Shown here in pieces: positions 1-40,204 of a stretch of DNA of 40,204 nucleotides; the first letter of the stretch is position 1; each line of letters opens with the position of its first letter. The stretch is from a virus (Duplodnaviria > Caudoviricetes). Where the stretch lies: the IMG/VR virus record IMGVR_UViG_3300037851_001126, positions 1 to 40,204 of that record; one strand, written 5' to 3'. The notes under the pieces are model-generated. The model did no database searches. It was given only the letters and a program-made list of their open reading frames with translations, and had not been told where the DNA came from. A program made the translations under genes and the position numbers.

Positions 1-1843
1 CGGTGAAATCGACCGGCACATGGGCGTCGCAGTTGTCCGCGGCGCTCAACGTGGCGGCATCCGGCACGTTGTCGCAGGCGACGCTGGCGTCAGCCGGCAA
101 GGCTTCGTTGAAGGTCGGGGCGCTGGTGTCGGAGACGGTCACGATCTGGGTGTGGACGGTGGTGTTGCCGCAATCGTCGGTGGCGGTCCAGGTCCGGGTC
201 AGTGTGTAGCTATTCGGGCAGGTGCCATCCGTGCGCGTCTCGGTGAAATCGACCGGCACATGGGCGTCGCAGTTGTCCGCGGCGCTCAACGTGGCGGCAT
301 CCGGCACGTTGTCGCAGGCGACGCTGGCGTCAGCCGGCAAGGCTTCGTTGAAGGTCGGGGCGCTGGTATCGGAGACGGTCACGATCTGGGTGTGACTAGC
401 GGTGTTGCCGCAATCGTCGGTGGCGGTCCAGGTCCGGGTCAGCGTGTAGCTGTTGGGGCAGGTGCCATCCGTGCGCGTCTCGGTGAAATCGACCGGCACA
501 TGGGCGTCGCAGTTGTCCGCGGCGCTCAACGTGGCTGCATCCGGCACGTTGTCGCAGGCGACGCTGGCGTCAGCCGGCAAGGCTTCGTTGAAGGTCGGGG
601 CGCTGGTATCGGAGACGGTCACGATCTGGGTGTGGACGGTGGTGTTGCCGCAATCGTCGGTGGCGGTCCAGGTCCGGGTCAGTGTGTAGCTATTCGGGCA
701 GGTGCCATCCGTGCGCGTCTCGGTGAACTCGACCGGCACATGGGCGTCGCAGTTGTCCGCGGCGCTCAACGTGGCTGCATCCGGCACGTTGTCGCAGGCG
801 ACGCTGGCGTCAGACGGCAAGGCTTCGTTGAAGGTCGGGGTGCTGGTGTCGGAGACGGTCACGATCTGGGTGTGGACGGTGGTGTTGGCGCAATCGTCGG
901 TGGCGGTCCAGGTCCGGGTCAGTGTGTAGCTGTTCGGGCAGGTGCCATCCGTGCGTGTCTCAGTGAAATCGACCGGCACATGGGCGTCGCAGTTGTCCGA
1001 GGCGGTCAACGTGGCGGCATCCGGCACGTTGTCGCAGGCGACGCTGGCGTCAGCCGGCAAGGCTTCATTGAAGCTCGGGGCGCTGGTGTCGGAGACGGTC
1101 ACGATCTGGGTGTGACTGGCGGTGTTGCCACAATCGTCGGTGGCGGTCCAGGTGCGCGTCAGTGTGTAGCTGTTCGGGCAGGTGCCATCCGTGCGCGTCT
1201 CGGTGAAATCGACCGGTACATGGGCGTCGCAGTTGTCCGCGGCGGTCAACGTGGCGGCATCCGGCACGTTGTCGCAGGCAACGCTGGCGTCAGCCGGTAA
1301 CGCTTCGTTGAAGGTCGGGGCGCTGGTGTCGGAGACGGTCACGATCTGGGCGTGGACGGTGGTTTTGCCGCAATCGTCGGTGGCGGTCCAGGTCCGGGTC
1401 AGTGTGTAGCTGTTGGGGCAGGTGCCATCCGTGCGTGTTTCGGTGAAATCGACCGGCACATTGGAGTCGCAGTTGTCCGCGGCGGTCAACGTGGCGGCAT
1501 CCGGCACGTTGTCGCAGGCGACGCTGGCGTCAGCCGGCAAGGCTTCGTTGAAGGTCGGGGCGCTGGTGTCGGAGACGGTCACGATCTGGGTGTGACTGGC
1601 GGTGTTGCCGCAATCGTCGGTGGCGGTCCAGGTGCGCGTCAGTGTGTAGCTGTTGGGGCAGGTGCCATCCGTGCGCGTCTCGGTGAAATCGACCGGCACA
1701 TGGGCGTCGCAGTTGTCCGCGGCGCTCAACGTGGCGGCATCCGGCACGTTGTCGCAGGCAACGCTGGCGTCAGCCGGTAAGGCTTCGTTGAAGGTCGGGG
1801 CACTGGTATCGGAGACGGTCACGATCTGGGTGTGACTGGCTGT
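1..1843 (-). pseudogene. Downstream part of an interrupted host repeat protein (tandem 80-aa HYR-like domains; probable large surface/secreted protein), running off the window edge
   Basis: Minus frame is open: HTQIVTVSDTSAPTFNEALPADASVACDNVPDAATLSAADNCDAHVPVDFTETRTDGTCPNSYTLTRTWTATDDCGNTAS repeated; 'TRTWTATDxCGN' and 'VxDTxAPTF' are typical of HYR-like repeats; separated from its 5' part by the prophage. Confidence 0.8.
1..1843. repeat. 240-bp tandem repeat, ~7.7 near-identical copies
   Basis: cggtgaaatcgaccggcaca (or a close variant) recurs at 1, 241, 481, 721, 961, 1201, 1441, 1681. Confidence 0.98.
1839..1843. repeat. Left 5-bp target site duplication GCTGT
   Basis: Joining ...tgtgactgGCTGT to GCTGTgttgccgcaatcg (40078) rebuilds one intact repeat unit; this tgt variant is absent from the other copies, which have ggt. 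Confidence 0.8.
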
Positions 1844-1892
1844 TGTAGATGGAAAGCGACTTTGAGAGTTTTGGGCGGGGGACTTTGAGAGT
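1844..1892 (+). promoter_or_regulatory. Prophage left end with putative transposase-binding sites
   Basis: Starts TGTAGATG; 12-bp direct repeat GACTTTGAGAGT at 1858-1869 and 1881-1892; inverted copy near the right end. Confidence 0.7.
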
Positions 1893-2062
1893 GCGAGGGG
1901 CAGTAAAATTGCGCAGGCGGCGGACCAGCACTTTCCGCATCGCAGGCGCGTACAACAGCCTCTGGGGTGTGTCACGAGAAAGAACGATCTACCCGCCTCT
2001 GCAACCCATTCGCAGGGCATCCGCAGGGAAGCCGCGCATGGGGCGCAGGAGACGGGCAATGC

Positions 2063-2581
2063 TCAAACTTGGGTCGCTGCCTCCTCGGTCGGCATGCCCG
2101 TCCATGCCGTCTTGATGGCGGCGACCAGCAAGCCGGCGACCGTTGACTTCTCGATGATGATGCCTCGGCTCTCCGCCTGTTTGACGAGAAACTCGCAGAT
2201 TTCATCCCGGTTCTGCCAGCAACCGATCCAGCCCCAGCCGTTCATCTTCTCCTTCATGCTGGTGCACAAGCCACAGGGCCCCTGCTTAGTGACTTGCAAT
2301 ATGACCAGCGCCAAGGCATCGCCCGGCTGTCGCACACTGAAGCCGCTCGGGATCGGCGCGGGCTCTGTAAACGCCCTTGTCGTGTTGGCGGATGAAGGTG
2401 ACGCCACGTGGCCTGGAATAGGCTGCGCGCGCAGTTTCTCGATGCGGGCGCGCAGCATCCTGATGTACTCATCGCGCTTGGCGTCGTCCGATATGTCGGC
2501 AATGTGTTGCAGCATCTGCGCAATGGCCTTGTCGCGCATTTCCAGGCGGGGGTTTTGTATTTCGGTGGTCATAGTAGTCAT
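2063..2581 (-). CDS. Hypothetical phage protein with CxxC...MNxWGxxGC motif
   Basis: ATG just downstream of the preceding gene's stop; last gene of the leftward operon. Confidence 0.65.
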   Translation of the reverse strand: MTTMTTEIQNPRLEMRDKAIAQMLQHIADISDDAKRDEYIRMLRARIEKLRAQPIPGHVASPSSANTTRAFTEPAPIPSGFSVRQPGDALALVILQVTKQGPCGLCTSMKEKMNGWGWIGCWQNRDEICEFLVKQAESRGIIIEKSTVAGLLVAAIKTAWTGMPTEEAATQV

Positions 2582-2591
2582 GCTTTCGTGT

Positions 2592-4316
2592 TTATGGGCA
2601 GTCGCCACAGGGGGAAACCATGATGTCGAAACCGGCAAAATTGAATGAGGAGGCAGAATACGGAAAGCAGTTGCAGTCCCACACATTGGGAGGAGGGCAA
2701 CAGGGGGGGAACTCGACGCCATTCCAGCCAGATTGGCAATGACTGTCATCGGGCGATTGGCAGAAGCGCCACTTGGAGGCGCACGGCTCGCAACACTCGT
2801 CGGGATAGAAGCCGCTGTGTTGATAACCCCAAAGCGTGCCATACGTATCCACTAGAGCTAGTGCGGCGTGATGAACCATCTTGGGCCAGCCATAGGGCTT
2901 GGCAAAAGACCCCTCCGTCCCGAAAAGCGTGAAATAGAGGTAAACGTCCACGCCTTGCTCGTAGCACGGTTGCTCGATGCCGCCCCAACCCATTTCGGTC
3001 ATACCTCGCACTGTGACCCGCGCGATGGGGGACGAAGATTTGTACTCGCAGCTTCCGCCCGCGCCATAACCCGGTTCAACAGAATTGCACGGACCGCGAC
3101 ATAGACTACCGGATGGACTTCCAATACCCTGAGTCCACGACGTGGCATCGTTAAAGCACAGCGGCACATCTCCTCCGGGCGACAGTAGCCATTGCCATGC
3201 CGTGACGGCGTCGTGGATTCCAGACCCCGGCGGATAGCCCCAATTGCAATTGTCTTCACGACAATAGTAGGTGCAGTTATCGCCATTGATGACGGAATCC
3301 ACCCTGAACGGACAGATGAAGAAATATCCGCGAGGAATGAACGCGGGAGGAACGGCGCATTGGTCAAACGGGGTGATGAGGCCGTTGATTTTAGCCGAGA
3401 ACGAACTCGGCTCGTCAATACCTTGGCCGACGCACAAAAAGCACTGATACGGGAGGCTTGGTGGGTTTGGCGGAGGAGGGTCGGGCGGTGGCGTGTATGC
3501 GCAGGCGATTTGTTGTGATGGCACACCCACGCAAGCCGCAGGCGTTACGGTGATGGATGAGGGGGCGGTTCCAGAAATGACCTGCATGTCGGTCGCCTCG
3601 AATGAGAACGCCTCCCCGCATGCGGACGGTCCGTTGCACACTTGTGCCTCCAGATAGACGCCGGGCGAATTGAAGTTTCCCTCCAGCGCAAAGCCGAATC
3701 CGGCCCAGTAAGACAACGTCAGCGTATAGGTCGGCGTGGACAGCGTCCAAACAGCCATCGAGCCGTCGCATGAACTGAGTTGCAGCTCGTAAGCGCCGTT
3801 CATGCAAGGATGGGGCGCTCCAGAGATGATGACCGCATACGTCTCTGGCGCAATGTCGCCTCCGCATGGACTCCCCGGACACGCCACCGCTCCGTCGGGC
3901 GTAGCGATGGCTCCAACATCAGGGAAAGACATCGGCACGCTGCAATCAGGCGGATCATAGCTAAACGTGAAAAAACCTGCTTGGCAAGCGGGAGTACCAA
4001 TCGTCAGACGCCATTGCTGGCACCCTTCGCTAACGCATCCCATAGCCATTCCTTTCGATAGGGAATTGTTGGGGTTTCCCGGATCTGACCACACCGCCGC
4101 CGTGTTGCTGCAATAATTGAACGGCAACACGTAGGTGCCCGGCACGTCGCCGCCGGTCACCGTGACAGACATCGATGGCGGCACACAATCCGTGCAGAAC
4201 CCGCAGTTGCCATGCGTGCAATCGGCCTGAGCATTGCACAAGGGGTCGGCGATCACGCATCCCTCCGCGCCGCAACATGCAACGGGGCTACAAGGTGTGG
4301 TCAGGGCAATACTCAT
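2592..4316 (-). CDS. Cys-rich tail-distal protein (~574 aa, about 45 Cys), possible receptor-binding protein
   Basis: ATG (MSIALTTPC) overlaps the stop of the 4313-6142 gene; position after TMP and tail gene; lower GC than core genes. Confidence 0.65.
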   Translation of the reverse strand: MSIALTTPCSPVACCGAEGCVIADPLCNAQADCTHGNCGFCTDCVPPSMSVTVTGGDVPGTYVLPFNYCSNTAAVWSDPGNPNNSLSKGMAMGCVSEGCQQWRLTIGTPACQAGFFTFSYDPPDCSVPMSFPDVGAIATPDGAVACPGSPCGGDIAPETYAVIISGAPHPCMNGAYELQLSSCDGSMAVWTLSTPTYTLTLSYWAGFGFALEGNFNSPGVYLEAQVCNGPSACGEAFSFEATDMQVISGTAPSSITVTPAACVGVPSQQIACAYTPPPDPPPPNPPSLPYQCFLCVGQGIDEPSSFSAKINGLITPFDQCAVPPAFIPRGYFFICPFRVDSVINGDNCTYYCREDNCNWGYPPGSGIHDAVTAWQWLLSPGGDVPLCFNDATSWTQGIGSPSGSLCRGPCNSVEPGYGAGGSCEYKSSSPIARVTVRGMTEMGWGGIEQPCYEQGVDVYLYFTLFGTEGSFAKPYGWPKMVHHAALALVDTYGTLWGYQHSGFYPDECCEPCASKWRFCQSPDDSHCQSGWNGVEFPPCCPPPNVWDCNCFPYSASSFNFAGFDIMVSPCGDCP

Positions 4317-6142
4317 GCGGTGTACGTCTCCGTCATCAAGATCTTCGCTTTCTTGGCCACGCCATTTTCGCAGACATCGACCTCGCGAAACATCGCGTGA
4401 AGCTGGGGCGCGATCGCCGCGGGATCGAGCGTCACCATCTGCGCGCCGTTGACCAGCACGATCTTCTCGAAACCGCCCGGCGCGCTGGCGCTCGAGTTTT
4501 CCACTCGGGTTTTGTGCGGCAGCTCCTGTTCGCCGCCCTGCACCTGCTGGCCGCTGACGCGCAACTGCCAATCGCCGCCGCTGAACATCCGGTGGCGGTT
4601 GACCCGCAACAGCTCCACCAGGTCGCCCGCGCTCAAGTGCGGCGGCGGCCCGACCGCGATCTGCACCTGGCCGGTTTCCAGCGACTCGGTGACCTGCTGC
4701 ACCTGCGCGGCCATCGTCGCCCATGCAGCGCGTCCCCCGGTGACGTGCAACACGTTACCCACCCGCACCGGGGCGTTGACCTCGCTGTAGAGCAGCGAGA
4801 TCTGGCCCTCGTGGTGCAGCGTGTTGAGCGCGGCGTAGAGTTTCTGCGCCAGCCCGGTCGGCACCGGCTCGCCCGGCGAAAACGCATCGAGTTTCTTGTA
4901 CGTCTTAGTGGTGGCATCGGTGGCGATCAACCGCACCGTGATCGGCTGCTCCTTGACCACGGTGACAAGCGGATTGGTCCCCGAGACGGTGTGCGTGTAA
5001 CTGGCCTTGGCCGTCCAAGTCTCCTGGCTGGCGTCCTTGGTCATCCAGTCCGCGATCCCGCCCTGAACGAGTTCGCGCGGCAGATTCACCTCGTCGAGAG
5101 GATCGTCCACCACCCGCACCGCGCCGGTGATCGTCAAGTTGGTCACCGCGTCCACGGCCAGTTCCGGTTTCTTCTTTTTCCACCAGTCCAGGTCATTGAG
5201 ATCGGCCGGCAGATCGGCCGTCACCACCTTCTGGCTGAGGTAACTGGCCGTGAACCCCTTGAGGTTGACCGTGGCCAGCATCGCCCCGAACGCCTCGCCG
5301 GTCGAGGCCTCGGGCCAGACATCGAGCGTCACATTCTCCCAGGTCACACCGTCGATCGTGGTGGTCTGCTCGAACTTGAGCACCACCTGCGGCACCTGCA
5401 GATCGTTGCGCGCCCGCAGCTCCACCGAGTCGACCTCCGACCCGCACGCCACGCTCTTGGCCGCCAGCGCGCTGCGCGGCGCCACGTGCAACGTCGGCGG
5501 CGTCGTGCTGTAATCTAACCACGTGCACGCGTCCGGCGCCCAGCGCAGACAACGGCGCACCGCCTCGGCGCACGTCACGTCCTGCACGGGATCGAACGGC
5601 GCGGTAAACGCCAGCCCGTCGTCCACCGCGTACTGGAACGGCGCCGGTGCGCCCGCCACCTCCAGCACATAATCGAATATCTCCTCGATCTGAGACTTCA
5701 CCGTCTTGGCGACACCCAGGTGATCCACGAACAAAATCAACCGCGACTTGCGAATCGATGTCGTCCCCCCGAGCAGGTCGGAGATCGTCCATGTCTGCTG
5801 AAACACCAGGTTGTCCAAATACCACCACGGCCCGGCCGCCACGACCCGCTGGTTCTCGCCCGCCGCGTCCCCGCCGTCCGGCAACTCGATCACCCGACCG
5901 ACAAAATACACCTGGTCCTCCACCAGCACCGGCACTTCGGCATCCGTGTACACCTTCCGGTGCAGCTTGATCGTGGACCCGTAAGCGAACACGTGCGCCG
6001 CGTCCACATCCCGCCCGGCCGCGCTCACCGCCAGCGTGTCCGGCGCCTGGTTCAAAAACGACAACACCGGCTCGGCCAACCCCCAGGCGTCCACCGTCTG
6101 CTGGTTGCCCCCGACCACCTCAATTGTCCATTCGACCGCCAT
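4313..6142 (-). CDS. Tail tip/hub protein
   Basis: 609-aa beta-rich ORF directly after the tape measure gene. Confidence 0.6.
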   Translation of the reverse strand: MAVEWTIEVVGGNQQTVDAWGLAEPVLSFLNQAPDTLAVSAAGRDVDAAHVFAYGSTIKLHRKVYTDAEVPVLVEDQVYFVGRVIELPDGGDAAGENQRVVAAGPWWYLDNLVFQQTWTISDLLGGTTSIRKSRLILFVDHLGVAKTVKSQIEEIFDYVLEVAGAPAPFQYAVDDGLAFTAPFDPVQDVTCAEAVRRCLRWAPDACTWLDYSTTPPTLHVAPRSALAAKSVACGSEVDSVELRARNDLQVPQVVLKFEQTTTIDGVTWENVTLDVWPEASTGEAFGAMLATVNLKGFTASYLSQKVVTADLPADLNDLDWWKKKKPELAVDAVTNLTITGAVRVVDDPLDEVNLPRELVQGGIADWMTKDASQETWTAKASYTHTVSGTNPLVTVVKEQPITVRLIATDATTKTYKKLDAFSPGEPVPTGLAQKLYAALNTLHHEGQISLLYSEVNAPVRVGNVLHVTGGRAAWATMAAQVQQVTESLETGQVQIAVGPPPHLSAGDLVELLRVNRHRMFSGGDWQLRVSGQQVQGGEQELPHKTRVENSSASAPGGFEKIVLVNGAQMVTLDPAAIAPQLHAMFREVDVCENGVAKKAKILMTETYTA

Positions 6143-6145
6143 CCG

Positions 6146-8962
6146 CTAGACGTTCCTCATGTTGTTCACCCTACCCTCGATGTCGCGCAGTTTGGCATCG
6201 TGTTTTTCCACCACCGCCAACAGCTTCGAGGTCGACCCCTCGATGCGGCCAAACGCGTCGCCGATCTGCTGGGCCGCGGCGGACAACGCCCCTTCTACCC
6301 CTCGCGTGTCCACCGGCGGCAAAGCAGCAGCAGCAGCAGGAGCGGCAACCGGAGACGGAGCGGGCCGCGCGGGAGCCGCCGGTGCGGCAGGCGCGGGCGC
6401 GGGCGTGGCTGGCGGTGGTGTTGCGGCCGGCGGGCGGGGCGCTGGCGGAACTGCCGCGGGAGCAGACGGTGCCGGTGCTGGCGCGGCTGGCGGCTGCGCC
6501 GGAGCTGCCGGCGGCGGCTTGGCTGGTGGCGGTGGTGTGACAGCCGGGGCGGGTGGAATCGGCGGCCGGGCCGGTGCGTTGGACGGGAGCCTGTCGAGTT
6601 CCTTCTGCACGTCCGCCGCAGTGGTCTTGCTCGGGGCAGGCTCGGTCCGATCCGCCCGCCCCTGGCGCTCTCTCGCGTCGGCCGCATCAGCCGCCGCGAT
6701 GCGTTTCGCCTTGTCGGGGTCCGTGCCGGCCACAAGCCGCAACCGCGCGATCTCGGCCTTGCGTTCATCCTCGGCGGCATCGTCAGCCGCGCGCGCCCGC
6801 GCCTCGGCGGCGTTATCTTCAATCTTGCGGATGTCATTGGCCAGCCGCGTGTAAAATTCCTTGAGCGCCGCCTCGGCTTGGGCTTTCTCGGACGGCGTCT
6901 CCGCCAGTTCGACCGCGCGCTTTTTCTCCTCCTCCTCGATCTTGGCCACGGCCAGTTTCTTGGCCCGTTTCTGGTCGTCGGGCGCGTCGGCCTCCGCCTG
7001 CCTGGCATCGGCCAGGCGGACGTCGCGTTCGGCCTGCTCGCCCCGGATCGCCTCGCGGCGTTTCTCCGCCGCCTCCCGCGCTGCCTTTTCCTCCGACGCT
7101 TTTTTGTTCGCCGCATCCTTGGCTTTGGCCTGGTCGATTTGCGCTGTTTGGTCGACTTGCTCCTTCTCAACGCGCAAGGCCCGCAGTTTCTCCAGTTGCT
7201 CGCGTTCGCGCTGCAACGCTTCCCGACGTTTTTCCAATTCGGGCACGGAATCAGCCTGGGCTTTTTCCAGCGCCTTGAGCGCCTCCTCGGCCTTGGCCAA
7301 CTCGTCCTCCCGCGCCGCCAGCGCTTTGCCGTCGAACCCGCCGCCATCGAGCGCGGCCTGCGCAGCCTGCGCGCGCGCCACAGCCTGGGCATATTCTTTG
7401 CCGTACAAGCTGCCCAAAGCCAAGACCTGCTCTTCCGCCTGCTCCAAATCCGCTTTTGCTTTGGCGTAAGCTTCCCGCTCAATGGGGACACCGCCGATCG
7501 TCCTCCCCTCCTCATACCCGCGCACCTGTTTGGCTATACGATCCCGCTCGTCCTGCGCCCGCTTCAGCGTGTCCCCGATGCTCTCCAGCAGATTCTTGTC
7601 GGAGATGGCGGTCTGTTGCGCCTCCCTGGTGATCCGCGCTTTCTCCGCCGCCGTATCGCGCTGCGTCGTGAGATCGGTCTTGGCTTTTTTCTGGGCCTCG
7701 ATCTCGGTTTCGACGGCTTGCTGCGCCTGGGCATTGGACTGCAGCAACGCCTTTTGCTTTTGCTCGCTCGCACCGGAAGCGATACCGGCACGTTGCGAGG
7801 CCGCTTCTTCCTCGGAGATTTTTCCCTGTTGCAGATCGAGATTGACACGCGATAACGCCAGTTCCGTTTCCGCGTCGATCACCTCCAGCGTCTTGCGCGT
7901 CACATCGTTCAACTGGGTCAGGTAATCGCGCATCCCCTTCGACGATGCCGCCAACGTCTCGTTGACCTTGCCGATCGCGGTGGCCAACGCCTCCTGACGC
8001 TTGGCCGCGTTGCCTTCCGACTCCGCCAGCCCGTCAATCTTGTTCTTCAACCCCTCCAGTTTGTCGATCGGGCCGCCGATGATCGACGTCAGGTTCTGCA
8101 CCGTCTGCTTCAACCCGTCGATGAGCTGCGACAGTTTGAGTATCTTGTCCAGGCCGCCGCCGATGGCCTCCATCAAATCGCCCGTGGCATTCTTCAATCC
8201 GCCGAGCGACCCGGAGAGCGTCTGGGCTTTGGCCTCGAGCACGCCGCCGCCCATGCGGGCGACCTGTTCCATCAGGCTGTTGAGTTTCTCCAGGTTGGTG
8301 CCGGTCTCCTGCACACGGATGCCGTACCGGCCGAACATGTCGAACTGCCCCTGCAACGCCCGACTCATCAGCATGCTGGCCGTGTCGATCGATCCCACCA
8401 CGCCCGCCAGATTCTTCACCGCCTCGGCGTACTGCTCGATGTTGGTCGAGTCCGCGCCGAACTGCGTCAACTGTTTCAGTACCCGCAGCCATTGATCGTC
8501 GGCGATCGCCGTCGAGTCCTGCATCTGACCGGCCAGATCCTGCAGCTTCACCCGGTAGTTATCGGTCAACTGCCCCGTCTGCGCCAGGACCGCGTCCAGC
8601 TCCGCCACGGCTTCCTGTGCCTGGGCGAACTCGCGCAGGCTGGCCACCGCGCCGCGGATCGCCGCCGTCACGGATGTCACGCCGAGCGTCACCATGCCGA
8701 GCGACCCGTTGAGCACGTTCATCGCCGCGCCCACGCCGGGGATCTCCGACGCGAACGCCCCGATCGCCGACTTGAATTTGTCCCCCGCACCAAACCCGGC
8801 CAACTGCCCGCGCACGCCACTTAACTGGGTTTCCAGGTCCTTGTATTCCTTGCCCGTAGCCCGGGCGATCACGATCTGGCGCTGGAGCGAATCCTCCAGC
8901 TTGCGCAGCTCCTGGATCTGCACCCGGCTCTCGATGTTGACTTGGAATTTAACGTCGGCCAT
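6146..8962 (-). CDS. Tail tape measure protein with Pro/Ala-rich C-terminal linker
   Basis: 938 aa, Ala/Glu/Lys-rich coiled coil, 'AKAQTLSGSLGGLKNATGDLMEAIG' TMP-like segment, position after tail tube. Confidence 0.85.
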   Translation of the reverse strand: MADVKFQVNIESRVQIQELRKLEDSLQRQIVIARATGKEYKDLETQLSGVRGQLAGFGAGDKFKSAIGAFASEIPGVGAAMNVLNGSLGMVTLGVTSVTAAIRGAVASLREFAQAQEAVAELDAVLAQTGQLTDNYRVKLQDLAGQMQDSTAIADDQWLRVLKQLTQFGADSTNIEQYAEAVKNLAGVVGSIDTASMLMSRALQGQFDMFGRYGIRVQETGTNLEKLNSLMEQVARMGGGVLEAKAQTLSGSLGGLKNATGDLMEAIGGGLDKILKLSQLIDGLKQTVQNLTSIIGGPIDKLEGLKNKIDGLAESEGNAAKRQEALATAIGKVNETLAASSKGMRDYLTQLNDVTRKTLEVIDAETELALSRVNLDLQQGKISEEEAASQRAGIASGASEQKQKALLQSNAQAQQAVETEIEAQKKAKTDLTTQRDTAAEKARITREAQQTAISDKNLLESIGDTLKRAQDERDRIAKQVRGYEEGRTIGGVPIEREAYAKAKADLEQAEEQVLALGSLYGKEYAQAVARAQAAQAALDGGGFDGKALAAREDELAKAEEALKALEKAQADSVPELEKRREALQREREQLEKLRALRVEKEQVDQTAQIDQAKAKDAANKKASEEKAAREAAEKRREAIRGEQAERDVRLADARQAEADAPDDQKRAKKLAVAKIEEEEKKRAVELAETPSEKAQAEAALKEFYTRLANDIRKIEDNAAEARARAADDAAEDERKAEIARLRLVAGTDPDKAKRIAAADAADARERQGRADRTEPAPSKTTAADVQKELDRLPSNAPARPPIPPAPAVTPPPPAKPPPAAPAQPPAAPAPAPSAPAAVPPAPRPPAATPPPATPAPAPAAPAAPARPAPSPVAAPAAAAALPPVDTRGVEGALSAAAQQIGDAFGRIEGSTSKLLAVVEKHDAKLRDIEGRVNNMRNV

Positions 8963-8965
8963 ATT
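8937..8965 (+). promoter_or_regulatory. Sigma70-like promoter TTGACT-N17-CATATT, antisense to the TMP start
   Basis: 17-bp spacing, 10 nt upstream of ATG 8975. Confidence 0.5.
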
Positions 8966-8974
8966 GATCCCGCT

Positions 8975-9145
8975 ATGGAATTTCTCTTACCAGGCTATGC
9001 GTACTTCACCCACGGGCGGCCCTTGTCGGGTTTCTGCGTGATGATCGGCGCGCTGTTTTTTTACCTGATTGCGCCGCCGTTTGGGTTGTTGATTCATATC
9101 GCTTACCTGTTTGATCTGCCCTACCTCGACCGTCCCCGATCCTGA
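8975..9145 (+). CDS. Small membrane protein (moron; superinfection-exclusion candidate)
   Basis: 56 aa hydrophobic, low GC, opposite strand, own promoter. Confidence 0.6.
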   Translation: MEFLLPGYAYFTHGRPLSGFCVMIGALFFYLIAPPFGLLIHIAYLFDLPYLDRPRS

Positions 9146-9154
9146 TGCGGTCTG

Positions 9155-9574
9155 TCATCGTCCGCCCACCCCGCCACCGGCCGCCTGGCCGGTGATCTCG
9201 TATTCCATGATCGTGGTCAGGCCCACCAGCCCGCGCACGCGGGGCGTGCACACGCACTTGAGCATCGTCGTGGGCGTGCCATCGGCCTTGGTGAACGTCG
9301 TGGTCTGCTGCCCCGCCGCCAAAATGTCGCCAATGTGATCGAGCGCGAACTCCTGCGCGGCCGTCACGGTGGCAAACTGCCGGGTCACACTGAACCGGAC
9401 CGTCTGCAGCGCGTTGCCACGGGCGAGCGGCTCGGCGTCGTCCGCCCGGAACCGCTGGGCGATCTGCACCACCTGGCGGCCCTCGGTGGAAAACTCGTTG
9501 GCCTCGCCGAACTCGCGGATCGTCTCCGCGGGATCGCCGGCCAGCCAGATTCCCGTTCCGAATTGGACGCGCAT
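9155..9574 (-). CDS. Hypothetical tail protein
   Basis: 139-aa ORF between tail tube and TMP. Confidence 0.6.
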   Translation of the reverse strand: MRVQFGTGIWLAGDPAETIREFGEANEFSTEGRQVVQIAQRFRADDAEPLARGNALQTVRFSVTRQFATVTAAQEFALDHIGDILAAGQQTTTFTKADGTPTTMLKCVCTPRVRGLVGLTTIMEYEITGQAAGGGVGGR

Positions 9575-9653
9575 GTCGTGGTGTGTGTGCCCGGGCGACG
9601 GCGGGCGACGGAGGCCCGATCAGGTCAGGCGCTCCGTCTACCCCCGTCGGGTG

Positions 9654-10604
9654 TTAGCTTGCGGCCAGCGTAAACAGCGCGTTCTGGGCGCCGGTGGTGA
9701 ACGTGCGGCCCGCGACGAACCCGAGTTCGTCGTTGCGCAGCACCGTGGTGCCGAACCGGAACCCGGCCGTCTTCACGTCGCAGCTCGGGATGGTCAGGTA
9801 CGTGATGCCGTCGGCGCCGGTAATGCGCAGCTCGTAGGAGCCGAGCGACCGTCCGCGGGCGGCGCCCGTGTCCTGCACCTTGAGCGCGGCCAAGATCGAC
9901 GCGGCGCTCGGGCCGACCGGCTTGACCTTGACCATGCAGCCCACGCTGATCAGCTTCTTGTCCACCAGGCCGAGGCGGTCGACGTTGATGTCGGCCAGCT
10001 CCAGCGATGTCTCGAAGCTGAACCCGTCTTCCGAGTCCATGTCCTCGAACACGTAGTCGGGCGTGCCGCCCAGGTCCGTGCCGAAGTCCAGCGTGTAGGG
10101 CTGGGTCTTGATCAGGTTCGGCGCGAACGTGGTGTCGGCAATCGACCCGCCGGTGCCGGCGATCGCCAACAGGCTGTCGGCATCCTCCCAGGCCATGTTG
10201 TTGCCGCGCACCCCCGTGATGCCCACCGGGCCGACCAGCGTCTCCGTGGAGCTGAACTTCATCGTCGGCATCTGCGTGACCGCCGCGGCGATCAGCGTGG
10301 TGATCGTGGCGTCCGACCCGTGCAACGCGCACGGTCGGTCGGTGTCGGTGTAGATCGACGTGCCGCAGGCCGTGTTGGCGTAGGGGAATAACGCCGCGAT
10401 CGTGGCCGCGTTCCATCGGCCCTCGGGCGTGAACTTCAGTTCCGCCGCCACATCGAGCACGCGCTCGTCCACCTTGCCGTGGACCGCCGTGCGGATGTCG
10501 AATGTCTTTTGGTCGAGACGAACGCTGACGTCGTCCTTGGAAAACAGCGTGGCGCCGGCAAACACCATCTTGCACGGACCCGCTACCAATGCGCTTCTGT
10601 TCAT
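9654..10604 (-). CDS. Probable major tail (tube) protein
   Basis: 316 aa, Thr/Gly/Asp beta-rich, GGAAGGA-type RBS, followed by a hairpin, upstream of TMP. Confidence 0.65.
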   Translation of the reverse strand: MNRSALVAGPCKMVFAGATLFSKDDVSVRLDQKTFDIRTAVHGKVDERVLDVAAELKFTPEGRWNAATIAALFPYANTACGTSIYTDTDRPCALHGSDATITTLIAAAVTQMPTMKFSSTETLVGPVGITGVRGNNMAWEDADSLLAIAGTGGSIADTTFAPNLIKTQPYTLDFGTDLGGTPDYVFEDMDSEDGFSFETSLELADINVDRLGLVDKKLISVGCMVKVKPVGPSAASILAALKVQDTGAARGRSLGSYELRITGADGITYLTIPSCDVKTAGFRFGTTVLRNDELGFVAGRTFTTGAQNALFTLAAS

Positions 10605-10686
10605 ACTGTCTTACCGTCCTTCCTTGGTTGGTTTTGGTTGTCGCGGCCTGGCACCATGCCTCGCCGCAAATCGTTTTTGTGCACCG

Positions 10687-11433
10687 CTAAAATTGTCGTG
10701 CCGCCACGTCGCTCGGCGCATGCTCGGCGGCAAACCCGCCGACCCGCAGCAGCGCCCCCGCGCCCGGCTCGTCAAACGGCCCCGCGTACTCGGTCGCCGT
10801 CTCATTTCCCTCCCACGGATAGCTGCCGTCCACCGTGTACCAGAGCGCCGCGCCCGCCGTGGCGCAGGCGATCGACACCAGACCGTCGGCCACCGTGATC
10901 GACGGCGTAGCCACCCGCGCCGCGTCGGCCAGGGCAAACGAGGTCCGGAAATTCACGCTGTAGCCCACGATGCCCACCCCGGCGATCTCGGCCGGCACCG
11001 GCACCAGCGCCTGTTCGTCGGCCACCAGCGTGTTGTTGACCAGCGCGGCGTTGAACTGGTGGCAGACCGCCAGGATCCGCTCGGCGATCTCCTCCGCGCT
11101 GGAGTTGGTGCCCGTGGCCAAATAATTGACCAACGGGTTTTCCAGCACCAGCACCTGGACACGGACCAGGTCGAAATAGGGCCGCGGCACGTTCGGGGTC
11201 CGCACATGCCCCGTCGGCATCTGCACTACCACCACCACGCCGTGCTTGGATGCCTGGGCATCGGCCCCGGTCAGGATGGCGATGATCTTGTCCAGGGAAT
11301 GCTCCATCTCGCCCTCGACCGACGCCACCCGGGGCCGCTCGGTCAGCACGGTGATCCCGCGCACCGCAAACCAGTGGTCCGCCGCCAGCCGATCGGCGAT
11401 GTCCTCGTAGAGTTGGCGCAGGGCGCTGCTCAT
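10687..11433 (-). CDS. Tail terminator/completion-like protein with C-terminal CHB_HEX_C/Fn3-associated domain
   Basis: C-terminus VATPSIT...VSIACATAGAALWYTVDGSYP is the typical Fn3_assoc/CHB_HEX_C signature; position before tail tube. Confidence 0.6.
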   Translation of the reverse strand: MSSALRQLYEDIADRLAADHWFAVRGITVLTERPRVASVEGEMEHSLDKIIAILTGADAQASKHGVVVVVQMPTGHVRTPNVPRPYFDLVRVQVLVLENPLVNYLATGTNSSAEEIAERILAVCHQFNAALVNNTLVADEQALVPVPAEIAGVGIVGYSVNFRTSFALADAARVATPSITVADGLVSIACATAGAALWYTVDGSYPWEGNETATEYAGPFDEPGAGALLRVGGFAAEHAPSDVAARQF

Positions 11434-12317
11434 GGTTCCTGTTTTCCCGCTAAAGACGACCGTCGCGACATGGCTTGCTCCAACTCTATGAGCCAGTCGG
11501 CATACGCAGCGTCGTCACTCGCGTCCCACTGCCCCGCAGCGTACTGAGCCCGGAGAGCTTGCAGCTTGCGGTTCAATGACGTCATCAGATAACGGTTCAC
11601 GGTGCTCTCAGCATCGAACCAGTCGATCACGCGATCTACTGCTATGCCGACGTCGGACGATAACCTTGCGGAGTACGTCGGACTCACCACAGCTTTTTGA
11701 GCCAACACAACCTCCACCGGTGCCCTCACCCCCAACTTCAATGAGACCGTCAACGGATCGGCCCCGGTCAGGATGGCATTGACGGGCAGCGATACCTGGT
11801 ACACGCCCCCCGCAGTGAGTTGACCGTTGGCTGTCGCCGGTGCAAACCGATCCAAGAATAAACCCGTCCCACTCAAGAGCGACTGCACCACCACAACGTC
11901 GGACTGGTTCCCTATCGCGTGCGGCACGAAGTCGGGGGCGGACACAGCATGCTTGGACGGCGCCAGCGCGAGTTCTGGCGCGATGATGCCCAGCTTGAGC
12001 GGACTCGACGCAACTGGCGGCGCGGTTAATTCGGGCTTGAGCGCAACCGGTATCACCTCTGGTTCATCCAGCACTGTCTTGGTTGGACCGGTGGCAGCCA
12101 CAGGCGACTCAAGCACCAGCTTGGTTGGTTCCTGCATGACAACCACCGGTGCAAGCATCGGCTTCGGCGGCTGCGGAGTTGCCACTGGCGATTCGATCGC
12201 CGGTTTGCCGTCCACCGCGACAACGGGCGCGATCGAGAGCGGCGGCTTGTCCGCGATGGGTTTCTTGGCACCCACGGACAAGCTCGCCGCGAGCAAGAGT
12301 ATGCCAAGCCGGTTCAT
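11430..12317 (-). CDS. Hypothetical protein with signal peptide and Pro-rich repeats
   Basis: MNRLGILLLAASLSVGA; ESPVA repeats; coupled start/stop overlaps. Confidence 0.65.
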   Translation of the reverse strand: MNRLGILLLAASLSVGAKKPIADKPPLSIAPVVAVDGKPAIESPVATPQPPKPMLAPVVVMQEPTKLVLESPVAATGPTKTVLDEPEVIPVALKPELTAPPVASSPLKLGIIAPELALAPSKHAVSAPDFVPHAIGNQSDVVVVQSLLSGTGLFLDRFAPATANGQLTAGGVYQVSLPVNAILTGADPLTVSLKLGVRAPVEVVLAQKAVVSPTYSARLSSDVGIAVDRVIDWFDAESTVNRYLMTSLNRKLQALRAQYAAGQWDASDDAAYADWLIELEQAMSRRSSLAGKQEP

Positions 12318-13471
12318 CGGTTATAGGCGTCCACAAACGTCTTGTAGTTGACCGCGCCGAGGAAGAACTGCATGAATGCCAATTCATCCGGCTTTGCTTC
12401 GCGGCCCTCGGAGAGAATCGAGGCCGCCAATGCCTGCGCTTCCGTGACGCGATCGGCGTAATCAGCCGGCAGGGTCAACCCCAACTCGGCCAGAGCCGTC
12501 ACCAGGTTGGTTCCGTTATTGTACGCCGCCACCGCCGCTTCCGTTTTGGGCAGGTTGCCGGGGCCGGTCACGGGCAGATTGGCAGCGCGACGAGCGGCAA
12601 TTTCCATTTGTTTGGCTTTTGCCAAAATGCGAGCCTCGTTCTCCGAGACATTTTTTGGGGTGGCAAACTTGTGCGCGACCCCCTCGTAGAAATATCGCGC
12701 ATGCCCGTTGATGTTCGTGAGCGTGTGCGCCGCCTCCAGCAGCATAAAGTACCGACCTTTGGCGATGCCATCGACCGACTCCGCAGCCAGGATCGCGTCG
12801 AAATCGTTCTTGGCGGCAACCCACGCCGTTTCATTTAGCCCGGCCGCCTTGGCAAACTCGACCACCTCGATCACACGAGAGCCCGACAGCCCGGCTAGGC
12901 TGTTCAGGTCGTTGGCGTATTCGATAATTTGCTGGGCGTTCGCGAATAACTTGTGCCGCGCCGCAGCGTGCATGGCCATGAACGGGTTGAAGTTGTAACC
13001 ACTCGTTGACTTGGATATCTCAATAAGCGCCTGCAGATTAGCGTCCTGGTTGGCTGCCATGTAGCTCACGCCTTCCAGCGTGGTGCGGGCGGCGGCGTAG
13101 CCGTTGGTGCCGGACGCCAATGACGCCAGCGCGGCGGTAACCTGCCCGCGAGCCGTATCGAGCCGTGTCATCTCCTCCGTGACCGGTGCGACGGCTGCGG
13201 GCGGGACGAGCGACAGGATAATCCCTTTGGCGGCATCGAGCGTGCCTTGAGCCGGTACCGGGCGCGGGTCGGTGACGTAATTCCGGTACGACCGCAACAG
13301 CTTCCCGACTTGCGCATAACTGCCGCCTTGTTCCCACACGTATTGATACGCTTGATACGTTCCATTCGTGAGGGTGTTGACGACTTGCTGTTCGGTCATC
13401 GCGGCCATGCTCGCGTTTGCCGCGAAAACGCATGCCGCACAAACGATCACTAACGTCATTCGGTTCTTCAT
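12314..13471 (-). CDS. Hypothetical secreted protein
   Basis: MKNRMTLVIVCAACVFAANASMA signal peptide; AAGGA RBS. Confidence 0.75.
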   Translation of the reverse strand: MKNRMTLVIVCAACVFAANASMAAMTEQQVVNTLTNGTYQAYQYVWEQGGSYAQVGKLLRSYRNYVTDPRPVPAQGTLDAAKGIILSLVPPAAVAPVTEEMTRLDTARGQVTAALASLASGTNGYAAARTTLEGVSYMAANQDANLQALIEISKSTSGYNFNPFMAMHAAARHKLFANAQQIIEYANDLNSLAGLSGSRVIEVVEFAKAAGLNETAWVAAKNDFDAILAAESVDGIAKGRYFMLLEAAHTLTNINGHARYFYEGVAHKFATPKNVSENEARILAKAKQMEIAARRAANLPVTGPGNLPKTEAAVAAYNNGTNLVTALAELGLTLPADYADRVTEAQALAASILSEGREAKPDELAFMQFFLGAVNYKTFVDAYNR

Positions 13472-13480
13472 GTGTGTCCT

Positions 13481-14080
13481 TTATGGTGTGGTTCGTTGTG
13501 GAATCCACGTCGGTGTGACGGGAGTCCATATCTGCCTCGCGCCACCGTCCGTCTCGAACGTAACGCCGTCGATCCGTGAGTAGCTCCAAACGAGGTTCGA
13601 TTGATTCTTGTTCATCCAGGCGGAGACGTTGTTCGTCACGCCGCCGGGCGAGATGACCAACAAAGACGGCTGCACCACGACGTAGCGCACGACACTGTTG
13701 GCATCGGTCAGTTGTCCCAAGATTGCCGCGTGACCCGGAGACGTGATCCAGGCGCGCGGGTTGACCGCGCCTGAGTCGGTAAAAAACACCTTGGCATCCG
13801 GATCGTCCGCGATGCTGTTCGTCCAGATCGAGTTGTAGTAGTAGGCCAGGGTTTGGAAATTGTTCGTGCTGGCCTTCAACTCGAAGTCGGTGAACGCCCC
13901 CCCCAGCGGCAGCCAGAAGGAGGGATAATTCGTCACGTCATCGACCAGTACCGACGTCGGAATCGGCTCATCGGTCGGCAGATCGCCCATGTTGATCGGC
14001 CCGGCCAACAGCCAACCGGCAGCCAGCACGGACGCAACGGCGGCCAACCCGGTGAAACAGGCCCTTGCGGTTTGCCTCAT
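13481..14080 (-). CDS. Hypothetical protein with signal-like N-terminus
   Basis: MRQTARACFTGLAAVASVLAAGWLLA; ATG overlaps upstream stop. Confidence 0.65.
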   Translation of the reverse strand: MRQTARACFTGLAAVASVLAAGWLLAGPINMGDLPTDEPIPTSVLVDDVTNYPSFWLPLGGAFTDFELKASTNNFQTLAYYYNSIWTNSIADDPDAKVFFTDSGAVNPRAWITSPGHAAILGQLTDANSVVRYVVVQPSLLVISPGGVTNNVSAWMNKNQSNLVWSYSRIDGVTFETDGGARQIWTPVTPTWIPQRTTP

Positions 14081-14394
14081 GACAAGATCCCTTTCGCCTT
14101 CAGCGCGTCGATCAGCGTGCCCAGAACCCGCGCCATCTCGTTGGGCGAGGTCTTGGCCACGTCCAGCGTCTTGTCCGTGGACGGGTTCAAGACCGTCCAG
14201 CCGGCGTCGGGCGTGCCGCTGCCCACCATCGCCAGCCAGGCCGCGCCGTCCCAGACATACGGCAGATCGTCGGTCGTGTTGTAGTAACACTGGCCGACCA
14301 CCGGCGAGGTCGGCGGGGACGACAACTGGTGCAGCCGCAGGTTGAGCACCTCGTTCTTTTCGAGATCGATCGCTGTCTTGAACGCGCGCGACAT
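14077..14394 (-). CDS. Fibre/decoration protein, paralogue of the N-terminus of 14432-15508
   Basis: MSRAFKTAIDLEKNEVLN...GQCYYNTTDD..YVWDG vs MARKFLTALDLNKNELQN...GQMYYNTTDD..YFYDG. Confidence 0.7.
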   Translation of the reverse strand: MSRAFKTAIDLEKNEVLNLRLHQLSSPPTSPVVGQCYYNTTDDLPYVWDGAAWLAMVGSGTPDAGWTVLNPSTDKTLDVAKTSPNEMARVLGTLIDALKAKGILS

Positions 14395-14431
14395 GGTTTC
14401 GTGTCTTTCGTGTGTTTCGTGGTTCCGTCTA

Positions 14432-15508
14432 TCAGCCGACCACGATCACCCGGTACTGGTTCAAGGTCGGGGCAGACGCGAACCGCAACCGGACCGTGTT
14501 GGCGTCGAGGCTCTCGACATCGCACAGCACATGGCCGTAGGGGCTGCCGGCTTCGATCACGCTGACGGTGATATCCCGCGTGCCCAGGTTGTGCGCCACG
14601 TCGATCTGCGTCGCCGCGCCGTCGCCCACGTTGGCCGACGCCTTGCGCGCCACCACCGCGGTATCAATCGCCACCGCGTCAGCCGACACGCTGATGCCCG
14701 TGCCGGCTCCGACCGCCAGGGTCGATCCGGTCTTGGTCAACCCGTCGCCCGCCGTCACGTCCGCCGCGCCGCTGAACTGCACAAACACCAGCGCCGTGGT
14801 GCCGACCACGATCGGGTTGTTGGTCGTCAACACCCAGCCGGTATCGCCATTGGTCGTGCCTTCCTCGACGAACGCATACATGCCCGCTGTCACATCGGCG
14901 CTTGTGTCAGCATCGCCGGCTCGTGACCAAGGACCGGCCTCGTCGACAACATAAATGCCGTTCTCGCTGGCTGTGGTCTGGTTCTTCACCAAGACGCGAT
15001 CGTAGTTGTTTAGTTGCACCCCATCGACAGTCTGGGGACCATCAAGCGTGATGTTGGCCGTGGTGGCCACGCGCACGCTGGCCTTCGGATCGAGCCCGGA
15101 GCTGACCGCATCGAGCTGGCCTTTGTTGACCGCGTCGGTGGCGGCCGTGCCGTTGGCCAGGCCGGTGATCTTCTGCGAGTTGAGCGCCACGCTGGCCGTC
15201 GGCGCGGCCATCTGATCGAGTCGACTCGTCCGTACCTGGGTGTCGAAATCGCTGATCGTGCTCGCTGCCTGCGTGCCGGTGTGGTTGGCCCGGGAAAGGT
15301 AGTACGATCCCGCCTGGCCACCGAGCGTCACCGCGTCGGTCACATCGATCCACGACGTGCCGTCGTAGAAGTAGACCGCGTCATCGGTGGTGTTGTAGTA
15401 CATCTGGCCGGCAGCCGGTGTGCTCGGCGCCGAGGCCAGGTTCTGCAGGACCGCGTTTTGCAGCTCGTTTTTGTTGAGGTCCAGCGCGGTCAAGAATTTG
15501 CGTGCCAT
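14432..15508 (-). CDS. Head/tail fibre-like decoration protein
   Basis: LSRANHTGTQ, ATDAVNKGQLD and 'VRVATTANITL...DRVLVKNQTTASENGIYVV..W.RA.DAD' motifs typical of phage fibre proteins. Confidence 0.75.
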   Translation of the reverse strand: MARKFLTALDLNKNELQNAVLQNLASAPSTPAAGQMYYNTTDDAVYFYDGTSWIDVTDAVTLGGQAGSYYLSRANHTGTQAASTISDFDTQVRTSRLDQMAAPTASVALNSQKITGLANGTAATDAVNKGQLDAVSSGLDPKASVRVATTANITLDGPQTVDGVQLNNYDRVLVKNQTTASENGIYVVDEAGPWSRAGDADTSADVTAGMYAFVEEGTTNGDTGWVLTTNNPIVVGTTALVFVQFSGAADVTAGDGLTKTGSTLAVGAGTGISVSADAVAIDTAVVARKASANVGDGAATQIDVAHNLGTRDITVSVIEAGSPYGHVLCDVESLDANTVRLRFASAPTLNQYRVIVVG

Positions 15509-15557
15509 ACTGTTTGTTCCTTTACTGTTGGTTGGTTGGTTGGTTGGTTCTCGTCGA

Positions 15558-15836
15558 TCAATTGCAATACGCTTCGCCGCTGAACGCGGCACTGAATCCG
15601 ATGGTCAGACTGTTGTCGTCCACGTGCTGCACGTCGCCTTCCACTTCCGTGCCGGCCGAGTCCACCACCGCCACGCACGGCCGTTTGCCCAAATTGTGCG
15701 CGATCGCCCAGGTGGCCGACGGCGTCGATTGCACATGCCGGTGGTACCGGTCCATCCCGGCGACCTGCTGGATCACCTGGCGCACCGCCACCGCGGGTGG
15801 CGGCGTCACCTGCACATGGACGCGCCTCGCGCTCAT
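15558..15836 (-). CDS. Small virion protein (HNLG motif)
   Basis: WAIAHNLGKRPCVAVVD resembles the C-terminal domain of 14432-15508. Confidence 0.65.
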   Translation of the reverse strand: MSARRVHVQVTPPPAVAVRQVIQQVAGMDRYHRHVQSTPSATWAIAHNLGKRPCVAVVDSAGTEVEGDVQHVDDNSLTIGFSAAFSGEAYCN

Positions 15837-16195
15837 GCGGCCACCGTCCTGCGGGTCACGTCCGCCAGCCATTCGACCTGGCCTCCGGTCAGCGTGGTGA
15901 TGGTGCCGTCGGGCGCGCGCGACTGCAGATCCCAGGCGTACACCCCGAGCAGATCCGCCGTGTCCGCCGCCGGCACGGTGACGGTCGAAAGCCCGCCCGC
16001 CGCGTCGGTGTGCGCCGTCACGTCCACGGCCACCACCGCCGCGCTGTCGTCGGCCGCGTGGTCCGCCAGTGGCTTGACGGTGAACATGAGCGTGTACCCG
16101 GTCAGGTCCACGGCCGCGCCGTCGGCGGCCGTCATCCGCACCTCCATCGAGAACGTATCGCCCCGCACCGCGGTGAGATTGACGGTCTTGATCAC
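15833..16195 (-). CDS. BppU-like/Ig-like virion protein
   Basis: RGDTF...VDLTGY...YAWDLQ...GGQVEWLADVTR pattern. Confidence 0.6.
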   Translation of the reverse strand: MIKTVNLTAVRGDTFSMEVRMTAADGAAVDLTGYTLMFTVKPLADHAADDSAAVVAVDVTAHTDAAGGLSTVTVPAADTADLLGVYAWDLQSRAPDGTITTLTGGQVEWLADVTRRTVAA

Positions 16196-16197
16196 GT

Positions 16198-16656
16198 TCA
16201 GATTCCTTCCTGTGTGGACGATGTCCAGTTGCGGGTGCGTTCGCCGAAGGCCGGGGACGGGCTGGGTTGCACGGCGGCGGCTTCGGGTGTCTCGGGCAGT
16301 TCCACCGCGTCCTGGCAGTCGGCCACGCGGTCCAGGTCGGTCCGGGCAGCCTTCTCGGCGGCCAGTCGCGGATCGGTCTCCTTGAGCAGGTGCGACCCGT
16401 ACCGGCGCAACAGTTCCACCACGATCAACGCCAGCGCCTGGCTTTTCAGCCCGGCGGGAATCATCGCGTCATCGGTGCTCAACCGGTTGTGGCGGCAGCT
16501 CGCCACCTTGCGGCGGACCTCGGCGGTCACGTCGGCAATCACGTCGTCGACGGGCGAGTTCATCCCGGCCACCAGGGCGCGGGAGTTGACCGCCTGCCAC
16601 TCGGCGCTGTTCAGCCGATTCTTCACATCCGCTTCGGTGATCGTGATCCAGCTCAT
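16198..16656 (-). CDS. Head-tail adaptor (Mu gp36/DUF1320-like)
   Basis: MSWITITEADV start, helical, follows capsid gene. Confidence 0.65.
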   Translation of the reverse strand: MSWITITEADVKNRLNSAEWQAVNSRALVAGMNSPVDDVIADVTAEVRRKVASCRHNRLSTDDAMIPAGLKSQALALIVVELLRRYGSHLLKETDPRLAAEKAARTDLDRVADCQDAVELPETPEAAAVQPSPSPAFGERTRNWTSSTQEGI

Positions 16657-16680
16657 GGTGTCCGTTCCTCGTCGAGGGTT

Positions 16681-16716
16681 CGCCTGGGCGCCGTCGTGCG
16701 GACCGACGCCCAGGCG
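16681..16716 (-). terminator. GC-rich hairpin after the major capsid gene
   Basis: cgcctgggcg...cgcccaggcg 10-bp stem; no clear U-tract. Confidence 0.35.
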
Positions 16717-16731
16717 CTCGTCCTTGGGGGA

Positions 16732-17652
16732 TTAGCTGATGGTGAGCCTCCGCACACAGGCGGTGCTGACCACCTGGATGTCCTCGCTCCAGTCCACCGC
16801 CAGGATGTCCGACCGGTTGCGGTCGGCCCGGTAGGTGCGCACGCTTTCCACGCCGCCCGAGCGGGTGCGGAACGTCTTGGCGAAGCTCGGGTCGTACTGC
16901 GTCGGCGTGGTCGAGGAGTAGAACAAGAACACCTCGGCACCGACGATGTTGGTCGCGCTCTTGGTGGCGCCGATCTTGGCGCTGTCCTTGGAGAGCACGC
17001 CAACCCGGATCTCGATGCCGGGGTTGAGCAGCATCTGGGCGGCCTGGGCGTTGGTCACGCCGATCAGCGCCGCGCCAGGCTGGCGGGCAATGACCTTGTC
17101 GTGGTTGCGGAACACCCGCCAGGCGCCGATGCCGAACGCGATGCGGTTGGGCATCATGCCGGTCTCGATGGCGATGGCCTCGATCTGCTCGTCCAGCTCC
17201 TTGACGGGATCGTTGGAGCTGCTGCTCCAGACGCCCTTGGCGCCGACCGCGGCGACCGCGGTCTTGATCTTGGCGAGCACCCGGTCCTCATGGCTGATGA
17301 CGGCGCTGGTGACCAGCGTGTCGATCTTGGCCCGTTCGAGGCCGAGCGGGTCGGCATCGCCCGCGAGCTCGCGCTCGTGGTCGTCGATGGCGATCTCCAG
17401 CGCCTGCGGGGCGCAGTTGTAGTCGGAGTCGGACGCGAGGAACTCCAGGCGTCGGGCTTCGCCGCCGATGGCGCGGCTGGTGTCGACCACCTGGAAGGCG
17501 TTCTTGTCGTTGAACTGCTTGAACTTGCCGGTGGCCGAGGCGACCGGCACGGTGGGCGCGAGAAACTCGGCCAGGGCGCTGGAGCGATCCTGGGCGATGC
17601 CGCGCGCGTAGTTGGTCAGGGTCTGAACGACCGCGGATGATGTGGCTGGCAT
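16732..17652 (-). CDS. Major capsid protein
   Basis: 306 aa; LTNYARG...LAEFLAPTVPV...G..PN pattern of phage capsid proteins; follows protease and cement genes. Confidence 0.85.
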   Translation of the reverse strand: MPATSSAVVQTLTNYARGIAQDRSSALAEFLAPTVPVASATGKFKQFNDKNAFQVVDTSRAIGGEARRLEFLASDSDYNCAPQALEIAIDDHERELAGDADPLGLERAKIDTLVTSAVISHEDRVLAKIKTAVAAVGAKGVWSSSSNDPVKELDEQIEAIAIETGMMPNRIAFGIGAWRVFRNHDKVIARQPGAALIGVTNAQAAQMLLNPGIEIRVGVLSKDSAKIGATKSATNIVGAEVFLFYSSTTPTQYDPSFAKTFRTRSGGVESVRTYRADRNRSDILAVDWSEDIQVVSTACVRRLTIS

Positions 17653-17686
17653 AGTCTTGTGTTTCCTTTTGATGTCTGATGATGGG

Positions 17687-18070
17687 TTAGCTGAGCGCCG
17701 TTGGCTTGAACAGGACGGCCTCGATGAGTTCGTTGGCCGCGCCGGCTTCGAGGGCGCGGGCGCAGAGCACGCGGTTGCCAGTGCCGGCATCGAGCTTGAA
17801 CGTGCCGGTGGCGGTGATCTGCAAGTAGCTGCCGGTCACCACCGTGCCGGGCGTGCCGTCCAGCTTGACCTTGACCGTGCCGGCCAGGCCGCCGTCGCAC
17901 AACGCGACCGCGTCTTTGCCGGTGGTGGGTTGCCCCTCGGTGATGACCCCGAGCGGGATGTCGGTGACGGCGCTGCACACAGCGCCGGTGGCCAGAAGGG
18001 CGTAGCCTTCCTTGCCGGTGTGGTCCGCCAATGGCGTGACCGGGATGATTCCGTTTGAGCGTGCGATCAT
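17687..18070 (-). CDS. Capsid cement/decoration protein (DUF2190-like)
   Basis: 127 aa Gly/Ala-rich, PLGVI...RALEAGAANELIEAVL; AGGAGG RBS. Confidence 0.7.
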   Translation of the reverse strand: MIARSNGIIPVTPLADHTGKEGYALLATGAVCSAVTDIPLGVITEGQPTTGKDAVALCDGGLAGTVKVKLDGTPGTVVTGSYLQITATGTFKLDAGTGNRVLCARALEAGAANELIEAVLFKPTALS

Positions 18071-18072
18071 GA

Positions 18073-19347
18073 TTACGATTCCTCCTGGTTGGTTTCTTCA
18101 GCGAATAATTCGGGTTTCTCCGTTTGCACGGCGGCCCAGGCCTGGGCGTAGCCGCAGCGGTTGGCCAGCATCTTGGAGCGGACAGCCTCCTCGATCTGCT
18201 GGGGCTTGGTCTTCGCGACGCTGCTGCCGGGCGTCGGTTTGCCCGCGCGATTGTGCAACGCGGGTTTCTCCACCGGCTTGAGCGCCTGGAGCATCTCAAG
18301 ACCCGACTTGCGGTCGTTCAGCAACACCTTGCGCATCGCCTCCTTGTTGGCGATCCGATCGGCGTACTGCGCCAGGTCCGTCTCGACCTGCGCTTCGAGC
18401 AGCTCGCGGCTGTTCTTCTTCAGGTCCGCATTCGCTGTCTCCAGCGATGCAGCCCGATTCTTCAGCGTGGTCACGGCCTCGACGACGGCGCTATCCGCCG
18501 CGTCGGCGGCCAAGCCCAACGCTGTGATCAGTTTGTCCTTCATGTGGGACTCCTTGTGTGTGGGTTTGGTTTCTGCGCCGCTCGGGCCGTTGCCCGTGGC
18601 GCGGTTTGACAGGGGCACCATGCCCCGCAAATTGGGTTGGTTGGTCAGCCCCACCGAGTCGAGCCGACGGGGGCGGACCTTGCCGCCGCCCAGGTCTTCG
18701 CAATCGGCCCGGGCCCAGACGGGCGAGACGAACCGGTACAGTCCATTGGCAATGGCTTCGCGGCCGACCGGGGTCAGATCGATCTTGGCCCACAGCCCGT
18801 TGGACCGCTTGGCCAACTCCTTGATCCAGCCCATGGCGGTCGACGGCTTGTCGGGCTGGTAACTGAAATGGTCCTGGTCCACCAGGATCTCCTCGCCGCC
18901 GTCGCGGAAACTGTTGACCATCGCCTCCAGCGCGGCGTCATCGAGCACCTGGGTCAGCCCGGTCTCGCTGTGCGGGTATTCGCCCGTCGGCGCCACCTGC
19001 ACCCAGCCATCGGCCGGCAAGCTGCGGTTCAACATCGGCATCGCATTCCTCATCACATCCTCCGTGGTCTCCGGTCCCCGGTCTCCGGTCCCCGGTCCCT
19101 CCTTCGCCGCTTTCTCGATCAGGTCGGTCATCTCGCCCACGATCGCCGCCTCGAGTTCGCGGGCGGTATCGGCATCGGTATTGGCCCGGCGCAGCAACTG
19201 CGGCAGGTCCGCCACCAGCTCGCGCAGCTCCTGCAACGCGTCCGCCGCGTCGCCCTGGGCCAGCGCCTTTTCCAGCCGCCGCCGCAACGGCGCCTGGTCG
19301 TTGACCAGCCCCGCCGCCACATCCGCAATCCGTTGTTTCGGGGTCAT
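18073..19347 (-). CDS. Mu-like prohead protease/scaffold (gpI) with an extra N-terminal helical segment
   Basis: VDQDH...AMGWIKEL...GLWAKIDLT..G...YRFVSP...SVGLTNQPNL motifs; possible internal start at 19053 with GGAGG RBS. Confidence 0.9.
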   Translation of the reverse strand: MTPKQRIADVAAGLVNDQAPLRRRLEKALAQGDAADALQELRELVADLPQLLRRANTDADTARELEAAIVGEMTDLIEKAAKEGPGTGDRGPETTEDVMRNAMPMLNRSLPADGWVQVAPTGEYPHSETGLTQVLDDAALEAMVNSFRDGGEEILVDQDHFSYQPDKPSTAMGWIKELAKRSNGLWAKIDLTPVGREAIANGLYRFVSPVWARADCEDLGGGKVRPRRLDSVGLTNQPNLRGMVPLSNRATGNGPSGAETKPTHKESHMKDKLITALGLAADAADSAVVEAVTTLKNRAASLETANADLKKNSRELLEAQVETDLAQYADRIANKEAMRKVLLNDRKSGLEMLQALKPVEKPALHNRAGKPTPGSSVAKTKPQQIEEAVRSKMLANRCGYAQAWAAVQTEKPELFAEETNQEES

Positions 19348-19350
19348 TGC

Positions 19351-19379
19351 TTGACCTCCGCCAGCGGGTGGGCAAAATG
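19351..19379 (+). promoter_or_regulatory. 29-bp promoter-like direct repeat, copy 1
   Basis: TTGACCTCCGCCAGCGGGTGGGCAAAATG; TTGACC-N16-CAAAAT just before ATG 19385. Confidence 0.7.
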
Positions 19380-19384
19380 GCGCC

Positions 19385-19804
19385 ATGACACCCGATCAAT
19401 TCCGTGAGATTTGCGACTGGGCGAACCGCCGCGAGGAGAAGTTCTATGCGTGGCTGCGGTTCCTTGTAGGGCTTGCCGCAGTGTCGCTATCGGTTCTGGC
19501 AGTGCTCCCGTCGGCGGCGGGGGCAACCGCATCGGATACCCTGTTGCGGAAGGTGTCGTGGACAGGACTTGGACTCGGTATCCTGCTTGGAGCATTAGCG
19601 CTGCACGGCGAAGTGTGGATCGAACGCGCGCTGGTGAAGTCGTTGGTGCAACAAAGAACACAACCGACTTGGCCCGGTAGCGACGCAGCGCCTTCGCCCA
19701 TCGTCGCAAAATTGCCCTGGCCGTACCGCTGGGCCGTGCCGGGTTGTTACCTGTCATTGGCAATGGCAGTGGGTTCACTGGTGACCTCCGTGTGGCTGCG
19801 CTGA
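19385..19804 (+). CDS. Membrane protein (3 predicted TM segments), moron
   Basis: Hydrophobic segments; antisense to the late operon; own promoter. Confidence 0.7.
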   Translation: MTPDQFREICDWANRREEKFYAWLRFLVGLAAVSLSVLAVLPSAAGATASDTLLRKVSWTGLGLGILLGALALHGEVWIERALVKSLVQQRTQPTWPGSDAAPSPIVAKLPWPYRWAVPGCYLSLAMAVGSLVTSVWLR

Positions 19805-19808
19805 TCGT

Positions 19809-19837
19809 TTGACCTCCGCCAGCGGGTGGGCAAAATG
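19809..19837 (+). promoter_or_regulatory. 29-bp promoter-like direct repeat, copy 2
   Basis: Identical to 19351-19379; precedes ATG 19843. Confidence 0.7.
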
Positions 19838-19842
19838 AGGAG

Positions 19843-20250
19843 ATGGATTGGCTAACGGAAATCGAATGGGTCGCAGACTGGCAGTTGCGTCTGGGAACAG
19901 TGGAATGTCCGACGGTACCGGGCCGCACGCCTGAAGAACGCGCCCGTGCAGTCGCAGGGCTAGAGCGACGCACCAGCGCGTCCACCGACGCGCTCTGCCG
20001 GCAACTCGCGCGCGGCAACCCCGTGGCAGCGACGGATGCGGAACGGTATTTTCTCCGACAACGGCTGCATCAGGCGTTGCGGTTCCTGGAGGCGGCGGCC
20101 ACACCGTTTCCGGTGCGGGGAGCGCCGGTGCTGCAAGTGCCCGCGTCAGTTGATCCAGAATCGCGGCGCGAGTGGCTGCTGATTGCGCTGTGGGACTCCA
20201 CGCTGCGCGACGAATGGATTGCCAATCCAACAACGAGCACATTCGATTGA
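19843..20250 (+). CDS. Helical hypothetical protein, candidate immunity family member
   Basis: Resembles 38079-38492 (..RLG..; FL..R...AL..LEA; R.WLL..[LV]W). Confidence 0.65.
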   Translation: MDWLTEIEWVADWQLRLGTVECPTVPGRTPEERARAVAGLERRTSASTDALCRQLARGNPVAATDAERYFLRQRLHQALRFLEAAATPFPVRGAPVLQVPASVDPESRREWLLIALWDSTLRDEWIANPTTSTFD

Positions 20251-20358
20251 GCCGCTGCGCATCCAGCCGCTCCCAGTCGTGCCTCTCCTTGACCAGTGCC
20301 ACTTTGGTATTCATCGTGCGCCTCCTGCTGTTTTGCGGCTGGCGCGGCAACGAGCGAA

Positions 20359-20489
20359 TGATGGACATATCCCTTGAGGGACCTGCCACCGCTGACCGTC
20401 AATCCATATTGCTCGAATTCGTTTTGGTGGACTATTGGGAGTTTGCCGTCCGCTACCGATGGGAGCAGCGGCGGCACCATCTGGGGTAA
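20359..20489 (+). pseudogene. Short/truncated third member of the 19843/38079 family
   Basis: PATADRQSILLEFVLVDYWE resembles PSIGDQNRIRSWLLRDVWE and PASVDPESRREWLLIALWD. Confidence 0.35.
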
Positions 20490-20530
20490 GCCCCCACAGT
20501 TCCACAACGAAATTCCACGGCAACACCCGC

Positions 20531-20559
20531 TTGACGCCCGCGCGGGCGGAGAGTAGATT
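20531..20559 (+). promoter_or_regulatory. Sigma70-like promoter TTGACG-N17-TAGATT with CCCGCGCGGG palindrome in the spacer
   Basis: Near-consensus hexamers at 17-bp spacing; spacer related to the 29-bp repeats. Confidence 0.65.
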
Positions 20560-20565
20560 TCCGTC

Positions 20566-20639
20566 AGAGCCTGTTCGGTGCCGGCTGCGGCGTAACCGGA
20601 CAGGAAGTGCCACCACGGCAGCCCGTGAGTCGGTGCTCT
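20566..20639 (+). ncRNA. Putative 74-nt multi-stem structured RNA convergent on the portal-nuclease gene
   Basis: AGAGC/GCTCT closing stem; CCTGTTCGGT/ACCGGACAGG 10-bp stem; TGCC/GGCA and CCG/CGG hairpins; begins at the expected +1 of the promoter. Confidence 0.45.
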
Positions 20640-22420
20640 TATTTCGCATAAATCAGTTCCCCTTTCCGATAGTTGTTCAGCTTTCGGATTTTGCTGACCT
20701 TGTAGAAACTCTCGGCCCCGCCGCGTCGTTGCACCACGAAAACCGTGCCGCCGGAAACCATCCCGCGAGCATCTTTGAAAAGCCCAATATACACATCGTT
20801 GTTGTCCTGCTGCCAAATCTCGACGGGGCTTTTCACCGACGCCTTGGCGTGCGGCAGGAATTCAGCGCGATTCAGTTGGTCGGGGCGTTGAAAATGCGCC
20901 ATCGTCTGACGGTCAAACCTCACTCCGTTGCCCAAAGGATCCATCTCTGTGACGCCCTGCCATAATTCTCGTTCGCCGTCGACCACAGACAAGGATCGTG
21001 GTTCATCCACCGCCAGATGCGCCAGGTCTCGGATGTCCGGTCTCCCGTGTTCTCGCCAGTCTTTGCCAATAAAAAATCGATTGCCGTCGCCGTCGGTTAT
21101 CCATGCATTCACCAACCGATCCCACACCCGCCGCATCCGGTTCACCAGCCCGCCTTCGGCCTCTTCCTCGTCGCCGACAGTCTCCGGTCCCCGGTCTCCG
21201 GTCTCCGGTCTCCGTTCCTGCCGCCGCACCAGCTCATAGCCGGTCCGCTCGCTCAGCTCCTCGAGATCGATCGCGTACCCGGCCTGGGAGAGTTTCACCG
21301 CGTGATCCACCAGCGCGCCCACGTCCTCCTCGTCGGTCGCCGCCAACTCGAAATACGCCAGCGCCGGTTTGCCCGGGAACAACTCCGCCAGCACCAGCGC
21401 GTCCAATCCCTTCTGGAACACCTCGCTGATCTCCAGCGCCTCGGCCCGGGCAATGTCGTCAAACACGTCCCCGTGCTCGCCGCTCGCCCCCTGGCCAATG
21501 CCGGTCGGCCCGCTCAACATCGTCAGTTTCCCGCCCGTGCCGGCCAGCACCAGTTGCTCGGCCAGGTGATCGAGCCGCTGCTTGAACGGCGATTCGCCCA
21601 GGCCCGCCGTCGGAAATTTCGCGTCCCCCCCATACGGCAGCGCGCCGGGGATGCCGTCGGCAATCGCCTCCGCCGCGCTCTTGTATTCCGCCTCTTTCTC
21701 CACCGGCACCTGCGGCGGCATGATGACCACCGGCCGCGGGATGCCGTACACCTCGATGAACGCGTCCCAATCCTTCTCGCTCAGGCCGCTGCGCACATAC
21801 TGGATCAGCGCGATCTCGTTGAGCGGATCTTCCACCTCGCGCACCAGCAGCGTTCCCAAATCCACCGGCTCGCCCACCACACGGCCACTGGCCGAATCGG
21901 CGTTGTACGTCCACGGACCATACAGCCCGTCCCGACACCAGAACCATTGATCCACGCACTCCAGGTGATTGGTCTCGGAGGGCAGGACCGGAGACCGGGG
22001 ACCGGAGACCGGAGACTGAGGACCGCGCACTTGCCGTTCAATGTGCGCGAACCCGCGAAACTCGGCCAGCGCCAGGAACCGGATCGCCGCCCGCAGGTTG
22101 TCGATCTTGTCATACGCCGCCCGCAACGCCGCCGCCTGGTCTTCGGCCAGCGCCTCGTCCACGCCCTCGGTGGACACGGTCTTGATCGCCCAATCGAGCT
22201 TGGCGATCGCGCCCAGCCGACGGGCTTTCAGCGCCCGCAACACCGGGTGCCGTTTCTCGATCATCCGATACAGCCAGGTCAGGTCCGCATACGCCCCGCG
22301 CTCGCCTTCCTCCAGCAGACTGGCCGCCCGCTGAATCGTCAGCCCGCGCAGCGGGTTGTACTGGCTCCGCCACTTGTTGGCCGACGACAAGTGACGCGGC
22401 AGTGTCATCGCTCCGCTCAT
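20639..22420 (-). CDS. Portal protein (Mu gp29/DUF935-like) fused to a C-terminal PBECR2-like nuclease domain
   Basis: DUF935 motifs (GFAHIE, KDWDAFIEVYGIP, GEHGDVFDDI); last ~155 aa lower GC with R..FL...K..P.EIW...YIGLF...RKGELIY pattern. Confidence 0.85.
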   Translation of the reverse strand: MSGAMTLPRHLSSANKWRSQYNPLRGLTIQRAASLLEEGERGAYADLTWLYRMIEKRHPVLRALKARRLGAIAKLDWAIKTVSTEGVDEALAEDQAAALRAAYDKIDNLRAAIRFLALAEFRGFAHIERQVRGPQSPVSGPRSPVLPSETNHLECVDQWFWCRDGLYGPWTYNADSASGRVVGEPVDLGTLLVREVEDPLNEIALIQYVRSGLSEKDWDAFIEVYGIPRPVVIMPPQVPVEKEAEYKSAAEAIADGIPGALPYGGDAKFPTAGLGESPFKQRLDHLAEQLVLAGTGGKLTMLSGPTGIGQGASGEHGDVFDDIARAEALEISEVFQKGLDALVLAELFPGKPALAYFELAATDEEDVGALVDHAVKLSQAGYAIDLEELSERTGYELVRRQERRPETGDRGPETVGDEEEAEGGLVNRMRRVWDRLVNAWITDGDGNRFFIGKDWREHGRPDIRDLAHLAVDEPRSLSVVDGERELWQGVTEMDPLGNGVRFDRQTMAHFQRPDQLNRAEFLPHAKASVKSPVEIWQQDNNDVYIGLFKDARGMVSGGTVFVVQRRGGAESFYKVSKIRKLNNYRKGELIYAK

Positions 22421-23922
22421 ACCAGCACGCTCCTTTCGCGCCGCGCCGCCACCGCCCGCGCCGCGCGCCCACGGCCAAACACCAGCACGGGCATCGACGC
22501 GCCGCCCAGCGCGCTCAGCCGCGCCCGATTGGCCAGCATCAGCGCGGTGCACCGGTCGGCGTGCCCGTCTTTCGTGTGCGGCGCGCGATACGTCACGTTC
22601 CCGTGCGCCGTGGTGATCCGATGCACGCTGTGCAGGTCCTCGCGGATCACGCGGCTGACCGGGATGCCGAGTTGTTTCTGGTCAAACGCCACGCGCAACG
22701 GCGGGAAATTCTCCCGCTTGAACGTGTCGGTAAAATTGCACAGCTCGATCTTGCCGAACTGATGCTGCTCGGGCTTGTACTCGCCAAACTCGTCCACCAG
22801 CAAATCGCCCAACCCAACGCCAGGCCCCGTGTAATCGAAGCACACACGACGCGCCCGCTTGATCCTCGGACGCAACAGCTCCAACTGCCGGCGCGTGCTC
22901 TGCCTGTCGATCTCCAGCACCTCGCGGGTCATGGCGAACTCCTTCGAGATGCACTCCAGCGCCCAGCAGACCGTCAAATCGCGTTTGCGGCCAAAGTCGA
23001 TCCCCAGCACCATCGGGAACTCGCCGCCGCTGGCCTGCCAGTACTCGGCCGTCGCGGTGGCGAATGCCAGTGGATTCTCGCACGCCGCGATCAGCTCGTA
23101 GCCAAGCAACACGCTCGCCGTGTCGATGAACTCGCACAAAAATTCCTGCGCCCAGCCGTCGGGATCGTCCAGCGCCAACCGCAATTCCTCGGGGTCCACC
23201 GGCAACCCCTGCGCCACCGCGTCGTGGATCGTGACCAGGTGCGTGCTCCATTTCGCGCCCGCCACCCCGTGGTTCTTGCTCCACAGATCGTGAAACTTGT
23301 TGCCGATCCCGTTGGCCGTGGAGATCAACCGCACCTTCTTTTCGCCGCCCCGCAGCGAGTTGGTCACGCTCGGCAGAATCGCCCGCCATGTCGCATCCGG
23401 GGCCTCGAAAAACGCGAACTCGGTCATCAGCACGTTCGCCGAAAACCCGCGCACCGTGTCCGGCTTGCCCGGCACCGCGATCACGCGCGACCCGTTCGGG
23501 AACACCATCGTGGCCGATTTCAGCAGCGTCTCGCTGCCGCCCTCGCGTTCCTCGATCAGGTCCGCCAGGCTCAGCTTGAACACCTGCTGCCATTCCTTCC
23601 ATTTCTCGAACGACTCGAGCGACTGGCGTTCCGACGGCGCCGCGATCAGCCAGGCCGTTTTCTCGCCGCGCAATTCCGCCTCGAACACGTCCCGCACACC
23701 CTCGAACCCGCTGGAGAAATCCTTGCCCGTCTGGCGCGCCATCAGCCCGATCTTGAACCGCGCGGCGTCCATCGCCCACGTGTCCTGGTACGGCAACAAC
23801 ACCGACCGCGGCGACACCGTCTCCACTGTAGCCACGAGCCTGCTCGCGGTGCCGCGGGTCTCGGGTCTCCGGTCTCCGGTCTGCGGTCGTTTCTTGGCGC
23901 CTTTGCGGCTTGGCGTGATCAT
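22417..23922 (-). CDS. terL: Terminase large subunit (Mu gp28-like)
   Basis: LLPYQ, ARQTGKDF (Walker A), RGFSANVLMTEFAF, ISTANG, GIDFGRKRDLTV, HADRCTALMLA. Confidence 0.95.
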   Translation of the reverse strand: MITPSRKGAKKRPQTGDRRPETRGTASRLVATVETVSPRSVLLPYQDTWAMDAARFKIGLMARQTGKDFSSGFEGVRDVFEAELRGEKTAWLIAAPSERQSLESFEKWKEWQQVFKLSLADLIEEREGGSETLLKSATMVFPNGSRVIAVPGKPDTVRGFSANVLMTEFAFFEAPDATWRAILPSVTNSLRGGEKKVRLISTANGIGNKFHDLWSKNHGVAGAKWSTHLVTIHDAVAQGLPVDPEELRLALDDPDGWAQEFLCEFIDTASVLLGYELIAACENPLAFATATAEYWQASGGEFPMVLGIDFGRKRDLTVCWALECISKEFAMTREVLEIDRQSTRRQLELLRPRIKRARRVCFDYTGPGVGLGDLLVDEFGEYKPEQHQFGKIELCNFTDTFKRENFPPLRVAFDQKQLGIPVSRVIREDLHSVHRITTAHGNVTYRAPHTKDGHADRCTALMLANRARLSALGGASMPVLVFGRGRAARAVAARRERSVLV

Positions 23923-24572
23923 GACGTTTGCATCCCCAAAATCTCGCGCATCTTGCGCGTCTTCTCCGCCGCGCTCAGCTGCGGCGTGTCGGCCACCGCC
24001 AGCGCGTCTTTCATCTTCGCCTCCAGCAGCGCCACCTTCCGCTCGGCTTGGCTCACCTTCTGTTTGTCCAGCTCCAGCTTGGCCAGCGCCAGCGCCCCTT
24101 TGTCCTCGCCCGCCTTGAGCGCGCCCAGCGCCACCAGCTTGTCCGTCGCCTCGGCGGTCGACGCATACGCCGCCGCCTTTTGCTCGGACGTCGCCTGCGG
24201 GTCGTTGTAGAGCACCTGCGCGTTGGCCAGGATCGTCGTCCAGTGCGCGATCGCCAACCGCCGCGCGTCGGCGTGCAAATGATCCGCGCCCGCGCTGGCC
24301 ATCGTCTCGCCCATCGCCCGATGCAGCCGTACCTGGTGCGCGATCAATTCCTCCTGGCAACGCGGGCTTCGCAGAAAATCGTAGATGCGCGGCATCGACC
24401 ATTCCTGCTTGTGTTTCGATACCACCGCGCAGAGCCGTTTCATGTCCGGGTTGGCCCGGTCCTCGTGCACGATCGCCATGAACTCCTGCTGACCCTGCTC
24501 GGGCAACCGGTAAAACCCGCAATCCGTCCGACGTTTGCGCGGGCTTCCGTCCTTGTTCCAGCCTTTAGCCAT
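23919..24572 (-). CDS. Terminase small subunit (Mu gp27/DUF3486-like)
   Basis: Directly upstream of terL, helical, ends KMREILG. Confidence 0.7.
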   Translation of the reverse strand: MAKGWNKDGSPRKRRTDCGFYRLPEQGQQEFMAIVHEDRANPDMKRLCAVVSKHKQEWSMPRIYDFLRSPRCQEELIAHQVRLHRAMGETMASAGADHLHADARRLAIAHWTTILANAQVLYNDPQATSEQKAAAYASTAEATDKLVALGALKAGEDKGALALAKLELDKQKVSQAERKVALLEAKMKDALAVADTPQLSAAEKTRKMREILGMQTS

Positions 24573-24897
24573 CGAGCAACGCCTTTCCTTTCGCCGTGAT
24601 CACCCAGCGCGACCGATCCAACCGGCTCACGTCAATCAGCTTTTCCTCCTGCAAATACGCCAGCGCGTCGATCAGCTCATGCTGTGTCAATCCTGTCGTC
24701 ACGCGGCCCACGGCGAACATCACGTCGGCGTCGCTCACCCCGGCCAGCGTGTCGCCGCCCGAAATCGCCGCCAGCACCCGACGCTCGGTCATGTTGATTG
24801 GAAAACGAGGGGCGCCAGGCCCCTGATCGTGGCTGACAGCCTTACCGGCCCGCCGACCTGACCTGTTCTTGAAATTCTTTTCCCGCGGCGTTTTCAT
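24565..24897 (-). CDS. Small winged-helix-like protein (Mu gp26 position)
   Basis: ALAYLQEEKLI...WVITAKG motif. Confidence 0.6.
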   Translation of the reverse strand: MKTPREKNFKNRSGRRAGKAVSHDQGPGAPRFPINMTERRVLAAISGGDTLAGVSDADVMFAVGRVTTGLTQHELIDALAYLQEEKLIDVSRLDRSRWVITAKGKALLDG

Positions 24898-25274
24898 GTC
24901 TCCCCCTGCATCTTCGGCGTCCGATACCCCGCCAGCGCCGCCGTGCGCTGCAACAACTCCTCCAGCATCTCGAAGATCTTCGAGCGCGACTTCGTCGCTT
25001 CCACCCGATCCATCTCCCATTCCCGGCGCGTCACGTACTCGCTCGCCAACCGGTTCAGACACTGGTTGTGACCCGACTCCAGCCGCTCCACCCGATCGCT
25101 CAGGTTCTCGGCCTGGATCGTCTGTAGTTCCTTGCTGACCAGCGACAGCGCCGCGCGGGCCTTGTCCAGTTCGACCTGGAACGGTCGCACCACAAACCCG
25201 TAAATCGTCAGCACCCCCACGATCATCGAAACCACCGAGGCGCCAACCGTCGTCGCTATCATCACCGCGTCCAT
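24894..25274 (-). CDS. Membrane-anchored coiled-coil protein (Mu gp25 position)
   Basis: N-terminal TM helix, coiled coil, EYVTRREW. Confidence 0.6.
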   Translation of the reverse strand: MDAVMIATTVGASVVSMIVGVLTIYGFVVRPFQVELDKARAALSLVSKELQTIQAENLSDRVERLESGHNQCLNRLASEYVTRREWEMDRVEATKSRSKIFEMLEELLQRTAALAGYRTPKMQGET

Positions 25275-25275
25275 G

Positions 25276-25671
25276 CTATTTTATCCCTTTCCCTTGTTTT
25301 CCCAGCGCCGCGTCGATCCGCTCGTTCACGTTGTTCGTGCCGCACAGAAACACACCCAGGAGCCGCCCGTACTTGTCACGGGCGTCATCGTCCGTCCGCA
25401 GCGTCAAACGCTCGCCAGCGGGGCACCGGAGGGCCTTTTCCAGGCCCTCCCGCGCCGCATCGCCTCCCGGTTCGTGCGACTCCGCCGCGTACACGCCAAC
25501 CAGGCGCACCCGCTCGGCCTTGGTCACGCCAAGACCGAGATCGACGCGGCAGTCCACGGTGTCGCCGTCCACCACCCGCGTCACCTCAACCGGGTAATCG
25601 CGGGCCACACCGAGACCACAGACCGCAAACCACAGACCGCAAAAAACGACCAGGACGACGACGCGTCTCAT
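25276..25671 (-). CDS. Thermonuclease (SNase) family protein with signal peptide
   Basis: VTRVVDGDTV, RVRLVGVYAAE, DKYGRLLG. Confidence 0.85.
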   Translation of the reverse strand: MRRVVVLVVFCGLWFAVCGLGVARDYPVEVTRVVDGDTVDCRVDLGLGVTKAERVRLVGVYAAESHEPGGDAAREGLEKALRCPAGERLTLRTDDDARDKYGRLLGVFLCGTNNVNERIDAALGKQGKGIK

Positions 25672-26540
25672 AGGTCCACCGCCGGGGCGCAGCCGCGACA
25701 TGCCCGCACCCGATAGTAGAACTTTGTCGATGACGGCAGTGATGTGTCGGAGAACGATGTGACGTTCGGCCCGACCGTTGTGAGAGTCCCCCACACCTCG
25801 CCGTCCAGCGACCGCTCGATCTCGAACCCGCTCTCGATGGTGGTATTGTCCTCCCACGCCAGGTCAATCTGGGTCGGGCTGACCGCCGTCGCCGTGAGGT
25901 TTGTCGGCGCCGCCAGCGCGTTCTCAACCATCACGTTGATCGACGCGTCGCTGAAGTTGCCAGCCGCGTCATGGGCGCGCACGGTCAGTTGGTGCTGACC
26001 ATCGGCCACGGTCTCGGTGTCAAACGGCAGATCGAACGGAACCTCGGCGGACTCGCCCCACTTTTGCCCGTCCACAAACAACTCCACCAACACCACGCCC
26101 ACATTGTCCGTTGCCTGCACCTCGACGACGCCTTTGCCCCAGATCGTTTGGCCGTCGGCGGGGTCGACGAACACAATCGTCGGAGCCACGTCATCGGGCG
26201 GCGGCAACGTCTCGGCGGAGGCAACATCGCTCCAGGCCGATTGCCGGGCATCGTTGAACGCGCGGACCTGAATGTCATACGCGGTGGACGGTTGCAGTCC
26301 GCCGATCACCGTCGATTCACGGTTGCGGCGGACAAGTTTGGTGACGGTCGCGCCGACTGGATCAGTGGCGCGCACCTTGAATCCCGTCTCCAACACCGAA
26401 CGATCCTGCCAGGTCACACGGATCGATTCGTGGTCGATCGCGCTGGCCTGGACGGCGCGCGGTGGCCTCATGTTTCCCGCGGCCTGCGCGGCGGTGGCGA
26501 TCATGGCGAACATGGCGAACAATGCGATTTTGCGGCTCAT
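25668..26540 (-). CDS. Secreted FN3 - bacterial Ig-like - FN3 protein
   Basis: Signal peptide; W.D.S..ETGF...GLQPSTAY; ATDNVGV...LTVRAHDAAGN; APTNLTATAVS..IDLAWEDN. Confidence 0.85.
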   Translation of the reverse strand: MSRKIALFAMFAMIATAAQAAGNMRPPRAVQASAIDHESIRVTWQDRSVLETGFKVRATDPVGATVTKLVRRNRESTVIGGLQPSTAYDIQVRAFNDARQSAWSDVASAETLPPPDDVAPTIVFVDPADGQTIWGKGVVEVQATDNVGVVLVELFVDGQKWGESAEVPFDLPFDTETVADGQHQLTVRAHDAAGNFSDASINVMVENALAAPTNLTATAVSPTQIDLAWEDNTTIESGFEIERSLDGEVWGTLTTVGPNVTSFSDTSLPSSTKFYYRVRACRGCAPAVDL

Positions 26541-26581
26541 AACGTGATTTCCTTTCCTTGTGTTGTTTGTTGTTTGGGCGA

Positions 26582-26803
26582 TCACTTCGCGATCGCCTCC
26601 TCAACCAGCTCCAGTTTCTGCCGACACTCCTGGCCGATCGACGTCAGCACCGCGATGCACACCACCGCGATCAACGCCAGGATCAGGCTGTACTCCACCA
26701 GCGCCTGGCCGGTCGACCGGCGCCCAGCCGGCAACGGACACGTCAACGTAATGCCGGTGACGCCGTGGTGGTTGCTTCGGATGTTGTTGCTCTGCGCTTT
26801 CAT
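26582..26803 (-). CDS. flp: Flp/Fap (type IVb/Tad) pilin
   Basis: G|QALVEYSLILALIAVVCIAVLTSIG: prepilin cleavage site with E5/Y6 and hydrophobic helix; AGGAGG RBS. Confidence 0.85.
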   Translation of the reverse strand: MKAQSNNIRSNHHGVTGITLTCPLPAGRRSTGQALVEYSLILALIAVVCIAVLTSIGQECRQKLELVEEAIAK

Positions 26804-26908
26804 CAACTACCTCCTGTGTCGGTTGTTGCGTTTGGTTCGTGTCGGCGCCCACACGGCGCACCGCGCTCAAATGCCACAACGCAAACTCCAGATGCTGCCG
26901 CGCGTCGT

Positions 26909-27196
26909 TCACGTGCTCCACCACCACGGCAGGCACGGACTGCTCCGCGGCCGACGCCAGATACTCCGTGGCAAGGCAGATCCACTGTTCCGCGTTGCGC
27001 GGGCGATCCACATCGTGCTTGGGCAACGGGCGTCCACGCAAGGCCCCATCTGCTCCGCCTTGCGCGCGCGGTGACACGGCGGGCACCGCGCCTCGTGGTG
27101 AACCTTGCCGGTCGCATGATCCGTCCACGACGGAAACGCCGCCAACGGCCACGTCTCGCCGCAGCCCAGACACGTTTTTTGGTTGCCGTCGTCCAC
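26909..27196 (-). CDS. Small Zn-finger-like protein
   Basis: KTCLGCGE..PL..F...RCPPC. Confidence 0.5.
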   Translation of the reverse strand: MDDGNQKTCLGCGETWPLAAFPSWTDHATGKVHHEARCPPCHRARKAEQMGPCVDARCPSTMWIARATRNSGSALPRSIWRRPRSSPCLPWWWST

Positions 27197-27199
27197 GAT

Positions 27200-27441
27200 T
27201 CACGTCGCGCCTCCCGGTGCTTCCACCTGGTGATTCTTTTCCATCTCCAGCACCATGCGCCGCGATTGCTGGATCTGCTGGTGGATTCGACATAATTCCC
27301 CGTAAATCTCGTGACGGCTGCCCAGGTACATCTCCGTGAGCTTGTGCATCTCCGTCTCCACCACACACCACTGCAACAGCCGATCCCGCATCCGCCGCTC
27401 GTCCAACGCCGCCACCTCGCCCGCGCTAAACTCGTGCTCGC

Positions 27442-27445
<4 letters not shown>
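27200..27445 (-). CDS. Hypothetical coiled-coil protein
   Basis: ATG overlaps the upstream stop; GGGAGG RBS. Confidence 0.55.
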
Positions 27446-28088
<643 letters not shown>

Positions 28089-28092
<4 letters not shown>

Positions 28093-28435
28093 GGCGTCAC
28101 CGCCTCGCGCGCCGCCGTGGCCGCCGCTGTGCCCACCAGGTCGCCCGCCGCCCGCAGGCTCTCGGCGGTGTCGGACACCAGCACACTCGCGCCGGTCGGT
28201 GTGGACTCGACGATCCGCGGCGAGATGCTCCACGCGATCGCCGTCCGGCTCACCAGTTGCCCGTCGGCATCGTACCGCTCCCACACACCCGCGCAGCCGG
28301 TCACAATCACAGAGACACAGAGCAGACCTGCCGCGGCCAGGCGGTCAGTGAACCGTCGCGCACGGGGGACAGGACCCGCGCGCACGGCTGCCTGGTCGCC
28401 GTGTTGTTTCAGGCCGTTCTCTGTGTCTCTGTGGT

Positions 28436-28439
<4 letters not shown>
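28089..28439 (-). CDS. Putative lipoprotein (spanin-like)
   Basis: LLCVSVIVTG|C lipobox next to the amidase. Confidence 0.5.
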
Positions 28440-28987
<548 letters not shown>

Positions 28988-29173
28988 CGTCGTTTGCCGT
29001 TGTCCGTTTCCCCACGGTCTGTCGTCTGTGGTCTGGTTTGCGTTGCCGCTGCGCCCCGGTCGAACGCGCGCGAGGCCGGTGGGGAATCCAAACCCCGCGC
29101 GCGCCGGGACCGAACCGACAACGACACGATTCGCTAACACGGGGGAGAATGGCATGAAGTTTTTTTGGGGGGG

Positions 29174-29221
29174 TGTGCACTGCACAGGGGGTGTGCAGTG
29201 CACAGGGGTGTGCAGTGCACA
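29174..29221. promoter_or_regulatory. Three tandem palindromes TGTGCA(C/G)TGCACA
   Basis: At 29174-29186, 29192-29204 and 29209-29221, upstream of the late operon. Confidence 0.7.
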
Positions 29222-29286
29222 CCTAAAAAGCCTGTTTTACCGAGAAAACAGGAAGGCCGTTTTTGGACAAACAAAGGGTTTGCCAA

Positions 29287-29397
29287 TTACCGTCGACGGT
29301 CATCATCGTCGCCGCAGATGATGTCCAGCAAAGGCTTCAACATCCACAAGCCAAAGCACCACAGAATCACGCCGAACAGGATCTGCCACCAGGTCAT
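29287..29397 (-). CDS. 36-aa membrane peptide
   Basis: MTWWQILFGVILWCFGLWMLKPLLDIICGDDDDRRR; ATGA overlap with upstream gene. Confidence 0.5.
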   Translation of the reverse strand: MTWWQILFGVILWCFGLWMLKPLLDIICGDDDDRRR

Positions 29398-29678
29398 AAG
29401 CGCATCACCAGTACCGCGCCAACCGCAGTCAGTACAAGCCCGCCGAAATACACTAGCGGTGTGATCACCCCCGGAAATTCTTCATCGGTAGAAGCGGCAT
29501 TATGTTTTTCGGTTTGACGATCGATCGCCATGCAGATCGCCGAAAGGCCATTCATGATCACGCCGGTCAGGGCCAGCGCCAACGCTACAAACGGCATCGC
29601 CGGTGTCTTGCCCATGATCCACATAACAACTGCCAGCACCAGCAACATCTGTCCAAGCAGCGATACGAATACCGTCAT
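29394..29678 (-). CDS. Membrane protein (3 TM), downstream of the leftward RHH gene
   Basis: Hydrophobic 94 aa; ATGA overlap. Confidence 0.65.
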   Translation of the reverse strand: MTVFVSLLGQMLLVLAVVMWIMGKTPAMPFVALALALTGVIMNGLSAICMAIDRQTEKHNAASTDEEFPGVITPLVYFGGLVLTAVGAVLVMRL

Positions 29679-29878
29679 GATGATTGCCCCTTTGAGTTAT
29701 GCGGTTCCCACGGCAACGTAATGCGTCCACCCTTGCGCTCCGCGTCATCGATGATCGCCATGACCGCGACCCGAACAAGCGAAGACACATCCAAATGCGT
29801 CGAGTCCGAAATTTTTTCCAGTCTCTTGCGCAATTCTGGAGTCAGACGGACACGAATCTGAGCATCCTTTTTTTCCAT
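29675..29878 (-). CDS. Ribbon-helix-helix regulator (candidate immunity repressor)
   Basis: QIRVRLTPELRKRLEKIS...DVSSLVRVAV, CopG/Arc pattern. Confidence 0.8.
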   Translation of the reverse strand: MEKKDAQIRVRLTPELRKRLEKISDSTHLDVSSLVRVAVMAIIDDAERKGGRITLPWEPHNSKGQSS

Positions 29879-29971
29879 GGGCACAATGTAACACACACAC
29901 CCGACAATCGCTGTTATTTTTTAATTCTCCCTGTTGACTCAATGTGGCTCGTTGTGATACATTGCATCACC
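29879..29971. promoter_or_regulatory. Divergent promoter/operator region
   Basis: Inverted TGTG(T/A)TACATTG at 29884-29895 (minus) and 29953-29964 (plus); TTGACT at 29934; AT-rich. Confidence 0.7.
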
Positions 29972-30157
29972 ATGAACAAGGAACTACGCACTGAGACGCT
30001 GAATGTGAGGCTTCCTCGCAAGGCCAAAAGCCGCCTGGTCAGCATCGCCCGTCGCAATGGATTGGACGTTTCCGATGTCGTGCGCTTGGCGCTGGAGAAA
30101 GAAGTGACCCGGTGGGAGCGCGGCGAGTTTGATCTACTCACGGTCAAGGGCAACTGA
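29972..30157 (+). CDS. Ribbon-helix-helix regulator (Cro/Ner-like role)
   Basis: TLNVRLPRKAKSRLVSIARRNGLDVSDVVRLAL. Confidence 0.8.
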   Translation: MNKELRTETLNVRLPRKAKSRLVSIARRNGLDVSDVVRLALEKEVTRWERGEFDLLTVKGN

Positions 30158-30167
30158 GGATTATCAC

Positions 30168-30533
30168 ATGGGTGGGGGACAACAGGAACCAACTGGGTTC
30201 ACCAAATGGTTACAGTCACGAAACAAATCTCTCAGCGAGGCCGCTCTGTCTTGCGGCGTCAGTCGCCGCACGCTCATCAAAGTGGCCAAAGGCCAATTCC
30301 CCATGTTGTCACCTCCGACATTGCAACTGCTGGCGGATTACGTCGGGTGCAGTGTGAAAACCGTCGAGCGGCAATTGCAGATATCGGCGAGCGACTGGCA
30401 GACGGCCTCAAACGAAAAGTTCAGTCCAAGCATGGCCAAGTTGATGGTTATCGAGCGGCTGATCGCGCAAAAGACCAACGAGTTGAGCGCCTTAAAAACC
30501 GAACAAGCCCGCTTACAGGAGATCGCATCATGA
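30168..30533 (+). CDS. XRE-type HTH protein
   Basis: SLSEAALSCGVSRRTLIKVAKG...LADYVGCSV; GAGGA RBS. Confidence 0.75.
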   Translation: MGGGQQEPTGFTKWLQSRNKSLSEAALSCGVSRRTLIKVAKGQFPMLSPPTLQLLADYVGCSVKTVERQLQISASDWQTASNEKFSPSMAKLMVIERLIAQKTNELSALKTEQARLQEIAS

Positions 30534-30721
30534 AAAAGACCAACCGCTACCGTCACACGCCCGACCTCGGCGCCGACCTGGCCGGCATGGCCATCACCCT
30601 GGCCCTGCTCGCCTCCGTCACCCTCGGCAGTCTCTTTATATATACATGGTGGAAGCCCCAAGGCCCCATCGCCCGCCTGTTCTCTGTGGACCCTGTGATC
30701 TCTGTGAGAGGCAACCCATGA
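30530..30721 (+). CDS. Small membrane protein
   Basis: One TM helix; ATGA overlaps on both sides. Confidence 0.55.
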   Translation: MKKTNRYRHTPDLGADLAGMAITLALLASVTLGSLFIYTWWKPQGPIARLFSVDPVISVRGNP

Positions 30722-32979
30722 CCACCACCACCACCATCATCCCATCGCCGTCGCCTGCGGTCTCCGGTCCCCGGTCCCCGGTCTCCGGTCCTCCGCCACC
30801 GTCTCCCTCCTCCTCCTTCCTCGTCACCGCCGCCGAGATCGCCGAGGCCGTCAACCGGTCCGCCCGCCAGATCCGTCGCCGGGCCGACGACGAACGCTGG
30901 CCCCAGGCCGCCACCGACGGCCACCTGTATCACCCGGCCGATCTGCCGCCCGATGTGCGCGGCCCCGTCGAACGCTGGCTCGCCGCGCGGCCGTTTGACG
31001 TGAACCTGTTCCTCTCCACCCCCGGCCATATCTATCCCTACGGCCGCGACGAGTTCACCGACGACGAACTGGCCGTCGCCCGCCAGAAAGCCAACTGGTT
31101 GCTCGCCGTCCAGCGCCACCGCGACACCGGCGCGAACGTGCCGCAATCGCTGCGCAGCGTGCTGGCCGAGGAAGACCGACGCCGGTACCACCTCGAGCCG
31201 GTCCTCTTCCCGCTGGTCGCCAACCAGATGAACACCGGCAACTACTACCGATGGATGCAGACCTGGGAACCCTACCGGGTCGATCCACGGTCCGATCAAC
31301 AATGGTGGTGCCTGGCCTCCACCTGCGGCGTCGTGGCCCGCCGACGCCACAGATCGCTGGTCGACCGTCTCGCCCTGACCGAGGCCGAGATCCGCGCGCT
31401 GCGCAGTCTCAAGCTCGATTGCGATTCCGACCGCGAAGCCTGCGCCCAATACCTGCACCGGCCCGGTATCCGACCGATCGTGCGCGACGCGCTCGAGCGC
31501 GTCCTGGGCAACGCCTCCGGCTCCATCCCGGATTCTATCAAGCGCGCCCTCTATATCCCGCCCGAGACCCGCATCCTGGTCCGCAACAAAACCACCTTCC
31601 AACATCACCGCCTCCAGATCCGCGACGATACCTACGTCGACGCCACCGGTCAACGTCGGCAACTCCTGCCAGGCGATCTGTGGGAAGCCGACGACATGAC
31701 GCTGAACCAGCCCTGGTACTACGACTGGCCGTTTGGCGGCGATCCGTGCTCCGAGAAATACGGCGTGCGCGTGGGCCGCGGCCAGTTGCTCGCCTTCCGC
31801 GACGTGATGAGCGGACGCTGGGTCTCCTGCGTCCTGATCGCCCGTGTCCGCGATTCCTACCGGGCCGAGGATATCTGGAGCTGGTTCCATCACACGTTCA
31901 CGTCAGTCGGCATGCCCCGGGTCGGCCTGCGTCTCGAGCGCGGTATTTGGCGGAATAAATCCATCGACGGCGTGCCGCTCTGGACGCCGGCCGATGAAGC
32001 CGAGAAAGCCGAACGGTTCGGCGGCCTGGCCGCCCTCGGCGTCGGTCTCACCCGCGCGTTCGGCTCGAAAGGCAAAGGCGGCATCGAGGGCGGGTTCAAT
32101 ACCTACCAGACCTCGATGGCCGCGTTGCTCGGGCCGGGCGTCGGACGCAAACGGGGCGAGTTCCGCAACCAGACCCGCTGGCTCGGCGAAGCCCAGGCCG
32201 GCCGACTCGACCCGCGCACGGTCAAGGAATGGCTGCCGATGGACCAGATGCTCGGCAAGGTCGCCCAGGGGATGGCCCACCGCAACGCCCAGCCGGTCCG
32301 GGGCCGGATCGTCAAGGGCGTCCCCGACAAACTTTGGGCCGCCCACGTCAACGACGCCAACCCGTTGCCCAAGTTGCCGTCCGACAAGGAATGGTTGTTC
32401 CTGCCGGTGCACACCGAGGTGCGCGTGCACAAGGGCGTGCTCTGGGCCACGCACGACCGGTGCCCGTTCCTCTTCGAGGCCGCGCCGTTCGCCCCCGTGC
32501 TCTCCGAGGGATTCCGCGTCAAACTCGCGTTCGACCCGCTCGATCCCGAGCGCGGCGCCTGGCTGCACAACGCCGAGCCGACGCCCAAGAACGTCGAGAA
32601 CTGGCCACTCGGCCACTTCATCGGCGTGGCCCCGTTCCAGCTCCGTTGTCCCCAGGCCGATTTCTCCAACGGCCTGTTTGCCGACCAAGACGGCTACAAC
32701 GAAATGCGCAAACGCCACAACCAGGCCTACCGCCGCGCCTACTACGAGATCCGCCCGCAAGGCCAGCGCGGCGCCGTCGCCGTCGACGCGCGGCAACCCA
32801 GCGGCGAGACCACACGCGTCGCCATCGACCGCTCGGAATCTCCCATCTCCAATCCTGCAATCTCCAATCTGCCACCACGGCGCCCCGACACGACGCCGGT
32901 GGATCTGGACGCGCTCCTGGACCGCGCGTCCTCGCTCGAAACCGAACTGACCGAAACAGGAGACCTGATCACGCTATGA
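30718..32979 (+). CDS. MuA-like DDE transposase
   Basis: N-terminal HTH (AAEIAEAVNRSARQIRRRA), PGDLWEADDMT, FRDVMSGRW, GMPRVGLRLERG, KGGIEGGFN, C-terminal FDPLDP. Confidence 0.9.
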   Translation: MTTTTTIIPSPSPAVSGPRSPVSGPPPPSPSSSFLVTAAEIAEAVNRSARQIRRRADDERWPQAATDGHLYHPADLPPDVRGPVERWLAARPFDVNLFLSTPGHIYPYGRDEFTDDELAVARQKANWLLAVQRHRDTGANVPQSLRSVLAEEDRRRYHLEPVLFPLVANQMNTGNYYRWMQTWEPYRVDPRSDQQWWCLASTCGVVARRRHRSLVDRLALTEAEIRALRSLKLDCDSDREACAQYLHRPGIRPIVRDALERVLGNASGSIPDSIKRALYIPPETRILVRNKTTFQHHRLQIRDDTYVDATGQRRQLLPGDLWEADDMTLNQPWYYDWPFGGDPCSEKYGVRVGRGQLLAFRDVMSGRWVSCVLIARVRDSYRAEDIWSWFHHTFTSVGMPRVGLRLERGIWRNKSIDGVPLWTPADEAEKAERFGGLAALGVGLTRAFGSKGKGGIEGGFNTYQTSMAALLGPGVGRKRGEFRNQTRWLGEAQAGRLDPRTVKEWLPMDQMLGKVAQGMAHRNAQPVRGRIVKGVPDKLWAAHVNDANPLPKLPSDKEWLFLPVHTEVRVHKGVLWATHDRCPFLFEAAPFAPVLSEGFRVKLAFDPLDPERGAWLHNAEPTPKNVENWPLGHFIGVAPFQLRCPQADFSNGLFADQDGYNEMRKRHNQAYRRAYYEIRPQGQRGAVAVDARQPSGETTRVAIDRSESPISNPAISNLPPRRPDTTPVDLDALLDRASSLETELTETGDLITL

Positions 32980-33929
32980 AAACCGAACTGCAACAAGCCG
33001 CGCGCGACATCCGCGCCTGGCAACTTTCCAAAGACTTGAGCGACGTGCAGATGCTCAAGAAATTCCCCGGCCTCGGCTCCACCAAGACCTATACACGCCT
33101 GCTCGCCGCCGACGTCGAAGACCTCGACACCGAACGCTGGCTGATCGAGCTGCGCCAGGTGCAGGCCCTCATCGAGGCCCTGGCCGACGCCTCCACCGAC
33201 GACGAACCGCTCTACGACGATCTGTCCACCTGCGCCCGCCTGCGGGTGTCCGCCCTCGAGGCGATGAAAGAGCGCGGCAACAACCGACTCATCATCACAC
33301 TCGGACCTCCCGGCTCGGGCAAGACCTCCGCCGCCATCGCGCTGGCCGGCAAGTACGGCTCCCGCATCGTCCTGGCCGAGGCCGACGAAACGTGGAAATC
33401 CGCCAACAACGCCCTCGGCGGCCTGCTCCGCGCCGTCGGCGTCAAAGACCTGCCGGCATCGGCTGCCGACCGGCTCGCCCGGCTCATCGAACGCCTCCGC
33501 GAAGGCGAACGCTGCCTCATCATCGACGAGGCCCATCACATGGGCGTGCCGGCGTTTAACCTGGTCAAGACCCTGCTCAACCAGACCGGGTGCCAGGTCA
33601 TTCTCCTCGCCTTGCCAGTCTTGTTCCGACGCCTCGAAATGGCCGCCTGGGAGGAAGTCCGCCAGCTCACCCAAAACCGCCTGCTCGAACGTATCCGCCT
33701 CGACCAGGTCCAGCCGCACGACGCGGAGAAATTCCTCGCCCGCCGCCTCGCCTGGTCCAACGGCGAAATCAAAAAAGCCGTCGCCGCCATCAAGGAACCC
33801 ATGGCCCGCCATGGCCAGTTCGCGTTTTTGAAACTGGCCTGCCGCCGCGCCCGCCGCGACGCCGGTGGCGACCCCGTCACCCTCGACGGGTTCCTCGCCG
33901 CCGCCAAACAAATCATGGAGACCCGGTAA
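32976..33929 (+). CDS. MuB-like AAA+ transposition ATPase
   Basis: GPPGSGKT Walker A, LIIDEAH Walker B; ATGA overlap with the transposase. Confidence 0.92.
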   Translation: MKTELQQAARDIRAWQLSKDLSDVQMLKKFPGLGSTKTYTRLLAADVEDLDTERWLIELRQVQALIEALADASTDDEPLYDDLSTCARLRVSALEAMKERGNNRLIITLGPPGSGKTSAAIALAGKYGSRIVLAEADETWKSANNALGGLLRAVGVKDLPASAADRLARLIERLREGERCLIIDEAHHMGVPAFNLVKTLLNQTGCQVILLALPVLFRRLEMAAWEEVRQLTQNRLLERIRLDQVQPHDAEKFLARRLAWSNGEIKKAVAAIKEPMARHGQFAFLKLACRRARRDAGGDPVTLDGFLAAAKQIMETR

Positions 33930-33931
33930 CC

Positions 33932-34165
33932 ATGCCAGCCCTCAAATCTCCCATCTCCGATCTCAAGTCGCCGCCGACCGCCGACCCGGTCGTGGTCCAC
34001 ATGCCGCTCACCCTGCCGGAGTTGCAAGCCTGCGCCCGGGCCGGGTTCGGCTGGCCATTGCCGCAACCGCTCACCGAGCGGTTCATCGACGCACTCACCC
34101 TGCTCGCGCCCAAACATGAGCCGTCTCAAATCCTCAATCTCCAATCTGAGATCCATACATCATGA
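33932..34165 (+). CDS. Hypothetical early protein
   Basis: Coupled ORF in the early operon. Confidence 0.5.
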   Translation: MPALKSPISDLKSPPTADPVVVHMPLTLPELQACARAGFGWPLPQPLTERFIDALTLLAPKHEPSQILNLQSEIHTS

Positions 34166-34406
34166 ACACCCCCGACCTGATCCTGCACATCCTGGCCGCC
34201 GACCACGAACTGTCCATGGGCCAAATCCTCGATCACCCGCTGGCCACCGCGGTGAAACTGTCACGCGAGGATGTCCAGCGCCACCTGCGCGACCTGATCT
34301 ATGCCGACCACGTCCGCCAGCATCCGCCCGACGAAGATCGCTATTGCTGGCGCTACAGCCTCGCCAACCGCGCCGCCCTCACCCCGTCGCTTCTGGAGGT
34401 GTCGCC

Positions 34407-34410
<4 letters not shown>
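34162..34410 (+). CDS. Small winged-helix-like early protein
   Basis: 82 aa, coupled. Confidence 0.55.
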
Positions 34411-34987
<577 letters not shown>

Positions 34988-34991
<4 letters not shown>

Positions 34992-35428
34992 ATACCACCG
35001 ACGCCGACAACGCCATCACCGAGGCCACGCTCACCCAGTGGACGTGGAAGACACCGGCCATGAAACGCATGACCCTGGCCGTCGCCCGTCTCGCCATCGA
35101 GCGCGGGATCAACGGCGAGTTCAGCGCCAACGACCTGACCATCCACGGCCAGGACGAACAAGGCGGATCCGGCATCGCCGGCAGCGTGTTCCGACAACTC
35201 GTCGGCGCCGACATCATCGCACCGGTCGGCAAATTCGTCGACGGCCAGTTCTATCCCAAGATCGTGCTCAACCACTGCAAGAACAAGATCGGCGTCTACC
35301 GCCTCGCCAAGCCCGGCCTCGCCCGCGCCCTCATCCGCATCCACGACACCAAACCTCCACCAAGTGAACCCGTCCAGCTTGATCTGATCTCAAATCTCCA
35401 ATCTCCAATCCCCAATCAACCGGCATGA
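34988..35428 (+). CDS. Hypothetical early protein
   Basis: GAGG RBS, ATGA overlap. Confidence 0.6.
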
Positions 35429-35886
35429 TCACCCAACGGCAACGAATGTATTACCTCAGCCTAGCCCGCGCGGCCTACGAACGCGTGTATGATCCCGCCG
35501 ACTTCGATCCGCTCGCACCCACTCTCGACGAGTGGCGCCGCGCCGAATGCCGGTATGCCACCGAGGGCAAATCGCTGTCCGACGGCCTGTCCAATGACGA
35601 GTTTTCAGCGGCGATCGCCAACTTCAAATCCTGGCGTGACTGCGGTCGGCGAGCGTCGCACGCCGAAATCCGCCGCGAGGCCAACCGCAAACGCGTCGAG
35701 GCCCTGCGTCCGTTGTGGGAAGCGGTCATCACCGCCGTTCGCATCGATGTCATTCATGACAGATTCAAAATCCGATTGCTCGAAGAGGCCGAGACGTTCT
35801 CCGCCTACGAGCTCAATCAACTGCGATGGACGCTGATGCGCCTCGCCAAACAACACCCCAAACAACAGGAGCCGGTCACCACATGA
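35425..35886 (+). CDS. Hypothetical early protein (possibly GemA/DUF1018-like)
   Basis: ITQRQR..Y start; position in the Mu semi-essential region. Confidence 0.5.
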   Translation: MITQRQRMYYLSLARAAYERVYDPADFDPLAPTLDEWRRAECRYATEGKSLSDGLSNDEFSAAIANFKSWRDCGRRASHAEIRREANRKRVEALRPLWEAVITAVRIDVIHDRFKIRLLEEAETFSAYELNQLRWTLMRLAKQHPKQQEPVTT

Positions 35887-36353
35887 GCGCCCCCAACCAA
35901 AACCACACCATCACCGCCATCGTCACCGAGGCCGTCGCCCTCGACCGCGAGATCCGCGACCTGACCCGCCGCCTCAAGGAACTCAAAGCCCACCTCATCA
36001 CCGAGGCCACCGCCCGCCCCCTCGCCGAACACGTCGCCACCGACGGCGGCGGCTCCTCCTGGATCGCCAACGGCGCCGACGGCTGCGTCGCCCGCGTCAC
36101 GTTCCCCGGTCCCCAGCTCAAATCCTCCATCGACCCCTCCACCAAGACGGGCGAAAAACTGCTCACCATGTTCGGCGACGCCGTCAAATCCCTGTTCCGC
36201 AAACACGTCGTCTACAAACCCGTCGACGACTTCCGCACCATCGTCGAACAGGAGTTCACCCCGCGCCAGGCCGAAAAACTCATCGCCGCCTGCGAGTCCG
36301 AACGCGCCCCCTCCGTCTCCTTCGAAACCAAGGACTCCGCCCATGACCTCTGA
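35883..36353 (+). CDS. Coiled-coil early protein (possibly Gam-like)
   Basis: ALDREIRDLTRRLKELKAHL coiled coil; AGGAG RBS. Confidence 0.55.
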   Translation: MSAPNQNHTITAIVTEAVALDREIRDLTRRLKELKAHLITEATARPLAEHVATDGGGSSWIANGADGCVARVTFPGPQLKSSIDPSTKTGEKLLTMFGDAVKSLFRKHVVYKPVDDFRTIVEQEFTPRQAEKLIAACESERAPSVSFETKDSAHDL

Positions 36354-36393
36354 TCTCTCAAAGCTCCAATCTCCAATCTGAGATCATCCGCCC

Positions 36394-37800
36394 ATGCCTG
36401 ACACCCTCACATTCGCCCCCATGCCCCACGATGAAGCCTCCCGCTTCATCCGTCTCAAGCCGTCCATCTCCCGCCAGGTCTTCGACCAGATGCTGCCCGA
36501 ACTCCAGGCCCGCACCTTCGTCATCTCCGGGATCGAAAACCTCAAGATCATGCAGACCGTCCGCGACGCCATCGCCAAAATCCCCGAAGGCGCCGACTGG
36601 GACGCCACCAAACGCACCGTCACCGACCTCATCGCCTCCATCGGCGACAAAGCCCCGCAACGCGCCGAAACCCTCCTGCGCACCCACGTCTTCCAAGCCT
36701 ACGCCGCCGCCGAACACCGCGCCCTCACCACGCCCGAAAACCTCGAAGTCTTTCCCTTTTGGCAGTACAAAACCATGGGCGACGACCGAGTCCGCGACTC
36801 ACACGCCGCGCTCGACGACCTCATCCTGCCGTCCAACGACGTCTTCTGGAAGACCCATTTCCCACCCTGGGAATGGGGCTGCCGCTGCCAGGTCATCCCA
36901 CGCCTGCGCGCCGAAGTCGACGAAATCAAACAGCGCGAACGCGATCTGCCGCCCGAGAAAAAAACCGTCATCGACCACGACCAACCCGCCCGCCTGGCCC
37001 GCCTGCGCGCCGGCACCCTCGACCGCCAACTGCCGGCCACCGACCCGCGCGGCCCCGACGTCGGCCTCGCCCAGCTCGGCCAGTCCCGCACCTGGGACGT
37101 CACCTCCGACGCCGAGCGAGGCAAAGAAGGCGCCCTCCAGTGGGATCCCGGCTCCCTCAACCTCGACATCGCCGACCTCAAAACCAAGTACGACCCCGAT
37201 CTCTGGCTCGCCTTCGAGACCGCCATGCGCGCCCACCAAATCCCCGAACTCGGCGCCTCCGCCTGGGAATGGGTCACCCGCAACACCCCCCAATGGACCG
37301 CCACCGTCAATGCCAAAACCCGCACCAGCGTCATCGCCCGCATCGAGTCCGGTATCCGCGGCAAAACCAGCGGCGAGGTGGCTTTCGTTGTCGGTGCCGA
37401 TGGTGTAAATTATCCCGTGAAACAGGCAGCAGGAACAACCATGATTCTCTCCAGCCAAGAGCTCCAACAATTCGCCGGCAAGACTGGAATACACAATCAC
37501 CCGGCCTCCAGCGCGTACTCACCCGAAGACCTGCGCAGTTTCGTGGACTCCGGTGCCGTCGAGTGGCGCGTGGTCGGACCGGAAACCAGTTATATAATGC
37601 GCCGTCCACCTGGCGGCTGGCCAAAGGATGTACATGACAAAATTAACGGGCTGGAAAAGCGCTACTTTGCGATCGCTGCGCGTCGTGAACGGTATGGACA
37701 CGATCGTATCGACCTAGATAAATGGGCGGCCCATCGCATTTGGAGCGATTGGGCTAACGATGTTGGGGCCCCATTTCAATTCATAGCGGAGATGCCATGA
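36394..37800 (+). CDS. MuF head morphogenesis protein with C-terminal JAB-like candidate toxin domain
   Basis: FWQYKTMGDDRVRDSHAALD...FWKTHFPPWEWGCRCQV (MuF); C-terminus E...HNHPASSAYSPED, lower GC. Confidence 0.88.
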   Translation: MPDTLTFAPMPHDEASRFIRLKPSISRQVFDQMLPELQARTFVISGIENLKIMQTVRDAIAKIPEGADWDATKRTVTDLIASIGDKAPQRAETLLRTHVFQAYAAAEHRALTTPENLEVFPFWQYKTMGDDRVRDSHAALDDLILPSNDVFWKTHFPPWEWGCRCQVIPRLRAEVDEIKQRERDLPPEKKTVIDHDQPARLARLRAGTLDRQLPATDPRGPDVGLAQLGQSRTWDVTSDAERGKEGALQWDPGSLNLDIADLKTKYDPDLWLAFETAMRAHQIPELGASAWEWVTRNTPQWTATVNAKTRTSVIARIESGIRGKTSGEVAFVVGADGVNYPVKQAAGTTMILSSQELQQFAGKTGIHNHPASSAYSPEDLRSFVDSGAVEWRVVGPETSYIMRRPPGGWPKDVHDKINGLEKRYFAIAARRERYGHDRIDLDKWAAHRIWSDWANDVGAPFQFIAEMP

Positions 37801-38072
37801 CAGAAAAAAAGTACATCATAGATGGCGATAATCACTTACTCGGGGGCACAGCCAAATCAGGTAAGGAACTGGTTGATATGTATTGGCGTCTTGACCAAGA
37901 AGGAGCATTGCTGTTTGCCGACGAATATGAAGGTTTGCGGCGTGAACTGGACCGTTATGAAGGGCAACCCGACTCTGATCTGGACGCCTACAGGCGTTGG
38001 CGCCTCGACCGCCTCCGCACCTTCTTCGTCGCTCACCCCAATCCGCCACCCGCCCCCAAAGATCAGCCATGA
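37797..38072 (+). CDS. Candidate cognate immunity protein of the MuF toxin
   Basis: 91 aa, ATGA-coupled to MuF, same low-GC block. Confidence 0.55.
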   Translation: MTEKKYIIDGDNHLLGGTAKSGKELVDMYWRLDQEGALLFADEYEGLRRELDRYEGQPDSDLDAYRRWRLDRLRTFFVAHPNPPPAPKDQP

Positions 38073-38078
38073 ACAAGC

Positions 38079-38492
38079 CTACCATCCATAGAACGTCTCG
38101 TGAACGCTCGCCAGGCGAAGCGCCATCAGCTTGTGCCACAGCATCTCCCGATTCTCCCACACGTCCCGCAAAAGCCAGGATCGAATCCGGTTTTGATCGC
38201 CTATTGATGGCGCTCGGATGGGCGAAACCGTCAACGCCTCCAACTGATCCAGCGCCGCTTGGAACCTTAGATAAATAAGAAAATGAACCCGCGGCTCCAT
38301 CTCCACCCATTGACCGGTCACCACCCATTCGGCAACGGCGGATTCCACCTCGACGCGCCATTCGGTCTCCAAATTGACCAACCATTGCAGGCATTCTTCG
38401 TATCCCTCATGCCGTTGCGTGTAAAACGGGGTTGGCCCACCAAGACGGTCTCTCTCGTCCATAATCGCGTTTTGCCAGTCAGTCCGGTCCAT
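38079..38492 (-). CDS. Helical hypothetical protein, homologous to 19843-20250
   Basis: Shared motifs; antisense to the early operon. Confidence 0.65.
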   Translation of the reverse strand: MDRTDWQNAIMDERDRLGGPTPFYTQRHEGYEECLQWLVNLETEWRVEVESAVAEWVVTGQWVEMEPRVHFLIYLRFQAALDQLEALTVSPIRAPSIGDQNRIRSWLLRDVWENREMLWHKLMALRLASVHETFYGW

Positions 38493-38521
38493 GCCCCACA
38501 GCATGCCATAAAGGCAACATC

Positions 38522-38761
38522 ATGAACAACCCCTGGCTCAAACTCGCCCTCATCATCACGGCCTGGGACGACCTCCTGCGCGCCGATCTCGCCTGCGGCA
38601 TCGCCTGGTTCCGTCTCAAATACGCCGAACTCCGCCGCTACCTCCTCGCCCGCCGCCTCCAACGCCTCATCCGCCGCATCCAATCCGACCCCCAATTCGC
38701 CTCTCTTTCGGCTCATAGGCACGTAGGCACTCCGGCACCTAAGCACTCTCACTCCCCATGA
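38522..38761 (+). CDS. Small basic hypothetical protein
   Basis: 79 aa, coupled to polX. Confidence 0.5.
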   Translation: MNNPWLKLALIITAWDDLLRADLACGIAWFRLKYAELRRYLLARRLQRLIRRIQSDPQFASLSAHRHVGTPAPKHSHSP

Positions 38762-39483
38762 CCACCACCGTCGACATCCCCTTCCTCCCCGAACCGACGC
38801 CCTACGAGATACCCTCCGCCGACACCCCATCCGTCCCCAAGGTCCCATCCGTCCCATCTTCCCCATCCCCCTCTCCAATCTCCAATCTCCAATCTCAAAT
38901 CCCTTCTCCGCCGCGCCTCCTGCTCGCCCGCGCGCGAGCCATCGGCGAACACGTCGCCGACGCCCTGCGCCCCTTCTGCCACCAGATCGCCATCGCCGGC
39001 TCCATCCGACGCCAACGCCCCACCTGCGGCGACATCGACCTGGTCGTTTTGCCCGCCGACCTGCCCGGCCTGCTCGCCCGCGTCCGCCAATCCTGCACCA
39101 TCAAATCCTCCGGTGACCTCAACACCATCGCCGTCATGTCCAACGGCGTCCAACTCGACATCTTCTGCGCCCGCCCCGCCGGTCAAGACCTCTTTTCCCC
39201 CACACCCGGCACCTGGGGCACGCTCCTGCTCTGCCGCACCGGCTCCAAGCAGTTTAACATCTGGCTCGCCGACCAGGCCAAAGCCCGCGGCCTCCACTGG
39301 AACCCCTACCGCGGCCTCTGCCGCGGCGGATCCCTCACCGGCCAAATCATCGCCGCCGAAACCGAGGAATCCATCTTCCAAGCCCTCGACCTGCCCGTCA
39401 TCGATCCCACCGACCGCGACGACCCATCCCGCTGGCCTCCTCTGAAATCTCCAATCTCCAATCTCAAATCTCCGCCCCCATGA
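38758..39483 (+). CDS. polX: Minimal X-family DNA polymerase (palm+thumb only)
   Basis: IAGSIRRQRPTCGDIDLVV, VQLDIF, WGTLLLCRTGSKQFN...AKARG, TEESIFQALDLP.I.P..R. Confidence 0.85.
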   Translation: MTTTVDIPFLPEPTPYEIPSADTPSVPKVPSVPSSPSPSPISNLQSQIPSPPRLLLARARAIGEHVADALRPFCHQIAIAGSIRRQRPTCGDIDLVVLPADLPGLLARVRQSCTIKSSGDLNTIAVMSNGVQLDIFCARPAGQDLFSPTPGTWGTLLLCRTGSKQFNIWLADQAKARGLHWNPYRGLCRGGSLTGQIIAAETEESIFQALDLPVIDPTDRDDPSRWPPLKSPISNLKSPPP

Positions 39484-39905
39484 GTATCGCCATCAACGTC
39501 AGCATCGAAGACCAGGTCAGTCCCTTGCTCCAGCGCCTCCGCGCCAAGATGTCCGACTTCACCCCCGCCATGCGCTCCGTCGGTGTCGGCCTGGCCGCCC
39601 TCACCTTACGCGCCTTTGACGATCCATCCCTCCGCCCATCCGCGTGGCCGGCCAAAAAGGACCAGTCCACCGCCACTCTCCGCAAGACCGGTCTCCTCTG
39701 GCGGTCCCCCCGCGTCATTGCCGCCACCAACAACTCCGTCGCCATCGGCTCCGACCGCCCCTACGCCGCCATCCACCAGCTCGGCGGCGTCAAACGCCCC
39801 ATGCCCGCCCGCCCCTTTTTCCCTGTCCAGCCCGACGGCACCCCGACCGATCCCGCCCGAAAGACCATCCGCGACGTCCTGGTGGCCTACCTCAACCTCC
39901 GCTGA
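39480..39905 (+). CDS. Virion morphogenesis protein (Mu gpG-like)
   Basis: DFTPAMRSVG...W...L..TG.L...IGSDRPYAAIHQLGG...MPARPFF. Confidence 0.88.
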   Translation: MSIAINVSIEDQVSPLLQRLRAKMSDFTPAMRSVGVGLAALTLRAFDDPSLRPSAWPAKKDQSTATLRKTGLLWRSPRVIAATNNSVAIGSDRPYAAIHQLGGVKRPMPARPFFPVQPDGTPTDPARKTIRDVLVAYLNLR

Positions 39906-39957
39906 CCGCGTCCGCCGGCGGACATTTTCCCGCCGTAAGTCGTTGATAATCGTCTCC

Positions 39958-40077
39958 GCCGCCACAAAACTCTCAAACTTCTCATCTTCGTCCGCCGCCT
40001 TCCCGACCCCCACATTCTCAACTACTTCCGCCTATTCCCGCCTTCTTCCGCCTTTCTTTAATTCAGCGGGGTTGCTC
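39958..40077 (-). promoter_or_regulatory. Prophage right end with inverted end motif
   Basis: Minus strand TTTGAGAGTTTTGTGGCGG (39959-39977) vs left TTTGAGAGTTTTGGGCGG; weaker TTGAGAAT at 40014-40021. Confidence 0.65.
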
Positions 40078-40204
40078 GCTGTGTTGCCGCAATCGTCGGT
40101 GGCGGTCCAGGTCCGGGTCAGTGTGTAGCTGTTGGGGCAGGTGCCATCCGTGCGTGTCTCAGTGAAATCGACCGGCACATGGGCGTCGCAGTTGTCCGAG
40201 GCGG
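40078..40204 (-). pseudogene. Upstream part of the interrupted host HYR-like repeat gene (begins with right TSD GCTGT)
   Basis: Same 240-bp unit; frame now runs into the phage end as ...DDCGNTASNPAELKKGGRRRE* (stop 40032-40034). Confidence 0.8.

Follow-up and report, generated by a model that had tools for sequence, protein, structure and literature searches.

Described relatives and the portal-PBECR2 locus

The antitoxin RNAs in type III toxin-antitoxin systems are pseudoknot-type molecules. As set out in excerpts of PMC8167048, type III systems such as ToxIN pair an RNase toxin with a small RNA encoded upstream of it as tandem repeats on one transcript, and in the type I pair txpA/RatA, carried by a prophage-like element, a small RNA converges on the toxin gene at its 3' end. 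AbiF/RCd22, in which a prophage toxin is neutralised in cis and in trans through binding by an adjacent ncRNA (bioRxiv 10.1101/2025.04.15.648962, accessible part), provides by analogy a precedent for RNA that neutralises a prophage toxin by binding. MuF polymorphic toxins carry a variable toxic tip on a head protein with a putative immunity element behind it, in exchangeable cassettes, and a small putative immunity ORF, on the same strand, lies behind 89.4% of the MuF toxin genes (PMC5576092, in excerpt). The PBECR domain and its fusion to portal and MuF proteins have been described in PMC5512222, section 19 of which predicts an active site of His plus Ser/Thr; the available passages of that article on PBECR name no immunity factor or adjacent RNA. 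The DUF3800-, drum- and skipping-rope RNAs exemplify how several structured RNAs without relation to each other can accompany a single protein family on either strand (PMC5737381, in excerpt).

The window analyzed here is an entire virus record of 40.2 kb, its assembly confirmed by four DNA sequencing runs, three of which are possible sources. It encodes a transposase and proteins for transposition, along with a Mu-type protease I, a terminase and a major head protein, and the phage is of the transposable, Mu-like kind. Records titled Verrucomicrobiota contain most of the related MuF genes, which makes this the likely host group. A minus-strand gene at 20,639-22,420 encodes a Mu-type portal protein with a C-terminal PBECR2 domain (P0002; 593 aa from the ATG, in an ORF open from 22,552), and ends in a TAA stop codon at 20,639-20,641. 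The protein matches PF06074 (E 5e-31) and PF18810, the PBECR2 profile (E 6.4e-8), the latter with 33.3 bits and hence above the curated cut-off of 27.1. The predicted RNase domain (20,648-20,953, minus strand) keeps both predicted catalytic residues, His79 in helix 74-79 and Ser141 in strand 138-145 (P0001 numbering).

The fold model of the domain has a pLDDT of 88. In the VIA comparison it came closest to BECR-type toxins, namely CDI toxins, colicin D, colicin E5 and BrnT, but weakly (Z 3.8-5.1, rmsd 3.0-4.0), and Foldseek returned no match to the model at E ≤ 0.001. A homolog search of 1.84 billion representatives gave 49 matches at E ≤ 0.001, and H79, R88, E104, W106, R155 and G157 are invariant in an alignment of 47 domains. 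When the window domain itself served as query, IMG/VR, cultured phages, plasmids and GTDB yielded no relative, and the A7 clade scan found no locus. Among the relatives PBECR2 is carried by portal, MuF and minor capsid proteins, and related MuF genes bear other tips or none, as befits a variable C-terminal toxin-type tip on a head protein. The window has a MuF gene of its own (PF04233; 36,394-37,800, plus strand), with a long, different tip that contains an HNHP motif and has no Pfam match; an overlapping 91-aa ORF follows it (region 36,394-38,072, plus strand) in the classical immunity layout, and the two are likely a second toxin with its protein immunity gene.

Convergent with the portal-PBECR2 gene lies a predicted structured RNA. 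Its likeness to type III systems is that of an RNase toxin beside a small RNA that would act on the protein; in contrast to them, the RNA is a single unit that lies downstream, on the opposite strand and behind its own promoter, the toxin is a BECR domain on a virion protein, and neither an upstream antitoxin with a shared promoter nor near-identical tandem repeats were found. The window RNA would act like the type III and AbiF antitoxins, although it has the layout of neither. It resembles the MuF systems in its variable tip, in the position of the element behind it and in the exchange of cassettes, except that an antisense structured RNA takes the place of the same-strand ORF and the carrier in the window is the portal. 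The geometry is also compatible with a convergent type I RNA that may be complementary to the toxin transcript; unlike in txpA/RatA, the nuclease is part of a structural protein of 593 aa, and a tertiary fold is retained by the RNA. Other PBECR2 clades show other folds, which recalls the DUF3800-, drum- and skipping-rope motifs; from these the window RNA differs in being tied to another protein and in lacking an Rfam match in the window or in 40 loci scanned.

Predicted promoter and fold of the window RNA

The predicted RNA promoter is sigma70-like, with the -35 hexamer TTGACG at 20,531-20,536 and the -10 hexamer TAGATT at 20,554-20,559 (plus strand) separated by a 17-nt spacer; the predicted start, A20566, lies 7 nt after the -10 box, and both boxes and start are present where the original prediction had placed them. 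Within 5 kb, three sites of this kind are found against 0.6 ± 0.8 in shuffled sequences. The predicted RNA of ~74 nt spans 20,566-20,639 (plus strand), its 5' end being deduced from the promoter and its 3' end being approximate. The promoter points into the RNA and then into the nuclease gene, not into an ORF; no terminator was called at the RNA, and no U-tract follows the element.

The predicted fold comprises two hairpins with complementary loops. Hairpin 1 (20,570-20,604, plus strand) has a 10-bp stem (20,570-20,579/20,595-20,604) with the anticipated GCCG/CGGC cap, surmounted by an inner stem (20,580-20,582/20,589-20,591), the loop GGCUGC (20,583-20,588) and a 3-nt bulge (20,592-20,594); hairpin 2 (20,606-20,637, plus strand) presents the loop GCAGCC (20,618-20,623). 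The pairing of the two loops, initially entered as a possible pseudoknot, is now the best-supported feature of the element, by virtue of the loop-loop covariation described below. Other parts of the original prediction fared less well: instead of the 10-bp stem plus two small hairpins there are two hairpins in all, and the AGAGC/GCTCT stem supposed to close the RNA is absent from the MFE structure and costs 3.6 kcal/mol when forced, most relatives consisting of two adjacent hairpins. A tRNA-like cloverleaf finds no support: ARAGORN found 0 tRNAs, two hairpins do not make a cloverleaf, and support is lacking for the closing stem as a family feature.

Folding of 20,566-20,639 on the plus strand yields -39.1 kcal/mol (z -3.45, with 0 of 200 shuffles as good), while the minus strand of the same segment folds no better than chance (z -1.40). 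The segment is the sole match in the window to the covariance model R1. Scans against Rfam 15 gave 0 matches above the gathering threshold in the window and 0 in the 40 loci scanned of 347, the best weak match having an E value of 1.9.

The closest relative is P0003 (locus L003), in which a PBECR2 domain 69% identical to that of the window sits on a MuF protein instead of a portal and is accompanied by an RNA that is 90% identical. Following the stop codon, 66 of 73 nt are identical between the two loci, as compared with 99 of the last 150 coding nt and 23 of the 50 third positions at the coding end. The -35 box is retained in L003 in five of six positions and at the same distance, the -10 box reads TATAAG, and identity amounts to 7/17 in the 17-nt spacer and 21/60 upstream. 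By eye, a C-to-U change leaves a U-G pair on the plus strand and a mismatch on the other, and among the kissing pairs one is changed on both sides and one is broken in L003.

A 112-aa ORF (20,311-20,649, minus strand) overlaps the nuclease stop codon, which qualifies the earlier statement that no protein gene is coupled downstream; the statement holds insofar as the ORF behaves as non-coding. One could read it as a protein immunity gene over which the RNA fold is incidental, given that its ATG overlaps the last codons of the nuclease gene and that, in the window as well as in L003, no stop interrupts its frame across the RNA. Yet the substitutions between the two are not codon-like, with five of seven changed codons non-synonymous and 23 of 25 third positions unchanged; beyond the RNA only six of 32 amino acids are identical, and the ORF lengths are 112 aa in the window and 60 aa in L003. 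A coupled ORF of at least 50 aa is present in only 11 of 27 motif-bearing genes, and beyond the near-identical RNAs these ORFs have no common sequence by eye. From these comparisons the ORF is judged to be a non-coding shadow of the RNA, so that no small protein immunity ORF is recognized directly downstream of the window PBECR2, and we consider the protein gene reading scarcely credible.

Further repeats were noted nearby. A 34-nt repeat (94%; 19,346-19,379 and 19,804-19,837, plus strand) contains a sigma70-like promoter, and its copies precede two small moron-like ORFs (19,385-19,804 and 19,843-20,250) opposed to the late genes. Heptamer-like repeats of GGTCTCC units lie in frame in the protease, portal and terminase genes (19,066-19,107, 21,172-21,227 and 21,981-22,023), and similar pieces are found in many contigs of the sequencing runs. 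In runs X2-X4, which were inspected over 19,969-21,648, contig depth is higher over the nuclease-RNA block than over the moron ORFs and the contigs diverge near 19,969-20,092, hinting at the presence of the block in other phage contexts.

Occurrence, covariation and mobility

Sixty-eight distinct gene ends were gathered via MuF alignments, domain alignments and genome searches. Forty-four of them, including a few near-duplicates, make up the core, for which sufficient flanking sequence, a C-terminal RxG region and E < 1e-15 (or else an orphan tail) were required. The antisense architecture in this core consists of a promoter, hairpin 1 (stem, 3-nt bulge, 3-bp stem and a loop of 6-7 nt) and hairpin 2 with a complementary loop. 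Using a detector that chooses hairpin 1 blind to the partner loop, but that was written after these loci had been seen, motif and complement were found in 25 of the 44 ends on the antisense strand; the sense strand gave one in 44, and shuffled sequences gave 12 in 440. Promoters that scored at least 8 of 12 showed the same strand preference (24/44 antisense, 2/44 sense). The element also occurs in Riverbug, a cultured Thermus phage, and in the Meiothermus phage MMP7, and the kissing helix there shows a compensatory change. In addition, 26 of 281 genomes from the phylum to which a genome titled Rhodospirillaceae belongs proved to contain PF18810. Among 39 further gene ends from other phyla, retained after dropping three (one duplicate, one at a contig end and one seen before), motif and complement were present antisense in 16, with none of 39 in sense and none of 195 shuffles, the loop limit of the detector having been widened to 8 nt after Riverbug and MMP7 had been seen. 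The loops of these further ends are less diverse (10 distinct loops, seven self-pairing, 20% cross-pairing).

The conserved structure that the original prediction expected beside homologous nucleases is therefore present, as a covarying RNA with an antisense promoter, across several phyla. The detector fails at 19 of the 44 core ends and 23 of the 39 further ends, some of which are register variants by eye while others have other folds, and it had no match behind the internal-domain proteins L263, L278, L281 and L282. The covariance model R1 finds only two of 42 later loci and is therefore limited to its clade. A U-tract comes after hairpin 2 in 15 of the 39 core genes considered, compared with two of 73 short MuF genes.

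Several variants of the element were observed. Short stand-alone PBECR2 genes with frames of about 170-300 aa (L321-L323, L337, L342, L344, L345) have a version closed by an extra basal stem, and L251, L252 and L265 have a longer three-hairpin version, in which loop pairs co-change between paralogous cassettes by eye. In L059, L117, L120 and L130, and in the orphans of L041 and L124, a further conserved block of hairpins and a terminator come after the kissing domain, making it a second such block. Other PBECR2 clades (L324, L326, L327, L329, L331, L334, L335; L330, L339, L340; L317-L320) have antisense promoters after the stop codon together with different, conserved-looking structured elements, with no Rfam match in those scanned. 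At L315, an unrelated sequence that by eye resembles the end of an insertion element occupies the RNA position after the PBECR2 stop.

Covariation was assessed in two ways. With hairpin-2 loops taken from independent folding, a complementarity score of at least 5 was reached by the own pairs of 16 of 28 RNAs (23 distinct loops) compared with 3.8% of 742 cross pairs, and none of 20,000 loop permutations exceeded 3.66, the observed value being 4.64. In a MAFFT alignment of 24 motif-bearing RNAs, not fitted to structure, 74.5% of the cells were paired, against 54.7% in shuffled alignments (0/500 as high) and 38-43% in slid ones. Two-sided changes occur in this alignment at all 10 lower-stem pairs of hairpin 1 and at all six kissing pairs, counts that are inflated by the relatedness of the RNAs; only 63.9% of the kissing-pair cells are paired because some rows are off by 1-5 columns. 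Sixteen rows of further loci, selected for having the motif, reached 89.3% paired cells. The loop-to-partner spacing is 28-34 nt in 23 of 25 RNAs, and a near-invariant core, U-G-C...G-C-N-A-U-A, is discernible (TGC in 22/25, the NAU bulge in 18/25). The element, as judged by the aligned sequences, is a conserved two-hairpin kissing-loop RNA in which sequences diverge while stems and loop-loop pairs covary.

The association with PBECR2 appears specific. Behind MuF genes lacking the domain the detector fired in 13 of 152 cases, mostly on weak hairpins, and an antisense promoter was present in two of 73 short MuF genes. Model R1 gave 40 matches at E < 0.01 over 298 sources (1.5 Mb), 24 of them training rows and several duplicates, and by coordinates all 40 lie antisense at or within about 600 nt of the end of a PBECR-type gene. 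An RNA-first exact-pattern scan of IMG/VR gave two matches (L308 and L309), both beside PBECR2. A covariance model scan of 150 genomes, a weak test with only 33 candidates scored per genome, gave five weak matches (E 0.003-0.05) that were taken as chance because all overlap long ORFs and PBECR2 is absent from the 1.5 kb around them. An antisense promoter also follows the stop codon in 17 of 79 MuF genes that bear other long tips, some with a stable fold, and L089, L079, L095, L097, L153, L164 and others are possibly further RNA-nuclease pairs.

RNAs also occur away from a complete nuclease gene. In L041, behind the gene and its own RNA, there is a tail of 43 aa that is the same as in L059 and is accompanied by the L059 RNA. 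L124 lines up three RNAs that differ from one another and have a promoter apiece; an orphan tail precedes one of them, and another has no tail. L259 and L277 have two RNAs in tandem each. The window RNA is present in one copy, the arrays elsewhere comprising different RNAs. The nuclease tip and its RNA pass from phage to phage as a single cassette, like polymorphic toxin-immunity pairs. RNA and nuclease are only loosely matched in similarity, as far as the compared loci tell: L130 and L059 have RNAs that are 90% identical and nucleases that are 36% identical, L288 and L293 have nucleases at 89% and RNAs at 66%, and the overall correlation (Mantel r 0.44) is that expected from linkage alone. 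In six genes the predicted catalytic His79 is replaced and yet the RNA is intact, by Asp in L059, L117 and L120 (three of the four nucleases with the second hairpin block) and by Tyr in L118, L140 and L283, which also lack the RxG motif. L118 and L140 had been considered as dead nucleases without RNA, an assignment that was rejected since the RNA sits within their last codons. The ORF after the PBECR2 gene of a Leptolyngbya phage was likewise rejected as an immunity gene, being Phage_tail_S.

Possible functions of the RNA

Established at the level of sequence, in our view, are how the RNA folds and its loops pair, which strand it occupies, the conservation of its promoter boxes, its link to PBECR2 on different carriers, and the stacked orphan cassettes. 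Because the RNA occupies the immunity position, keeps its tertiary shape while its loops drift, moves with the tip and is hoarded as orphans, it is best read as a protein-binding antidote, and with modest confidence we favor an immunity factor that would bind and block the predicted portal-fused RNase, type III-like in action but not in layout. In such a mechanism the RNA promoter would be active in the lysogen and in infection, and the PBECR2 domain, as an active RNase, would be packaged into the head and be delivered when the phage infects; the compact RNA would bind the nuclease by shape, through the bulged stem and the kissing helix and not through loop sequence, and would thereby protect the producer and lysogens from cognate or related nucleases. 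Of the immunity originally envisaged, by a tRNA mimic or an antisense RNA, the RNA-based immunity endures as the best reading, the antisense route being the weaker of the two options. Arguing against immunity are the six genes without His79 that keep the RNA, the loose coupling of RNA and nuclease, the gene ends at which the detector fails, the broken kissing pair of L003 and the weak structural matches of the domain.

The RNAs kept beside domains without His79 would be explained if the RNA were a ligand or cargo of PBECR2, perhaps packaged in the head, with a role in assembly or, once injected, as for instance a specificity factor or a decoy that engages a host defence protein, and no inhibitory function. 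A loop-loop RNA at the portal resembles the phi29 pRNA. PBECR2 carriers are head proteins, and the inactive domain of Mu gp30 has been predicted to bind RNA (PMC5512222, section 19). A general assembly part, however, should not be absent behind most related MuF genes, where the motif occurs in only 13 of 152; the RNA has a host-type promoter opposed to the late genes, the spacing of 28-34 nt between loop and partner suits intramolecular pairing and not a ring, and the orphan arrays are better accommodated by collected immunity. On balance we think a ligand or cargo role unlikely.

A type I-like antisense RNA that anneals to the late mRNA immediately beyond the stop codon, and so reduces leaky nuclease in the lysogen, would have the convergent 3' layout of txpA/RatA and of fst/RNAII (PMC8167048, in excerpt). 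Any late transcript that reads through would of necessity be complementary to the RNA, and in L118, L140 and L292 it overlaps the last codons of the nuclease gene. But action in cis requires neither a covarying tertiary fold nor a near-invariant core, several different RNAs at one locus would be redundant, and silencing of an essential portal mRNA presumably cannot disarm a virion-borne protein; we therefore hold this to be quite improbable. Still less probable, in our estimation, is a mere promoter with terminator or processing hairpins of the late operon or a moron, unrelated to the nuclease. Two other plus-strand promoters do serve nearby small ORFs, and U-tracts do follow hairpin 2 in part of the core, but in the window the promoter faces the RNA and no terminator is called, and such an account leaves unexplained both the covariation of the kissing pairs and their restriction to PBECR2 ends.

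No description of this RNA was found in a search of main texts of the open-access literature, related motifs being conceivable in the supplements of PMC5737381 and PMC5512222, and no mention of ncRNA was found in passages of bioRxiv 10.64898/2026.08.28.747851. The RNA family tied to PBECR2 nucleases is real and apparently undescribed: it is absent from Rfam, covaries strongly, is tied to one phage nuclease family, and ranges over Verrucomicrobiota, Thermus/Meiothermus and the sample of a third phylum. We suggest tentatively, and at somewhat less than even confidence, that virion RNases use RNA immunity more generally, that prophage RNA arrays would constitute a memory against rivals, and that the other folds behind PBECR2 genes and MuF tips may belong to the same class. 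If the RNA is an antidote, it would be an RNA immunity factor for a polymorphic, virion-carried toxin, of which we found no description, and would explain the missing immunity gene of these nucleases. Since Riverbug, which is grown on T. thermophilus HB8, carries the pair, the targets of PBECR domains and the way in which the phage survives them become testable.

Follow-up and report, generated by a model that had tools for sequence, protein, structure and literature searches.

Does the portal gene of this phage really end in a toxin-like RNase domain and, if it does, how would such a cargo be freed from the portal, and what would hold it in check in the cell that makes it? These questions arise from a stretch of 40,204 nucleotides of a Caudoviricetes virus (IMG/VR record IMGVR_UViG_3300037851_001126), here called the window, in which a preliminary description had seen a portal-borne polymorphic toxin. 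The coordinates of the features discussed are collected in Table 1.

Portal gene and in-frame fusion

The portal gene is a single open frame of 589 residues (593 if the ATG at 22420 is used), placed between the large terminase and a Mu-like I protease on a 40-kb record that also carries transposase, capsid and neck genes. This position, together with a match to Portal_Mu (PF06074, 109 bits), puts it among the Mu-type portals, and its relatives in the PDB are the portals 8RKA and 9KHX (E 1e-16 for the latter). As its portal relatives come mostly from Verrucomicrobiota, the phage host is likely a member of that phylum. A frameshift or stop at the portal/PBECR2 junction is rejected, since the frame is open and the same in-frame junction recurs in the independent metagenome contig L002 (99.86% identity over 1451 nt) and in contig X1-4, which covers 20092-21648 with zero differences (X1-X3 are possibly the source of the window). 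One single, short contig of low depth (X2-12) departs from this sequence near 21159-21177 and appears to come from a related strain. The preliminary description had the portal running in frame into a lower-GC C-terminal part with the pattern R..FL...K..P.EIW...YIGLF...R.G.LIY, and all of this stands: the open frame and the Pfam match agree with L002 and X1-4, the pattern is in the translation, and GC in the last 157 codons is 0.54 (third position 0.62) against 0.67 (0.86) in the portal core.

The assignment of this part to PBECR2 is likewise borne out, as PF18810 matches residues 486-587 above the Pfam cut-off of 27.1 bits, scoring 33.4 bits when the whole protein is searched and 37.4 bits when the last 173 residues are. 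The fusion is therefore real but of a known kind, the available text of Iyer 2017 (PMC5512222) having already named MuF and portal proteins as fusion partners of PBECR domains. The same text gives a His plus Ser/Thr configuration as the PBECR active site, and the cargo has a His in its N-terminal helix and a Ser/Thr in a late strand: in a domain model made from an alignment of 40 relatives (pLDDT 91.6), His505 ends helix 68-72 and Ser567 lies within strand 132-139. His505 is kept in 40/40 and Ser/Thr567 in 36/40 aligned relatives, a conservation that is biased upward because the set was collected with the same query. In the full-length portal model the cargo is poorly predicted (pLDDT <50).

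The top seven matches of a wide structure search are all chains of toxins or of toxin complexes, among them CdiA, BrnT, colicin D and the sequence-specific RNase 3AO9, and all are weak (Z 3.7-5.1; for the best, Z 5.1, rmsd 3.8, 88 aligned); Foldseek against the PDB and a viral library gave zero matches at E 0.001, with E values above 0.02. This fold search points to the group in which a preprint, in its available part, places PBECRs, namely that of colicin D/E5/CdiA with a conserved His (bioRxiv 10.64898/2026.08.28.747851). The PBECR2 cargo is predicted to be an RNase. A protein search for the domain alone at its own length and a tblastn search of the phage collection returned zero matches, and viral contigs carrying the domain pair were not found.

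Table 1. Features of the portal region and the evidence on which each is placed
Feature	Position	Strand	Basis
Mu-like I protease/scaffold gene with several Asn-Arg motifs	18073..19347	-	Pfam, motif count
Helical tail that normally ends these portals, displaced to the start of the protease frame	19126..19341	-	Profile, E 7.6e-12
Inserted gene, 139 aa, hydrophobic; own promoter 19351-19378	19385..19804	+	ORF, Pfam, promoter scan
Inserted gene, 135 aa, no family; own promoter 19809-19836	19843..20250	+	ORF, Pfam, promoter scan
Convergent sigma70-like promoter, TTGACG-17-TAGATT	20531..20559	+	Promoter scan; same place in L003, different spacer
Predicted small RNA; 3' end meets the portal stop codon	20565..20642	+	Conservation, fold, loop search, covariance model
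Portal gene: Mu-type core, low-confidence linker, PBECR2 cargo	20639..22408	-	Open frame, Pfam, PDB relatives, model
PBECR2 cargo, aa 434-589; His505 and Ser567 predicted catalytic	20639..21109	-	Pfam, alignment, model, structure search, GC
Asn423-Arg424 and Asn434-Ala435 with a short predicted helix between them: swap point of the cassette, predicted sites of the maturation protease	21104..21142	-	Cleavage inferred
Heptamer tract in linker; genome-wide repeat	21180..21214		Tract search of window
Portal_Mu core, aa 45-390	21239..22276	-	Pfam

A mobile cassette

The domain has its closest relative (69%) at the end of the MuF-like protein P0004, whose gene lies downstream of capsid and adaptor-like genes, and the likeness starts at Asn434. 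Among the 49 matches of a representative search, the carriers are Mu portals, a lambda-type portal, MuF, MuF2 and a Mu protease. That DUF935 homologues would vary C-terminally had been anticipated, and our survey found an extra C-terminal domain on 13 of 119 related portals: PBECR1 (2), PBECR2 (2), PBECR3 (2), ART (1) and unnamed (6), several of these calls scoring slightly below the family cut-offs. One of the unnamed types appears BECR-like in Atlas (0.91). As in polymorphic toxins, a conserved carrier thus bears variable C-terminal domains, and the toxin domain occurs on several carriers. The variable portals and the relative on MuF together lead us to conclude, by sequence comparison, that the C-terminal PBECR2 domain is a mobile cassette.

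An equal Asn-Arg, short helix and Asn layout is seen in the nearest portal, P0053 (70%), where a helical tail follows it. In the window this tail is found at the start of the protease frame, by a profile match (Table 1), pairwise BLAST being below significance, and its displacement implies that the cassette and two promoter-bearing genes were inserted ahead of it. The promoters of these two genes are a 29-bp repeat of each other. Other domains occupy the same kind of site elsewhere: a topoisomerase IB-like domain (PF01028) lies between Asn-Arg motifs in the L079 portal, and a ParB-like domain, recognized by eye and without a Pfam match, in those of L037, L041 and L130.

The GGTCTCC heptamer tract in the linker had been taken to mark the junction, a claim that fails. 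Eleven such tracts occur in the window, one of them within the portal core (21986-22016), and homology to the nearest domain relative begins only at Asn434, about 70 nt beyond the tract; genome-wide occurrence and this homology start rule it out as a junction signal. The swap point of the cassette, as placed by alignment, is the Asn-Arg/Ala motif. Tracts of 4-5 copies, in either orientation and often intragenic, stand at 19066, 21180, 21986, 23857, 27465, 28694, 30758 and 34430.

The Asn-Arg motif and probable release in the head

Asn-Arg is present in 113 of 118 portal tails, with 139 occurrences observed against 21 expected, and is similarly enriched in 134 protease/scaffold frames (934 against 174); directly behind the protease domain, 109 of 116 have an Asn with Arg, Ser or Ala as the next residue. 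Portal cores (122/103), capsid (111/88) and terminase (90/103) have no such excess. The motif would thus mark predicted maturation-protease sites across the whole group of Mu-like phages, and would explain how an essential portal tolerates interchangeable cargo.

In the virion structure of Mu, the homologous portal gp29 (9KHX) is without its last 124 residues, a loss ascribed to protease I in the available text (PMC11915804), and the crown of the related JBD30 portal is described as pointing to the capsid interior (PMC11445458). Here, unlike in Mu, the region that would be clipped contains a folded cargo, and the usual helical tail lies in the protease frame. Because the Mu portal tail is reported to be cut by protease I, release of the cargo inside the head is, by analogy, likely, with cuts at Asn423 and/or Asn434, and a clipped domain is more likely than one left tethered to the portal. 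The motif alone cannot fix the cut sites, as two further Asn-Arg motifs lie inside the cargo (443, 513). The cut pieces may leave the head, just as the JBD30 scaffold is said to exit it after cutting (PMC11445458, in its available part). In P0162 and L138, portal and protease share one frame with Asn-Arg motifs between them, a natural polyprotein.

A predicted RNA gene behind the portal stop

The element that we describe next (20531-20642) lies outside the range flagged by the preliminary description. Compared with L003 and L004, which carry the domain as well, the window has 68/75 identity behind the portal stop, 100/150 in the last codons and 39/100 further out, making the non-coding segment behind the stop the best-conserved part of the cassette. 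In the window and in L003 a sigma70-like promoter faces this 75-base segment, with unrelated spacers. The convergent strand folds into two hairpins, the same pair in the window (z -2.3) as in L003 (z -2.5), compared with -0.6 for the mRNA strand; in the window they span 20570-20605 and 20607-20637, and their loops (20583-20588 and 20618-20623) are complementary over 6 bases. Rfam covariance models gave 0 matches at E up to 1 in 19000-21500. A small, convergent, structured RNA gene is predicted behind the portal stop.

A protein partner was sought in the same neighbourhood. The frame 20311-20649, which overlaps the portal stop, was rejected as an immunity gene, having 5 replacement against 2 silent changes and an early stop in L003, and the two inserted genes (19385-20250) are unmatched in L003/L004 by blastn; the adjacent frames thus include none that is conserved as a protein immunity gene would be. 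The next long frame is the protease in 7 of 11 loci with BECR cargo, and the ART and topoisomerase cargoes have an overlapping small gene directly behind them. Small downstream frames in L052 and L131 are candidate protein partners.

Recurrence behind PBECR domains

By our first rule, a convergent promoter was found in 9/12 portals with BECR-type cargo, in 0/6 with other cargo and in 11/132 plain portals. A fixed, strict rule placed one behind 11 of 23 PBECR2 domains (1.2 expected, 0 forward, 2 inside the domain), seven of the eleven at +107 to +110, and in 1/112 plain portals. The same rule found it behind 4/10 PBECR3 domains and only 2/16 PBECR1 domains (0.9 expected, 2 forward). A matrix trained on 18 PBECR2 promoters, built after this miss and set by construction to a threshold of 6/112 plain portals, gave 13/16 for PBECR1 (2.0 expected, forward 0) and 9/10 for PBECR3 (1.7 expected, forward 3), some of the scored loci being near copies. 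The counts by the first rule, those for PBECR1, PBECR3 and plain portals by the strict rule and those by the matrix exclude loci with less than 200-240 nt downstream, and the looser-rule survey leaves out one short locus and duplicates. In L177 and L194, and by the looser rule in L178, the promoter lies within polyvalent-protein coding sequence, at +107 nt.

Loop tests covered the short class, 16 of the 23 PBECR2 loci. In an automatic search for two hairpins joined by a loop-loop helix, 10 of these 16 RNAs beat all 40 shuffles, with near-identical geometry and different loop sequences; the search found no helix in L003 and L194, and L174, L177, L178 and L188 stayed below significance. Cognate loops are more complementary than permuted ones (5.19 vs 4.21 bp, p 1e-5; p 0.06 in a duplex-energy version), in a test whose windows were chosen after the sequences had been viewed and whose related loci are not independent. 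Across four portal loci independent of the window, 10/25 pairs change on both sides, which 0/500 shuffles equalled and which is far above slid controls, the control ignoring relatedness among the loci. MAFFT misaligned the RNAs repeatedly, and the alignment used for one co-variation count had loop 2 out of register in four rows.

A covariance model from those four loci (R2) placed 20567-20642(+) at the top of its matches in the window (E 0.0016, against 0.53 for the runner-up). Its score there, 20.4 bits, is reached at unrelated sites in 9 of 141 genomes, the genome samples around G406 and G001 being one and the same; we treated these 9 weak matches, none beside a PBECR2 frame, as chance. Over 150 loci, R2 recovered the four loci from which it was built and L067, together with weak matches at three sites (L045 with E 0.08, L132 and L159), and missed L177, L178, L180, L185, L186 and L194, as well as L003 under default filters. 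A model from three other loci (R1) matched only its training loci and did not recover the window RNA. From the R1 miss and the weak R2 score it follows that the loci have their architecture in common and are akin in sequence only within subgroups. The 2 matches to a 17-nt RNA pattern were judged chance. Rfam yielded one unrelated tRNA in 20 PBECR2 loci and 0 matches in 20 PBECR1/3 loci. Taken as predictions, convergent structured RNAs appear to recur across three PBECR families.

Several individual loci add observations of their own. PBECR1 domains are followed by an element with a closing stem, conserved AAC and GUAG joints and often a terminator (L226, L227, L229, L231-L233, L238, L099, L131); its descriptor gave 9 such matches and 1 stray in 240 loci, an in-sample count in which L229 is unchecked against its gene. 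Eight PBECR3 loci (L216-L220, L223, L100, L159) have, by eye, a common GGACGU-type motif on the convergent strand. An extra PBECR2-type RNA copy with its own promoter (58 bits) stands in L067 at 6091-6166, behind a different BECR-like cargo and overlapped only by a 52-aa remnant frame. In L177, L178, L194, L215, L224, L058 and L072 the RNA-like element, mostly with promoter, is overprinted antisense within long coding sequences, and it is read-through of this element that makes up several annotated C-terminal 'tails' behind BECR domains.

Relation to known systems

In type III toxin-antitoxin systems such as ToxIN, an RNase is restrained by a pseudoknotted small RNA, which in ToxIN consists of tandem repeats encoded upstream of the toxin gene and in its orientation, and is cut by the toxin. 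The window resembles these systems in having an adjacent small RNA with a predicted loop-loop pseudoknot and co-variation, and differs in that the RNA is single-copy, downstream and on the opposite strand, with its own promoter and a putative inhibitory role. Moreover, the fold of ToxN is a different one, and the enzyme here is part of a virion protein.

Among phage systems, the available text on MuF polymorphic toxins describes a head protein with a variable C-terminal toxin domain and proposed delivery with the DNA (Jamet 2017, PMC5576092), as we suggest here; our carrier, however, is the portal, and a convergent RNA-like gene stands where a downstream immunity protein would be expected. The PBECR fusions of Iyer 2017 (PMC5512222) share with ours PF18810, the carrier logic and the predicted His plus Ser/Thr site, but in the available text they have no RNA partner or release motif described, and the main text has no mention of noncoding or small RNA, antisense or promoter. 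For the colicin-like BECR tRNases, the partners described in the accessible part of the preprint are proteins, and the word 'antisense' occurs 0 times (bioRxiv 10.64898/2026.08.28.747851). A search of Rfam and of largely open-access literature on MuF or BECR with RNA antitoxin, antisense or kissing loop returned nothing on an RNA partner. A convergent RNA partner of PBECR domains thus appears to be undescribed.

Proposed mechanism and alternatives

We propose, giving it a probability just short of even, that PBECR2 domain and RNA form a mobile cassette on the portal, in which the protease would free the RNase in the head, the RNase would be injected and the RNA would inhibit it in phage-carrying cells. 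Late expression would yield the portal-cargo fusion protein, which the head protease would cut at Asn423/Asn434, leaving free cargo inside the head; up to 12 copies could be kept there and ejected with the DNA. The injected cargo would cut host RNA, perhaps tRNA by analogy with colicin-like BECR enzymes. From its sigma70-like, host-type promoter, the small RNA would be made in the lysogen and in the producing cell, where it may directly bind and inhibit the PBECR2 domain, replacing the usual immunity protein. An RNA the size of a tRNA, its two loops joined in a helix, would fit an uncleavable substrate mimic, which is the most speculative step. More tentatively, the PBECR class as a whole could consist of ribonucleoprotein systems, each family with its own convergent structured RNA as immunity factor, acting as substrate mimic, of a virion-delivered RNase.

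The linkage, family-specific RNA motifs and structure would also fit if the RNA were payload or cofactor, with PBECR2 binding (perhaps trimming) its own RNA and the complex being packaged and injected as decoy or effector against host defence. The argument in the available text of Iyer 2017 (PMC5512222) that PBECRs may spare host tRNA, and that the Mu copy is an inactive RNA binder, also leans this way. We nevertheless consider a payload unlikely: the predicted catalytic His and Ser/Thr are kept, the promoter is host-type like those of the neighbouring inserted genes and fits lysogen expression better than late packaging, and the extra RNA copy of L067 lacks an intact cognate domain, like orphan immunity genes.

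Quite improbable is a cis-antisense, type I-like role, in which the convergent transcript would pair or collide with the late mRNA and damp leaky cargo expression in the lysogen without binding protein. Its promoter is convergent, its 3' end lies at the stop codon and it is inevitably complementary to read-through mRNA, yet pairing needs neither a co-varying loop-loop helix nor family-specific motifs, portal and protease would be silenced too, and non-BECR cargoes have no such promoter (0/6). Still less credit goes to a cargo that is clipped off and acts in the producing cell or is discarded, and so is never injected; according to the available texts, cut scaffold leaves JBD30 procapsids (PMC11445458) and the Mu portal tail is unseen in the virion map (PMC11915804), but the same domains are carried by MuF and polyvalent proteins that are presumed to be packaged, and their repeated placement on portal, MuF and protease is best explained by delivery. 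Least probable of all, and very unlikely, is the plain model of the preliminary description, a classical portal-borne polymorphic toxin with a nearby protein immunity gene and incidental downstream DNA: a small frame does follow 89% of MuF toxin genes in the available part of PMC5576092, and two inserted genes without family lie nearby, but these have no counterpart in L003/L004 by blastn, and it is the non-coding segment that is best conserved.

In phage polyvalent proteins PBECR domains are frequent, up to 26% in the available text of Iyer 2017 (PMC5512222), and the PBECR literature searched, as far as its accessible texts go, assigns no substrate or inhibitor. A cognate RNA gene behind the domain would offer a simple handle on PBECR function and on phage self-survival. 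Should the RNA be an inhibitor, as we favour, RNA antitoxins would extend from intracellular modules to injected phage effectors, with a route to superinfection immunity; if it were payload, phages would inject protein-RNA complexes. The class-wide reading, if true, would amount to a polymorphic toxin system with RNA immunity, and phages would have many RNAs missing from the catalogues, some of them overprinted in polyvalent-protein genes.

Other features of the window

The separate MuF gene, claimed as a further toxin of the same phage, is present at 36394-37800 (+), with its own C-terminal domain, an unnamed fold that recurs on MuF, minor capsid and portal proteins. This His-Asn-His-Pro domain has no Pfam name, and its JAB/RadC leads are weak (under 0.9). 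A 91-aa frame overlapping the MuF end is a candidate protein partner, and this MuF region (36394-38072, +) lies far from the portal, among transposition-side genes. A DNA polymerase beta/X-like thumb and palm fragment adjoins the neck gene at 38758-39483 (+).

In L002 (1445-1451) and in a contig of run X2, position 39329 is joined to 20092, the two sides overlapping by 7 bases, and to the right of 20092 the depth rises roughly threefold in X1 and X2; a variant that lacks the protease, capsid and tail genes seems common in these samples. Finally, positions 1-1834 and 40075-40204 hold a 240-base tandem repeat of 7.6 copies within a minus-strand gene, and the contig ends overlap there.
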